In this document: positions 1-32,000 of the stretch, in pieces | Layout of the letters: each line of letters opens with the position of its first letter | How positions within the stretch are numbered: position 1 is the stretch's first letter | DNA from: Candidatus Jordarchaeales archaeon | GTDB lineage: Archaea; Asgardarchaeota; Jordiarchaeia; Jordiarchaeales; Freyrarchaeaceae | DNA: 32,000 nucleotides | Direction: 5' to 3' | Assembly: GCA_038889235.1 (NCBI GenBank) | Contig: JAWAHN010000001.1 | Coordinates: 914,499 to 946,498 of the forward strand | The notes under the pieces: model-generated | Seen by the model: the letters and a program-made list of their open reading frames with translations, nothing else | Told to the model about the DNA's origin: nothing | Database searches by the model: none | Made by a program: the position numbers and the translations under genes

Positions 1-1689
1 AGTTCCTATCAATAGCTCTCTTTCCTCGGGAACAATCATGTCCTTTCCATTCGGCCTTTTAACGTTATACAACGGGGCTAAACCGAGGCGTTTAATACGC
101 TTGACAACTTCGTACCTGTAAAGCAGACTAGGAACCGTTATCTCGTTTATTATCCTTCCAAAGTCCTCGAAGAATGCGTCTTCATCCTTCCCCATAGTCC
201 GCGCAGCCGAGGCGACAGGGTTCGGCGTGTCCATCTGTATGGCACCGTAGACGGCATTTCCAGTAATGTATTCCTCAACTTGCTCTGGTGTTTTGGCACC
301 CCAGGTGTGGGAGCAACATGAAACGCAGCCGCCGATGATTTTTTTCCTCCAGTTAAGGTAATTGACGAAGTATGGTAAACCGTACTTCGCAGCTAACCTA
401 GCGGCCCAAATGTAGGCTTCTTCAAATTCTGGTTTCATCCACTCTTCTCTAAGTTCGATGTTAAGCTTGGGATAGTTGAACGGTTTACCGTACCGGTCAC
501 CGTAATACATGACTTTCATGAATTCTACGAAGTAGGTTTTCACTTCGTCAACAAAGTCACCGTAAACGTATTTTTCGCTTGTCTTACCTCCTGGGAGAAT
601 TACCGGCTCGTTCATAAACTCTTTCTTTATGCCGGGTCCTATGTCTATTGATGTGAAGGGGACTTGGCCGCCTCTTGCAACATATTGTTGTGTGGCGATG
701 TATGGAGTGTGCTGGCAGGCTTGTTCAACTTCACGTTTTGCTACACGTTTCAAAACGTAGGCCACAATGGCTTCTATAATCTCTCTCGGAACTTGGCTAA
801 ACTTCTGATAAAGTTCATCAGTTAAGCCTAAAGCGGGTTGGTTCATTTCTGCAACAAATTGTGCGGCACTCTTTAATGCTTCCTCTTGCTTGAGTCCCCT
901 GAGGTACCAAGCTATACCTTCCATCCAATTGTGGAATCCTTGACCCCCAGACATGTTGCTTTGCCACGTCGCTAACCATATAGCTGCATGGTTAACAAAT
1001 ACTGCCAAGTGTTTTGGTGGACCAGCACTTGAAGAGTGCATTCCTCTTAAGCCGTCGGGCTCCAGTCCTTGAACAATGAACAGGCGGGGATCCCACGACG
1101 CACAGTAGTCTCTTATACTCGTGTACTCCCTGTCTTTATGGTAGTTATCGCCATTCAAGTGAGCATCTGCAATGTTAGTGTCAAACACTAATTTTTTCCC
1201 ACTAGGAACGGTTACTTCCAAGTGTCCTGGCAAAGTTAGGTATGTATGTTCGGTCATTACACGGTCATAAACGACTTTGGCAATAGTTTCAGGGTTTATT
1301 TGTAGGTTAGCGTTCCAAGTGTGCTGCAGCGGGTTAAGGATCATTTCGTTCAGGTCATAAATAGGTATACCTATCCTAGTGTAGCGTTTTCTGGCTTCTA
1401 TAAGACCCATTTCAGCCAGGACGGAGCAGCACATTTCCCGTATCATTGGGCCTGAAAGCCACTGAATGTTCGCTGAGATTATGCGCTTAACGACATTCTT
1501 AGCTACTTCAGAAGCAACCTCCCTGCTGACACCAGCCTCCTTAACGAGACTGTCAATTATTTTTCTAACGTCAAAAGGCTCTATCATTCCTCGGTTTGTT
1601 CTAACTGCAGGCATCAACGAGCTCCAGAAAGTTTCATCAGTTCTTTCTTCTTTCACATTCTCTTCACTATGATTGAGGGCGGGCTTCAC
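1..1689 (-). CDS. nrdD: Anaerobic (class III) ribonucleoside-triphosphate reductase with N-terminal ATP-cone; 3' end runs off the window
   Basis: Absent from the ORF track (no stop in the window); translated by hand. The frame is open from GTG 1689 (SD AGGTGA upstream; alternative ATG 1614) to base 1. It shows an ATP-cone (EPFDVRKIIDSLVKEAG...GPMIREMCCSVL) and the motifs ADAHLNGD, DYCASWDPR, SAGPPKH, QSNMSGGQG, ARGGQVPFTSI, GKPFNYPK, KYGLPYFVN and VSCCS. Confidence 0.9.
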   Translation of the reverse strand, partial: MKPALNHSEENVKEERTDETFWSSLMPAVRTNRGMIEPFDVRKIIDSLVKEAGVSREVASEVAKNVVKRIISANIQWLSGPMIREMCCSVLAEMGLIEARKRYTRIGIPIYDLNEMILNPLQHTWNANLQINPETIAKVVYDRVMTEHTYLTLPGHLEVTVPSGKKLVFDTNIADAHLNGDNYHKDREYTSIRDYCASWDPRLFIVQGLEPDGLRGMHSSSAGPPKHLAVFVNHAAIWLATWQSNMSGGQGFHNWMEGIAWYLRGLKQEEALKSAAQFVAEMNQPALGLTDELYQKFSQVPREIIEAIVAYVLKRVAKREVEQACQHTPYIATQQYVARGGQVPFTSIDIGPGIKKEFMNEPVILPGGKTSEKYVYGDFVDEVKTYFVEFMKVMYYGDRYGKPFNYPKLNIELREEWMKPEFEEAYIWAARLAAKYGLPYFVNYLNWRKKIIGGCVSCCSHTWGAKTPEQVEEYITGNAVYGAIQMDTPNPVASAARTMGKDEDAFFEDFGRIINEITVPSLLYRYEVVKRIKRLGLAPLYNVKRPNGKDMIVPEERELLIGT

Positions 1690-1694
1690 AAAAA

Positions 1695-1985
1695 TCACCT
1701 TTCCATTATATTCATCAACATATTCTTCAGCTCTTCATAAGACACAGGTTCCCCGAGAACCAGAGCTTTCATATCATCATCTCTAACAGCGACAATAGTT
1801 GGCGTGCTTACAACGTAAATTTGATTCTTGAGCAATTCGAATTCAAGCTCCTCCGAAAGTTCTTTAACATCTACTATCTCAAATGGGATCTTAAGCTCCT
1901 CACAGACCTTCTCAGCCGACTTTTTTGCTACAGGACAGTTCGGGCAGTTTTCTTGCGTAAAAACAATAAGCTTTCTTATCATTGC
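1695..1985 (-). CDS. Thioredoxin/glutaredoxin-fold redoxin (NrdH-like)
   Basis: LIVFTQENCPNCP CxxC motif and a STPTI cis-Pro motif. Likely start is ATG 1985 (ORF extends to 2021). Its stop overlaps the nrdD SD. Confidence 0.8.
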   Translation of the reverse strand, partial: AMIRKLIVFTQENCPNCPVAKKSAEKVCEELKIPFEIVDVKELSEELEFELLKNQIYVVSTPTIVAVRDDDMKALVLGEPVSYEELKNMLMNIMER

Positions 1986-2182
1986 ATTCAAAACCCCCAA
2001 GAAGGGGCCAAGCACTGGCATTTTTTACATTTTTCATTTTTTACATTTTTTGTATAAACATGAGAAAACATGCCTTTAAAATGTTGTCTAACTTAAGAAT
2101 TGCCACCATTTTTTATTGCACATTCGCTTCTTATCCGGTAAAATGAAGATAGAACTATAAAGTATAGGTTTCCTAGAGGGGC

Positions 2183-2782
2183 TCACACCAACTCCGTTTT
2201 TTCTCCTTTAAAATATTTGGCTACTACGTACATTTCGGCACTCTGCTTTCTGGATGCAGCCGGTTTTGTAGTGTAAACTTTCCGGAAGAGGCGGCGAACC
2301 TCGTTGAGTAGCACGTCGTACTCAGCGCCCTGAAAAACCTTCAGAACCATGTTTCCCCCCTCCCTTAGGAATCTTTTGGCAATGTACAAACTTGCCCTGG
2401 CAAGTTCTATCTGGCGCTCATGATCTAGACTCCATATTCCACTTACCTTGGGTGAGCAGTCGCTCAGAACTAGATCTACTTTATTAGTTACCTCCGAAAT
2501 TTTGCGTAAAGTTTCCTCATTCTGAATATCGCCTCTTATGAAAACCACGCCGTTCATGTGTTCTATGTCTGATATATCGACTCCGATTATTACTCCCTCG
2601 TTTCCCAAGTGTTCTTTTGCCACCTGGAGCCAACCTCCAGGAGAGCAGCAAAGGTCTAGTACTGATTTGACGTTTTCAAAAATGCCAAATTTGGAGGCAA
2701 TCTCTTTTAGCTTGTAGGCTGCCCTAGAGCGGTAGCCCTCCTTACGAGCTTTAAAGTAATAGTAGTCCTTTCTTCTGCTCAA
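2183..2782 (-). CDS. rlmE: 23S rRNA (uridine-2'-O)-methyltransferase, RlmE/FtsJ family
   Basis: GYRSRAAYKL, DLCCSPGGW, DLVLSDCSP, KVFQG and KPAASRKQSAEMY motifs. Confidence 0.93.
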   Translation of the reverse strand: MSRRKDYYYFKARKEGYRSRAAYKLKEIASKFGIFENVKSVLDLCCSPGGWLQVAKEHLGNEGVIIGVDISDIEHMNGVVFIRGDIQNEETLRKISEVTNKVDLVLSDCSPKVSGIWSLDHERQIELARASLYIAKRFLREGGNMVLKVFQGAEYDVLLNEVRRLFRKVYTTKPAASRKQSAEMYVVAKYFKGEKTELV

Positions 2783-2902
2783 GATTCTCCAACCTTCCTC
2801 CGTGTAAACTTTTAAAGAGCAAGTGCATTTAGAAGTTTCTCCAAGTGTGAAAGAAAATTTTTAGATGGGTTGTGTTCAGATTGGAGTGGTGGTGATTTCT
2901 GC

Positions 2903-3745
2903 TTGGAGGAAGAGTTCTACAAGGCTAAGATTTCAGAGCTTGAGGAAAGAAGGCTCAGCTTACAAGAGGAGCTTAGCAGACTTAGGAGACACGCTGAGAA
3001 GTACAAAGAAATCAGGGACGGGAAGAATAGCGAGGTGAAATCAATAGTCCAATCGCTGAAAAAAATTAGGGAGGAAAGGAGAGGGAAAGTTGAAGAGCTA
3101 AGGCGACTCAAAGAGAGGCTAAGGGGAATTAAGAGCGAGTTTTTGGGGGCAGTTGAGGAGAGGAAGGCTATAAAAGTTTGGGATGCCTCCTATGAGGAGC
3201 AGATTAAGCAGAGGATTGAAAGTCTTGAGTGGAAGATTCAAACAGTACCTCTTCCAGTTGAGGAAGAAAAAAGGATTGTAACTGAGGTAGCCAAGCTTGA
3301 AGAGACCATACTAGAGATGGAGGAAAACAGGAAGAAATATGAGAAGATTACTAAGCGCATTGATGCATTGACCGAGGAAAGAAAACATCTTATTGCAAGG
3401 ATAGAGGAATTGAAAGACGAATTAACTAAGATAGATGAAGAGATTAAGGCGTTGGAAGAAAAGCTTAATGCGGCTAAGGAGGAGGCAGACAGAGCTCACA
3501 AGAACTACATGGAGCTTTTCGAGAAGATAATTGGAAAAGAAAACGAGTTAGAGCGTGTTACTGAGGAAGAGAACATTTTCAGAAGACGGTATTTGAAGCT
3601 TGTTGAAAAAATGAGGAAGGAGAAAGAAAAAGAGAGGGAGACGATCCTGAAGAAGAAGGCGTCTGAAATTATGGAGAGGTTTAAGAAAGGAGAAAAAGTT
3701 AACATAAACGAACTAAGAATCGCATTACTTGGTGATGAGACTTAA
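2903..3745 (+). CDS. Archaeal long coiled-coil protein (COG1340-like)
   Basis: E/K/R-rich heptad pattern with the LEWKIQTVPLPVEEEKRIV segment typical of this family. Likely start is TTG 2903 after GGTGA (ORF extends to 2870). Confidence 0.75.
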   Translation: MEEEFYKAKISELEERRLSLQEELSRLRRHAEKYKEIRDGKNSEVKSIVQSLKKIREERRGKVEELRRLKERLRGIKSEFLGAVEERKAIKVWDASYEEQIKQRIESLEWKIQTVPLPVEEEKRIVTEVAKLEETILEMEENRKKYEKITKRIDALTEERKHLIARIEELKDELTKIDEEIKALEEKLNAAKEEADRAHKNYMELFEKIIGKENELERVTEEENIFRRRYLKLVEKMRKEKEKERETILKKKASEIMERFKKGEKVNINELRIALLGDET

Positions 3746-4210
3746 TTATTCCTCAAACGAGGCGATCGCGCCTTCGGCTTCCTCGACGGAAACCTTGAGA
3801 CGTATATTGGTTGGTAAAACAGCTTTCAGTTCGTAGTAAAGGTACTCTGCTATTTTTTCGGCTGTTGTAGCTTCTACTGGCAGAAAGGCAACGTCACTTT
3901 TCGGGAAGACGTATTTTCGGTCGCTTAAAAAAACGTGAACTTCGTTCCCTTCCTCTTTAAGATTTAACCCCTTTGCTTTAATTGGAATTAGCACACGGTG
4001 ATCCAAGTGTTCACAAACAGACTTAACTGCATGTTTTACTGTGAAGAAGTCCACCACCATTTGGTTCTCGTCCAAAGAACTAGATGAAGCTTCCACGTGA
4101 ACCTTATAGTTGTGACCATGTAAACGAGAACATTTTTCGTGTGAAAGTAAAAAGTGAGCCGCTGAGAAGACTAAATCAGCTCTTTCAACAGCAACCCTAT
4201 ATGGCAACAT
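3746..4210 (-). CDS. queD: 6-carboxytetrahydropterin synthase (QueD/PTPS family)
   Basis: FSAAHFL, CSRLHGHNY, LDH, TAEKIA and VEE motifs. Confidence 0.9.
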   Translation of the reverse strand: MLPYRVAVERADLVFSAAHFLLSHEKCSRLHGHNYKVHVEASSSSLDENQMVVDFFTVKHAVKSVCEHLDHRVLIPIKAKGLNLKEEGNEVHVFLSDRKYVFPKSDVAFLPVEATTAEKIAEYLYYELKAVLPTNIRLKVSVEEAEGAIASFEE

Positions 4211-4228
4211 TTGACACCTCCATTGTTT

Positions 4229-4858
4229 TTAGAAGGTTCTAGATTTTGCGATGTCTCCTTCTATGTCTAAAATTTCAGACCGATATTTTCTAGCGAGGGA
4301 GACCGCAAAGTCTTCAATCTCCTCTCTTCTAAAACCTAGGTCTAAGAGAGATGCTATCTTAATACCCGGAGGCCCACCTTTAGAAGATACATTAAAGGCA
4401 AAATGTATTTTTCCCGATGCGGGGGAAACTGTTGCTACACCTACATTAAGCTTACCATCATTGAAATAAAAGTCTGTACCCTTACGCTTCAAACGTAAAT
4501 TATGTGTTTCTTCAACAAGTTCTTTGAAGAGAAACGCAAGTATTCTCAAACGGTGGTACATGAGGCGCAGCGAGGGGGGCTGTTGGTCGAAGTGCTCAAT
4601 TATGAAGCTCACCGCTTCATCTGCACATATGACCGGGGTTCCTTTAGATCCTTCACGAAGGAAGTCCTTTACGTCCACGAGTTCTGAGGCTTCAACGTGA
4701 AGGGGGCCATTAAAGATAACTATTGAGTCACCTTGCAAGCCGAAGACTTTAAGAGACCATAGGGGCGCGATTTCTCTTCCGGTGTAGGGTAGCTTGTAAG
4801 TGAAGGGTAGGAGAGCTATCTTTAGGGGCTCTTTCTCGACTATCCTCAATTCTAACAT
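4229..4858 (-). CDS. DUF366-family protein (BPL/LplA-like fold)
   Basis: YTGREIAPLW, GDSIVIF, LVDVKD, FIIEHFD, RKGTDFY, KLNVGVAT and KIHFAFNV resemble DUF366. Confidence 0.75.
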   Translation of the reverse strand: MLELRIVEKEPLKIALLPFTYKLPYTGREIAPLWSLKVFGLQGDSIVIFNGPLHVEASELVDVKDFLREGSKGTPVICADEAVSFIIEHFDQQPPSLRLMYHRLRILAFLFKELVEETHNLRLKRKGTDFYFNDGKLNVGVATVSPASGKIHFAFNVSSKGGPPGIKIASLLDLGFRREEIEDFAVSLARKYRSEILDIEGDIAKSRTF

Positions 4859-4873
4859 GGGTAAACCCCACCA

Positions 4874-5727
4874 TTACAGTATGCCCAGCATTTTATGGAC
4901 TTGCAGTGATATCGAAACGTTTTCGCTTCCCAAGTAACGTGCAGCCAGCTCGGTAAATTTGCAAAGTTGTTGAAAGCTTGGAGGAAGGTAACCGTCCTTC
5001 GGAGTTACTGGTTGAATACACACTGGGCACTCTAATTTAGAAAGTTCACGTGAGTACCATTCAATGTTTTCCGTTTTGGTGTTTGAAGTAACTACTATTT
5101 TAGCGAAAACAGCCACCCCACTGTCTGAGAGAATTTTTATTGTTTTAAGCTCCAGTTCGACGAGCTCTTTCCAGTTTTTTGCAGCGTTAGCGGATTCATC
5201 TTTAATGTCGCAACAGCAGTAGTCTATTAGGCTGGCAATTCTAGCTGCAGCTTCAGGAATTGAGCCATTAGTTTCGAGATATAATTTGAAACCCGCATCC
5301 TTAATAGCTTCTGCGGTTGAACGCAGGAATTCTGGTTGGAATAACGGCTCCCCACCTGTCAGGGAAACGGCGTGGACATCTGGTGAGCGAAGATTACAAA
5401 CCCATTCGACTACGAAGCGTGAATCCACGGGGTTCTTGAAGTTGAAAACCTCACCCGTTGGTGTAACTACTCTCAAGTAGGTAGGGTTGGGCTGTACGGC
5501 GTGGGGGGTTTTGCGTTAGTTCATAAGTCGCACCACCCACACCCTTTACTTCCAAAGGCTCCGAGACCTATATTGCATCCTGAAAAACGGACAATTCGAC
5601 GGCATTAAAGCCTATATCGTCCGCCGCCCGTAATTTGAGCCCCTTACGCTTCCGCCTTCACCTTTACCCCTTCCCCGACTAGGAAGGATTGGTAGGAAGA
5701 GAATATCTCGTAGACCCACCCGCTCAT
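4874..5727 (-). CDS. queE: 7-carboxy-7-deazaguanine synthase QueE (radical SAM), 263 aa after removal of three BHB micro-introns. Exons: 5727-5689, 5662-5614, 5594-5527, 5509-4874
   Basis: The joined exons (39+49+68+636 = 792 nt) translate without stops: MSGWVYEIFSSYQ/GEGGSVRGSNYGRRTI/FVRFSGCNIGLGAFGSKGCGWCD/TPHAVQPNPTYLRVV...SLTGGEPLFQ...YLETNG...IQPV...QVHKMLGIL. The ORF track captured only exon 4, which lacks the Fe-S motif. Confidence 0.92.
5510..5526 (-). other. BHB intron 3 of queE (17 nt)
   Basis: GUGGGUGG-UGCG-AC|U-UAUGAACUAA-CGCA-AA|A-CCCCCCAC. Central helix UGCG/CGCA; the exon-exon stem pairs at 7 of 8 positions. Removal gives TGC GAC|ACC (WCD-T). Confidence 0.88.
5595..5613 (-). 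other. BHB intron 2 of queE (19 nt)
   Basis: CGAU-AU|A-GGC-UUUAAU-GCC-GUCG-AA|U. Central helix CGAU/GUCG (one G-U pair). Removal gives ATA T|TT GTC (I-F-V-R-F). Confidence 0.88.
5663..5688 (-). other. BHB intron 1 of queE (26 nt)
   Basis: UACC-AA|U-CCUUCC-UAGUCGG-GGAAGG-GGUA-AA|G. The 4-bp central helix UACC/GGUA has two 3-nt bulges and a 6-bp intron stem. Removal gives CAA|GGT (Q-GEG). Confidence 0.9.
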
Positions 5728-5829
5728 GGTCACACCGTCCTTTTCCTTCTATGCCTGTTCTTAAATTATTACTCTAGAAATGAGTTGGATGGGAAAACCA
5801 TTAAAATTTCTTAACCTTTTCGTTTAGAT

Positions 5830-6282
5830 GTGCCAAGTGAGGTAAAAAGGGGGAAGTTGTTCGAATTGTCACTAATGAGACTTTTGATACCCAAAGTAGA
5901 AGTGAACGTTTGCAATGTGCGTTCAGTCGAACAATCGATAAGAAAGGCTGAAAGAGGTTTAGCAGGATACTTTGAAACGACAGCTGTGGTGTTAATGCAC
6001 AAGGAGGATATGAAAAAGATTGGTGTGAAGAGCGGAGACAAAGTTAAAGTTTCTTCGAATTACGGAGCGGTTATCGTCAAAGTGTATGAGACTGACGAAA
6101 CAAAGCCGGGATTAGTTTTGATGCCCAACGGCCCTTGGTTTAACACAATTAGCGGAGGAGACATACAGGTGACCTGGGGGGAACACTACTACTTAGTTAG
6201 GGCGACCGTGGAGGCGACGAGCAAGGAGGAAACGAAACTAGAGGACATAGAGAGAGATCTTTTCGGAGAGGGTGGAAAATGA
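5830..6282 (+). CDS. fwdD: Formylmethanofuran dehydrogenase subunit D
   Basis: Molybdopterin dinucleotide-binding-domain pattern: MHKEDMKKIGVKSGDKVKVSSNYG and MPNGPWFN. True start may be ATG 5875. Confidence 0.8.
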   Translation: MPSEVKRGKLFELSLMRLLIPKVEVNVCNVRSVEQSIRKAERGLAGYFETTAVVLMHKEDMKKIGVKSGDKVKVSSNYGAVIVKVYETDETKPGLVLMPNGPWFNTISGGDIQVTWGEHYYLVRATVEATSKEETKLEDIERDLFGEGGK

Positions 6283-7835
6283 CTGAGCTAATTTTAAAGA
6301 ATGGCATAGTGTTCGACCCAATTAATGGTGTTGAAGGAGAAAAAATGGATGTTATGGTCAAAAACGGCGTCATAGTGGAGCAAGTCAACGAAAGGGAGTG
6401 TAAAGTTTTAGATGTAAAGGGCATGACTGTGGTGCCAGGGGGTATAGATTGCAATGCGCATATAGCGTCTCAAATACTAAACATTGCGAGAATGACCGGA
6501 GTAAGAATGCCACTCCCGAGGGATCTTGGAGAAGATTATTTGAGGGCGGGTTATACATTCGTAGTTGAGGCGGGACTACCATTCTCAAAGGTTCTTCATG
6601 CACACATTGTATTGGAGAACGTGCATTCTCTGGACAAGGCATGCATCCTGCTTCTTGACTCAAACTGGTTTATGGCAGGATTCGCCGCGGAGGGAAACTA
6701 TGACGCGGCCGTGTCGGCTATAGCATGGCTACTAAGAGTAACTAGGACTTATGGGGTTGAGTTGGTCAACCCACTAAGCTTAGAGGTTTGGGCGTGGAAG
6801 AGAGAGTGGAAAGGTGCTATGGAAAAGGTAAAACACTTGGACATAAGCCCCTTGGAGTACACCAAGTTTGTTTCGTTAGCGCTTAAGAGACTTAACATTT
6901 CGAGTCCACTCTACCTGCACCCTGACGGCGCTGGACGCAAAGGGGGATGTGAAGACGCAATCGAAATATTAAACGGACTTAAAGAGTGTGGGAGAATACA
7001 TTTAACACATGCCCAGTTTTACACGCTTGGAAGTGACGGGGAACTACATGCCGAGAAACTTGCCAGGTACCTAGATTCCAATAGTGACCTAGATGCCGAT
7101 GTTGGATGTGCCACTGTTGGCGCTGGAACCTTTGCCGCCCATGATGCATACTTTACAAAAAACGTCTCCGAAAAGCTACACGTCTTGGAGCAAATAGAAG
7201 TTGAGGGCATCGCTACTTTAACGAAAACGAAGAGGGATCTGTGGGAAAAGTTTTGGGAAGCTGGTCTAATTCTTCTACTTGCTGTTAATAATCACTCAAA
7301 AATCCAGCTTTCAATGGATGTTCCTTTTTGCGGCTTACCACTAGACTATTCTTCAATAGCGGCATGGTTAGTAAGTAAAGCAGCAAGAAAATCCGTCAAT
7401 AGCACGGAGAGGATGCTTCAAATGGACGAGCTGAAACTTCAAGAATTGTTTACTATGACCAGAAGCGCGCCGGCATTGTCATTAGGGCTAGGCAAGAAGG
7501 GACGATTAACGGTGGGAGCTGATGCAGATATAGCAGTTTACGATTTTGATCCGGAGACCATGGATCCAAGCAGAGACTATGAGAGGTTTGCACGGGCTCT
7601 TTCAAGAGCCGCATACACCATAAAAGGAGGCGAAATCGTCGTTAAAAATGGAGAAATCGTGAATAAGGTTAAGGGGAGAACCTTCTGGGTTAACTGTAAA
7701 GTGGGAAAACCTCCAGAGGAAGTTCTCACTACTATGGAAAGGTACCTTTCATTCAATCCCAGACAGATGGAAGAAATAGGCAGGGTTTTGAGTGGAAGCT
7801 ATTGCAGCGTTGAGGGTGGTGTAAGCCATGTCTAA
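6279..7835 (+). CDS. fwdA: Formylmethanofuran dehydrogenase subunit A-like amidohydrolase (divergent active site)
   Basis: ILKNGIVFDPINGVEGEKMD, PGGID, GYT, VNP, HLTHAQF, GADADIAVYD and TIKGGEIVV motifs; fwd operon context. Confidence 0.8.
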   Translation: MTELILKNGIVFDPINGVEGEKMDVMVKNGVIVEQVNERECKVLDVKGMTVVPGGIDCNAHIASQILNIARMTGVRMPLPRDLGEDYLRAGYTFVVEAGLPFSKVLHAHIVLENVHSLDKACILLLDSNWFMAGFAAEGNYDAAVSAIAWLLRVTRTYGVELVNPLSLEVWAWKREWKGAMEKVKHLDISPLEYTKFVSLALKRLNISSPLYLHPDGAGRKGGCEDAIEILNGLKECGRIHLTHAQFYTLGSDGELHAEKLARYLDSNSDLDADVGCATVGAGTFAAHDAYFTKNVSEKLHVLEQIEVEGIATLTKTKRDLWEKFWEAGLILLLAVNNHSKIQLSMDVPFCGLPLDYSSIAAWLVSKAARKSVNSTERMLQMDELKLQELFTMTRSAPALSLGLGKKGRLTVGADADIAVYDFDPETMDPSRDYERFARALSRAAYTIKGGEIVVKNGEIVNKVKGRTFWVNCKVGKPPEEVLTTMERYLSFNPRQMEEIGRVLSGSYCSVEGGVSHV

Positions 7836-8298
7836 ACTTAATGCTTATCAGGTCTATAAAATGCTACCAGGGACTAACTGTCAAAAGTGCGGGGAGCCCA
7901 ACTGCATGGTTTTCGCCGTGAAGCTTCTAAAAGGTGAGAAAAAGCCGGAGGATTGCCCGCCTTTAGTGGGAGATGAAAAATATAAAGATAAATTCCAGAA
8001 GCTAAAGGAAATATTTCAGCCTAAGGATGCTGTAGCAGAAACGGGACTCATAATACACTTCGAAAAATGCACTGGCTGTGGAAACTGCGTTGTAGGATGT
8101 CCCGCAATAGCAGCAGAGTGCCCTCTTATAGGGAGTGGTAAGGGAGAAATTAGGGATAATGTGGTTTTTAGAGTGGAGAACGGTAAGATAAAAGTGGTTG
8201 ACCTTACGAAGTGTAGAAGGTATGGGCCGATAAAAACTTGCCGAGTATGTGAAATGTACTGTTTCAGCGGTGCGATAGAGTTGAGAACTGTAGCTTGA
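7828..8298 (+). CDS. Fe-S protein: N-terminal CdhE/RnfB-type FeS domain plus two [4Fe-4S] ferredoxin motifs (FwdH/G-like)
   Basis: LPGTNCQKCGEPNCMVFA...CPPL, CTGCGNCVVGCP and CRVCEMYCFSGAI. Confidence 0.8.
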   Translation: MSKLNAYQVYKMLPGTNCQKCGEPNCMVFAVKLLKGEKKPEDCPPLVGDEKYKDKFQKLKEIFQPKDAVAETGLIIHFEKCTGCGNCVVGCPAIAAECPLIGSGKGEIRDNVVFRVENGKIKVVDLTKCRRYGPIKTCRVCEMYCFSGAIELRTVA

Positions 8299-8318
8299 AA
8301 ACCAGAGGGTGAAAATCC

Positions 8319-9620
8319 TTGAGAGTTAGGACCGTGTGTACAGGATGCAGCCTCCTTTGCGACGACATTGTAGTTGACGTAGAAGGGGAGAAAGTAGTTT
8401 CTACTTTCAACCTTTGTGGGCATGGTGAAGAAAAGGTTCTGAGGGCTCGCAGCGAGGATCGGTTGCTAAAGCCATTCATAAGGGACGCAGATAAATTTAG
8501 AGAAGTTTCTCTTGATGAAGCAGCTGAAAAGGCGGCCGAAATAATGCTAGAAGCCGAAAGACCAGTTCTTTGGGGTTGGAGCTCCTCGTCGATAGAAGCA
8601 CAGATAGCGGGTATAGAGCTGGCGCACGAAATTAGAGGAGTTATCGACAATACAGGATCCCTTTGCCATGGAGCTACATGGTTTGTTGCCTCAGAAAGCG
8701 GGTTAGCAACAGCCACCCTAGGGGAAGTGATGAACAGAGCAGATGTGGTTGTTTATTGGGGAAGTGATCCAGGTCATTCGCATCCACGCCACTTGAGCCG
8801 CTACAGCCTTCTTCCTAGAGGAATTTACACGCAAAGTGGCTACGAACAGAGACGCGTCTACGTCTTTGATATAAGGAGAACGAGAGTGGGAAAAGTTGCG
8901 AACGTCTTAGTGGAAGTAGAACCAAATAAAGACTACGAGCTGATAGTAGCAATGCGCCTTATTTTGAGGGGAAAAAAGATTCAGCGGAGCAGCGTTGCAG
9001 GTGTTCCAGTTAAAACTCTTGAGAGGATCCTTCAGGAGTGGAAGGAGAGGAGTTTTGGCGCAGTTTTCTATGGTATGGGGTTATTGGCAAGCCGGGGTAA
9101 GTATCGGAATTTAGAGGCACTTTTCAGATTAGTATGGGACTTAAATGATTACACACGCTTTGTAGCTTTGCCCATGGCTGGACATTTTAACGCCACTGGG
9201 TTCAACCACACAGCGGCGTGGATTACAGGACACCCTTCGGGAGTGGACTTCAGTAAAGGTGAACCTTACCATAACCCTGGGGAAACAACTTTTGCCGAAA
9301 TGCTTCAAAGGGGCGAGATTGACGCTGCTCTAATAGTGGGTTCTAATCCAATGGCAAGCTTCCCAGTTAAACTCGCAAAGAAACTCGCCCGCATACCGCT
9401 AATAGTCGTCGACTGTTTCAAAACACTCACAGTGAAATATGCCACAGTGGCGATCCCCGCAGCTATAACAGGAGTGGAAACTGGGGGTGTAGCTTACAGG
9501 TTGGACTCTGTGCCAATAATCTTAAAGGAATTCCTTAAACCTCCTGAAGGTGTACGTGGTGACGCAGAGATCATTCGGCTTATAACTGAAAAAGTTAGGG
9601 AAAAGAAGAGGTTAAAGTGA
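8319..9620 (+). CDS. fwdB: Formylmethanofuran dehydrogenase subunit B (Cys form)
   Basis: CTGCSLLCDD, SLCHG (Mo/W Cys ligand), TLGEVMNRAD, HPRHLSRY and MAGHFN motifs. Confidence 0.92.
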   Translation: MRVRTVCTGCSLLCDDIVVDVEGEKVVSTFNLCGHGEEKVLRARSEDRLLKPFIRDADKFREVSLDEAAEKAAEIMLEAERPVLWGWSSSSIEAQIAGIELAHEIRGVIDNTGSLCHGATWFVASESGLATATLGEVMNRADVVVYWGSDPGHSHPRHLSRYSLLPRGIYTQSGYEQRRVYVFDIRRTRVGKVANVLVEVEPNKDYELIVAMRLILRGKKIQRSSVAGVPVKTLERILQEWKERSFGAVFYGMGLLASRGKYRNLEALFRLVWDLNDYTRFVALPMAGHFNATGFNHTAAWITGHPSGVDFSKGEPYHNPGETTFAEMLQRGEIDAALIVGSNPMASFPVKLAKKLARIPLIVVDCFKTLTVKYATVAIPAAITGVETGGVAYRLDSVPIILKEFLKPPEGVRGDAEIIRLITEKVREKKRLK

Positions 9621-10184
9621 GACCACCAGGAATTTTACCGTTAAGAAAGGATTGAAGGAAACGTGGCGCCTTAAAACACGTATGCCGTGATAATCTGGAG
9701 AGAAGAGAGCGAGAACCCCCACGTTCCGTCCGTAGAGAGATATGAGAAGCTGGGATAATTGCTTTAACTCTTCGGTTTGCCGTGCGAGAAGGCCGCGTGC
9801 ACGTGACATATATGATGTGAACATTAAGTTGCCGAGGAAAATTAGCAAAATAAACGCAACAGCTACTGAAGACAGCAAGGGAAAAATTATGGATGGAACG
9901 AGGGGGTAAATGATGGCAAGAATAAATGATGCGTAAATTATAAACAAAAGTAAGCGGAGAGGTGGGCTGCTTCTGTAAAAGTTCTGTATATTCTTTAACT
10001 CTTTCATAATTAGTTTGAGCTTACGGTGATCCACGTGTTGCCTTAAAAAGTTGTAGGATCGCTGAGTCAGCAGGATACTGGAAAAAACGGGAGGCCTAAG
10101 CGACGAAAAAGCATCCAATTCTTCTATTATTCGCCTTATGAAGGCAGCTTCTTCACTCATTTTTCTCACTCGTATAAACATCAC
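9612..10184 (-). CDS. Hypothetical membrane protein (about two TM helices)
   Basis: Long ORF filling the gap between genes, with a hydrophobic hairpin at about residues 77-123. Confidence 0.6.
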   Translation of the reverse strand: MMFIRVRKMSEEAAFIRRIIEELDAFSSLRPPVFSSILLTQRSYNFLRQHVDHRKLKLIMKELKNIQNFYRSSPPLRLLLFIIYASFILAIIYPLVPSIIFPLLSSVAVAFILLIFLGNLMFTSYMSRARGLLARQTEELKQLSQLLISLYGRNVGVLALFSPDYHGIRVLRRHVSFNPFLTVKFLVVSL

Positions 10185-10192
10185 CGATGCGA

Positions 10193-10714
10193 TTATTTTT
10201 CTGAAAAGGCCTCTAGATATTCTAAGGCTAGTCTCTTATAAGTTTCCACACCAGCCTTTATCGCTTCAACAGTTTCAGGAGGCAAAGTTTTCTTAACTTG
10301 CGCCGGTGCGCCAACTATGAGACTGTTTGGAGGAAATTCTTTTCCTTCAGTAATTACAGATCCTGCCCCGACTATGGAACATGGACCTATCTTAGCTTTG
10401 TTGAGTATTATACTCCCCATGCCTATTATTGTGTTGCTTCCTATCATGCAACCATGTAGGACTGAGTTGTGGCCGACTACAACGTTGTCGCCTATATAAC
10501 AGGGGCTGCCTGGATCCGCATGAATAGTCACGTTGTCTTGTATGTTTGTCCCTTCCCCGATCTCTATTAGTTCAAGGTCTCCACGTATAACAGCGCCAAA
10601 CCATATGCTAGCATTTCTCGCTATCCTAACGTTTCCTATTATGGTAGCATTGGGAGCGACAAAAACCGTCGGATCAAGCTGGGGTTTTTTCCCTCTGAAG
10701 GAATAAATGGGCAT
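10193..10714 (-). CDS. Gamma-class carbonic anhydrase / hexapeptide-repeat protein (PaaY/YrdA-like)
   Basis: VFVAPNATIIGNVRI, SIWFGAVIRGD, NIQDNVTIH and VGHNSVLHGC motifs. Likely start is ATG 10714. Confidence 0.9.
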   Translation of the reverse strand: MPIYSFRGKKPQLDPTVFVAPNATIIGNVRIARNASIWFGAVIRGDLELIEIGEGTNIQDNVTIHADPGSPCYIGDNVVVGHNSVLHGCMIGSNTIIGMGSIILNKAKIGPCSIVGAGSVITEGKEFPPNSLIVGAPAQVKKTLPPETVEAIKAGVETYKRLALEYLEAFSEK

Positions 10715-10764
10715 CTTTACACCCTCCATGGTGCAGGACGCGTTTAACACATTTAAGGGGGACA

Positions 10765-11679
10765 CTAATTGACGTTTTTCGTCTTCTTGAGGTAGTCGCT
10801 TATGGAGGTCAAAGTGGCACCCTTATCTTCTAGGAAGGTCAGTATGCTGCGAAGCAGGTATATGTTTTCCTGTATTTGACTCGCGGAAAGCCTGCAATTT
10901 GACGAAATCCTGTATGCAAGATGCCACGTGTGTGTTGCTATCACAAGTAATCCACCGTCATCGTTTTCCAGATAAGCACCCAGTATTCCTTTGAACTCAT
11001 CTATGCTTCTTCTCCCTTCATGCAAGGGCCAAGTGTAAAGTGACGCTTTCCTTTCCCCCAGAGGGTAAATTGGTAGTGGGATTTCGATGACCCTACGCCC
11101 AATAAGGTACGGGTGGGGGGGCTTAGAAGTCTCTAGTTGAATGGATGAATCGTATTTGTAATCTAGTCGTTCCAATAATTCGGCTATATCGAGAGGCACG
11201 GACAAGTACGGTGCTCTGAAGCCTACCGGCCTCACACCAATTATTTTCGTTATAGTTTCAGTCGCTTTCCTTAGAATAGCTAATTTTTTACGCGGTGGTA
11301 TGAGAACGCCAGTATATTTTCCGGAAAGGTCTTCATGATCCATTCCGTGGCAACCAATTTCGTTCTTCACTATCATGTCGATGAGAGACTCTTCCTGAGA
11401 CTTTATGTGCTTGAGCGCCCTAGCTTCGATAAAAAAAGTCGCTTTAATGCCTGTTTCTTCCAAAAGGTTGGCTAGTGCCTTCAACCCTTTGATTGTACAG
11501 TCGAAACTAGGTTTGCATGTTGGAGCGTAACTGGCTGCCTTTACCTTCTTGTCTACGGGGACTGGATAGTCGCGGTCTAGGTCCACCGTGAAGGCAACGA
11601 AGGTCATATTTGTCCCCCTGATGAGTTCTCCAGAAAACGAATATTTTTGAACATTTAAATCGATTATACTGAACACCAA
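10765..11679 (-). CDS. Polysaccharide deacetylase (NodB/CE4-like) family protein
   Basis: TVDLD, ATFFIE, EIGCHGMDH, GFRAPY and YDSS motifs. Confidence 0.8.
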   Translation of the reverse strand: MVFSIIDLNVQKYSFSGELIRGTNMTFVAFTVDLDRDYPVPVDKKVKAASYAPTCKPSFDCTIKGLKALANLLEETGIKATFFIEARALKHIKSQEESLIDMIVKNEIGCHGMDHEDLSGKYTGVLIPPRKKLAILRKATETITKIIGVRPVGFRAPYLSVPLDIAELLERLDYKYDSSIQLETSKPPHPYLIGRRVIEIPLPIYPLGERKASLYTWPLHEGRRSIDEFKGILGAYLENDDGGLLVIATHTWHLAYRISSNCRLSASQIQENIYLLRSILTFLEDKGATLTSISDYLKKTKNVN

Positions 11680-11757
11680 CTTAAACGGGATCTGGGCGAC
11701 GAGCGTACTCTTATAAACAAAACAGTCATAGTGACACTTAGAGAGGAGGTTTAAGTC

Positions 11758-12615
11758 TTGGTAGCAAAGATCATTGATGGACGCGCTATAGCAGCCGAAA
11801 TTAGAAAGCAGGTAGCTGAGGAAGCCAGACTACTTTGGGATCAATACGGCGTGCAACCAGGGTTAGCAGCAATTCTAGTGGGCAACGATCCCGCTTCGGA
11901 GGTTTACGTTGGACTGAAGCAAAAGGCTTGCGAGGAGGTCACGTTTGCTTTTAGGAAAATCTCGCTTCCAAGTGGGGTGAGCGAAGAAGATGTAATCGAA
12001 CATATTCAGAAACTTAACAATGACGATAGGATTCACGGAGTAATAGTTCAGCTTCCGCTACCACCACACTTGAACGAGAACAAAATAATATCGGCGCTTT
12101 CCCCCGAAAAGGACGTGGATGGACTCCACCCACTTAACATAGGACGCCTGCTAATAGGAGACGAAGGAATTACCCCATGCACACCCACGGGAATAATAAC
12201 TCTTCTAGAAAAAGAGGGAATTAGCCTGAGGGGGAAACACGTAGTTATAGTGAATAGAAGTAAGATAGTGGGTAGGCCTCTGATGGTTATGATGATAAAT
12301 AGAGATGCGACTGTTACTGTTTGCCACTCTAAAACCGTGAATCTTGAAAAGCATACTAGAGCGGCAGACATCTTAATTGTTGCTGTAGGGAAACCTAAGT
12401 TTATCTCAGAAGACATGGTGAAAGACGGGGCTATTGTCGTGGACGTAGGAATTAACAGAGTTGAAGGCCGAATAGTTGGCGACGTAGATTTCGAGAGGGT
12501 TAAAGAGAAGGCCGCAGCAATAACACCGGTTCCCGGCGGTGTAGGACCGATGACTGTGGCCATGCTTTTGAAGAACGTACTTAAAGCTGCTAAGAATAGC
12601 GTGAAAAGAGGCTGA
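11758..12615 (+). CDS. folD: Bifunctional methylene-THF dehydrogenase/cyclohydrolase
   Basis: IIDGRAIA, YVGLK, GVIVQLPLP, KDVDG, PCTP, RSKIVG and TPVPGGVGPMT motifs. Confidence 0.97.
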   Translation: MVAKIIDGRAIAAEIRKQVAEEARLLWDQYGVQPGLAAILVGNDPASEVYVGLKQKACEEVTFAFRKISLPSGVSEEDVIEHIQKLNNDDRIHGVIVQLPLPPHLNENKIISALSPEKDVDGLHPLNIGRLLIGDEGITPCTPTGIITLLEKEGISLRGKHVVIVNRSKIVGRPLMVMMINRDATVTVCHSKTVNLEKHTRAADILIVAVGKPKFISEDMVKDGAIVVDVGINRVEGRIVGDVDFERVKEKAAAITPVPGGVGPMTVAMLLKNVLKAAKNSVKRG

Positions 12616-12622
12616 GGAGGTT

Positions 12623-14161
12623 TTGATAATGAAAGTTAAACGTGCACTTATAAGTGTCTGGAATAAGGAGGGAGTATATAGAGTAGCTAAGAGGCTTCAC
12701 GAATTAGGTGTAGAAATAATTGCGACAGAAGGAACAGCCAGAGCTCTTGAAGGGTTGCCTGTGAAAAAGATATCTGAAATTACAGGGTTTGCTGATGTTC
12801 TAGATGGCAGAGTTAAGAGTCTACATCCTTACATTTATACAGCTATTTTAGCGAGAGAAAGAGAAAAGGACCTAGCTCAGCTTAGAGAAATGGGCGTAGA
12901 ACCTATAGACCTTGTGATTGTTAACCTTTACCCATTCAAAGAAGTGGCGGCGAAAAGTGAAAGCGTGGAATTACTCGTGGAGAACATAGATATTGGAGGA
13001 GTAAGCCTAGTTAGAGCGGCAGCGAAAAACTTTGAAAGAGTTGCTGTCGTCGTCGACCCAAACGATTACGACCTAATTCTCCACGAGCTGGAAACTTATG
13101 GTGAGATTCGGGAGGAAACTAGAAGGAGGCTGGCCGTAAAAGCATTTGCTTACACTTCAGATTACGATGAAACGATAATGCAAACACTCGCAAACAAGAT
13201 TTTAGAGAGGAAAGAGTTCCCAGACGTGTTCACATTGAAATTTGTCAAGGTTCAAGAGTTAAGATACGGTGAAAATCCTCATCAGAGTGCTGCCCTTTAC
13301 AGAGAAATAGGCTCTACACATACTGGAGTAGTCGATGCTGTGCAACTTCATGGAAAGATGCTGTCTTTTAACAACATTCTCGACCTAAATGCTGCTATTG
13401 AGGTGGTAAGAGAGTTTTCAAGACCTATGGCCGTAGTGATTAAGCATACAAACCCGTGCGGTGCGGCAATCGGAGAAACCATACGTGACGCATACGTTAA
13501 AGCCAGAGAAAGCGACCCAGTGTCAGCGTATGGAAGCATAGTCGGTTTAAACTGCGAAGTGGACTTGGAGACGGCGAAAGAGTTGACGTCAACATTCGTT
13601 GAAGCTGTCGTAGCCCCCAATTACACTGCTGAGGCTTTAGGGGAACTTAGGAGGAAGGAGGGGTTGAGAGTGCTCATGCTTCCCAGCCTCAAAAAACGCA
13701 CTGCGGGAATCGATTTTAGGAAGGTGACTGGAGGACTCCTCGTTCAAAACGAGGATCTAATAGAAGAAGACGCTTCAACCTTTAAGGTGGTTAGCAGTAG
13801 AGAGCCTACGGAAAAAGAGTGGCAAGACGCCTTGTTTGGGTGGAAAATAGTTAAGCATGTGAAATCGAATGCAATAGTAGTCTCTAACAAAGAGTGGATC
13901 GTGGGAGTAGGGGCGGGGCAGACGAGCAGGATAGACGCGGCGAAAATCGCCCTCGAAAAGGCGGGCGAGAGGGCGAGAGGAGGAGTACTTGCATCCGACG
14001 GTTTCATCCCATTCAGGGACACTGTCGACGAAGCAGCAAGAGCCGGGGTAACTTGCATCATACAGCCTGGAGGCTCGAAGAGGGATAACGAAGTCATAGA
14101 AGCAGCAAATGAACACGGTATTGCAATGATACACACTGGAATAAGACATTTCAAGCACTAA
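12623..14161 (+). CDS. purH: Bifunctional AICAR formyltransferase/IMP cyclohydrolase
   Basis: RALISV, GRVKSLHP, ENIDIGG, LRYGENPHQ, KHTNPCG, HVKSNAI, ASDGF and IIQPGGS motifs. Confidence 0.97.
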   Translation: MIMKVKRALISVWNKEGVYRVAKRLHELGVEIIATEGTARALEGLPVKKISEITGFADVLDGRVKSLHPYIYTAILAREREKDLAQLREMGVEPIDLVIVNLYPFKEVAAKSESVELLVENIDIGGVSLVRAAAKNFERVAVVVDPNDYDLILHELETYGEIREETRRRLAVKAFAYTSDYDETIMQTLANKILERKEFPDVFTLKFVKVQELRYGENPHQSAALYREIGSTHTGVVDAVQLHGKMLSFNNILDLNAAIEVVREFSRPMAVVIKHTNPCGAAIGETIRDAYVKARESDPVSAYGSIVGLNCEVDLETAKELTSTFVEAVVAPNYTAEALGELRRKEGLRVLMLPSLKKRTAGIDFRKVTGGLLVQNEDLIEEDASTFKVVSSREPTEKEWQDALFGWKIVKHVKSNAIVVSNKEWIVGVGAGQTSRIDAAKIALEKAGERARGGVLASDGFIPFRDTVDEAARAGVTCIIQPGGSKRDNEVIEAANEHGIAMIHTGIRHFKH

Positions 14162-14187
14162 GGCATTGTTCTCAAAAGAGGGGGAGG

Positions 14188-15363
14188 ATGCGCGCTCCAC
14201 TTGAAGGGATTACTGTATTAGACTTAACTAGGCTTCTCCCGGGGCCTTTCTGCTCGATGATTCTAGGGGACTTAGGGGCGGACGTTATAAAAATAGAGCC
14301 CGTTGGAGTAGGTGACTGGACTAGATGGGTTCCCCCATTTGTCAAAAATGAGAGCGCCATCTTTCTTTCTGTAAATAGAAATAAAAGAAGCATGACGCTG
14401 AACCTGAGAAGCGAAGAGGGACTCGAGATATTTTACAAGATGGTTGAGAAGAGTGACGTCATACTTGAGGGGTTTAGGCCCGGCATAACTAAAAAGCTCA
14501 GAATAGACTACGAGACTGTGAGGGAAATTAACCCCCGGATAATTTACTGCTCCATTTCCGGCTTCGGTCAAAGTGGTCCTTATGCCGGAAAGAGCGGACA
14601 TGACATCAATTACATAGGCATAGGAGGAATACTAGCCTTAACAGGTCTGAGAAACGAGACGCCCGTAGTCCCAGGGGTGCCTATAGCGGATCTAGCTGGC
14701 GGAATGGCTGGAGTATTCGGCATACTAGCAGCCCTTATCCTTAGGGAGAAAACTGGTGTAGGGATATACATTGATGTTTCAATGCTGGATGTTATTGTCT
14801 CGTGGCTTTCTATTTACGCCGGTATTTATCTTATCGGGGGTCTTAACATTAGTAGAGGAAGCAACATTTTAGCAGGAGCCATCGGAAGTTACGGTGTTTT
14901 TAAAACCAGGGACGGAAGGTACCTTACGCTTGGAATACTGGAAGAACATTTCTGGAAGAATTTCTGCAAGGCTGTGGAAAGACCAGACCTTGAAAATTAC
15001 CCCTATCTTTTGATTGAAAAAGGAGAAGAACTGCACAAAATAATACAAGAGATAATTGAAGGTAGGACGCTCGAAGAGTGGCTCAAAGTTTTCGAGGAAA
15101 ACGACGTACCATGCGGTCCGGTTAATGAAATATGCCAAGTTTTCCTTGATCCGCAGGTTTTGCACCGCGAAATGGTAGTCGAAGTAGAACATCCTAGAGC
15201 AGGAAAAATTAAACAAGTAAGATTTCCATTAAAGTTTTCCGAGGAGTGGTGTATGATAAGAAGGCCGCCACCTATGCTAGGAGAACACACGGAGGAAATC
15301 CTAAAGGAGCTGGGGTATAGTGTGGAAGAAATAGGAGAACTTAGGAGGAAAGGAGTAATCTAA
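14188..15363 (+). CDS. CaiB/BaiF family III CoA-transferase
   Basis: LPGPF, DLGADVIKIE, NRNKRS, EGFRPG, YCSISGFGQSGP, GHDINY and LGEHT motifs. Confidence 0.93.
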   Translation: MRAPLEGITVLDLTRLLPGPFCSMILGDLGADVIKIEPVGVGDWTRWVPPFVKNESAIFLSVNRNKRSMTLNLRSEEGLEIFYKMVEKSDVILEGFRPGITKKLRIDYETVREINPRIIYCSISGFGQSGPYAGKSGHDINYIGIGGILALTGLRNETPVVPGVPIADLAGGMAGVFGILAALILREKTGVGIYIDVSMLDVIVSWLSIYAGIYLIGGLNISRGSNILAGAIGSYGVFKTRDGRYLTLGILEEHFWKNFCKAVERPDLENYPYLLIEKGEELHKIIQEIIEGRTLEEWLKVFEENDVPCGPVNEICQVFLDPQVLHREMVVEVEHPRAGKIKQVRFPLKFSEEWCMIRRPPPMLGEHTEEILKELGYSVEEIGELRRKGVI

Positions 15364-15389
15364 AGGTCGCCGTCCTCAGGTGATGTGTT

Positions 15390-16373
15390 GTGAAGGCTGG
15401 GTCTGAGACTACGCTTATTCCGCCAAACGTGGCATTCATCCTAAAAAGGCAGAAATACCAGCTTGTTGGGAGGCATTCTGCTGTTAAACGCTGCCACTGG
15501 TTTTATAAGGCATTAACAGGAAGAGGCTACTGCTATAAGCAAGAATGGTATAATATTAAATCGCACAGATGCCTTCAAATGACGCCTTGCGCTATTTTTT
15601 GCACAAATCGATGTATACCTTGCTGGCGTTTAGAACCAGGAGATTTGGGCATTGAATGGGATCAAATGGCCATATTGAAGGAGGAAGTCGACGACCCAAA
15701 GGAGATAGTAGATGGGTGCATTGAAGCACAACGAAGAATACTCACAGGGTTTAACCCAGCACACCATCCGTTAGTAAGCGAAAAAAGGTGGAAAGAGGCT
15801 CTTGAACCTAAACATGCAGCTATAAGTTTAGCAGGCGAGCCAACACTTTACCCCAAAATAGGTGAATTAATAGAAGAGTTCCATAGAAGGGGAATGACCA
15901 CGTTCCTCGTGACGAATGGGACATTGCCTGACAGGCTGGCTGAAATAGAGGAGCCCACCCAACTTTATCTCACGTTATACGCTCCATCGGAGGAGATTTA
16001 TAAGAAAGTTTGCAGGCCCTTTTTGAGCGACGCATGGAATAGAGTCATTGAGAGTCTGACGTTAATAAGGAGTTTTAGTTGTCCCACCGTAGTGAGACTC
16101 ACCTTAGTTAAAGGGTTAAACTTCGTGGATCCTGAAGGCTACGCGAAGCTCATAGAATTAGCTGAGCCAACTTATGTTGAGTGCAAGAGCTACACTTCGG
16201 TAGGATTATCCCTTAGAAGGGGGCTTAACAGTAGCAATATGGTTGGGATCGATGAGCTGAGACCATTCGCGGAAAAAATAGGTGAGATTTTAGGGTACAA
16301 TGTTATAGGAGAGTCCGCCCCCAGTAAAGTCATACTCCTAAGTAAACTAAGCAAGCCCATAAAAGTAGCTTAG
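15390..16373 (+). CDS. taw1: 4-demethylwyosine synthase (radical SAM, TYW1/Taw1)
   Basis: HSAVKRCHW, CYK...SHRCLQMTP, CTNRCIPCWR, SLAGEPTLY and VTNG motifs. Confidence 0.95.
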   Translation: MKAGSETTLIPPNVAFILKRQKYQLVGRHSAVKRCHWFYKALTGRGYCYKQEWYNIKSHRCLQMTPCAIFCTNRCIPCWRLEPGDLGIEWDQMAILKEEVDDPKEIVDGCIEAQRRILTGFNPAHHPLVSEKRWKEALEPKHAAISLAGEPTLYPKIGELIEEFHRRGMTTFLVTNGTLPDRLAEIEEPTQLYLTLYAPSEEIYKKVCRPFLSDAWNRVIESLTLIRSFSCPTVVRLTLVKGLNFVDPEGYAKLIELAEPTYVECKSYTSVGLSLRRGLNSSNMVGIDELRPFAEKIGEILGYNVIGESAPSKVILLSKLSKPIKVA

Positions 16374-16458
16374 CTACGTGTTTTCGAGAAGTGAAGGCAA
16401 CTTTTAAGTGCTGCTTAGCCTTTCCGGTATGCTGAAAGCAGGCGAGGAGAGACCACGC

Positions 16459-17103
16459 ATGCGTAGTTTTAAAAACATCATTCTTGAAATAATAGAAGAG
16501 TTAGACGAACGGGATAAGATCAGGGAAAAAGTTTTGTCCCTTTCGAGAGAAGTTATAAGATACGCTGGCTTTGCCATAAGAGCAATGCACAGGGGGGAAC
16601 TGAGAGACGCCGAAGAAAAACTGAAAATGGCAGAGGAACTCTTAAGGGAAGCAGTAACAGCTACAGCGAGGTGCGAGGAATACGTCTATAAGGGATTTAT
16701 GACGACGGCTTTTCAAGAATATGTCGAGGCGCGCCTTCTCCATGCGTTTATCACCGGTAGGGAACTTCCTTCACCGCGTGAACTAGGGGTTCCTAGCATC
16801 CCGTACCTAATGGCGCTGGGAGACTTTGTCGGCGAGCTAAGGCGCAATGCACTGATATGCATGAAAGATGGAAAATTCGAGGATGCAGAGAAAGCACTTG
16901 AGTTGATGGAAGAAGTGTATATGAACATGATGCTTATTGATTATCCTGAAATGTCATCTTTGGGGTTTAGGCAAAAATGCGACTTCGCCCGCAGCCTCCT
17001 GGAGAGAACTAGAGCGGAGTTACTTCTCGTGTCGCAAGAAGCTAAACTAGCGGAAATGATAGAAAGACTCTTGAAAGAAAGGGATGAGAAACATGAGGTT
17101 TAA
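16459..17103 (+). CDS. Archaeal translin/Trax (C3PO-like) protein
   Basis: REKVLSLSREVIR, QEYVEA and YLMALGDFVGELRR motifs. Likely start is ATG 16459. Confidence 0.85.
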   Translation: MRSFKNIILEIIEELDERDKIREKVLSLSREVIRYAGFAIRAMHRGELRDAEEKLKMAEELLREAVTATARCEEYVYKGFMTTAFQEYVEARLLHAFITGRELPSPRELGVPSIPYLMALGDFVGELRRNALICMKDGKFEDAEKALELMEEVYMNMMLIDYPEMSSLGFRQKCDFARSLLERTRAELLLVSQEAKLAEMIERLLKERDEKHEV

Positions 17104-18652
17104 CGTGAAAGAGATACTGAAAAAAGCTGAAGAGGATTACGAGGAAGCATGGCTTGAGTCACGTAAACTCCTTAGGATCGATGGAAGATATTTTAAGCTT
17201 AAATCTCCCGGAAGAAGCAACGAGGTAATGGATTTCGTAGAAGAAGTTAGAAAAGCGCTCGTGGAAATGGGTTTTGAAGAGGTCATTCTACCCGTAATTG
17301 TCGATGAGAGTGAAGTCCGTAAAGAGTATGGACCAGAAGCAACAGTCATCCTGGACAGAGTCTTTTACTTGGCTGGACTACCTAGACCCGACATAGGTCT
17401 GAGCAAGGAGCATATCGAACAAATCAAGAAAATAGTTCCCTCATTCAACGATTTTGAAAAAATGCAGAGAATACTTAGAAGCTACAAGAAAGGAGAAATA
17501 GAGGCGGACGATCTAATCGAAACTATGGTTAAAGAGTTAGGGATAAGCGAAGGAGACGCGGCGAGGATAATAGATAGCGTTTTTCATGAATTCAAGAAAC
17601 TTACGCCCACTCCGTCGCCTCTCACTCTCAGGTCGCACATGACGGCTTTATGGTTCCCAGTTCTTAGTGCGATTTACAAATACAAATGGAGAGAGCCGCC
17701 CGTTCAACTCTTCACCGTGGGATTGAAGTTTAGGAGAGAACAAAAGATAGATCCAACACACCTTTACGCTTCGTACACTGCGTCGTTTGTCATAATGGCG
17801 GAAGAGATAAGCCTGGAAGATGGTAAAAGCGTTATCCAAGAATTCCTAAAGAAGCTTGGTTTCACGGAGGCAAAATTTAAACTTAAGGCTACGACTTCAA
17901 AGTATTATGCTCCTCAAACCGAGTTTGAAGTCTTCATACAACACCCGAAAACCGGAGATTGGATAGAGGTTGGAGACTGCGGTTTCTATTCTCCTGTAAG
18001 CCTCGCAAAGTACGACATAGATATTCCAGTATTCAATGCGGGATTTGGTATAGAAAGGTTCGTCATGATAAAAACCGGGGAGGAAGATGTAAGGAGGCTC
18101 AGTTATCCCTACTTCTACAGGAAGGACGTTTACTCTGACGAAGAAATAGCGGAAGGGATACGATATGCGGAAGTGCCGGAAACAAAGCTTGGCGAAGAAA
18201 TAATGGATGCGATAATAAGGGTAGCTGAAGCAAACAAGGACGCGGAAGCTCCATGCAGGTTCATCGCTTGGAGTGGAGAAACAAGCAAAGGAAAACTAAC
18301 AGTAGTTGTCTTCGAAAACGAGGAAGGAGTCAAACTATTAGGCCCAGCCGCATTAAACGTAATATGTGTTCACGACGGAAACGTTTTAGGGCTTCCACCA
18401 TCTGAAACAAGGGGGACTATGACCAAGTTGAGGTACCTAGACGGGGTGGCCGCGCTATTCGCTAAGAGAATTGAGAAAGAAGTCCTAGAGGAAGGTAAGC
18501 GTGAAATAACCATGAAAGTGAGAATGGTGAAGAAACCTTCAGACGTCAACATATACTTAAATGAAAGAGTTAGGCGTTATATTTCGTCAAAGAATAAAAA
18601 GATAGACATCAGAGGACCTGTATTCGTGAGTCTAGCGGCGTCACTAGAATAA
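17093..18652 (+). CDS. sepS: O-phosphoseryl-tRNA(Cys) synthetase
   Basis: MRFN...YEEAW, ILDRVFYLAGLPRPDIG, TLRSHMT, FRREQ, SKYYAP and GIERF motifs. Confidence 0.95.
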   Translation: MRFNVKEILKKAEEDYEEAWLESRKLLRIDGRYFKLKSPGRSNEVMDFVEEVRKALVEMGFEEVILPVIVDESEVRKEYGPEATVILDRVFYLAGLPRPDIGLSKEHIEQIKKIVPSFNDFEKMQRILRSYKKGEIEADDLIETMVKELGISEGDAARIIDSVFHEFKKLTPTPSPLTLRSHMTALWFPVLSAIYKYKWREPPVQLFTVGLKFRREQKIDPTHLYASYTASFVIMAEEISLEDGKSVIQEFLKKLGFTEAKFKLKATTSKYYAPQTEFEVFIQHPKTGDWIEVGDCGFYSPVSLAKYDIDIPVFNAGFGIERFVMIKTGEEDVRRLSYPYFYRKDVYSDEEIAEGIRYAEVPETKLGEEIMDAIIRVAEANKDAEAPCRFIAWSGETSKGKLTVVVFENEEGVKLLGPAALNVICVHDGNVLGLPPSETRGTMTKLRYLDGVAALFAKRIEKEVLEEGKREITMKVRMVKKPSDVNIYLNERVRRYISSKNKKIDIRGPVFVSLAASLE

Positions 18653-18667
18653 GGTACAGAAGGTGTA

Positions 18668-19345
18668 GTGGGCTTGAACGAAGAGCTGTGGTTCACTTTA
18701 CTTGAAATAGCTTTAATGGGAGGATGTGAAGGAGCTGTCGACGTTTCATCGACGCGACTCGCAAGTAAGCTTAAGGTTAGCCAGCAAACTGCTGCTAGGC
18801 GATTGAAACAGCTAGAAAAAGAGGGGCTCATAGTTAGGGAGATATCGACTAGGGGGCAAAATGTCAGAGTTACTGATGAAGGTGTAAGGAGGCTTTTCGA
18901 AGTTTATGTTGGGCTCAAGAGAATTTTCGAGGAAAAAGTTAAGACGATTAAGATAAAGGGTGAAGTATTCAGTGGAATGAAGGAAGGAAGGTACTACGTG
19001 TCAATTGAAGGGTATAGGAAAAGGTTCGAGGAGAAGCTAGGGTTCACACCTTACCCAGGCACTTTGAACCTGAAGCTGAAATCGTATCATGACATGCAAG
19101 CGAGGAAGCTTCTAGAGGCTTATCCGGGAATAGTTATAGAGGAGTTCGAGGAGGGGGGGAGGACCTTCGGGAAAGTTAAGTGCTTTAAAGCCTTGATTGA
19201 AAACAAAATTGAGGGAAGTGTCTTACTGATTAATCGTACGCATTACGGAGAGGACGTTATAGAAGTTATTTCCCCGGTATTCCTTAGGGAAGCTCTCAAC
19301 GTAAAGGACGGGGACAGTGTAATGGTTTGCGTGTTCCTCGAGTGA
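18668..19345 (+). CDS. ribK: CTP-dependent riboflavin kinase with N-terminal HTH (RbkR-type fusion)
   Basis: N-terminal SQQTAARRL HTH; VFSGMKEGRYY, GFTPYPGTLN and RTHY motifs. Confidence 0.93.
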   Translation: MGLNEELWFTLLEIALMGGCEGAVDVSSTRLASKLKVSQQTAARRLKQLEKEGLIVREISTRGQNVRVTDEGVRRLFEVYVGLKRIFEEKVKTIKIKGEVFSGMKEGRYYVSIEGYRKRFEEKLGFTPYPGTLNLKLKSYHDMQARKLLEAYPGIVIEEFEEGGRTFGKVKCFKALIENKIEGSVLLINRTHYGEDVIEVISPVFLREALNVKDGDSVMVCVFLE

Positions 19346-19363
19346 ACTACTGGAGGCGAGAAC

Positions 19364-19816
19364 TTGAAGAAAGTGATGGTTTTCGGGACCTTTGACATAC
19401 TGCATGCAGGGCACTTAAAGTTCCTTGAGGAGGCAAAGAAGCTTGGAGGAGAAGGGGCGAGGCTCGTCGTGGTAGTAGCTAGAGATTCCACTGTGTGTAA
19501 AGTGCGTGGCAGACCCCCGATATTCAGCGAGGAGGACAGGAGAAGATTAATAGAGGGATTGAAGCCCGTCGACAAAGCGATTTTAGGCTACGAAGGAGAC
19601 GACATGCTTAAAGTGGTCGAAGAGGAGAAGCCTGACGTCATAGTGCTCGGATACGACCAGAGGAAAAACACTGAAGAGTTCATAAATGAACTAAGAAGTA
19701 GAGGAATTAACGCTGAGGTTTACAGGCTTCCAAAATACGGGGAGTCAAACAGTTCGAGCATAATAATCAAGAGAATAGTTGAAATGGTCAAAAAGTTTGG
19801 TGAGCGAGAAGGCTAA
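19364..19816 (+). CDS. ribL: Archaeal FAD synthase (cytidylyltransferase-like)
   Basis: GTFDILHAGH, VVVARD and LGYDQ motifs; follows ribK. Confidence 0.88.
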   Translation: MKKVMVFGTFDILHAGHLKFLEEAKKLGGEGARLVVVVARDSTVCKVRGRPPIFSEEDRRRLIEGLKPVDKAILGYEGDDMLKVVEEEKPDVIVLGYDQRKNTEEFINELRSRGINAEVYRLPKYGESNSSSIIIKRIVEMVKKFGEREG

Positions 19817-20601
19817 GGAGGCAAAGGGGCGGCAGCCAGAAGTTGTAAAGCCTCCCTTTCCTTGAAGTGAAGCGAACCAGTAACTATCAAGACATGAGGG
19901 GGAGGGCCAAAGTCGAACTTTATGAGATTTTGAGGAAAGTCTGCCTTGATAGTGGGATTCTCGGACCCAACTCTCGCTACGCCAACCATCAAGGTGTCCT
20001 TTAGTAGAGGTTTTTGGGGGGCTACTTTTCGCTCCAGTTCAAGCAGGATAAGTACAGCTTCGTTTATAGTCATAAATCGCTTTTCATCAGCCTTAATATC
20101 AAGAAAGACTAACGTGTGTAGTCCACGCTCTAAATTCTCTTTTATAACCAGGTACGGGGTTTCAGGGAAGTATTTCTCCTCTGGGAAAGGTATGGTTACC
20201 GATTTACCGAACTTGTAATTCTCCAGTCCACATATGCTTGGAGCGGCTGAGTGTATTGATACACCGTGAACGACGCGGGTTTTTATTCCAAGTCTTTCAG
20301 CTTCAAGTCTAAGGGCGATGTGTGTCGTGGCTATCATAGGATCTCCAGGGACGAGTAAAGCAATTCTCTTCCCTTTTGCGCGCGAAAGTAATTTTGAGGC
20401 ATTTTCCTCAAGGTCTTTTCGCGTAAGAAGCTGCACTTCCTTACCAATCAAAGTTTCTAGTGCATCTTTAGTTAGTCCACCCATGAAACTAGTGTACGTT
20501 TCAAGGTAAACTTCTTCAGCAGAGCGGGCAGCGTTTAACCCTTTAACCGTTATATCCGTGGCGTCCCATAAACCTAGACCTATGAAGACAAGCTCACCCA
20601 A
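19813..20601 (-). CDS. dph5: Diphthine synthase
   Basis: LVFIGLGL, YLETYTS, GDPMIATTH, GLENYKFGKS, GLHTLVFLDI and FGPPPH motifs. Likely start is TTG 20601. Confidence 0.95.
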   Translation of the reverse strand: MGELVFIGLGLWDATDITVKGLNAARSAEEVYLETYTSFMGGLTKDALETLIGKEVQLLTRKDLEENASKLLSRAKGKRIALLVPGDPMIATTHIALRLEAERLGIKTRVVHGVSIHSAAPSICGLENYKFGKSVTIPFPEEKYFPETPYLVIKENLERGLHTLVFLDIKADEKRFMTINEAVLILLELERKVAPQKPLLKDTLMVGVARVGSENPTIKADFPQNLIKFDFGPPPHVLIVTGSLHFKEREALQLLAAAPLPP

Positions 20602-20624
20602 CTTAACCTCCACCTTCAAAAGGT

Positions 20625-21704
20625 TCAAACGCTGATTTGCCCCGGTTTGAATATACCCTTCTCGGTAACGATAGAAGTGATGTACTTCGCAGGAGTTATA
20701 TCGAACGCAGGGTTCCTTATTTCAACATCGTAGTGTATTCTTATGTAAGTGGACTCCCCTGATTTGGGGTTATATCCCTTCACGTGAGTTACTTCTTCTG
20801 AGGGGCGTTCTTCTATTTTTAAGGGAGAACCCGTAAGGTCTATTGTGGTGGTTGGTGCTGCGACTATGAAGGGAACGTTGCTTTCGTACGCTGCGACTGC
20901 AAGCATATACGTCCCTATCTTGTTCACTACGTCTCCATTTGGGAGTATGCGGTCTGCACCCACCAAGACGACGTCTACTTCGCCTCTATGAATATAGTAG
21001 CCTGCAGCAGAATCAACTACTAGGCAGTGGGGGATTCCTTCCTGCGACAACTCCCAGCAGGTAAGCCGGCCTTGTAACCAAGGCCGAGTTTCTGTTGCGT
21101 AGACAAAAATGTTTTTTCCTTGTGCGTGCGCAAAGCGAACTATACTAAGTGCAGTTCCGTAGTCCACCGTTCCCAACGCGCCAGGATTACAATGGACTAG
21201 AATTCTTGCTCCTTTAGGTATTAGGCGACTTCCCAACTCCCCTATTTTTTTGCATGCCTCAACGTTTTCCTGCGCGATTTTTCTTGCCTCACTAAGAACA
21301 GCTTGTGCTATGGCATCCGAGGAGTTCAGTTCTTCACATGCGCATAAAACGCGGGTGAGCATATTCTTCATGTCCACGGCGGTCGGCCTAGTAGCGAGGA
21401 AGCGGGCAGCTGACTTACTGAGGAGAGCTTTCAGTTCGCTTGGGGGGGCGGAAACGTTTTGAAGAGCAACTTGAGCTAAACCGTAACATGCAGCCACCCC
21501 TATGGCTGGAGCTCCTCTAACTTTCATCGTTCTTATAGCGTCAACGACTTCATCAACGCTTTGCGCTCTGTAAATTGAAAACTCAAATGGAAGCTTTGTC
21601 TGATCGATCATGCATACCGAGTCACCTTCCATCCAGACGGTTTGGAACTCTTTCACTTCACCGCCGACTCTAACCTTCACGTTTATCAACCTCACGCTGT
21701 CCAT
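20625..21704 (-). CDS. mtnA: Methylthioribose-1-phosphate isomerase (eIF-2B alpha-like family)
   Basis: IDQTKLP, VRGAPAIG, TRPTAV, HCNPG, ETRP, GADRI, NKIGTY and NPAFDITP motifs. Likely start is ATG 21704. Confidence 0.88.
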   Translation of the reverse strand: MDSVRLINVKVRVGGEVKEFQTVWMEGDSVCMIDQTKLPFEFSIYRAQSVDEVVDAIRTMKVRGAPAIGVAACYGLAQVALQNVSAPPSELKALLSKSAARFLATRPTAVDMKNMLTRVLCACEELNSSDAIAQAVLSEARKIAQENVEACKKIGELGSRLIPKGARILVHCNPGALGTVDYGTALSIVRFAHAQGKNIFVYATETRPWLQGRLTCWELSQEGIPHCLVVDSAAGYYIHRGEVDVVLVGADRILPNGDVVNKIGTYMLAVAAYESNVPFIVAAPTTTIDLTGSPLKIEERPSEEVTHVKGYNPKSGESTYIRIHYDVEIRNPAFDITPAKYITSIVTEKGIFKPGQISV

Positions 21705-21786
21705 GGCGAAAAAAGTTAGACTAATCACCTTCAAGCTTCAGAATTAACGTTAACTGTGGCTCTACTAAAAATCTCACGGTGCTGCT

Positions 21787-22344
21787 TCACTTCTTGTAGG
21801 CAGAAATTAGGTCAATTTTCGTAATTATACCCACCACTTCTCCCTTGTCTACAACTAGCACTGCAGGGTTCCCGCTCACTATAAGGTGGTGGACGACCTC
21901 GATACTTGTGAGTGGGTTAACTGTCGGGAAGCTTTCTTCCATTATTTCGCCAACGGTCTTGTCGAATACGTCCTTCCCTTCTGAGAGGTACTTCATTATT
22001 GTGCTCTCGCTTATGCTGCCAACTAAACGCCCCTTGTCTATGACTGGTAGTTGCGAGATGCTGTTCTTTTCCATGAGACTAATGGCTGTTCGAACAGTTT
22101 CGTCAGATGAAACAGAAATAACTGGGGAGAACATTATGTCCCTAGCGCAGATCTTGTTTTTCTCAAACGCACTCAACGCATTAACTATTTTCCTGAGCGT
22201 TGATAGGCGTGGATCCACGGAGCCAGACTCTATCCTGGCAATCAGCGACTGGCTTACACCAGCCATCCTTGCTAGCTCTTCCTGAGTGATTCCTAGACGT
22301 TTCCTCGCCTGCTTAAGATCCTCTGGTGAGGGGAGATAAAACAT
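21787..22344 (-). CDS. XRE-family HTH plus tandem CBS-domain regulator
   Basis: LKQARKRLGITQEELARMAGVSQSLIARIESG followed by two CBS repeats. Likely start is ATG 22344 after GGTGA. Confidence 0.9.
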   Translation of the reverse strand: MFYLPSPEDLKQARKRLGITQEELARMAGVSQSLIARIESGSVDPRLSTLRKIVNALSAFEKNKICARDIMFSPVISVSSDETVRTAISLMEKNSISQLPVIDKGRLVGSISESTIMKYLSEGKDVFDKTVGEIMEESFPTVNPLTSIEVVHHLIVSGNPAVLVVDKGEVVGIITKIDLISAYKK

Positions 22345-22518
22345 TGAAATCACCCTAAAAGGTGGAGAAACAATTTTTGCCCCATAAAACATCCTAGAAA
22401 AAGTATAGGACTTCTTGTCACTTTTAATTTTTCCATAGTCCTGAAGGGGAAATTTATAGGCGTAGAGACAAAGTGTTGATAGGAAACTTGGAACTTACGG
22501 TATTGGAAGGGACGCCGC

Positions 22519-24837
22519 GTGAAGAAGAGATGCGAAATAGTGTGCAGCGGAATAGTTCAAGGAGTAGGTATGCGCCCGTTCGTCTACCGGCTAGCTGTCA
22601 AAAATAACCTTACGGGATACGTCTTAAACTTAGGAGACGCTGGGGTAAAAATAGTAGTTGAAGGAGAGGAACGTGACATAAGAAGTTTCTTAAAGGAACT
22701 TAGAATTAAGAAGCCGCCGCTTGCAAGATTTGAAAAAATAAGAGTTAAGTGGAGTAGAGTAAAGGGAGGGTTTGAAACATTCAAAATAGAGAAGAGTAGT
22801 AATGAGAGGGTGCTTGAGAGCTCTTATATACCTCCAGACGTGGCAATCTGCGATAACTGTATACAGGACGTGCTAAACCCCAATGACAGGCATTATAGAT
22901 ACGCGTTTACATGTTGCGCGGACTGCGGTCCAAGGTATACGTCAATAATAGAGGTACCCTATGACAGAGAGAGAACAACGATGCGCGACTTCCCCCTATG
23001 CGATTATTGCATGGAGGAGTACACAAATCCAATGGACAGGAGGTATCACGCCCAAGGAATATGCTGCCCTCTCTGCGGCCCAAAAATTACACTTCACGCT
23101 AAAGGAGGCGAAATTATAGATTGTAAAGACCCTATAAGAGAGGCGGCTAAGCTAATAAACGAAGGAGCAATACTGGCCGTGAAAGGTATAGGTGGCAGCC
23201 ACTTAGCAACACTCACAACAGACGACGAGTGTGTGCTTAAGCTAAGACAGAGAAAAAAAGACAGAAAGTACAAGCCTTTCGCCGTCATGTCCTTAAACCT
23301 TGACGAAGTGAGAAAGTATGCTGTGGTTAGCCGAAAAGAGGAGGAGGTCCTAACCTCGTTCAGGCGGCCCATAGTGTTGCTAAAAAAGAGAGAGGATTTC
23401 CCACTTTCCGAGTGGATTAGCCCTGGACTGCATAACATAGGTGTAATGCTGCCTTATTCAGGGCTGCACGTACTGTTGTTGCAGGAAGTCGCAGACCCTG
23501 CAGTCATAATGACGAGCGGCAACGTATCAGGAAAACCTATAGCTGCAAACAACGAAGAGATACTATCGCGCCTTAATGACATAGCAGACTACTTCTTACT
23601 TCACAACAGGGTGATATACCAGAGGTGTGACGACTCTGTAGTGAAAATAGTTGACGGGAAAACTAAGCTGATACGCAGGTCTAGGGGCTTCGTGCCAGAG
23701 CCCATAGAAACGCCGGTTCCGTATAAAGGGAGTGGTATACTAGCTGTCGGGCCAGAACTAACGGTAACTGTAAGCGTTATGAAAGGTAACAGGTGTTATC
23801 CGAGCCAACATATAGGCGATGTTTCAGGAGACCTCGACATGATAGAGTTTCACGAGAATGTCGTAGCTCACCTGTTAAAGCTTTTCAACGTGAAACCCGA
23901 AGCAATAGCGTGTGACCTGCACCCCCAATTCACGACAACCAGAATTGCTGAAGAGCTTGCTGAAAAGTGGCGGATTCCAGTGATAAGAGTTCAACATCAT
24001 CAGGCTCACGCAGCGTCACTAAAAGCGGAGCACAAAGTGGATGAACCAATGGTATGCATAGCGAGCGACGGCGTTGGCTATGGAGCGGACGGAACTATAT
24101 GGGGAGGAGAAGTACTATTACTGCCAGATTATCTGACGAGCGAGAGGCGCGGGCACCTCATGCCCAACATCATGCCTGGAGGCGACCAAGCAACAAAATA
24201 TCCTATAAGAATGGCAGCGTCCATCCTCAGTAAGGTTCTTTCAGACAGCGAGCTCAGGGAAATTCTGATCTCGAGGTATATTGACGGGTTTAAGTACGGT
24301 GAGAGAGAGGTCGAAGTTGTTTTGAAAATGATAAGAGATGGTAGGGGTAACCTCACGACGAGCACCGGACGCGTTCTGGACGCCATAGCCGCCCTACTCA
24401 GAATATGCATGGAGAAAACGTATCAAGGGGAGCCGGCGATGAGATTGGAAGCTGCAGCCGCCAAAGGAAAACCAACCTTGAAGATAGAGCCCAAAATACT
24501 TTACTCAAACGGAAAGTATGTACTGGACACCTCTCAAATTCTGTTCGACGTGTTACAAGCAATAGGGAAAGAAAAGGTTGAAAACATAGCGGCGTCTGCC
24601 CAGTACGCTATCGCGGTGGGACTAGCAGATATTGCGGTGAGCGTAGCTCAGGATGAAGGAGTGAAAGTTGTCGGATTCACGGGGGGTGTAGCCTACAACG
24701 AAGCGATAACGAAAATAATAAGGAGATGTGTCGAGAAGAGCGGGCTAGTATTCGTACAACACTCAGTTGTACCCCCAGGCGACGCGGGGGTAAGCATAGG
24801 ACAGGCGGTGGTTGCAGCGTGTGAACTGATGAACTAG
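22519..24837 (+). CDS. hypF: Hydrogenase maturation carbamoyltransferase
   Basis: GIVQGVGMRP acylphosphatase domain, two Zn fingers (CDNC...CADC; CDYC...CPLC), KGIGG, HHQAH, DGVGYG and GDAG motifs. Confidence 0.97.
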   Translation: MKKRCEIVCSGIVQGVGMRPFVYRLAVKNNLTGYVLNLGDAGVKIVVEGEERDIRSFLKELRIKKPPLARFEKIRVKWSRVKGGFETFKIEKSSNERVLESSYIPPDVAICDNCIQDVLNPNDRHYRYAFTCCADCGPRYTSIIEVPYDRERTTMRDFPLCDYCMEEYTNPMDRRYHAQGICCPLCGPKITLHAKGGEIIDCKDPIREAAKLINEGAILAVKGIGGSHLATLTTDDECVLKLRQRKKDRKYKPFAVMSLNLDEVRKYAVVSRKEEEVLTSFRRPIVLLKKREDFPLSEWISPGLHNIGVMLPYSGLHVLLLQEVADPAVIMTSGNVSGKPIAANNEEILSRLNDIADYFLLHNRVIYQRCDDSVVKIVDGKTKLIRRSRGFVPEPIETPVPYKGSGILAVGPELTVTVSVMKGNRCYPSQHIGDVSGDLDMIEFHENVVAHLLKLFNVKPEAIACDLHPQFTTTRIAEELAEKWRIPVIRVQHHQAHAASLKAEHKVDEPMVCIASDGVGYGADGTIWGGEVLLLPDYLTSERRGHLMPNIMPGGDQATKYPIRMAASILSKVLSDSELREILISRYIDGFKYGEREVEVVLKMIRDGRGNLTTSTGRVLDAIAALLRICMEKTYQGEPAMRLEAAAAKGKPTLKIEPKILYSNGKYVLDTSQILFDVLQAIGKEKVENIAASAQYAIAVGLADIAVSVAQDEGVKVVGFTGGVAYNEAITKIIRRCVEKSGLVFVQHSVVPPGDAGVSIGQAVVAACELMN

Positions 24838-25343
24838 GGTCCACTTATAATCAAAAATGGTCTGGCGTACTCTTCGACAAGTCTAACTAACTGTTCCTCT
24901 AGTTTCTTAACGTGTTCTCCACGCTCGCCATACTCCAGCCCGACTTTTTCGCGGTAGTCTGAGATGAGATTTGAAAGCTCTACGTACGGCGCTAGGTTTG
25001 GAGAGTCTATGAGCCCCACGTATCCCAAAAGGATCAACGTGTAAATGGATTTGACGACATTCCTACATGCCTGCTCAAGCACACGTCTAAAGGCCCCCTT
25101 AGTGACACCGCTTTTCAAGCGAGGCTTCCTCCCCCTCGAGCTTCTAAGCGTCCTCAAAAATCCTTTAAGGGAATAGTGAGCTTTTTCTCCTATGTTTTCA
25201 TCCAAGAGAAAGTGAATGACGAGGGTCTCAAACTGTATGCGTGTAAGGTTGGAGTTAAGTAGAAGACGCGAAACTATAGGGTCGCTGAGCAGGCGACGCA
25301 GGGACTCTCTTAACTCGTCCAACTCAGCATCTCCGGCGCTCAA
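24834..25343 (-). CDS. Hypothetical origin-proximal protein, possible HTH
   Basis: DPIVSRLLLNSNLTRIQFETL and GVTKGAFRRVLEQACRNVVKSIYTLILLGYVG resemble, from memory, an uncharacterised archaeal family found near cdc6. Confidence 0.7.
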   Translation of the reverse strand: MSAGDAELDELRESLRRLLSDPIVSRLLLNSNLTRIQFETLVIHFLLDENIGEKAHYSLKGFLRTLRSSRGRKPRLKSGVTKGAFRRVLEQACRNVVKSIYTLILLGYVGLIDSPNLAPYVELSNLISDYREKVGLEYGERGEHVKKLEEQLVRLVEEYARPFLIISGP

Positions 25344-25345
25344 CT

Positions 25346-25777
25346 CTAACCACCCTCACTTTTCAGTTTGCTGAGTGCAGCGTACTGTTCCTCCAAAAGC
25401 TGGAATAAGCCAAGCTCCCTCAGCTCTGATTCATCAAACACCGTTTTCATTCTTTCCAGTATTGCAAGCCTGCAGAAGACTGTTGCACCACGCTCCCCAA
25501 ACTTCTTCTTGAGCAGAGAAATGAAACTGCTGGGCAGTCTTACGTTAAAGTTCTGATCCAGCCGAGTTCTAGGGTCCTTCCTAACATACACTATCTTTTC
25601 CACCACTTGAACCGACTGCGACACTTTCTCCTTTTCAGTTACAGCTAAGGAAGGAAGGGAGGGCACATTTGTGGACGCCATGTTCCCGTCACGGCTCAAA
25701 GGTTCCTGGGAGGCGTGTTGCTGCACGAGTCGCTCCTGCTCCTTAACCTTCTTCGCAATATCCACAAGCCTCGTCAT
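25346..25777 (-). CDS. Putative ribbon-helix-helix DNA-binding protein with a low-complexity N-terminal arm
   Basis: NFNVRLPSSFISLLKKKFGERGATVFCRLAILERM has an RHH strand-helix-helix pattern. Likely start is ATG 25777 after GGTGA. Confidence 0.55.
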   Translation of the reverse strand: MTRLVDIAKKVKEQERLVQQHASQEPLSRDGNMASTNVPSLPSLAVTEKEKVSQSVQVVEKIVYVRKDPRTRLDQNFNVRLPSSFISLLKKKFGERGATVFCRLAILERMKTVFDESELRELGLFQLLEEQYAALSKLKSEGG

Positions 25778-25827
25778 ATTATCACCGACATCGACATCTG
25801 ATATCAATATCTGAAACAGAAATCAGA

Positions 25828-26883
25828 TTACTCTGGGACCTCCTCGATGCGAGGCAGCGCCTCTATCAAGGCCCCGTCGATTATGGGGTTTCCACCTTCC
25901 TTGAACCTGTTAGCGGCAACAAACACTGCCTGATTGCAAAGCATGCGCAGGTCACGCCCTATGCCCATCGACTTTCGCCTCAGAACCGGAATAGCATCTT
26001 CGGTGAACGGGTGTATCTCGAATGACGACTCGTCAAACTCCTTAAGGCGGCCACTGGCCCAGTAAAGTCTCCTCCCTATGAACTCTCTAACACCCCGCTC
26101 GTCTAACGGCGCAAGCTCAATCTCCCAGCACCTATCGTAAAGGTGGGGAACACCCTCCTTGAGACCTATAACATGAGTCTTCGTTCCGGTCAAAACAAGC
26201 ATGCATATCATCTCGTCCTCATCGCCTTCCTCCGCGGAGCGCTTAATAGCTTCAAGCTCCCTTTCGTCGAGCTTCATCTTCTTAATCTTGAGGAACCGTC
26301 TAAACTCGTCTTCTTCTTCGAGCACAAACCTCTTCGCATCCTTCAGCGTCAGGTCTCCGATCTCTTTGACCTTAATGAAAACTTCAACATCGTTCTCGCC
26401 GAAATCATCTATGAATATCAAAGTAAGATATCTAGTCAAAAGATATCGAAGCATGATATCATACTTAATAAGCAAGTAAATGTCCTCAGCGTTGGCCGAG
26501 CGGGGATACGGGATCCTGAGCTTCCTAGCTAGGACCTCGGCCATCTGCTTAACGTAAAGCTTACTCTGGGAAACCATAACCGGGTAGAAGCGGTACTCAG
26601 GGTCGCCCTTCTTAGAGAGCTCCAACAAGTCCCCGTAGATCAACTCAAGAAGCGTCGTCTTACCCATCCCAGGGAACTCGCTAGTTATCAGTATGTGTCT
26701 TTCCCTAGACTTGATGTAATCATCAATTTCAACTATCACATCGTAGGGAGCCACAAACAACTCAGGGTCGCTTAAACGCACACTCGAAAACGGGTTCCAC
26801 CGCCACCCAAACAAAGAATAGTACGCATTCCTAACCTCGGCCACCGAAGGATATACACGCCCAACAGCGCCGATACGTTCCAT
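25828..26883 (-). CDS. ExeA/GspA-like AAA+ ATPase (stand-alone)
   Basis: YYSLFGWRWNPFS, Walker A SEFPGMGKTT, Walker B LIFIDD, LVLTG, LYDR, LAPLDERGVREFIGRRL and FTEDAI...SMGIGRDLRMLCNQA follow the ExeA pattern. Confidence 0.75.
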   Translation of the reverse strand: MERIGAVGRVYPSVAEVRNAYYSLFGWRWNPFSSVRLSDPELFVAPYDVIVEIDDYIKSRERHILITSEFPGMGKTTLLELIYGDLLELSKKGDPEYRFYPVMVSQSKLYVKQMAEVLARKLRIPYPRSANAEDIYLLIKYDIMLRYLLTRYLTLIFIDDFGENDVEVFIKVKEIGDLTLKDAKRFVLEEEDEFRRFLKIKKMKLDERELEAIKRSAEEGDEDEMICMLVLTGTKTHVIGLKEGVPHLYDRCWEIELAPLDERGVREFIGRRLYWASGRLKEFDESSFEIHPFTEDAIPVLRRKSMGIGRDLRMLCNQAVFVAANRFKEGGNPIIDGALIEALPRIEEVPE

Positions 26884-27230
26884 GAAATCTCACCCCGAAA
26901 CCTGATATCGAAATCTGAAAAAGATATCAGCACACAGACATCAACACCAAAAAGCGATATACGAAAACGAAGACAAAAATGATAGTAATACACACGTATT
27001 ACGAGAAGAACACAACAAGAGGAAAGGTTAGCCCCAGGGACGACGGAGAACAAAGTAGCCTTGAAAGGCGTCACAAGCCGCTGAGGGAGCCGAGAGCCAC
27101 GAAGAGTTTACAAAAAAGTATACCACAAGAACTAGGCTAAAGAAAAAGGCCAAGAAAGGAGGGGGATATAAACAAGGAACACCAAGGTATTACGTTAAAA
27201 ATACGAGGAAAACATGATGGTTTCCAGGGA

Positions 27231-27254
27231 TTTTTGGAACACGTGTTCCAAAAA
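27231..27254. repeat. Perfect 24-bp palindrome TTTTTGGAACAC|GTGTTCCAAAAA
   Basis: Read directly from the sequence. Confidence 0.9.
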
Positions 27255-27258
27255 ACTC

Positions 27259-27663
27259 CTACTTCTTACTCTCCTTAAGTGAGGCGTAAAGGTTGAGAAG
27301 ATCAATCCAAGACTTCAGGTAACCCTTAACAAAACCAGCCTTCTGAGGAACGTTTGCGAAAAATGTCTCAGCCAGAGATTCAAGGTACTTTGCAAACCCT
27401 CTCGCTTCCTCAGCCGAAATGCCATTCACGAGGACAGCTATCAAAGAAGACCTGCTGAGCCTTTCAAGGCCAACGAGCCAACCTTTCCAGGCGAGCTCAA
27501 CCCACTTATCTTTAATTTGTGCCCCCTCCAGAGTGGTTCTTGCTATTTCAATGGCCTTCTTGCGGTCACCTTCAACCAGAGCTTTAGCAAGTTCCTCGAT
27601 CGCACTCAAAACGACCACCAACCTTGTAGAAAGTATTGAGACACAACTAATTAATGTTTCCAA
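27259..27663 (-). CDS. Hypothetical all-helical protein
   Basis: Amphipathic helices and typical codon usage. Likely start is TTG 27609 after GGTGG. Confidence 0.65.
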   Translation of the reverse strand: METLISCVSILSTRLVVVLSAIEELAKALVEGDRKKAIEIARTTLEGAQIKDKWVELAWKGWLVGLERLSRSSLIAVLVNGISAEEARGFAKYLESLAETFFANVPQKAGFVKGYLKSWIDLLNLYASLKESKK

Positions 27664-27751
27664 TTGCTGATTATGAAATCAGAAATCAAAATCAGATATC
27701 ATCATTAGGAATCGTGACCTCTGTACAGAAACCAGACAAGAAAGAGAGACC

Positions 27752-27771
27752 ACCCCTTCGTTTCAACTGCA
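27752..27771 (-). promoter_or_regulatory. Origin recognition box (ORB)
   Basis: Minus strand TGCAGTTGAAACGAAGGGGT matches the ORB consensus TCCAGTGGAAACRAAGGGG, including the G-string. Confidence 0.85.
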
Positions 27772-27905
27772 AATAAGCCAGAAGCCGCTTAAGTGATCAA
27801 AAGAAACATATCTGAAAAAATTTATATACTTCAAACCCCCTCTTTTTTGGGGGAGAGTTTTACTTTTAAAGTTTAATTATTAAACTTTTCATAAGAGTTT
27901 TTGTC

Positions 27906-27925
27906 TCCACTGGAAACAAAGGGGT
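27906..27925 (+). promoter_or_regulatory. Origin recognition box (ORB)
   Basis: TCCACTGGAAACAAAGGGGT. Confidence 0.9.
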
Positions 27926-27936
27926 CTCTGAGTTTA

Positions 27937-27973
27937 TTTGGAACACATGTTCTAGTTTGGAACACATGTTCTA
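27937..27973 (+). repeat. Tandem 18-bp direct repeat TTTGGAACACATGTTCTA x2 (period 19)
   Basis: Copies at 27937-27954 and 27956-27973. Confidence 0.9.
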
Positions 27974-28327
27974 AATATCCTCCTCTCCCGATATTACAAA
28001 AACGCGACACTTCACTATGTCTTTATACCTCCTGAAGAAGGCGTTGAAGATTGCTGCGTGCTCGTCTCGAACCAGTATCGCGCTGTCTCCTGCTCTCTCA
28101 CAGTCGTATGTCTCTACGAGGCCTTTTTTCTCTTTCTTCATTACTTTTCCGTCTTTGTTCCTCCAGGTATATGTGTAGCCGAAGAGTTCCTTGAAGAATT
28201 TTATTCTACGTGGGTCGTTTGACATTCCTTCTTTCACGTCGTAGACGTATATCCTCAATTTTGCTCCCCTCTTTTGAGGGTATCTTTGTTTCTTAAAGTA
28301 AGCTTGTATTTCCAAGGTTTTCTTCAA
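27971..28327 (-). CDS. Small basic protein with a Cas2/VapD-like ferredoxin-fold pattern, inside the origin
   Basis: RIYVYDV...DPRRIKFFKELFGY...GDSAILV echoes the Cas2 pattern vaYDi..dkRr.kv.k.l...g...qkSvf. Confidence 0.6.
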   Translation of the reverse strand: MKKTLEIQAYFKKQRYPQKRGAKLRIYVYDVKEGMSNDPRRIKFFKELFGYTYTWRNKDGKVMKKEKKGLVETYDCERAGDSAILVRDEHAAIFNAFFRRYKDIVKCRVFVISGEEDI

Positions 28328-28422
28328 ATTAACATGTTAACAAAGTGTTAACGTGTTTACTTTCTCTGTTTGTGCTGAGGATTTTCTACATAAATGAAGC
28401 AAAAAATCGTGTGTTTAAGTTA

Positions 28423-28442
28423 ACCCCTTTGTTTCAACTGCA
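28423..28442 (-). promoter_or_regulatory. Origin recognition box (ORB)
   Basis: Minus strand TGCAGTTGAAACAAAGGGGT; differs at one position from the box at 27752. Confidence 0.85.
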
Positions 28443-28814
28443 GCAAAAAATCTTGGGACTTCCTTTCTTTATTTGACGTTAACAATTTTTGTTAATTTTC
28501 TTTTGCCAAAAACAGTGGAAAAAACTATTTTTTTACTTTTTTCAGGTAATTTTTTTCTTTATTGGTGTTAACGTTTGTTTTTTCGCCGTTTTTTTCTTTT
28601 TCGCTATTTTTCTTTCTTTTTGTCTTTTCTTGCTGTTCTTGGTTAACAAGTTAGTAGTGTTAACTTGTTTCACATTTTTGACTTTTAGCGTTAACTGAGG
28701 TTGGTGTGCTTTGTACCTGCTGCTTCCCGTAATAGATAAAGATATATATGTCGTATGCGGAGATTTAACTTGCCTCGTTTCCGGTGGAAGGCGCGCCAGT
28801 TGGGGGCCCTATTA

Positions 28815-29279
28815 GTGAGACGCTATAAGATAGAGATAGTTGATAGTGAACGCAATCTGAAGGCTACTTTAACTCTTGAGGGTGATGTGTCCCCCCAGCT
28901 GGCAGCATCTCTTGTGGAGGAGCTCTCCGAGAAGCTTTCTAGAGGTGAGATTGTAGAGGAGGTTCCTGAGGGCGGTGCGTCAGAGGCCGGTGCTGGGGTT
29001 TTCCCTGACCCTGAGAACCTTTCTATGAAGGATAAGTTTGAGCTTTTGTTGTTGAAGTATTTCCAATATGGGTGGTTTACCTCTACTGATGTCCATGAGC
29101 AGTTTACCCGTGTTTTTGGCAAGACTTCTTTGAGCGTGGTGTCTACGTACTTGGCGAGGCTTTACAGCGAAGGTTTCCTGGAACGTAAGGGGACAAAGAA
29201 GCAGTACTACTACCGGCTCAAGGAGAGCGTTAGGGTTAAAGCTGCTGGATTTGGTGAGCTTCTTCAGCTGCTCCCGTGA
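28815..29279 (+). CDS. Winged-helix protein upstream of cdc6
   Basis: C-terminal WFTSTDVHEQF...SLSVVSTYLARLYSEGFLERKG...YYYRL wHTH. Likely start is GTG 28815 (ORF extends to 28755). Confidence 0.75.
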   Translation: MRRYKIEIVDSERNLKATLTLEGDVSPQLAASLVEELSEKLSRGEIVEEVPEGGASEAGAGVFPDPENLSMKDKFELLLLKYFQYGWFTSTDVHEQFTRVFGKTSLSVVSTYLARLYSEGFLERKGTKKQYYYRLKESVRVKAAGFGELLQLLP

Positions 29280-29362
29280 GCTGTCCTTTTTTAAGCCTGT
29301 GTTTTTAGCGTAATATCAATGGATATATTTCTTGGCTGTCAAGCTTAATTCGCCTCTGCTTC

Positions 29363-30634
29363 TTGTGGAAGCGGGAGAAATGGGTGGTCTGCTTGGACGA
29401 GCGCCCTCTTGAGAAGCTGTTCGAAAGGTTTCTTTCGACCAAGATATTCAAGAACCGTGACGTGTTAAGTCACACTTATGTGCCTGACGAGTTGCCTCAC
29501 CGCGACGAGCAAATAGAGAAAGTTGGTTTGATTCTTGCCTCCGCTTTGAAGGGTGGGACGCCTTCGAACGTTTTCATATATGGTAAGACTGGTACTGGGA
29601 AGACTGCTGTTGTGCGGTTTGTCCTCAAGCACCTTGTAGCTAAGTGTCATGAGCTTAATGTGCCCGCCCCCATACCTGCATATCTTAACTGTAGGATTGT
29701 TAACACTAACTACCGGGTTTTGGCCCGGCTTTGCTCTTACCTTGGAGTTGAGGTTCCATTTACCGGTCTGCCCACCGATGAAGTCTACAACAGGTTTAGG
29801 GATGCTCTTGACAGCAGGGACGTGTTAATGATAATCGTGTTAGATGAGGTTGAACGTTTGGTTGAAAGAGATGGAAGTAACGTTCTCTACGACCTGACCC
29901 GAATGAATCACACGGTTCTGAAACGGGCGCGCGTCAGTATAATAGGGATCACAAATGACCTGACGTTTAAGGACAACCTTGACCCCCGTGTGTTGAGCAG
30001 TTTGGGAGAGGAAGAGCTTGTATTCCCGCCTTACACCGCCGCTGAGCTTAGAGACATTCTTTGGCAGAGGGCCCAGCTTGCCTTTAGGGAGGATGCTCTC
30101 GACGGTCCGGGTGTCATAAACTTGTGTGCTGCTATTGCCGCCAAGGAGCATGGGGACGCTCGCCGTGCCTTGGACCTTTTGAGGGTTGCAGGGGAGATAG
30201 CTGAACGTGAAGGGGCCGCAAAGGTCACAGAGGAGCACGTGAGGGCTGCTCAACGTGTCATAGAGCGCGACCACCTAACAGAGGCGTTGAGGACTTTACC
30301 CATGCACTCTAAGCTCGTGCTTTACACTATTTTTGAACTGACTAGGCAGGGTAAGGGCAAGGCTAGGACGGGGGACATTTACAATTATTATTCGAGCATT
30401 TGCAAGCGCTCTAACATTGAGCCTTTAACTCAGAGGAGGGTTAGTAGCCTGATAAACGAGCTCGACATGTTAGGGGTTATTGTGGCGCACCTTAAAAGCA
30501 GGGGACGTCATGGTCTGTCGAAAGAGGTAAGACTTAACGTTCCAGTTGGTCAAGTCAAACAGGTCTTGGAGGAAGACCCCCTCATAAAGAGGCTTGCGTC
30601 GCTGGGTGATTTATCTTCTTTTCTTCAAGCTTAG
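29363..30634 (+). CDS. cdc6: Orc1/Cdc6 replication initiator
   Basis: LPHRDEQI, YGKTGTGKT, YLNC, IVLDEVE, IGITN, LDPRVLSSL, GDARRALDLL and a C-terminal WH domain. Alternative start is TTG 29393. Confidence 0.97.
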   Translation: MWKREKWVVCLDERPLEKLFERFLSTKIFKNRDVLSHTYVPDELPHRDEQIEKVGLILASALKGGTPSNVFIYGKTGTGKTAVVRFVLKHLVAKCHELNVPAPIPAYLNCRIVNTNYRVLARLCSYLGVEVPFTGLPTDEVYNRFRDALDSRDVLMIIVLDEVERLVERDGSNVLYDLTRMNHTVLKRARVSIIGITNDLTFKDNLDPRVLSSLGEEELVFPPYTAAELRDILWQRAQLAFREDALDGPGVINLCAAIAAKEHGDARRALDLLRVAGEIAEREGAAKVTEEHVRAAQRVIERDHLTEALRTLPMHSKLVLYTIFELTRQGKGKARTGDIYNYYSSICKRSNIEPLTQRRVSSLINELDMLGVIVAHLKSRGRHGLSKEVRLNVPVGQVKQVLEEDPLIKRLASLGDLSSFLQA

Positions 30635-32000
30635 TCGCCTGTAAAATCTAGCTGAGTTATTTTAAAGTCCTTGAGGTTTATTATGTAGGGCTTTCCGGGC
30701 GTTGGAACTAGTCCCATTGATTTCTGGTAGTTTGTTTGCTCCTGGAAGGTGCCTGCGTTTATCACGGTTACTCCCCGATATACATCTTGTCCGTTTACAT
30801 GAATGTGTCCGCAGTGTAGTATGTCGGGTACTCGTTCAATTACTAGGAGGTCTAGTGGTTCGGGAGCTATAGGCGTTGATCCGTAGATTGGTGCTAAGTG
30901 TCTCCCTCTGAGAAGTTCGATCATGGCTTTCTCCGGGTGGTGCTGGTCTAGGGACAATGCTGTTATCACGTCGTTTAACGAGTCTCCGTGGAAACACAGT
31001 ACCTCGACACCATGTATTTTAAAGTGTGCTGGGTCTCCAAGCATTTCAACTCCTATTTCGTAAAGCGGTTCGCCGTACTCTTTTGGTATTGCCGGCTGGG
31101 GGAGTGCTTGTCTCGTCGCGTCGTGTCCGCCTGGTATAGCTATTATCTTCACGTGGTCCGGTACGTTTTCGAGGTATTTTGCTGCCATCTTGTACTGTGA
31201 ATAAAGTTCCCTGACGACGAGTTCTTCTTCCTGATCCGGGTAGACTCCCACACCATCGACTATGTCGCCGCCAATCACCAAATATTTGACTTGTCTGGCG
31301 AGAGCTCTGCTTTTCTCGTCACCTCTCTTCCCCTGCAGCCACTCCAGGAATCTTAAGAAGGGTTTTTCCATGAATTTCTTGCTGCCAAAGTGCGTGTCCG
31401 AGATGAAAACTGCTATCACAGGGTCTGCTGCCCTCCTAGGGGTGTGGTCAAAGGGTATGTCCGGCCAAAGTACGTTGTCTGCTACGACATACGATCCGTT
31501 GCTCTTACCTTCGACACAAATCACCTGGTCTAGCATCAAGTTTCGCACTTTTTCTGCCAAACTGCTTGGAACTAGGACACTTACTGCTCCTTCATCATCC
31601 TCTAGCTCTATTACCATGGAACGGTTGCGCGTCTTTGAAATCTCTTTGACTATTCCTATTATTCTGACATCCCTGCCGCTCTTTCCAACCTCGCTAGTCT
31701 TGCACGCTCCTTTAATGTCGCCTCTTTTCAGAAGGAGGTTGCTAAGGCGCATAAACCTGTCTCTGAAATAGCTGACGAAGTCGTCTAGGGTCCCACCGGA
31801 TCCTATAATGTGTGTTGGGTCCATCAGAACTTCGAATTCTTCATCTACATCTTTGGCTGTCACTGTTGGCTCTGGCTTTAGAGTTGGCTCTGGTTTTGAA
31901 ACCGGTTGTGGTGTTGGTTCCTTATTGATTTTCTCGGCTTTGGCCGTCTTCGGCGCAGTTTCCTTACCGGTAGGCGTTATGAGTTTCTTCACGTCGTCTT
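30631..32000 (-). CDS. polB: DNA polymerase D small subunit DP1 (5' end outside the window)
   Basis: YFRDRF, an OB fold, FISDTHFGS, GDIVDGVGVYPDQ, PGGHD, FHG, HCGHIH and GTFQEQT motifs. The frame stays open to the window edge. Confidence 0.95.
   Translation of the reverse strand, partial: DDVKKLITPTGKETAPKTAKAEKINKEPTPQPVSKPEPTLKPEPTVTAKDVDEEFEVLMDPTHIIGSGGTLDDFVSYFRDRFMRLSNLLLKRGDIKGACKTSEVGKSGRDVRIIGIVKEISKTRNRSMVIELEDDEGAVSVLVPSSLAEKVRNLMLDQVICVEGKSNGSYVVADNVLWPDIPFDHTPRRAADPVIAVFISDTHFGSKKFMEKPFLRFLEWLQGKRGDEKSRALARQVKYLVIGGDIVDGVGVYPDQEEELVVRELYSQYKMAAKYLENVPDHVKIIAIPGGHDATRQALPQPAIPKEYGEPLYEIGVEMLGDPAHFKIHGVEVLCFHGDSLNDVITALSLDQHHPEKAMIELLRGRHLAPIYGSTPIAPEPLDLLVIERVPDILHCGHIHVNGQDVYRGVTVINAGTFQEQTNYQKSMGLVPTPGKPYIINLKDFKITQLDFTGD

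Follow-up and report, generated by a model that had tools for sequence, protein, structure and literature searches.

The queE gene of a Candidatus Jordarchaeales archaeon raises the question of how a gene that cannot be read through from its own start codon can encode an enzyme. It lies in the window, the whole 32,000-nt stretch of DNA that was analyzed. QueE produces the 7-deazaguanine compound that serves as the precursor of tRNA archaeosine. From the ATG at 5727 on the reverse strand, the unspliced reading gave MSGWVYEIFSSYQSFLVGEGVKVKAEA and ended at a TAA (5646..5644) after 27 codons. Beyond MSGWVYEIFSSYQ, and up to this stop, it was no longer QueE-like. The first-pass annotation had attributed the break to three inserts of 26, 19, and 17 nt, none of them divisible by 3, and all of its sequence statements held. 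Removal of the three inserts gave a 792-nt ORF, 62 nt shorter in total, with the junctions CAA|GGT, ATAT|TTGTC, and GAC|ACC. Introns 2 and 3 had fixed boundaries that could not be slid, as had been claimed, and intron 1 could be slid by 1–2 nt with the mRNA unchanged. We propose that queE is very probably expressed as a pre-mRNA with three relaxed BHB/BHL micro-introns, which would most likely be removed by EndA and RtcB. The coordinates are collected in Table 1.

Table 1. Features of the queE locus in the window, and other introns found in the same genome.
Feature	Position	Strand	Description
queE pre-mRNA coding region	4874..5727	-	four exons and three introns; predicted spliced product, a 263-aa 7-carboxy-7-deazaguanine synthase
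Exon 1	5689..5727	-	13 codons, MSGWVYEIFSSYQ
Intron 1	5663..5688	-	26 nt
Exon 2	5614..5662	-	49 nt, GEGGSVRGSNYGRRTI + 1 nt
Intron 2	5595..5613	-	19 nt
Exon 3	5527..5594	-	68 nt, F-VRFSGCNIGLGAFGSKGCGWCD; contains all three Cys of the radical-SAM cluster motif
Intron 3	5510..5526	-	17 nt
Exon 4	4874..5509	-	211 codons + stop; sole part reported by gene callers
DUF366 gene	4229..4858	-	immediately downstream of queE
queD (6-carboxytetrahydropterin synthase)	3746..4210	-	pathway neighbor of queE
Two genes divergent from queE	5830-7835	+	a Molydop_binding-domain gene and an amidohydrolase-like gene; formylmethanofuran dehydrogenase D/A-like
cbf5 intron	L040:1482-1510 = G000:C1:835887-835915	+	29-nt BHB, CACU AG|a...GGUG aa|A; splits GHAGTL|DPKVTGVLPV
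pcm intron	L042:1965-1995 = G000:C1:804345-804315	-	31-nt BHB, 10-bp inner hairpin
Radical-SAM gene intron	G000:C1:964013-964040, about 17.5 kb past the window end	+	28-nt BHB, GCAC AA|a...GUGC aa|U, 9-bp hairpin
tRNA T-arm intron	G000:C3:441784-441765	-	20 nt, GGGUUCG AC|u...CGAG aa|U CCCGCC

The N-terminus of the spliced product reads MSGWVYEIFSSYQ|GEGGSVRGSNYGRRTI|FVRFSGCNIGLGAFGSKGCGWCD|TPHAV.... It was aligned with uninterrupted QueE proteins of Hydrothermarchaeales, Hel-, Heimdall-, and Promethearchaeota, and Methanocaldococcus, and the alignment ran without gaps over all three junctions. Identity to these proteins was 54–66% in exons 1–3 versus 33–47% in exon 4. The N-terminal motif E-I-F-x-S-x-Q-G-E-G and the three cluster cysteines were present in the spliced product only. 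Its closest uninterrupted homologues are annotated as QueE, and queD is located nearby. The junction-spanning tryptic peptides expected from spliced QueE are ...EIFSSYQGEGGSVR, TIFVR, and GCGWCDTPHAVQPNPTYLR.

The only long unspliced ORF at the locus was 5476..4874, with a TTG start and 200 aa. Gene callers give only this ORF, as would be expected if exon 4 or nothing were expressed and exons 1–3 were decaying remnants of a dead or truncated gene. Its match to radical-SAM/QueE models was confined to the C-terminal two thirds of the models. Exon 4 matched PF04055 with 31 bits and scored below the curated cut-off of every QueE model, which also fits a dead gene. However, exons 1–3 carry the three cysteines that a radical-SAM enzyme needs; because all three sit in exon 3, exon 4 alone would make no working enzyme. 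The first-pass annotation had named a separate intact queE as an outcome that would speak against splicing. No other queE was found in the genome, and QueD (encoded next to queE), QueC, and ArcTGT were intact.

The comparison with relatives bears on the same point. We collected 14 queE loci, from the window genome, four genomes of the same family, six genomes of a second family, and three further public contigs. Inserts were present at the identical three codon positions in all 14 loci of these two Jordarchaeales families. Their lengths ranged from 20 to 31 nt for intron 1, from 18 to 30 nt for intron 2, and from 15 to 30 nt for intron 3, independent of frame. After insert removal, the same conserved QueE N-terminus was restored in 14/14 loci, whereas queE genes from other Asgard families were uninterrupted (6/6). 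The occupancy of three sites in all 14 loci is far beyond chance. Because all 14 copies examined keep their inserts at the same codons, the queE mRNA almost certainly needs three splicing events. The ancestor shared by the two sampled families probably already had all three introns.

Between the families, differences in exons 1–3 were distributed over the codon positions of the spliced frame as 27.7 at third, 10.8 at first, and 8.5 at second positions, and synonymous codon changes outnumbered non-synonymous ones. This pattern indicates purifying selection on exons 1–3 in the spliced frame. Decaying remnants would not be expected to persist in all 14 loci through changes that are mostly synonymous or at third positions, and we consider a dead or truncated queE extremely unlikely.

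We then turn to the RNA structure of the proposed introns. When anchored on the junctions derived from the protein, each intron had the tRNA-like BHB layout of four exon nucleotides, a 3-nt bulge (two exon and one intron nucleotides), an intron hairpin, four complementary intron nucleotides, and finally two intron nucleotides and one exon nucleotide. In the window genome, all three introns had a central helix with 4/4 bp, in which the four exon nucleotides pair with the four intron nucleotides that precede the final two. The cut position in each intron was 2 nt 3' of this helix.

In intron 1, the central helix is UACC (5694..5691)/GGUA (5668..5665), with the bulges AA|U (5') and AA|G (3'). A 7-bp inner hairpin, CCUUCCU/GGGAAGG, stacks on it. 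The inner helix was 99% paired over the 14 loci, with compensatory double changes in 5/5 pairs. Its variants included CCUUCC/GGAAGG, CCUUA/UAAGG, UCCCU/AGGGA, and UCCCCC/GGGGGA. Controls in which the 3' partner was slid by 1–3 nt were 48–67% paired. RNAalifold, run on an independent MAFFT alignment, recovered both the central and the inner helices of intron 1 and reported five covarying pairs.

In intron 2, the central helix is CGAU (5619..5616)/GUCG (5600..5597), the bulges are AU|A (5') and AA|U (3'), and the inner helix is GGC/GCC. The intron sequence GUCGA(A/C) was invariant in the 14 loci. Covariation was seen as a C-G to A-U switch, and the second family had a hairpin of 8–10 bp with further compensations. 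In intron 3, the central helix is UGCG (5532..5529)/CGCA (5515..5512), with AA|A as the 3' bulge. In the window genome, the 5' cut (AC|U) falls within a loop of 10–13 nt. Because the inner helix there is just 1 bp, this 5' site is BHL-like. The inner helix of intron 3 had 4–5 bp in the second family, where it was strong and covarying, and was essentially absent in the first. An outer exon helix, GUGGGUGG/CCCCCCAC, was paired at 7/8 positions and showed a G-C to A-U switch among loci.

The central helices were conserved as UACC/GGUR in 14/14 loci for intron 1 and as CGAU/GUCG in 7/7 loci of the first family for intron 2. The second family has AGAU/GUCG at intron 2, a 3-bp helix with A/G as its first pair. 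For intron 3, UGCG/CGCN formed 4 bp in 11/14 loci. The first-pass annotation had expected an alignment of sister genomes to bear on its reading; the relatives indeed have inserts at these three sites, of other lengths, and with compensatory changes in the stems.

A register test was performed with the canonical rule, in which both strands are cut 2 nt 3' of a 4-bp helix and the inner helix is stacked. All 169 combinations of boundary offsets within ±6 nt were scored, and the scores of the 14 loci were added up. The optimum was at offset (0,0), the junctions derived from the protein alignment, in every one of the three introns. The earlier statement that protein and RNA criteria select the same cuts was thus borne out for 3/3 introns.

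The claim of BHB geometry was upheld in part. The 4-bp central helix and the cut rule were confirmed for all three introns, and introns 1 and 2 had 5' bulges closed on both sides. The exon–exon helix meant to close the 3' bulge was weak in register, with 1–3 bp, or had 6–8 bp when displaced by 2 nt (intron 2); it was weak or displaced in both introns 1 and 2. Because these exon-side helices are weak and intron 3 is BHL-like, the queE motifs are relaxed rather than textbook BHB. Single-sequence MFE folds did not recover the BHB register of introns 1 and 2, so we relied on the comparative data. RNAalifold and MFE folding also favored alternative registers in places in these two introns; in the alternatives given by the MFE folds, and by RNAalifold for intron 2, exon 1 pairs with exon 2.

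These deviations could mean that the RNA is truly excised by a machinery other than EndA and RtcB, such as an endonuclease that recognizes the conserved hairpin and the 3' AA. The weak exon-side closing helices and the non-BHB registers that RNAalifold proposed for intron 2 are in line with this, and so are the intron 3' ends, which were unusually uniform (..AA| in most copies, with intron 2 invariant at this end). However, the cut positions obeyed the BHB rule in 3/3 introns. An intron in the T-arm of a tRNA of this genome looks alike (UUCG AC|u...CGAG aa|U), and the encoded EndA belongs to the type known to cut relaxed motifs (PMC6379350, PMC5829648). Another excision machinery is therefore rated very unlikely.

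Translational recoding would leave the RNA unspliced, with the ribosome frameshifting or hopping past the three inserts. In some loci, a single-frameshift path exists for a given insert. In two loci, L004 (15 nt) and L009 (27 nt), intron 3 keeps the frame, has no stop, and could be translated as it is. On the other hand, intron 2 generates an in-frame UAG at its 5' junction, and the stops in introns 2 and 3 of the window genome leave no single-frameshift path. The introns of locus L013 are all multiples of 3, yet each contains in-frame stops, again leaving no path. Matched take-off and landing codons were absent, and three independent bypasses would be required within 180 nt. Recoding also does not sit well with insert lengths that drift freely while the stems covary and the BHB register fits, and if translated, the inserts would break the most conserved QueE motifs. 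We give recoding hardly any chance.

For excision by EndA and ligation by RtcB, the genome encodes the expected proteins. Two tRNA_int_endo paralogues were detected with 111 and 77 bits, and RtcB with 600 bits. The two EndA subunit genes lie at L033:1192-1782 (+) and L034:1474-2061 (-), and the RtcB gene lies in L035. The alpha-like EndA subunit was closest to the catalytic subunits of A. pernix and P. aerophilum (A. pernix match, E = 4e-47). It aligned ungapped through the Crenarchaea-specific loop, including its Lys, and the catalytic His was kept. The second paralogue (195 aa) had no His at the matching spot, as read by eye without an alignment. By these features, the predicted EndA architecture is (alpha-beta)2, a two-subunit enzyme with the broad-specificity loop. 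Published work describes EndA of this architecture as able to cut relaxed motifs and as the usual form in TACK and Asgard archaea (PMC6379350, PMC5829648, PMC2724299).

The proposed pathway would run as follows. queE would be transcribed as a pre-mRNA carrying three archaeal tRNA-type micro-introns. In each of them, four exon and four intron bases would form the central helix of a relaxed BHB, with the intron hairpin stacked on top. The two-subunit EndA would cut each strand two bases 3' of the central helix, and RtcB would ligate the exons. Only the triply spliced mRNA would encode full-length QueE with the QGEG motif and the three cluster cysteines. Excision by EndA and ligation by RtcB are deduced from sequence here, and the same-site inserts in 14/14 loci, the selection in the spliced frame, the covariation, and the encoded EndA and RtcB all favor the BHB splicing that the first-pass annotation put forward.

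A QueE of spliced length was sought in eight public protein clusters and was not found; all members were 109–251 aa. The spliced junction-3 pattern had no match in metagenome contigs, and the unspliced pattern matched only duplicates of known loci and chance sequences.

The public QueE calls of this clade were all wrong, with lengths of 188–251 aa. They start inside exon 4, begin with a wrong-frame MGGGRYRL..., or contain a spurious 'SKKRK'. The prediction that gene callers would truncate such genes was hence correct, and mis-framed calls occurred as well. The 15-nt intron 3 of L004 (genome G003) was called as the insertion 'SKKRK', and the 27-nt intron 3 of L009 as 'ILYNMLRRE'. Gene callers thus translate a stop-free intron whose length is divisible by 3, and such a hidden intron would leave no frameshift signal in the annotation. 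Asgard annotation pipelines and comparative proteomics need an intron-aware step.

Similar introns were found in other genes of the genome. A genome-wide scan for BHB motifs whose removal restores an ORF gave, for example, 138 matches versus about 112 in slid-register controls, and 58 versus about 41. The excess was about 20–35 matches. Such a scan, suggested earlier, did bring up clear true cases among its top matches, but the excess over the slid controls was modest. We do not give a genome-wide count as reliable, because chance matches at gene boundaries swamp the signal. The matches inside the window (e.g., 1704..1685) were ordinary gene boundaries.

One clear case is cbf5. A second break in cbf5, suspected from a split Pfam match, was rejected, as the frame was continuous after the single intron. 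In pcm, which encodes protein-L-isoaspartate methyltransferase, the intron falls exactly where the Pfam PCMT profile is split, at position 60. The intron of the radical-SAM gene is located just before the CxxxCxxC motif (...PSGT|IFFNMCTFRCVFCQNH). By the same sequence features, then, queE appears not to be special, since pcm, cbf5, and the radical-SAM gene are interrupted likewise. The first-pass annotation had taken queE as a second class of tRNA-modification gene under BHB splicing. This generalization is not supported; because the unrelated pcm and radical-SAM gene share the same kind of intron, the tRNA-modification link is probably a coincidence.

Although the genome is 95% complete, Aragorn recognized only 14 tRNA genes in it and called an intron in 10 of these; most tRNA genes are therefore probably too interrupted to be recognized. 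This result fits the 92–95% of interrupted tRNA genes in Freyarchaeia (PMC11291895), in which there are often several introns per gene at non-canonical sites (PMC11291895; bioRxiv 10.64898/2026.10.13.758758). The tRNA T-arm intron, also among the top matches of the scan, shares its bulge letters with queE intron 3 and is located about 2.5 kb from the gene of the second EndA paralogue (C3:444309-444566).

It seems likely that Jordarchaeales use tRNA-splicing enzymes across the lineage to splice many ordinary mRNAs, including those of multi-intron genes, with introns at least as old as the ancestor of the order. If so, close relatives of eukaryotes would have truly 'split' protein genes, and published proteomes would hold many truncated, mis-framed, or insert-bearing proteins.

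The closest known system is the BHB-type intron within the coding sequence of cbf5 pre-mRNA in Crenarchaeota (Watanabe 2002; Yoshinari 2006; Yokobori 2009, PMC2738675). As of Yokobori 2009, archaeal pre-mRNA splicing was confirmed in cbf5 only, and other genes were 'predicted' (PMC2738675). In textbooks and reviews, archaeal mRNA splicing has been treated as a one-gene, one-intron curiosity (PMC2738675, PMC6379350). Similar to the case of cbf5, queE has BHB introns in an archaeal coding sequence, the host gene is involved in RNA modification, and the EndA is a broad-specificity hetero-oligomer; removal has been shown for cbf5 and is predicted from sequence for queE. Differences are that crenarchaeal cbf5 has one intron and Jordarchaeales queE three within 180 nt, that the queE introns are much smaller (15–31 nt) than those of crenarchaeal cbf5, and that the lineage (Asgard) and the host gene are not the same. 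The window genome's own cbf5 also carries such an intron, of 29 nt. The introns in tRNA genes of Freyarchaeia/Atabeyarchaeia and Thermoproteales resemble the queE introns in their relaxed BHB shape and in the two-paralogue EndA. Those of Freyarchaeia/Atabeyarchaeia sit in tRNA, and protein-coding hosts are not mentioned in these reports (PMC11291895; bioRxiv 10.64898/2026.10.13.758758).

Splicing-endonuclease substrates reported in Haloferax volcanii (PMC7714728) and eukaryotic XBP1/HAC1 share with the queE proposal an RtcB-type ligation and a non-spliceosomal mRNA excision that alters translation. Unlike in XBP1/HAC1, the three queE introns look constitutive and interrupt the catalytic core. 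The XBP1/HAC1 mRNA is cut by IRE1 rather than by the tRNA endonuclease, and this event is regulatory. The mechanism proposed for queE is that of cbf5 and tRNA introns; what is new is how many introns one gene carries, their size, which gene hosts them, that the lineage is Asgard, and that they are conserved throughout the order. In the literature searched, neither a multi-intron archaeal protein gene nor introns in queE had been reported. On this reading, a metabolic gene for tRNA modification that would need three splicing events has been kept throughout an Asgard order with intron-packed tRNA genes, and the tRNA-splicing machinery could bear a multi-intron protein-coding load. queE would offer a concrete system for how such introns spread and persist, with a bearing on ideas of split genes near the origin of eukaryotes.

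The neighborhood of queE was also compared. The DUF366 gene was found between queE and queD in the related contigs L036 and L038 as well, and no gene was called there in L039. Its position between queE and queD suggests that DUF366 may have an uncharacterized role in 7-deazaguanine/archaeosine synthesis. On the other side of queE, the synteny of the divergent pair of Molydop_binding and amidohydrolase-like genes was kept in all related contigs examined.

Follow-up and report, generated by a model that had tools for sequence, protein, structure and literature searches.

How does a prokaryote obtain a full-length enzyme from a gene whose reading frame is broken three times near its 5' end? The question is raised by a QueE-like radical-SAM gene on the minus strand of the window, i.e., the whole 32,000-nt stretch of Jordarchaeales DNA, from a hot-spring Asgard archaeon, analysed here. 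The gene starts with an ATG at 5727, a position that aligns with the GTG/ATG starts of its relatives, and its large C-terminal ORF (5476..4874) encodes the radical-SAM domain. Three mini-introns of 26, 19, and 17 nt lie within the first 210 nt after the start codon; upstream of the first of these the frame reads MSGWVYEIFSSYQ, and downstream of it a different frame reads GEGGSVRGSNYGRRTI. The parts of the gene are as follows, in window positions:

5689..5727, minus strand: exon 1, 39 nt, Met1-Gln13 (...EIFSSYQ); holds h5 and H5 of the intron-1 fold
5663..5688, minus strand: intron 1, 26 nt, phase 0, between Gln13 (CAA) and Gly14 (GGU); consists of the third nucleotide of bulge 1, the inner stem, the loop, H3, and the first two nucleotides of bulge 2
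5614..5662, minus strand: exon 2, 49 nt, GEGGSVRGSNYGRRTI plus 1 nt; starts with the last nucleotide of bulge 2, followed by h3
5595..5613, minus strand: intron 2, 19 nt, phase 1; helix H CGAU/GUCG, bulges AUA and AAU, 3-bp inner stem GGC/GCC
5527..5594, minus strand: exon 3, 68 nt, FVRFSGCNIGLGAFGSKGCGWCD; carries the three cluster cysteines, C-x11-C-x2-C
5510..5526, minus strand: intron 3, 17 nt, phase 0; helix H UGCG/CGCA, bulges ACU and AAA, almost no inner stem
4874..5509, minus strand: exon 4, 636 nt with the stop codon; remainder of the radical-SAM barrel

Removal of the introns leaves a 792-nt CDS of 263 aa without an internal stop. Judging from the comparisons set out below, 5688..5663 (-) is in all likelihood a tRNA-type intron with a bulge-helix-bulge (BHB) fold in the pre-mRNA of this QueE-like gene, the first of three, and very probably the host, a prokaryote, must use its tRNA-splicing enzymes on an mRNA with several introns. 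Read from the ATG at 5727, the message encodes 27 aa if all introns are kept, 29 aa once intron 1 is removed, and 53 aa once introns 1 and 2 are removed. An earlier note on this DNA had called intron 1 the earliest of the gene and put the peptide that results from its retention at 27 aa, and our computation gave the same. Its suggestion that intron 1 acts as a gatekeeper found no specific support, as the sole removal of this intron lengthens the product by so little; all three introns are equally indispensable, and nothing singles out the first. Since the cluster cysteines are in exon 3, the 200-aa C-terminal ORF alone cannot function as a radical-SAM enzyme. The 263-aa enzyme, with QGEG and the three cluster cysteines, would be encoded only once all three introns are gone.

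The three inserts were defined by mapping intronless Asgard orthologues onto the window. In other Asgard lineages, these orthologues carry EIFSSFQGEG....GSCYGKRQIFIRFAGCN...C.WCDSP... in one frame, and the spliced N-terminus matches them residue for residue (EIFSS(Y/F)QGEG...G(K/R)R.IF.RF.GCN...C.WCD), with the predicted cuts of intron 1 falling exactly at the break in homology. We also compared 11 Jordarchaeia species genomes, which represent three genera. The gene is present in every species genome of this collection, and in every one the inserts stand at the same three sites. Their lengths vary (20-26 nt for intron 1, 18-30 nt for intron 2, and 15-30 nt for intron 3) and many are not multiples of three, whereas exon 2 measures 49 nt and exon 3 measures 68 nt without exception, and removal of the inserts leaves an open frame in every genome. 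In this comparison, canonical cuts would yield CAA|GGU and restore the frame and the colinearity with intronless orthologues throughout the 11 genomes. The protein encoded by the mini-exons is 68-88% identical to that of this genome, as against 49-75% for the C-terminal part. Among the Asgard lineages looked at, the introns were not found outside Jordarchaeia; two short gene calls from other Asgard lineages (P0038 and P0066) were considered as possible cases of hidden introns and rejected, their DNA being uninterrupted and their starts mis-called.

Public annotation gives a different picture of the gene. Every call inspected in Jordarchaeia or "Freyarchaeota" records (P0003-P0008, P0010, P0014, and P0017) is N-terminally truncated or misframed; all are without the QGEG motif, most are also without the iron-sulfur cysteines, and in G003 the 15-nt intron 3, which is in frame, is translated as SKKRK. 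Metabolic reconstructions based on such calls could wrongly score the pathway as broken. The calls, which treat the protein as N-terminally short or misframed, would be in keeping with a decaying pseudogene, in which three insertions or frameshifts at the 5' end have left a remnant ORF and no splicing takes place, but decay is extremely improbable in view of insert sites that are identical throughout the 11 species genomes and their three genera, the invariant lengths of stop-free exons, the greater conservation of the mini-exons than of the rest, and the compensatory changes, described below, that keep the intron-1 fold. Moreover, the genome encodes QueC, QueD, and arcTGT, and the split gene is its sole QueE candidate.

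The reading of the first insert as a BHB intron depends on how it folds together with its flanking exons. Its elements are:

5700..5695, minus strand: h5, UCUUCC, in exon 1
5694..5691, minus strand: H5, UACC, in exon 1
5690..5688, minus strand: bulge B1, AAU
5687..5681 with 5675..5669, minus strand: inner stem, CCUUCC(U)/(G)GGAAGG
5680..5676, minus strand: loop
5668..5665, minus strand: H3, GGUA
5664..5662, minus strand: bulge B2, AAG
5661..5655, minus strand: h3, G(U)GAAGG, in exon 2

The core is a canonical BHB, in which a 4-bp helix (UACC/GGUA) is flanked by 3-nt bulges, AAU and AAG, on opposite strands. The inner stem has 6 bp and a 7-nt loop, or 7 bp and a 5-nt loop if the closing U.G is counted, and the outer helix is imperfect, with 1 bp, a bulged U, and then 5 bp. 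The 26-mer that the earlier note had placed at 5663-5688 equals the reverse complement of 5663..5688 exactly, and every structural element drawn there (the central helix, both bulges, the 6-bp stem, the 7-nt loop, and the imperfect exon stem) was recovered. The claim that a BHB-type intron splits Q|GEG at this point is upheld by the agreement of the cuts with the homology break and by the covariation of the fold; the accompanying description of a "textbook" hBHBh' holds for the core and is slightly generous for the whole, given the bulged U after the first pair of the outer helix. Introns 2 and 3 are relaxed BHBs, with one mismatch in H in six (intron 2) and two (intron 3) of the 11 genomes. 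For intron 3, a register one nucleotide further 3' also restores the frame (D-S-P vs. D-T-P), but without a BHB.

Three features of the surrounding letters may be recorded here. In this genus, the outer exon stem UCUUCC/GAAGG has a near copy in the inner stem CCUUCC/GGAAGG (5655-5700 (-)); the resemblance does not extend to the other family, whose inner stem is UCCCCC/GGGGGA. The 3' part of intron 1 is GGGGAAGGG, i.e., G-E-G in the retained frame. A Tyr codon (UAC), which supplies three of the four nucleotides of H5 (5691-5694 (-)), precedes the Gln of QGEG in 11 of 11 intron-bearing genes, and Phe, Ile, or Leu takes its place in the intronless orthologues examined; this may reflect lineage history or a constraint imposed by the BHB.

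Covariation was measured on an alignment of the intron-1 region from the 11 Jordarchaeia genomes. With the hBHBh' pairing, 96% of cells were paired, compared to 58-67% when the partner was slid by 1-3 columns. Six of the 16 pairs changed on both sides (22 cells), and none of 500 shuffles reached the observed covariation, a figure that overstates independence since the 11 genomes are kin; the slid controls keep this relatedness. Five of the six covarying pairs are in the inner stem, h', and make up five of its six pairs. Versions of this stem among the genomes include CCUUCC/GGAAGG, CUUCC/GGAAG, CCUUA/UAAGG, UCCCU/AGGGA, and UCCCCC/GGGGGA. The sixth pair is in the outer helix and joins the synonymous third position of a Ser codon in exon 1 to the synonymous third position of a Glu codon in exon 2 (U-A in five genomes, C-G in four). 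Thus, the coding sequence itself is under constraint to keep the outer helix. The central helix H is paired at 4 of 4 positions in each of the 11 genomes, U-A varying to U.G, h' has 5-7 bp in all 11, and h (1 bp, a 1-nt bulge, and 5 bp) is 97% paired, i.e., present but imperfect.

Folding energies gave no comparable signal. The MFE structure (ViennaRNA) did not draw the two 3-nt bulges, and z-scores of -0.98 (56 nt) and -0.16 (301 nt) showed that the hairpin is not unusually stable. The BHB conformation lies 0.9-2.3 kcal/mol above the MFE at 37-75 C; as modelled, it is accessible and is not the predicted ground state. A scan of the window for BHB motifs of this quality returned a single match, the intron-1 site, against a mean of 3.07 per dinucleotide shuffle, i.e., no enrichment. 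Neither Rfam on 4800..5900 nor ARAGORN on the window produced a match. Motif and thermodynamics alone are not special, and the case rests on exact position, frame, and covariation.

The same properties bear on the possibility that the RNA stays unspliced and the inserts are skipped during translation by ribosomal bypassing, hopping, or frameshifting. Other authors at one time mistook cbf5 cases for translational frameshifting (PMC2738675), and ribosome stalling at the intron-1 hairpin is conceivable. A single gene with three bypasses (26, 19, and 17 nt) that lack matched take-off and landing codons would, however, have no precedent. Instead, a 4-bp helix with two 3-nt bulges stands at exactly the needed boundaries of each insert, and the stem partners covary like an RNA-processing signal; we consider skipping to be scarcely credible.

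Splicing by tRNA enzymes would require an endonuclease and a ligase. Two EndA-family genes (196 and 195 aa) were found in the genome, one with the Tyr/His/Lys catalytic residues and the other without the His; by their sequences, they are an alpha-like and a beta-like subunit in a predicted (alpha-beta)2 arrangement. RtcB is encoded as well (599.9 bits). The EndA of Asgard archaea has been described as an (alpha-beta)2 enzyme with an L1 loop that confers broad specificity (Kaneta et al., PMC5829648). Such a reported specificity fits introns 2 and 3, which, being relaxed, would depend on an enzyme of broad specificity presumed to be active here.

From these components, we infer cleavage and ligation, the exact cut points in the bulges, and the fate of the intron as follows. 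Exonic UACC would pair with intronic GGUA, leaving a 3-nt bulge on each side, and the heterotetrameric (alpha-beta)2 endonuclease would cut both bulges, canonically after the second bulge nucleotide. RtcB would then join the exons to give ...UAC CAA|GGU GAA GGC... (Y-Q-G-E-G) and might also close the 26-mer into a circle; circularisation is plausible by analogy, given RtcB and the known archaeal tRNA and rRNA introns. Since each bulge opens with AA, three symmetric cut registers would produce an identical mRNA junction and an identical circle. Junction reads could therefore confirm splicing and not the cut register, for which the ends of linear introns could serve.

Four RNA runs (a metatranscriptome in which 12% of the words occurred, and three sets of raw hot-spring reads) yielded two contigs, which cover 4874..5196 only, and no raw reads; coverage over 5226..5830, introns included, was zero in these runs. 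Searches for the spliced junctions, exact for this genome and degenerate for the whole class, returned 0 matches in JGI metagenome contigs, where the organism may be absent, and the spliced form of the protein was not among a set of 5.8 billion proteins. One might suppose that EndA cuts the BHB and the exons are not, or rarely, rejoined, so that the site is an off-switch or an entry point for transcript decay. For this there is nothing specific, apart from the BHB in a Haloferax 5'UTR that affects HVO_1309 expression (PMC7714728), and it is very unlikely considering that RtcB is present and that strong purifying selection on the mini-exons and on exact restoration of the frame can be understood only as a result of translation of the joined mRNA. 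Where the exons are both cut and joined, as we propose, the three 5'-proximal introns could conceivably be a control device: expression of the sole QueE-like enzyme of the preQ0/archaeosine (tRNA modification) pathway would be gated by tRNA-splicing capacity, in competition with ribosomes loading 39 nt upstream of intron 1, and the excised introns would be stable functional circles. We regard this extension as improbable.

Several known systems resemble the one proposed here. Archaeal tRNAs with multiple introns, at non-canonical positions, were reportedly described by Marck and Grosjean in 2003. The tRNA introns of Thermoproteota and Asgard archaea share with the present case hBHBh' and relaxed motifs, mini-introns of 11-30 nt, up to three per gene, and an (alpha-beta)2 EndA with an L1 loop; here, by contrast, the host is an mRNA and the constraint is the reading frame rather than the tRNA fold. 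In HAC1 and XBP1 mRNA, Ire1 cuts at two stem-loop sites, the exons are sealed by a tRNA ligase, which in metazoa is RtcB, and the loss of a 26-nt intron changes the reading frame of XBP1. There, too, a protein endonuclease and a tRNA ligase act on an mRNA and alter its frame, but the nuclease is the Ire1 kinase/RNase and not EndA, the motif is another, and the event is a regulated stress switch. The part played by RtcB in this unconventional eukaryotic mRNA splicing has been noted (PMC8718801).

The closest precedent is the cbf5 pre-mRNA of Crenarchaeota, which has a short BHB intron in its coding sequence (Watanabe, 2002; Yoshinari, 2006; Yokobori, 2009, PMC2738675). As presumed for the present gene, its intron is a substrate of a hetero-oligomeric endonuclease, removal restores the frame, and genome annotation misreads the gene. 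The two cases differ in the number of introns (one, compared to three with 49- and 68-nt micro-exons), in phylum and host gene (here a QueE-like radical SAM of the Asgard class Jordarchaeia), and in the kind of evidence, as RT-PCR and in vitro work demonstrated the splicing of cbf5 and here we infer it from comparison. The HVO_1309 mRNA of Haloferax volcanii carries a BHB intron in its 5'UTR (Schwarz et al., 2020, PMC7714728) and is likewise an mRNA substrate of an archaeal splicing endonuclease; however, it has a single site in an untranslated leader with no frame to restore, and the enzyme is of the alpha'2 type. The same 2020 paper still called cbf5 the only additional example (PMC7714728). 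Indeed, in the searchable literature we found coding-sequence introns spliced by the archaeal endonuclease only for cbf5 and a 5'UTR intron only for HVO_1309, and no report of mRNA introns in Asgard archaea or Jordarchaeia. The locus very probably represents a multi-intron phenomenon of the cbf5 type, new in an Asgard class: one gene, with three BHB introns and two micro-exons, kept through the whole depth of that class. With three BHBs of decreasing strictness in ~220 nt, it would offer a compact substrate for work on Asgard EndA specificity and on the way in which coupled transcription and translation can accommodate splicing.

Assignment of the host gene calls for some caution. Against five QueE models, whose cut-offs are 200-300, the intronless orthologues reach 33-52 bits, the NrdG2 score is similar, and the C-terminal ORF of the gene is also below the QueE cut-offs. 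Since it falls below every curated cut-off, the gene is filed as QueE-like (COG0602-type) rather than as an established QueE. After splicing, the product would contain SSYQGEG and a C-x11-C-x2-C triad with D-T behind it; QGEG and a cysteine triad ending in WCD(T/S) are what we take to be the marks of QueE. Two genes follow in the same direction:

4229..4858, minus strand: DUF366 gene, directly downstream of the QueE-like gene; DUF366 is also linked to an intronless orthologue
3746..4210, minus strand: gene of the QueD/6-pyruvoyl-tetrahydropterin synthase family, after DUF366

Intronless orthologues adjoin FolE2 (GCHY-1), DUF366, QueD, and QueC. In this genome, QueC and arcTGT are encoded elsewhere, and the split gene is the only match to the QueE family. 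An NrdG identity, raised by the presence of NrdD at the window start, became less likely, as the genome has a much better NrdG2 candidate at another locus and the orthologues sit among genes of the preQ0 pathway. The NrdD gene itself (anaerobic ribonucleotide reductase, ATP-cone) runs off the window start at 1-2021 (-), and a glutaredoxin-like gene is directly upstream of it on the same strand. For an NrdG2-like activase, the best candidate (G000:C2:37035-37595, on a different contig) scores 121 bits, just under the cut-off.

Interruption by short introns is not confined to this gene, which counts in favour of the reading given above. Elsewhere in the genome, a perfect 27-nt BHB (G000:C3:304889-304915 (+)) with H UCAG/CUGA, both bulges AAA, and a 7-bp inner stem interrupts an FAD_binding_4 domain; the upstream ORF covers profile positions 1-80 and the downstream ORF positions 93-139. 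This case, which held up when its two ORFs were compared with the profile, came from the list of a genome-wide scan for BHBs that join two open frames, which gave 49 for real cuts vs. 53-70 for cuts shifted by 1-2 nt and is uninformative as a count, since same-strand neighbouring genes dominate it. ARAGORN found only 14 tRNA genes in the whole genome, which is 95% complete. In 10 of them it called introns, of 11-96 nt apart from a questionable one of 1333 nt. Interruptions probably keep most tRNA genes from being recognised. The low number and the frequent introns fit a preprint on heavily interrupted Asgard tRNA genes, which makes no mention of mRNA introns (bioRxiv 10.64898/2026.10.13.758758). 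A second candidate from the genome-wide list, a 49-nt BHB-like insert with H CACC/GGUG, is upstream of a radical-SAM ORF (G000:C1:36616-36664 (-)), and the 79-aa piece upstream of this insert has no Pfam match. In the window, the regions 25828-28327 (-) and 28755-29279 (+) hold five ORFs of 100-351 aa that match no Pfam family, two of which (25828-26883 and 26772-27074) overlap by 112 nt in different frames.

Follow-up and report, generated by a model that had tools for sequence, protein, structure and literature searches.

How an enzyme can be made from a gene that is interrupted at its most conserved motifs is the question raised by a QueE-like radical-SAM gene of Candidatus Jordarchaeales archaeon (Asgard, Jordarchaeia), whose genome is a MAG of eight contigs. 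The unspliced message stops after 27 codons and databases annotate merely a 200-251 aa tail of the gene. When three short segments (26, 19, and 17 nt) are deleted in silico, however, a single clean frame of 263 aa emerges, and its product, EIFSSYQGEG...IFVRFSGCN...CGWCDTP, agrees with intronless orthologues. Judging from its sequence, it is very probable that the mRNA requires splicing. With regard to the third and shortest segment (intron 3), we consider it likely that this is an intron of the relaxed BHB type (hBH or bulge-helix-loop), which is cut by EndA, joined by RtcB, and flanked by codons under selection at the RNA level.

The gene belongs to a queE-DUF366-queD operon, with queD/PTPS located two genes downstream, and is single-copy, being the only one of its kind in the genome. 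The gene matches Pfam Radical_SAM, and its spliced product contains a C-x11-C-x2-C Cys cluster as well as the N-terminal EIFxSxQGEG motif (EIFSSYQGEG); homologues are named QueE by their sources. A scan with the curated QueE models of NCBIfam, covering the 200-aa exon-4 tail and three intronless orthologues, returned QueE equivalogs as best or near-best matches, yet at scores far below the cut-offs (e.g. 52 bits vs 260), and we therefore use the term 'QueE-like'. ARAGORN and Rfam gave no matches in the window, that is, the whole stretch of 32,000 nt that was analysed.

Exons 1-3 are under strong purifying selection in their spliced frames (dN 0.07, dS 1.3; L001 vs L004). The 6-bp stem of intron 1 covaries across genera, and removal of intron 2 yields YGRRTIFVRF. 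A different junction for intron 2, giving RRRRIVRF, was rejected, as the BHB register leads to RRTIFVRF, in line with KRQIFIRF in intronless relatives. The segment GLGAFGSKG between the Cys residues was also considered as an insert and rejected, given that it is an ordinary part of the QueE-like family, and a check of exon 4 for hidden in-frame introns revealed no lineage-specific insertions. An initial annotation had located the three introns at the most conserved QueE motifs, which agrees with our alignment of 48 sequences: the residues adjoining the junctions (Q, G, F, and D) are 100% conserved, and just 46 of the 261 columns reach 95%. Its observation that all three introns end in AA is accurate for this genome but does not amount to a rule, since introns of relatives also terminate in AG, AC, AU, or GC.

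Table 1. Positions of the QueE-like gene, its introns, and the predicted splice structure of intron 3 (numbering of the window)
Feature	Position	Strand	Description
QueE-like radical-SAM gene	4874-5727	minus	four exons and three introns; spliced ORF of 263 aa
Intron 1	5663-5688	minus	26 nt, phase 0, between Q and GEG; UACC/GGUA helix
Intron 2	5595-5613	minus	19 nt, phase 1, within Phe codon; CGAU/GUCG helix, GGC/GCC stem
Intron 3	5510-5526	minus	17 nt, phase 0, after the Asp codon of WCD; UUAUGAACUAACGCAAA reading 5526..5510
Helix H, 5' strand	5529-5532	minus	UGCG, Cys UGC plus G of Asp GAC; exon sequence
Helix H, 3' strand	5512-5515	minus	CGCA, within intron 3
5' bulge, first two bases AC	5527-5528	minus	predicted cut between 5527 and 5526 (AC↓U)
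3' bulge AA↓A	5509-5511	minus	predicted cut between 5510 and 5509; clean 3-nt bulge in the centroid fold
Exon-exon helix h, 5' strand	5533-5543	minus	GGUGUGGGUGG, codons Gly-Cys-Gly-Trp
Exon-exon helix h, 3' strand	5498-5508	minus	CCCCCCACGCC, codons Thr-Pro-His-Ala
In-frame UGA	5521-5523	minus	inside intron 3; the exon 3 frame runs on UUA UGA

The structure of intron 3

Intron 3, which directly follows the Fe-S motif, is composed of a U, a 10-nt loop, CGCA, and AA, and is bordered by UGG UGC GAC (W C D; exon end at 5527) and ACC CCC CAC (T P H; exon start at 5509). The initial annotation had proposed a 17-nt intron at this position with a UGCG/CGCA central helix (H), and the BHB rule, by which cleavage occurs between bulge bases 2 and 3 (PMC2738675), fits this proposal exactly. 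H contains four Watson-Crick pairs and no mismatch, and the BHB register puts the junction precisely where WCD-TP is restored in frame (GAC↓ACC). Protein conservation is compatible with this D-T junction as well as with a shift by one base (D-S), and it is the BHB rule alone that selects D-T. The 5' bulge is flanked by H and by a single U-A pair, the only pair of the intron's own stem, which corresponds to the relaxed hBH/BHL form and places the 5' cut site within a 13-nt loop that is closed by this pair. The in-frame UGA, also noted at the outset, is real (5523-5521).

The flanking exons pair across the intron, as had been recognised from the outset, at seven of eight positions (GUGGGUGG, 5540-5533, with CCCCCCAC, 5508-5501), and at 10 of 11 when this helix (h) is extended. 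Its lone U x C clash results from the Trp codon UGG facing the Pro codon CCN. With site and length fixed, a comparable motif (four Watson-Crick pairs in H together with at least seven of eight pairs in h) has a chance frequency of 2.6e-5 in this genome. The centroid fold of a 43-nt region reproduces the proposed structure exactly (z = -2.3; 3 of 200 shuffles equally stable), and a 49-nt version gives z = -2.9; the z-scores of the folds are moderate and range from -1.5 to -4.2.

Intron 3 and its exon codons among relatives

An insert is present at the intron 3 site in 15 of 15 distinct orthologues found in the order (Jordiarchaeaceae and Freyrarchaeaceae), comprising all 11 species genomes, two metagenome contigs, and two Logan/NCBI contigs, and is absent from 35 of 35 orthologues recovered outside the order. 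The inserts measure 15, 16, 17, 27, 29, 30, 31, or 32 nt, and the frame shift that they demand varies by species; those of L004 (15 nt) and L011 (27 nt) are in frame and stop-free. Loop sequence and length vary freely. The 5' strand of H (UGCG) is invariant in all 15 intron-bearers, and intronless relatives mostly read TGT GAT. The 3' strand is CGCA, CGUA, or CGCG, all of which pair, or CGCC with one mismatch, and H accordingly consists of four pairs, or three pairs plus one mismatch, in 13 tabulated relatives and, by eye, in two extra contigs. As its 5' strand is constant, H displays no two-sided covariation. Intron-bearers lacking exon complementarity, which would have spoken against a role of the exons, were not found among the 15 (12 folded or scored; L152, L153, and L012 inspected by eye).

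The initial view that the intron stem is nearly absent, so that splicing relies on the exon stem, holds for the Jordiarchaeaceae form but not for Freyrarchaeaceae, in which intron 3 has its own stem (h') of 4-5 bp in addition to an exon helix of 6-7 bp that is one base out of register. A canonical-register exon helix was rejected for this family, as it would contain one pair compared to six or seven with the one-base slip. The intron stem of Freyrarchaeaceae also shows a compensatory change (UCUU/AAGA to UCUC/GAGA). The exon helix is retained in both families with differing residues, i.e. Gly GGG and His CAC, or Arg AGG and Gly GGA.

Splicing had been predicted to constrain exon codon choice, with a preset comparison of synonymous sites between intron-bearing and intronless orthologues, and the outcome was as anticipated. 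Of the degenerate codons near the site, six of seven are identical in all five species of Jordiarchaeaceae (21/133 elsewhere; p = 2e-4) and five of six in Freyrarchaeaceae (33/154 elsewhere; p = 0.003), whereas synonymous sites change freely in an intronless group that shares the CxWCDSP motif (1/6 vs 13/76; p = 0.69); given that the intron-bearers represent only two or three independent lineages, these Fisher p-values overstate the significance. The energy of the exon-exon duplex points in the same direction: it averages -12.6 kcal/mol in 13 intron-bearers (range -7.8 to -13.8, with -13.8 for this gene) and -2.5 kcal/mol in 35 intronless sequences (a single one below -5), the latter set being poorer in G+C (0.27-0.46 vs 0.44-0.54), which in itself weakens the duplex. 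Three intronless sequences with a G+C of 0.43-0.46 still reach just -1.6 to -1.8 kcal/mol.

These observations could also be accommodated by a genuine, spliced BHB intron whose exon complementarity and frozen codons are by-products of G+C-rich codon usage, shared ancestry, or protein or translational constraint at the Fe-S motif. The small number of intron-bearing lineages would be in line with such an origin, as would the identical intron 3 flanks in four species of one genus, the lower G+C of the intronless set, and the separate intron stem of Freyrarchaeaceae, next to which the exon helix might be dispensable. We nevertheless consider this explanation unlikely. In the remainder of these genes, including exon 3 away from the site, codons of conserved residues are identical in 16-21% of cases, and the intronless CxWCDSP group is free to change. 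Moreover, the two families attain complementarity via different amino acids and a different register, and where helix sites do vary, pairing remains possible (UCA/UCG opposite U; CCC to CUC opposite G, a Pro to Leu change in L152 that preserves a G.U pair).

Selection on the splice structure, our preferred reading, might even extend to the protein. Between the second Cys of the cluster and Trp, the 35 intronless orthologues have I, V, L, F, T, E, or Y, and the intron-bearers without exception have Gly (GGG) or Arg (AGG), encoded by codons that are complementary to the Pro codon on the other side of the junction. The position after Pro changes in step (His CAC or Gly GGA), which lengthens the exon helix. 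We tentatively suggest, as a possibility that falls somewhat short of an even chance, that the need for splicing has dictated residues next to a radical-SAM Fe-S ligand, so that the splice structure would have shaped the protein as well as its silent sites, and the exons would be integral parts of intron recognition.

Explanations without splicing

If the gene were a decaying pseudogene, the 17 nt would be one of several functionless frame-breaking insertions; the early stop of the unspliced message, the annotation of the tail alone, and the scores of the exon-4 tail and the three intronless orthologues far under every NCBIfam QueE cut-off could be taken as signs of such decay. We regard this as very improbable, given that the same three interruptions occur across an order in which dS is saturated, that exon dN/dS is ~0.05 in the spliced frames, and that the gene is single-copy. 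In addition, each insert keeps the BHB register despite its varying length, and random decay would not give invariant motifs back upon removal.

Alternatively, the insert could be retained in the mRNA and bypassed by programmed frameshifting or ribosome hopping. A short insert with a stop two codons in does resemble some recoding sites, and the in-frame, stop-free inserts of L004 and L011 would pose no obstacle to translation. Yet close relatives would require shifts of 0, +1, and +2 for their inserts of 15, 16, and 17 nt, matched take-off and landing codons are absent (GAC ... ACC), and the two upstream inserts would need the same treatment. What is conserved is BHB geometry rather than a slippery site, and we find a bypass hard to credit. 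An assembly or sequencing artefact, which a MAG in eight contigs might bring to mind, is already refuted by same-site inserts in independent assemblies of different projects (single-contig G006, JGI, Logan, and NCBI).

Spliced products were also sought in public data. The 120 best matches listed for the C-terminal ORF in a collection of 5.8 billion proteins include no spliced full-length protein, and the fetched matches of 261-273 aa are intronless proteins of other lineages or one out-of-frame read-through. Short fragments with a spliced N-terminus were not found with a 67-aa query, and a degenerate spliced-junction pattern retrieved no contig from JGI metagenome records; absence from these collections is not evidence against splicing. 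The whole genome was also scanned for BHB motifs that, when removed, connect two open frames; this yielded 4332 true and 4382 mirror-image decoy cases, with no enrichment at any stringency, and the method cannot single out the few real cases.

Splicing enzymes, proposed pathway, and known systems

The genome encodes a catalytic EndA (alpha) with the Tyr/His/Lys triad (by inspection), whose alignment with the Aeropyrum pernix alpha subunit 3P1Z_B spans the full length (E = 4e-47) and places a Lys opposite K44 of the crenarchaeal loop. This loop lysine is reported to be needed for BHL cleavage (PMC3241643). A second EndA paralogue (beta), which is without the His, and RtcB (600 bits) are encoded as well, and the predicted EndA pair and RtcB would match the requirement for a relaxed-motif endonuclease and an RNA ligase in the host. 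The two EndA genes are located at C1:1055690-1056280 (plus strand) and C3:444282-444869 (minus strand). The cbf5 gene of the same genome is interrupted by a BHB intron of 29 nt within the codon of the catalytic Asp (G↓AT), at the position also occupied in Crenarchaeota, and two papers describe tRNA genes of this lineage as crowded with non-canonical introns (PMC11291895; bioRxiv 10.64898/2026.10.13.758758).

In the pathway that we propose, the Gly-Cys-Gly-Trp codons of exon 3 would pair with the Thr-Pro-His-Ala codons of exon 4, and the Cys codon plus the first Asp base (UGCG) would pair with CGCA near the 3' end of intron 3. This fold would leave the 3' bulge AA↓A and present AC↓U at the mouth of the loop closed by a single pair. 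A heteromeric (alpha-beta)2 tRNA-splicing endonuclease would then cut each bulge between bases 2 and 3, cleavage of such a one-pair-closed loop by this EndA being assumed from work on the Aeropyrum enzyme. RtcB would join GAC to ACC and thereby restore the frame and the CGWCD-TP motif (predicted junction: ...UGGUGCGAC joined to ACCCCCCAC), and removal of all three introns alike would give the 263-aa enzyme. Since coding sequence makes up half of the structure that is recognised, its codons there, and probably also the residue between Cys and Trp, would come under RNA-level selection. Two explanations account equally well for the presence of introns at conserved sites: their imprecise loss may not be tolerated there, or the 5' strand of H, which is always exonic and has invariant codons, may serve as a stable docking sequence.

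The QueE-like gene would thus need three excisions to produce any enzyme. Intron 3 is its clearest case of exons carrying the splicing signal, and the effect on the choice of codons, and perhaps of amino acids, can be measured. Functional mRNA introns might be recognised from sequence alone by means of synonymous sites that are frozen and pair with each other over a junction, and the introns would explain truncated or mis-framed public annotation, where the entries of 200-264 aa represent tails or read-throughs in the wrong frame. The Asgard archaea are the archaeal group nearest to eukaryotes, and a 49-nt RNA together with two proteins could provide work on intron origin with a simple system for testing how splicing constrains exons.

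Within the literature searchable here, endonuclease-spliced introns in archaeal coding sequence are described for cbf5 only. In Crenarchaeota, cDNA has shown that the BHB intron of the cbf5 pre-mRNA is spliced (Watanabe 2002; Yoshinari 2006; Yokobori 2009, PMC2738675). Intron 3 resembles it in being short, non-spliceosomal, variable in length among relatives, and located within coding sequence at an invariant catalytic motif. The crenarchaeal intron often adopts a relaxed motif in which intron pairs with exon, and heteromeric EndA cuts it between bulge bases 2 and 3, as we infer for intron 3. Unlike in cbf5, the host is an Asgard archaeon, the gene encodes a radical-SAM enzyme of the 7-deazaguanine pathway, and three introns share one mRNA; intron 3, at 15-17 nt, is essentially stemless, and its outer helix of 10/11 pairs is purely coding. 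Splicing of cbf5 is documented by cDNA, whereas that of intron 3 is predicted from sequence.

Relaxed BHB introns of tRNAs (hBH or bulge-helix-loop), which are substrates of (alpha-beta)2 or epsilon2 EndA (Marck and Grosjean 2003; Hirata 2019, PMC6379350; PMC3241643), resemble intron 3 in having a helix of 4 bp, a single clean bulge of 3 nt, and a second cut site within a loop. They need a broad-specificity EndA with the loop lysine, and this genome encodes one. In contrast, the helices of intron 3 are mRNA codons rather than tRNA arms, and no mature tRNA body aids recognition. The tRNA introns of Freyr-, Jordi-, and Atabeyarchaeia come from the same lineage, presumably rely on the same machinery, and occur several per gene at non-standard positions (PMC11291895; bioRxiv 10.64898/2026.10.13.758758). 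Intron 3 differs from these in interrupting a protein-coding frame; the searchable text of both papers treats tRNA genes only.

A further parallel exists in eukaryotes, in which the unconventional splicing of HAC1/XBP1 mRNA combines cleavage by IRE1 with RtcB-type ligation. As in HAC1/XBP1, a small mRNA intron of the QueE-like gene would be excised by a stem-loop-specific endonuclease and its exons joined by a tRNA ligase, with a change of reading frame. The endonuclease would be EndA and not IRE1, however, and HAC1/XBP1 splicing is eukaryotic and regulatory.

A QueE-like gene with three small inserts

Read unspliced, the QueE-like radical-SAM gene is broken three times within its first 250 nt, and its sole direct ORF comprises the last 200 codons (5476-4874), which match Pfam Radical_SAM. 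Uninterrupted orthologues in other Asgard lineages read EIFSSFQGEG....GSCYGKRQIFIRFAGCN..[about 10 aa]..C.WCDSP, and excision of the three inserts recognized against this template yields a single clean ORF of 263 aa. All three introns (window 5510-5727) fall within the first 52 of these 263 codons, and no lineage-specific insertion was seen when the remaining 211 codons were searched for hidden in-frame inserts. Their placement is thus markedly biased to the 5' end. We call the gene QueE-like because QueE models are the best match for the exon-4 tail and for three intronless orthologues, yet with scores far under the cut-offs.

Features of the QueE-like locus, in window coordinates
Feature	Position	Strand	Description
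QueE-like gene	4874-5727	minus	ATG 5727 to stop 4874; contains the intron under study
Intron 1	5663-5688	minus	26 nt; insert relative to the uninterrupted orthologue template
Intron 2	5595-5613	minus	19 nt; insert relative to the uninterrupted orthologue template
Intron 3	5510-5526	minus	17 nt; insert relative to the uninterrupted orthologue template; sequence UUAUGAACUAACGCAAA
DUF366 gene	4229-4858	minus	flanked by the QueE-like gene and queD at distances of 15-18 nt
Divergent neighbours of queE	5830-7835	plus	molybdopterin-binding-domain protein (150 aa) and amidohydrolase-family protein (518 aa)

Downstream on the same strand follow DUF366 and then queD/PTPS. The intermediate position of the DUF366 gene is kept in relatives, and this uncharacterised gene may supply a partner for 7-deazaguanine synthesis. 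The divergent pair beside queE, in which the start of the amidohydrolase-family gene overlaps the stop of the gene upstream, encodes proteins that resemble FwdD/FwdA-like subunits; this neighbour is also kept at two relatives' loci, L152 and L153.

Decay into a pseudogene is ruled out, as the gene is single-copy in the genome, exons 1-3 in their spliced frames show dN of about 0.07 vs dS of about 1.3 in comparisons of congeneric species and 66-70% amino-acid identity between the two families of the order (Jordiarchaeaceae and Freyrarchaeaceae), and the 200-aa tail alone would be nonfunctional because the radical-SAM cysteines are located in exon 3. Away from the introns, exon 3 displays abundant synonymous change with conserved amino acids. 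These patterns indicate translation of the small exons in frames available only after removal of the inserts.

Public Jordarchaeia records of the gene (P0003, P0005, P0017 and others) are either tails of 200-227 aa or products of 251-264 aa, the latter with intron 3 translated in frame or with out-of-frame read-through at the start. One record is labelled Lokiarchaeia, and none of the public records examined matches the true 263-aa product. Likewise, the listed 120 best hits in a large protein collection contain no full-length spliced protein, and searches for an N-terminal fragment of the spliced product, for the spliced junction in JGI contigs and for RNA evidence for queE found none of these.

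Fold and conservation of intron 3

In the canonical bulge-helix-bulge (BHB) motif, the central 4-bp helix (H) is formed by four exon bases ending two before the 5' splice site and four intron bases ending two before the 3' splice site, and cleavage occurs between bulge bases 2 and 3 (PMC2738675; PMC6379350). Applied to intron 3, where UGCG of the exon (5532-5529) pairs with CGCA of the intron (5515-5512), this layout places the cuts at AC|U and AA|A, i.e. GAC|...|ACC, which is exactly the junction demanded by protein conservation. The helix had been proposed in the initial annotation, and the other elements described there were likewise recovered: the flanking exons GUGGGUGG (5540-5533) and CCCCCCAC (5508-5501) pair at 7/8 positions, the intron carries an in-frame UGA (5523-5521), all three introns terminate in AA, and the intron stem is nearly absent. 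The latter consists of a single U-A pair, and the 5' cut would therefore lie where a 13-nt loop opens. Three additional pairs bring the exon helix to 10/11, and its mismatch arises because the protein forces both the U of Trp UGG and the first C of Pro CCN. The proposed structure is recovered as the centroid fold of 5499-5541 (z = -2.3; 3/200 shuffles equally stable), with z = -2.9 for a 49-nt version; given the one-pair intron stem, the predicted motif is of the relaxed hBH or bulge-helix-loop (BHL) form.

Could such a motif be fortuitous? At one fixed site and length, motifs of this grade have a frequency of 2.6e-5 in the genome, and about 110 such 17-mers occur by chance across the genome. 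The motif alone is therefore no proof, and the weight lies on its match to the frame-restoring junction. A genome-wide scan for BHB introns returned 4332 hits vs 4382 mirror decoys, with real introns inseparable from noise. Intron 3 is a real feature and is very probably spliced as a relaxed BHB intron.

Across the order, 11/11 species genomes have the gene, all interrupted at the same three sites. Scanning JGI metagenome contigs with a protein query added two intron-bearing and many intronless sequences, and exact-protein look-ups added two Jordiarchaeaceae contigs. The site 3 insert measures 15, 16 or 17 nt in Jordiarchaeaceae and 27, 29, 30, 31 or 32 nt in Freyrarchaeaceae, and close relatives thus require different frame corrections. 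At two relatives' loci intron 3 is in frame and free of stops, reading SKKRK (L004:2120-2166, 15 nt) or ILYNMLRRE (L011:1399-1457, 27 nt); left unspliced, it would lengthen the protein next to the Fe-S motif by 5 or 9 residues without truncating it, which accounts for the database 'proteins' of 251-255 aa.

The 3' strand of H in relatives is CGCA, CGUA or CGCG, all of which pair, or CGCC, with one mismatch. In 7/7 Jordiarchaeaceae the nucleotide that follows the 5' bulge forms a U-A or C-G pair with the one preceding the 3' strand of H, giving an intron stem of one pair (two in the locus L007). Freyrarchaeaceae introns have a true stem, UCUUA/UAAGA, with a compensatory change to UCUC/GAGA in one lineage. 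Site 1 shows further length and pair variation, as intron 1 of L153 (~700-740) is longer (about 31 nt) and has an extended CCUCCUUCC/GGAAGGAAGG-type stem.

Across 48 sequences no variation occurs at the junction residues Q, G, F and D, in an alignment of which only 46/261 columns reach 95%. Introns might persist at such positions because imprecise loss is lethal, but invariant codons also supply H with a constant exon strand, and this would produce the same pattern.

Exon helix and codon choice

The initial annotation held that splicing constrains codon choice in the exons, and the synonymous-site comparison between intron-bearing and intronless orthologues that was proposed there came out as predicted. 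Among five Jordiarchaeaceae species, 6/7 degenerate junction codons are identical (Cys TGT, Gly GGG, Cys TGC, Asp GAC, Pro CCC, His CAC) vs 21/133 in the rest of the alignment (p = 2e-4), and among seven Freyrarchaeaceae 5/6 vs 33/154 (p = 0.003); nine intronless sequences sharing CFWCDSP give 1/6 vs 13/76 (p = 0.69), with TGT/TGC, TCN and CCN varying freely. These p-values are indicative only, given that the intron-bearers represent two or three independent lineages and the columns are not independent. The sole varying Freyrarchaeaceae junction site (Ser UCA/UCG) lies opposite U, and both versions pair. Similarly, where L152 (~855-900, a Jordiarchaeaceae contig from Logan SRR24425229) replaces the usual Pro after WCDT by Leu CUC, a G.U pair is kept.

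Duplexes of the 10 nt preceding H with the 10 nt following the junction have energies of -7.8 to -13.8 kcal/mol in 13 intron-bearers (mean -12.6) vs a mean of -2.5 kcal/mol in 35 intronless orthologues, only one of which is below -5. The intronless set is lower in G+C, yet its three sequences at G+C 0.43-0.46 reach only -1.6 to -1.8. In Jordiarchaeaceae the exon helix joins the Cys-Gly-Trp and Thr-Pro-His codons in the canonical register, whereas the Freyrarchaeaceae helix, shifted from it by one base, matches C-AGG-UG to CA-CCU-G and forms 6-7 bp extended by GGCU/AGCU; in this family the minimum-energy fold has a 3' bulge of 2 nt, not 3 nt. Between Cys and Trp all intronless sequences have I, V, L, F, T, E or Y, and all intron-bearers have Gly or Arg; no orthologue lacking the exon complementarity was found among the intron-bearers recovered. 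A constraint of the exon helix on codon choice near intron 3 is thus supported by comparison of the sequences.

Splicing machinery and known systems

The genome encodes RtcB and two paralogues of the tRNA-splicing endonuclease EndA. In the first (196 aa), inspection shows the Tyr/His/Lys residues, and its full length can be aligned to the catalytic subunit 3P1Z_B of Aeropyrum pernix (E = 4e-47). The crenarchaeal loop is part of this alignment and carries a Lys matching K44, a residue reported to be required for cutting relaxed and BHL substrates (PMC3241643). The second (195 aa) is without His and partially matches beta-subunit models. From its sequences the set resembles the (alpha-beta)2 type; two reports describe this type and epsilon2 as efficient on relaxed motifs (PMC5829648; PMC6379350). 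Two further reports give introns in 92-95% of the tRNA genes of Jordarchaeales/Freyarchaeia (Asgard), many at non-standard places (PMC11291895; bioRxiv 10.64898/2026.10.13.758758).

The archaeon's own cbf5 (contig C1:835691-836673, outside the window; L103/L104) is interrupted by a BHB intron of 29 nt with a CACU/GGUG helix, a GCCCC/GGGGC stem and bulges AG|A and AA|A. The insertion point is G|AT, between bases 1 and 2 of the catalytic Asp codon, and the crenarchaeal cbf5 intron occupies the same position (PMC2738675). No description of BHB introns in Asgard protein genes was found in the literature searched. The mechanism proposed for queE intron 3 is shared with the cbf5 mRNA intron of Crenarchaeota, and tRNA introns are already known to use its relaxed hBH/BHL motif; new here are the Asgard host, the gene, the presence of three introns per message and the clear footprint that the exon helix leaves on codons.
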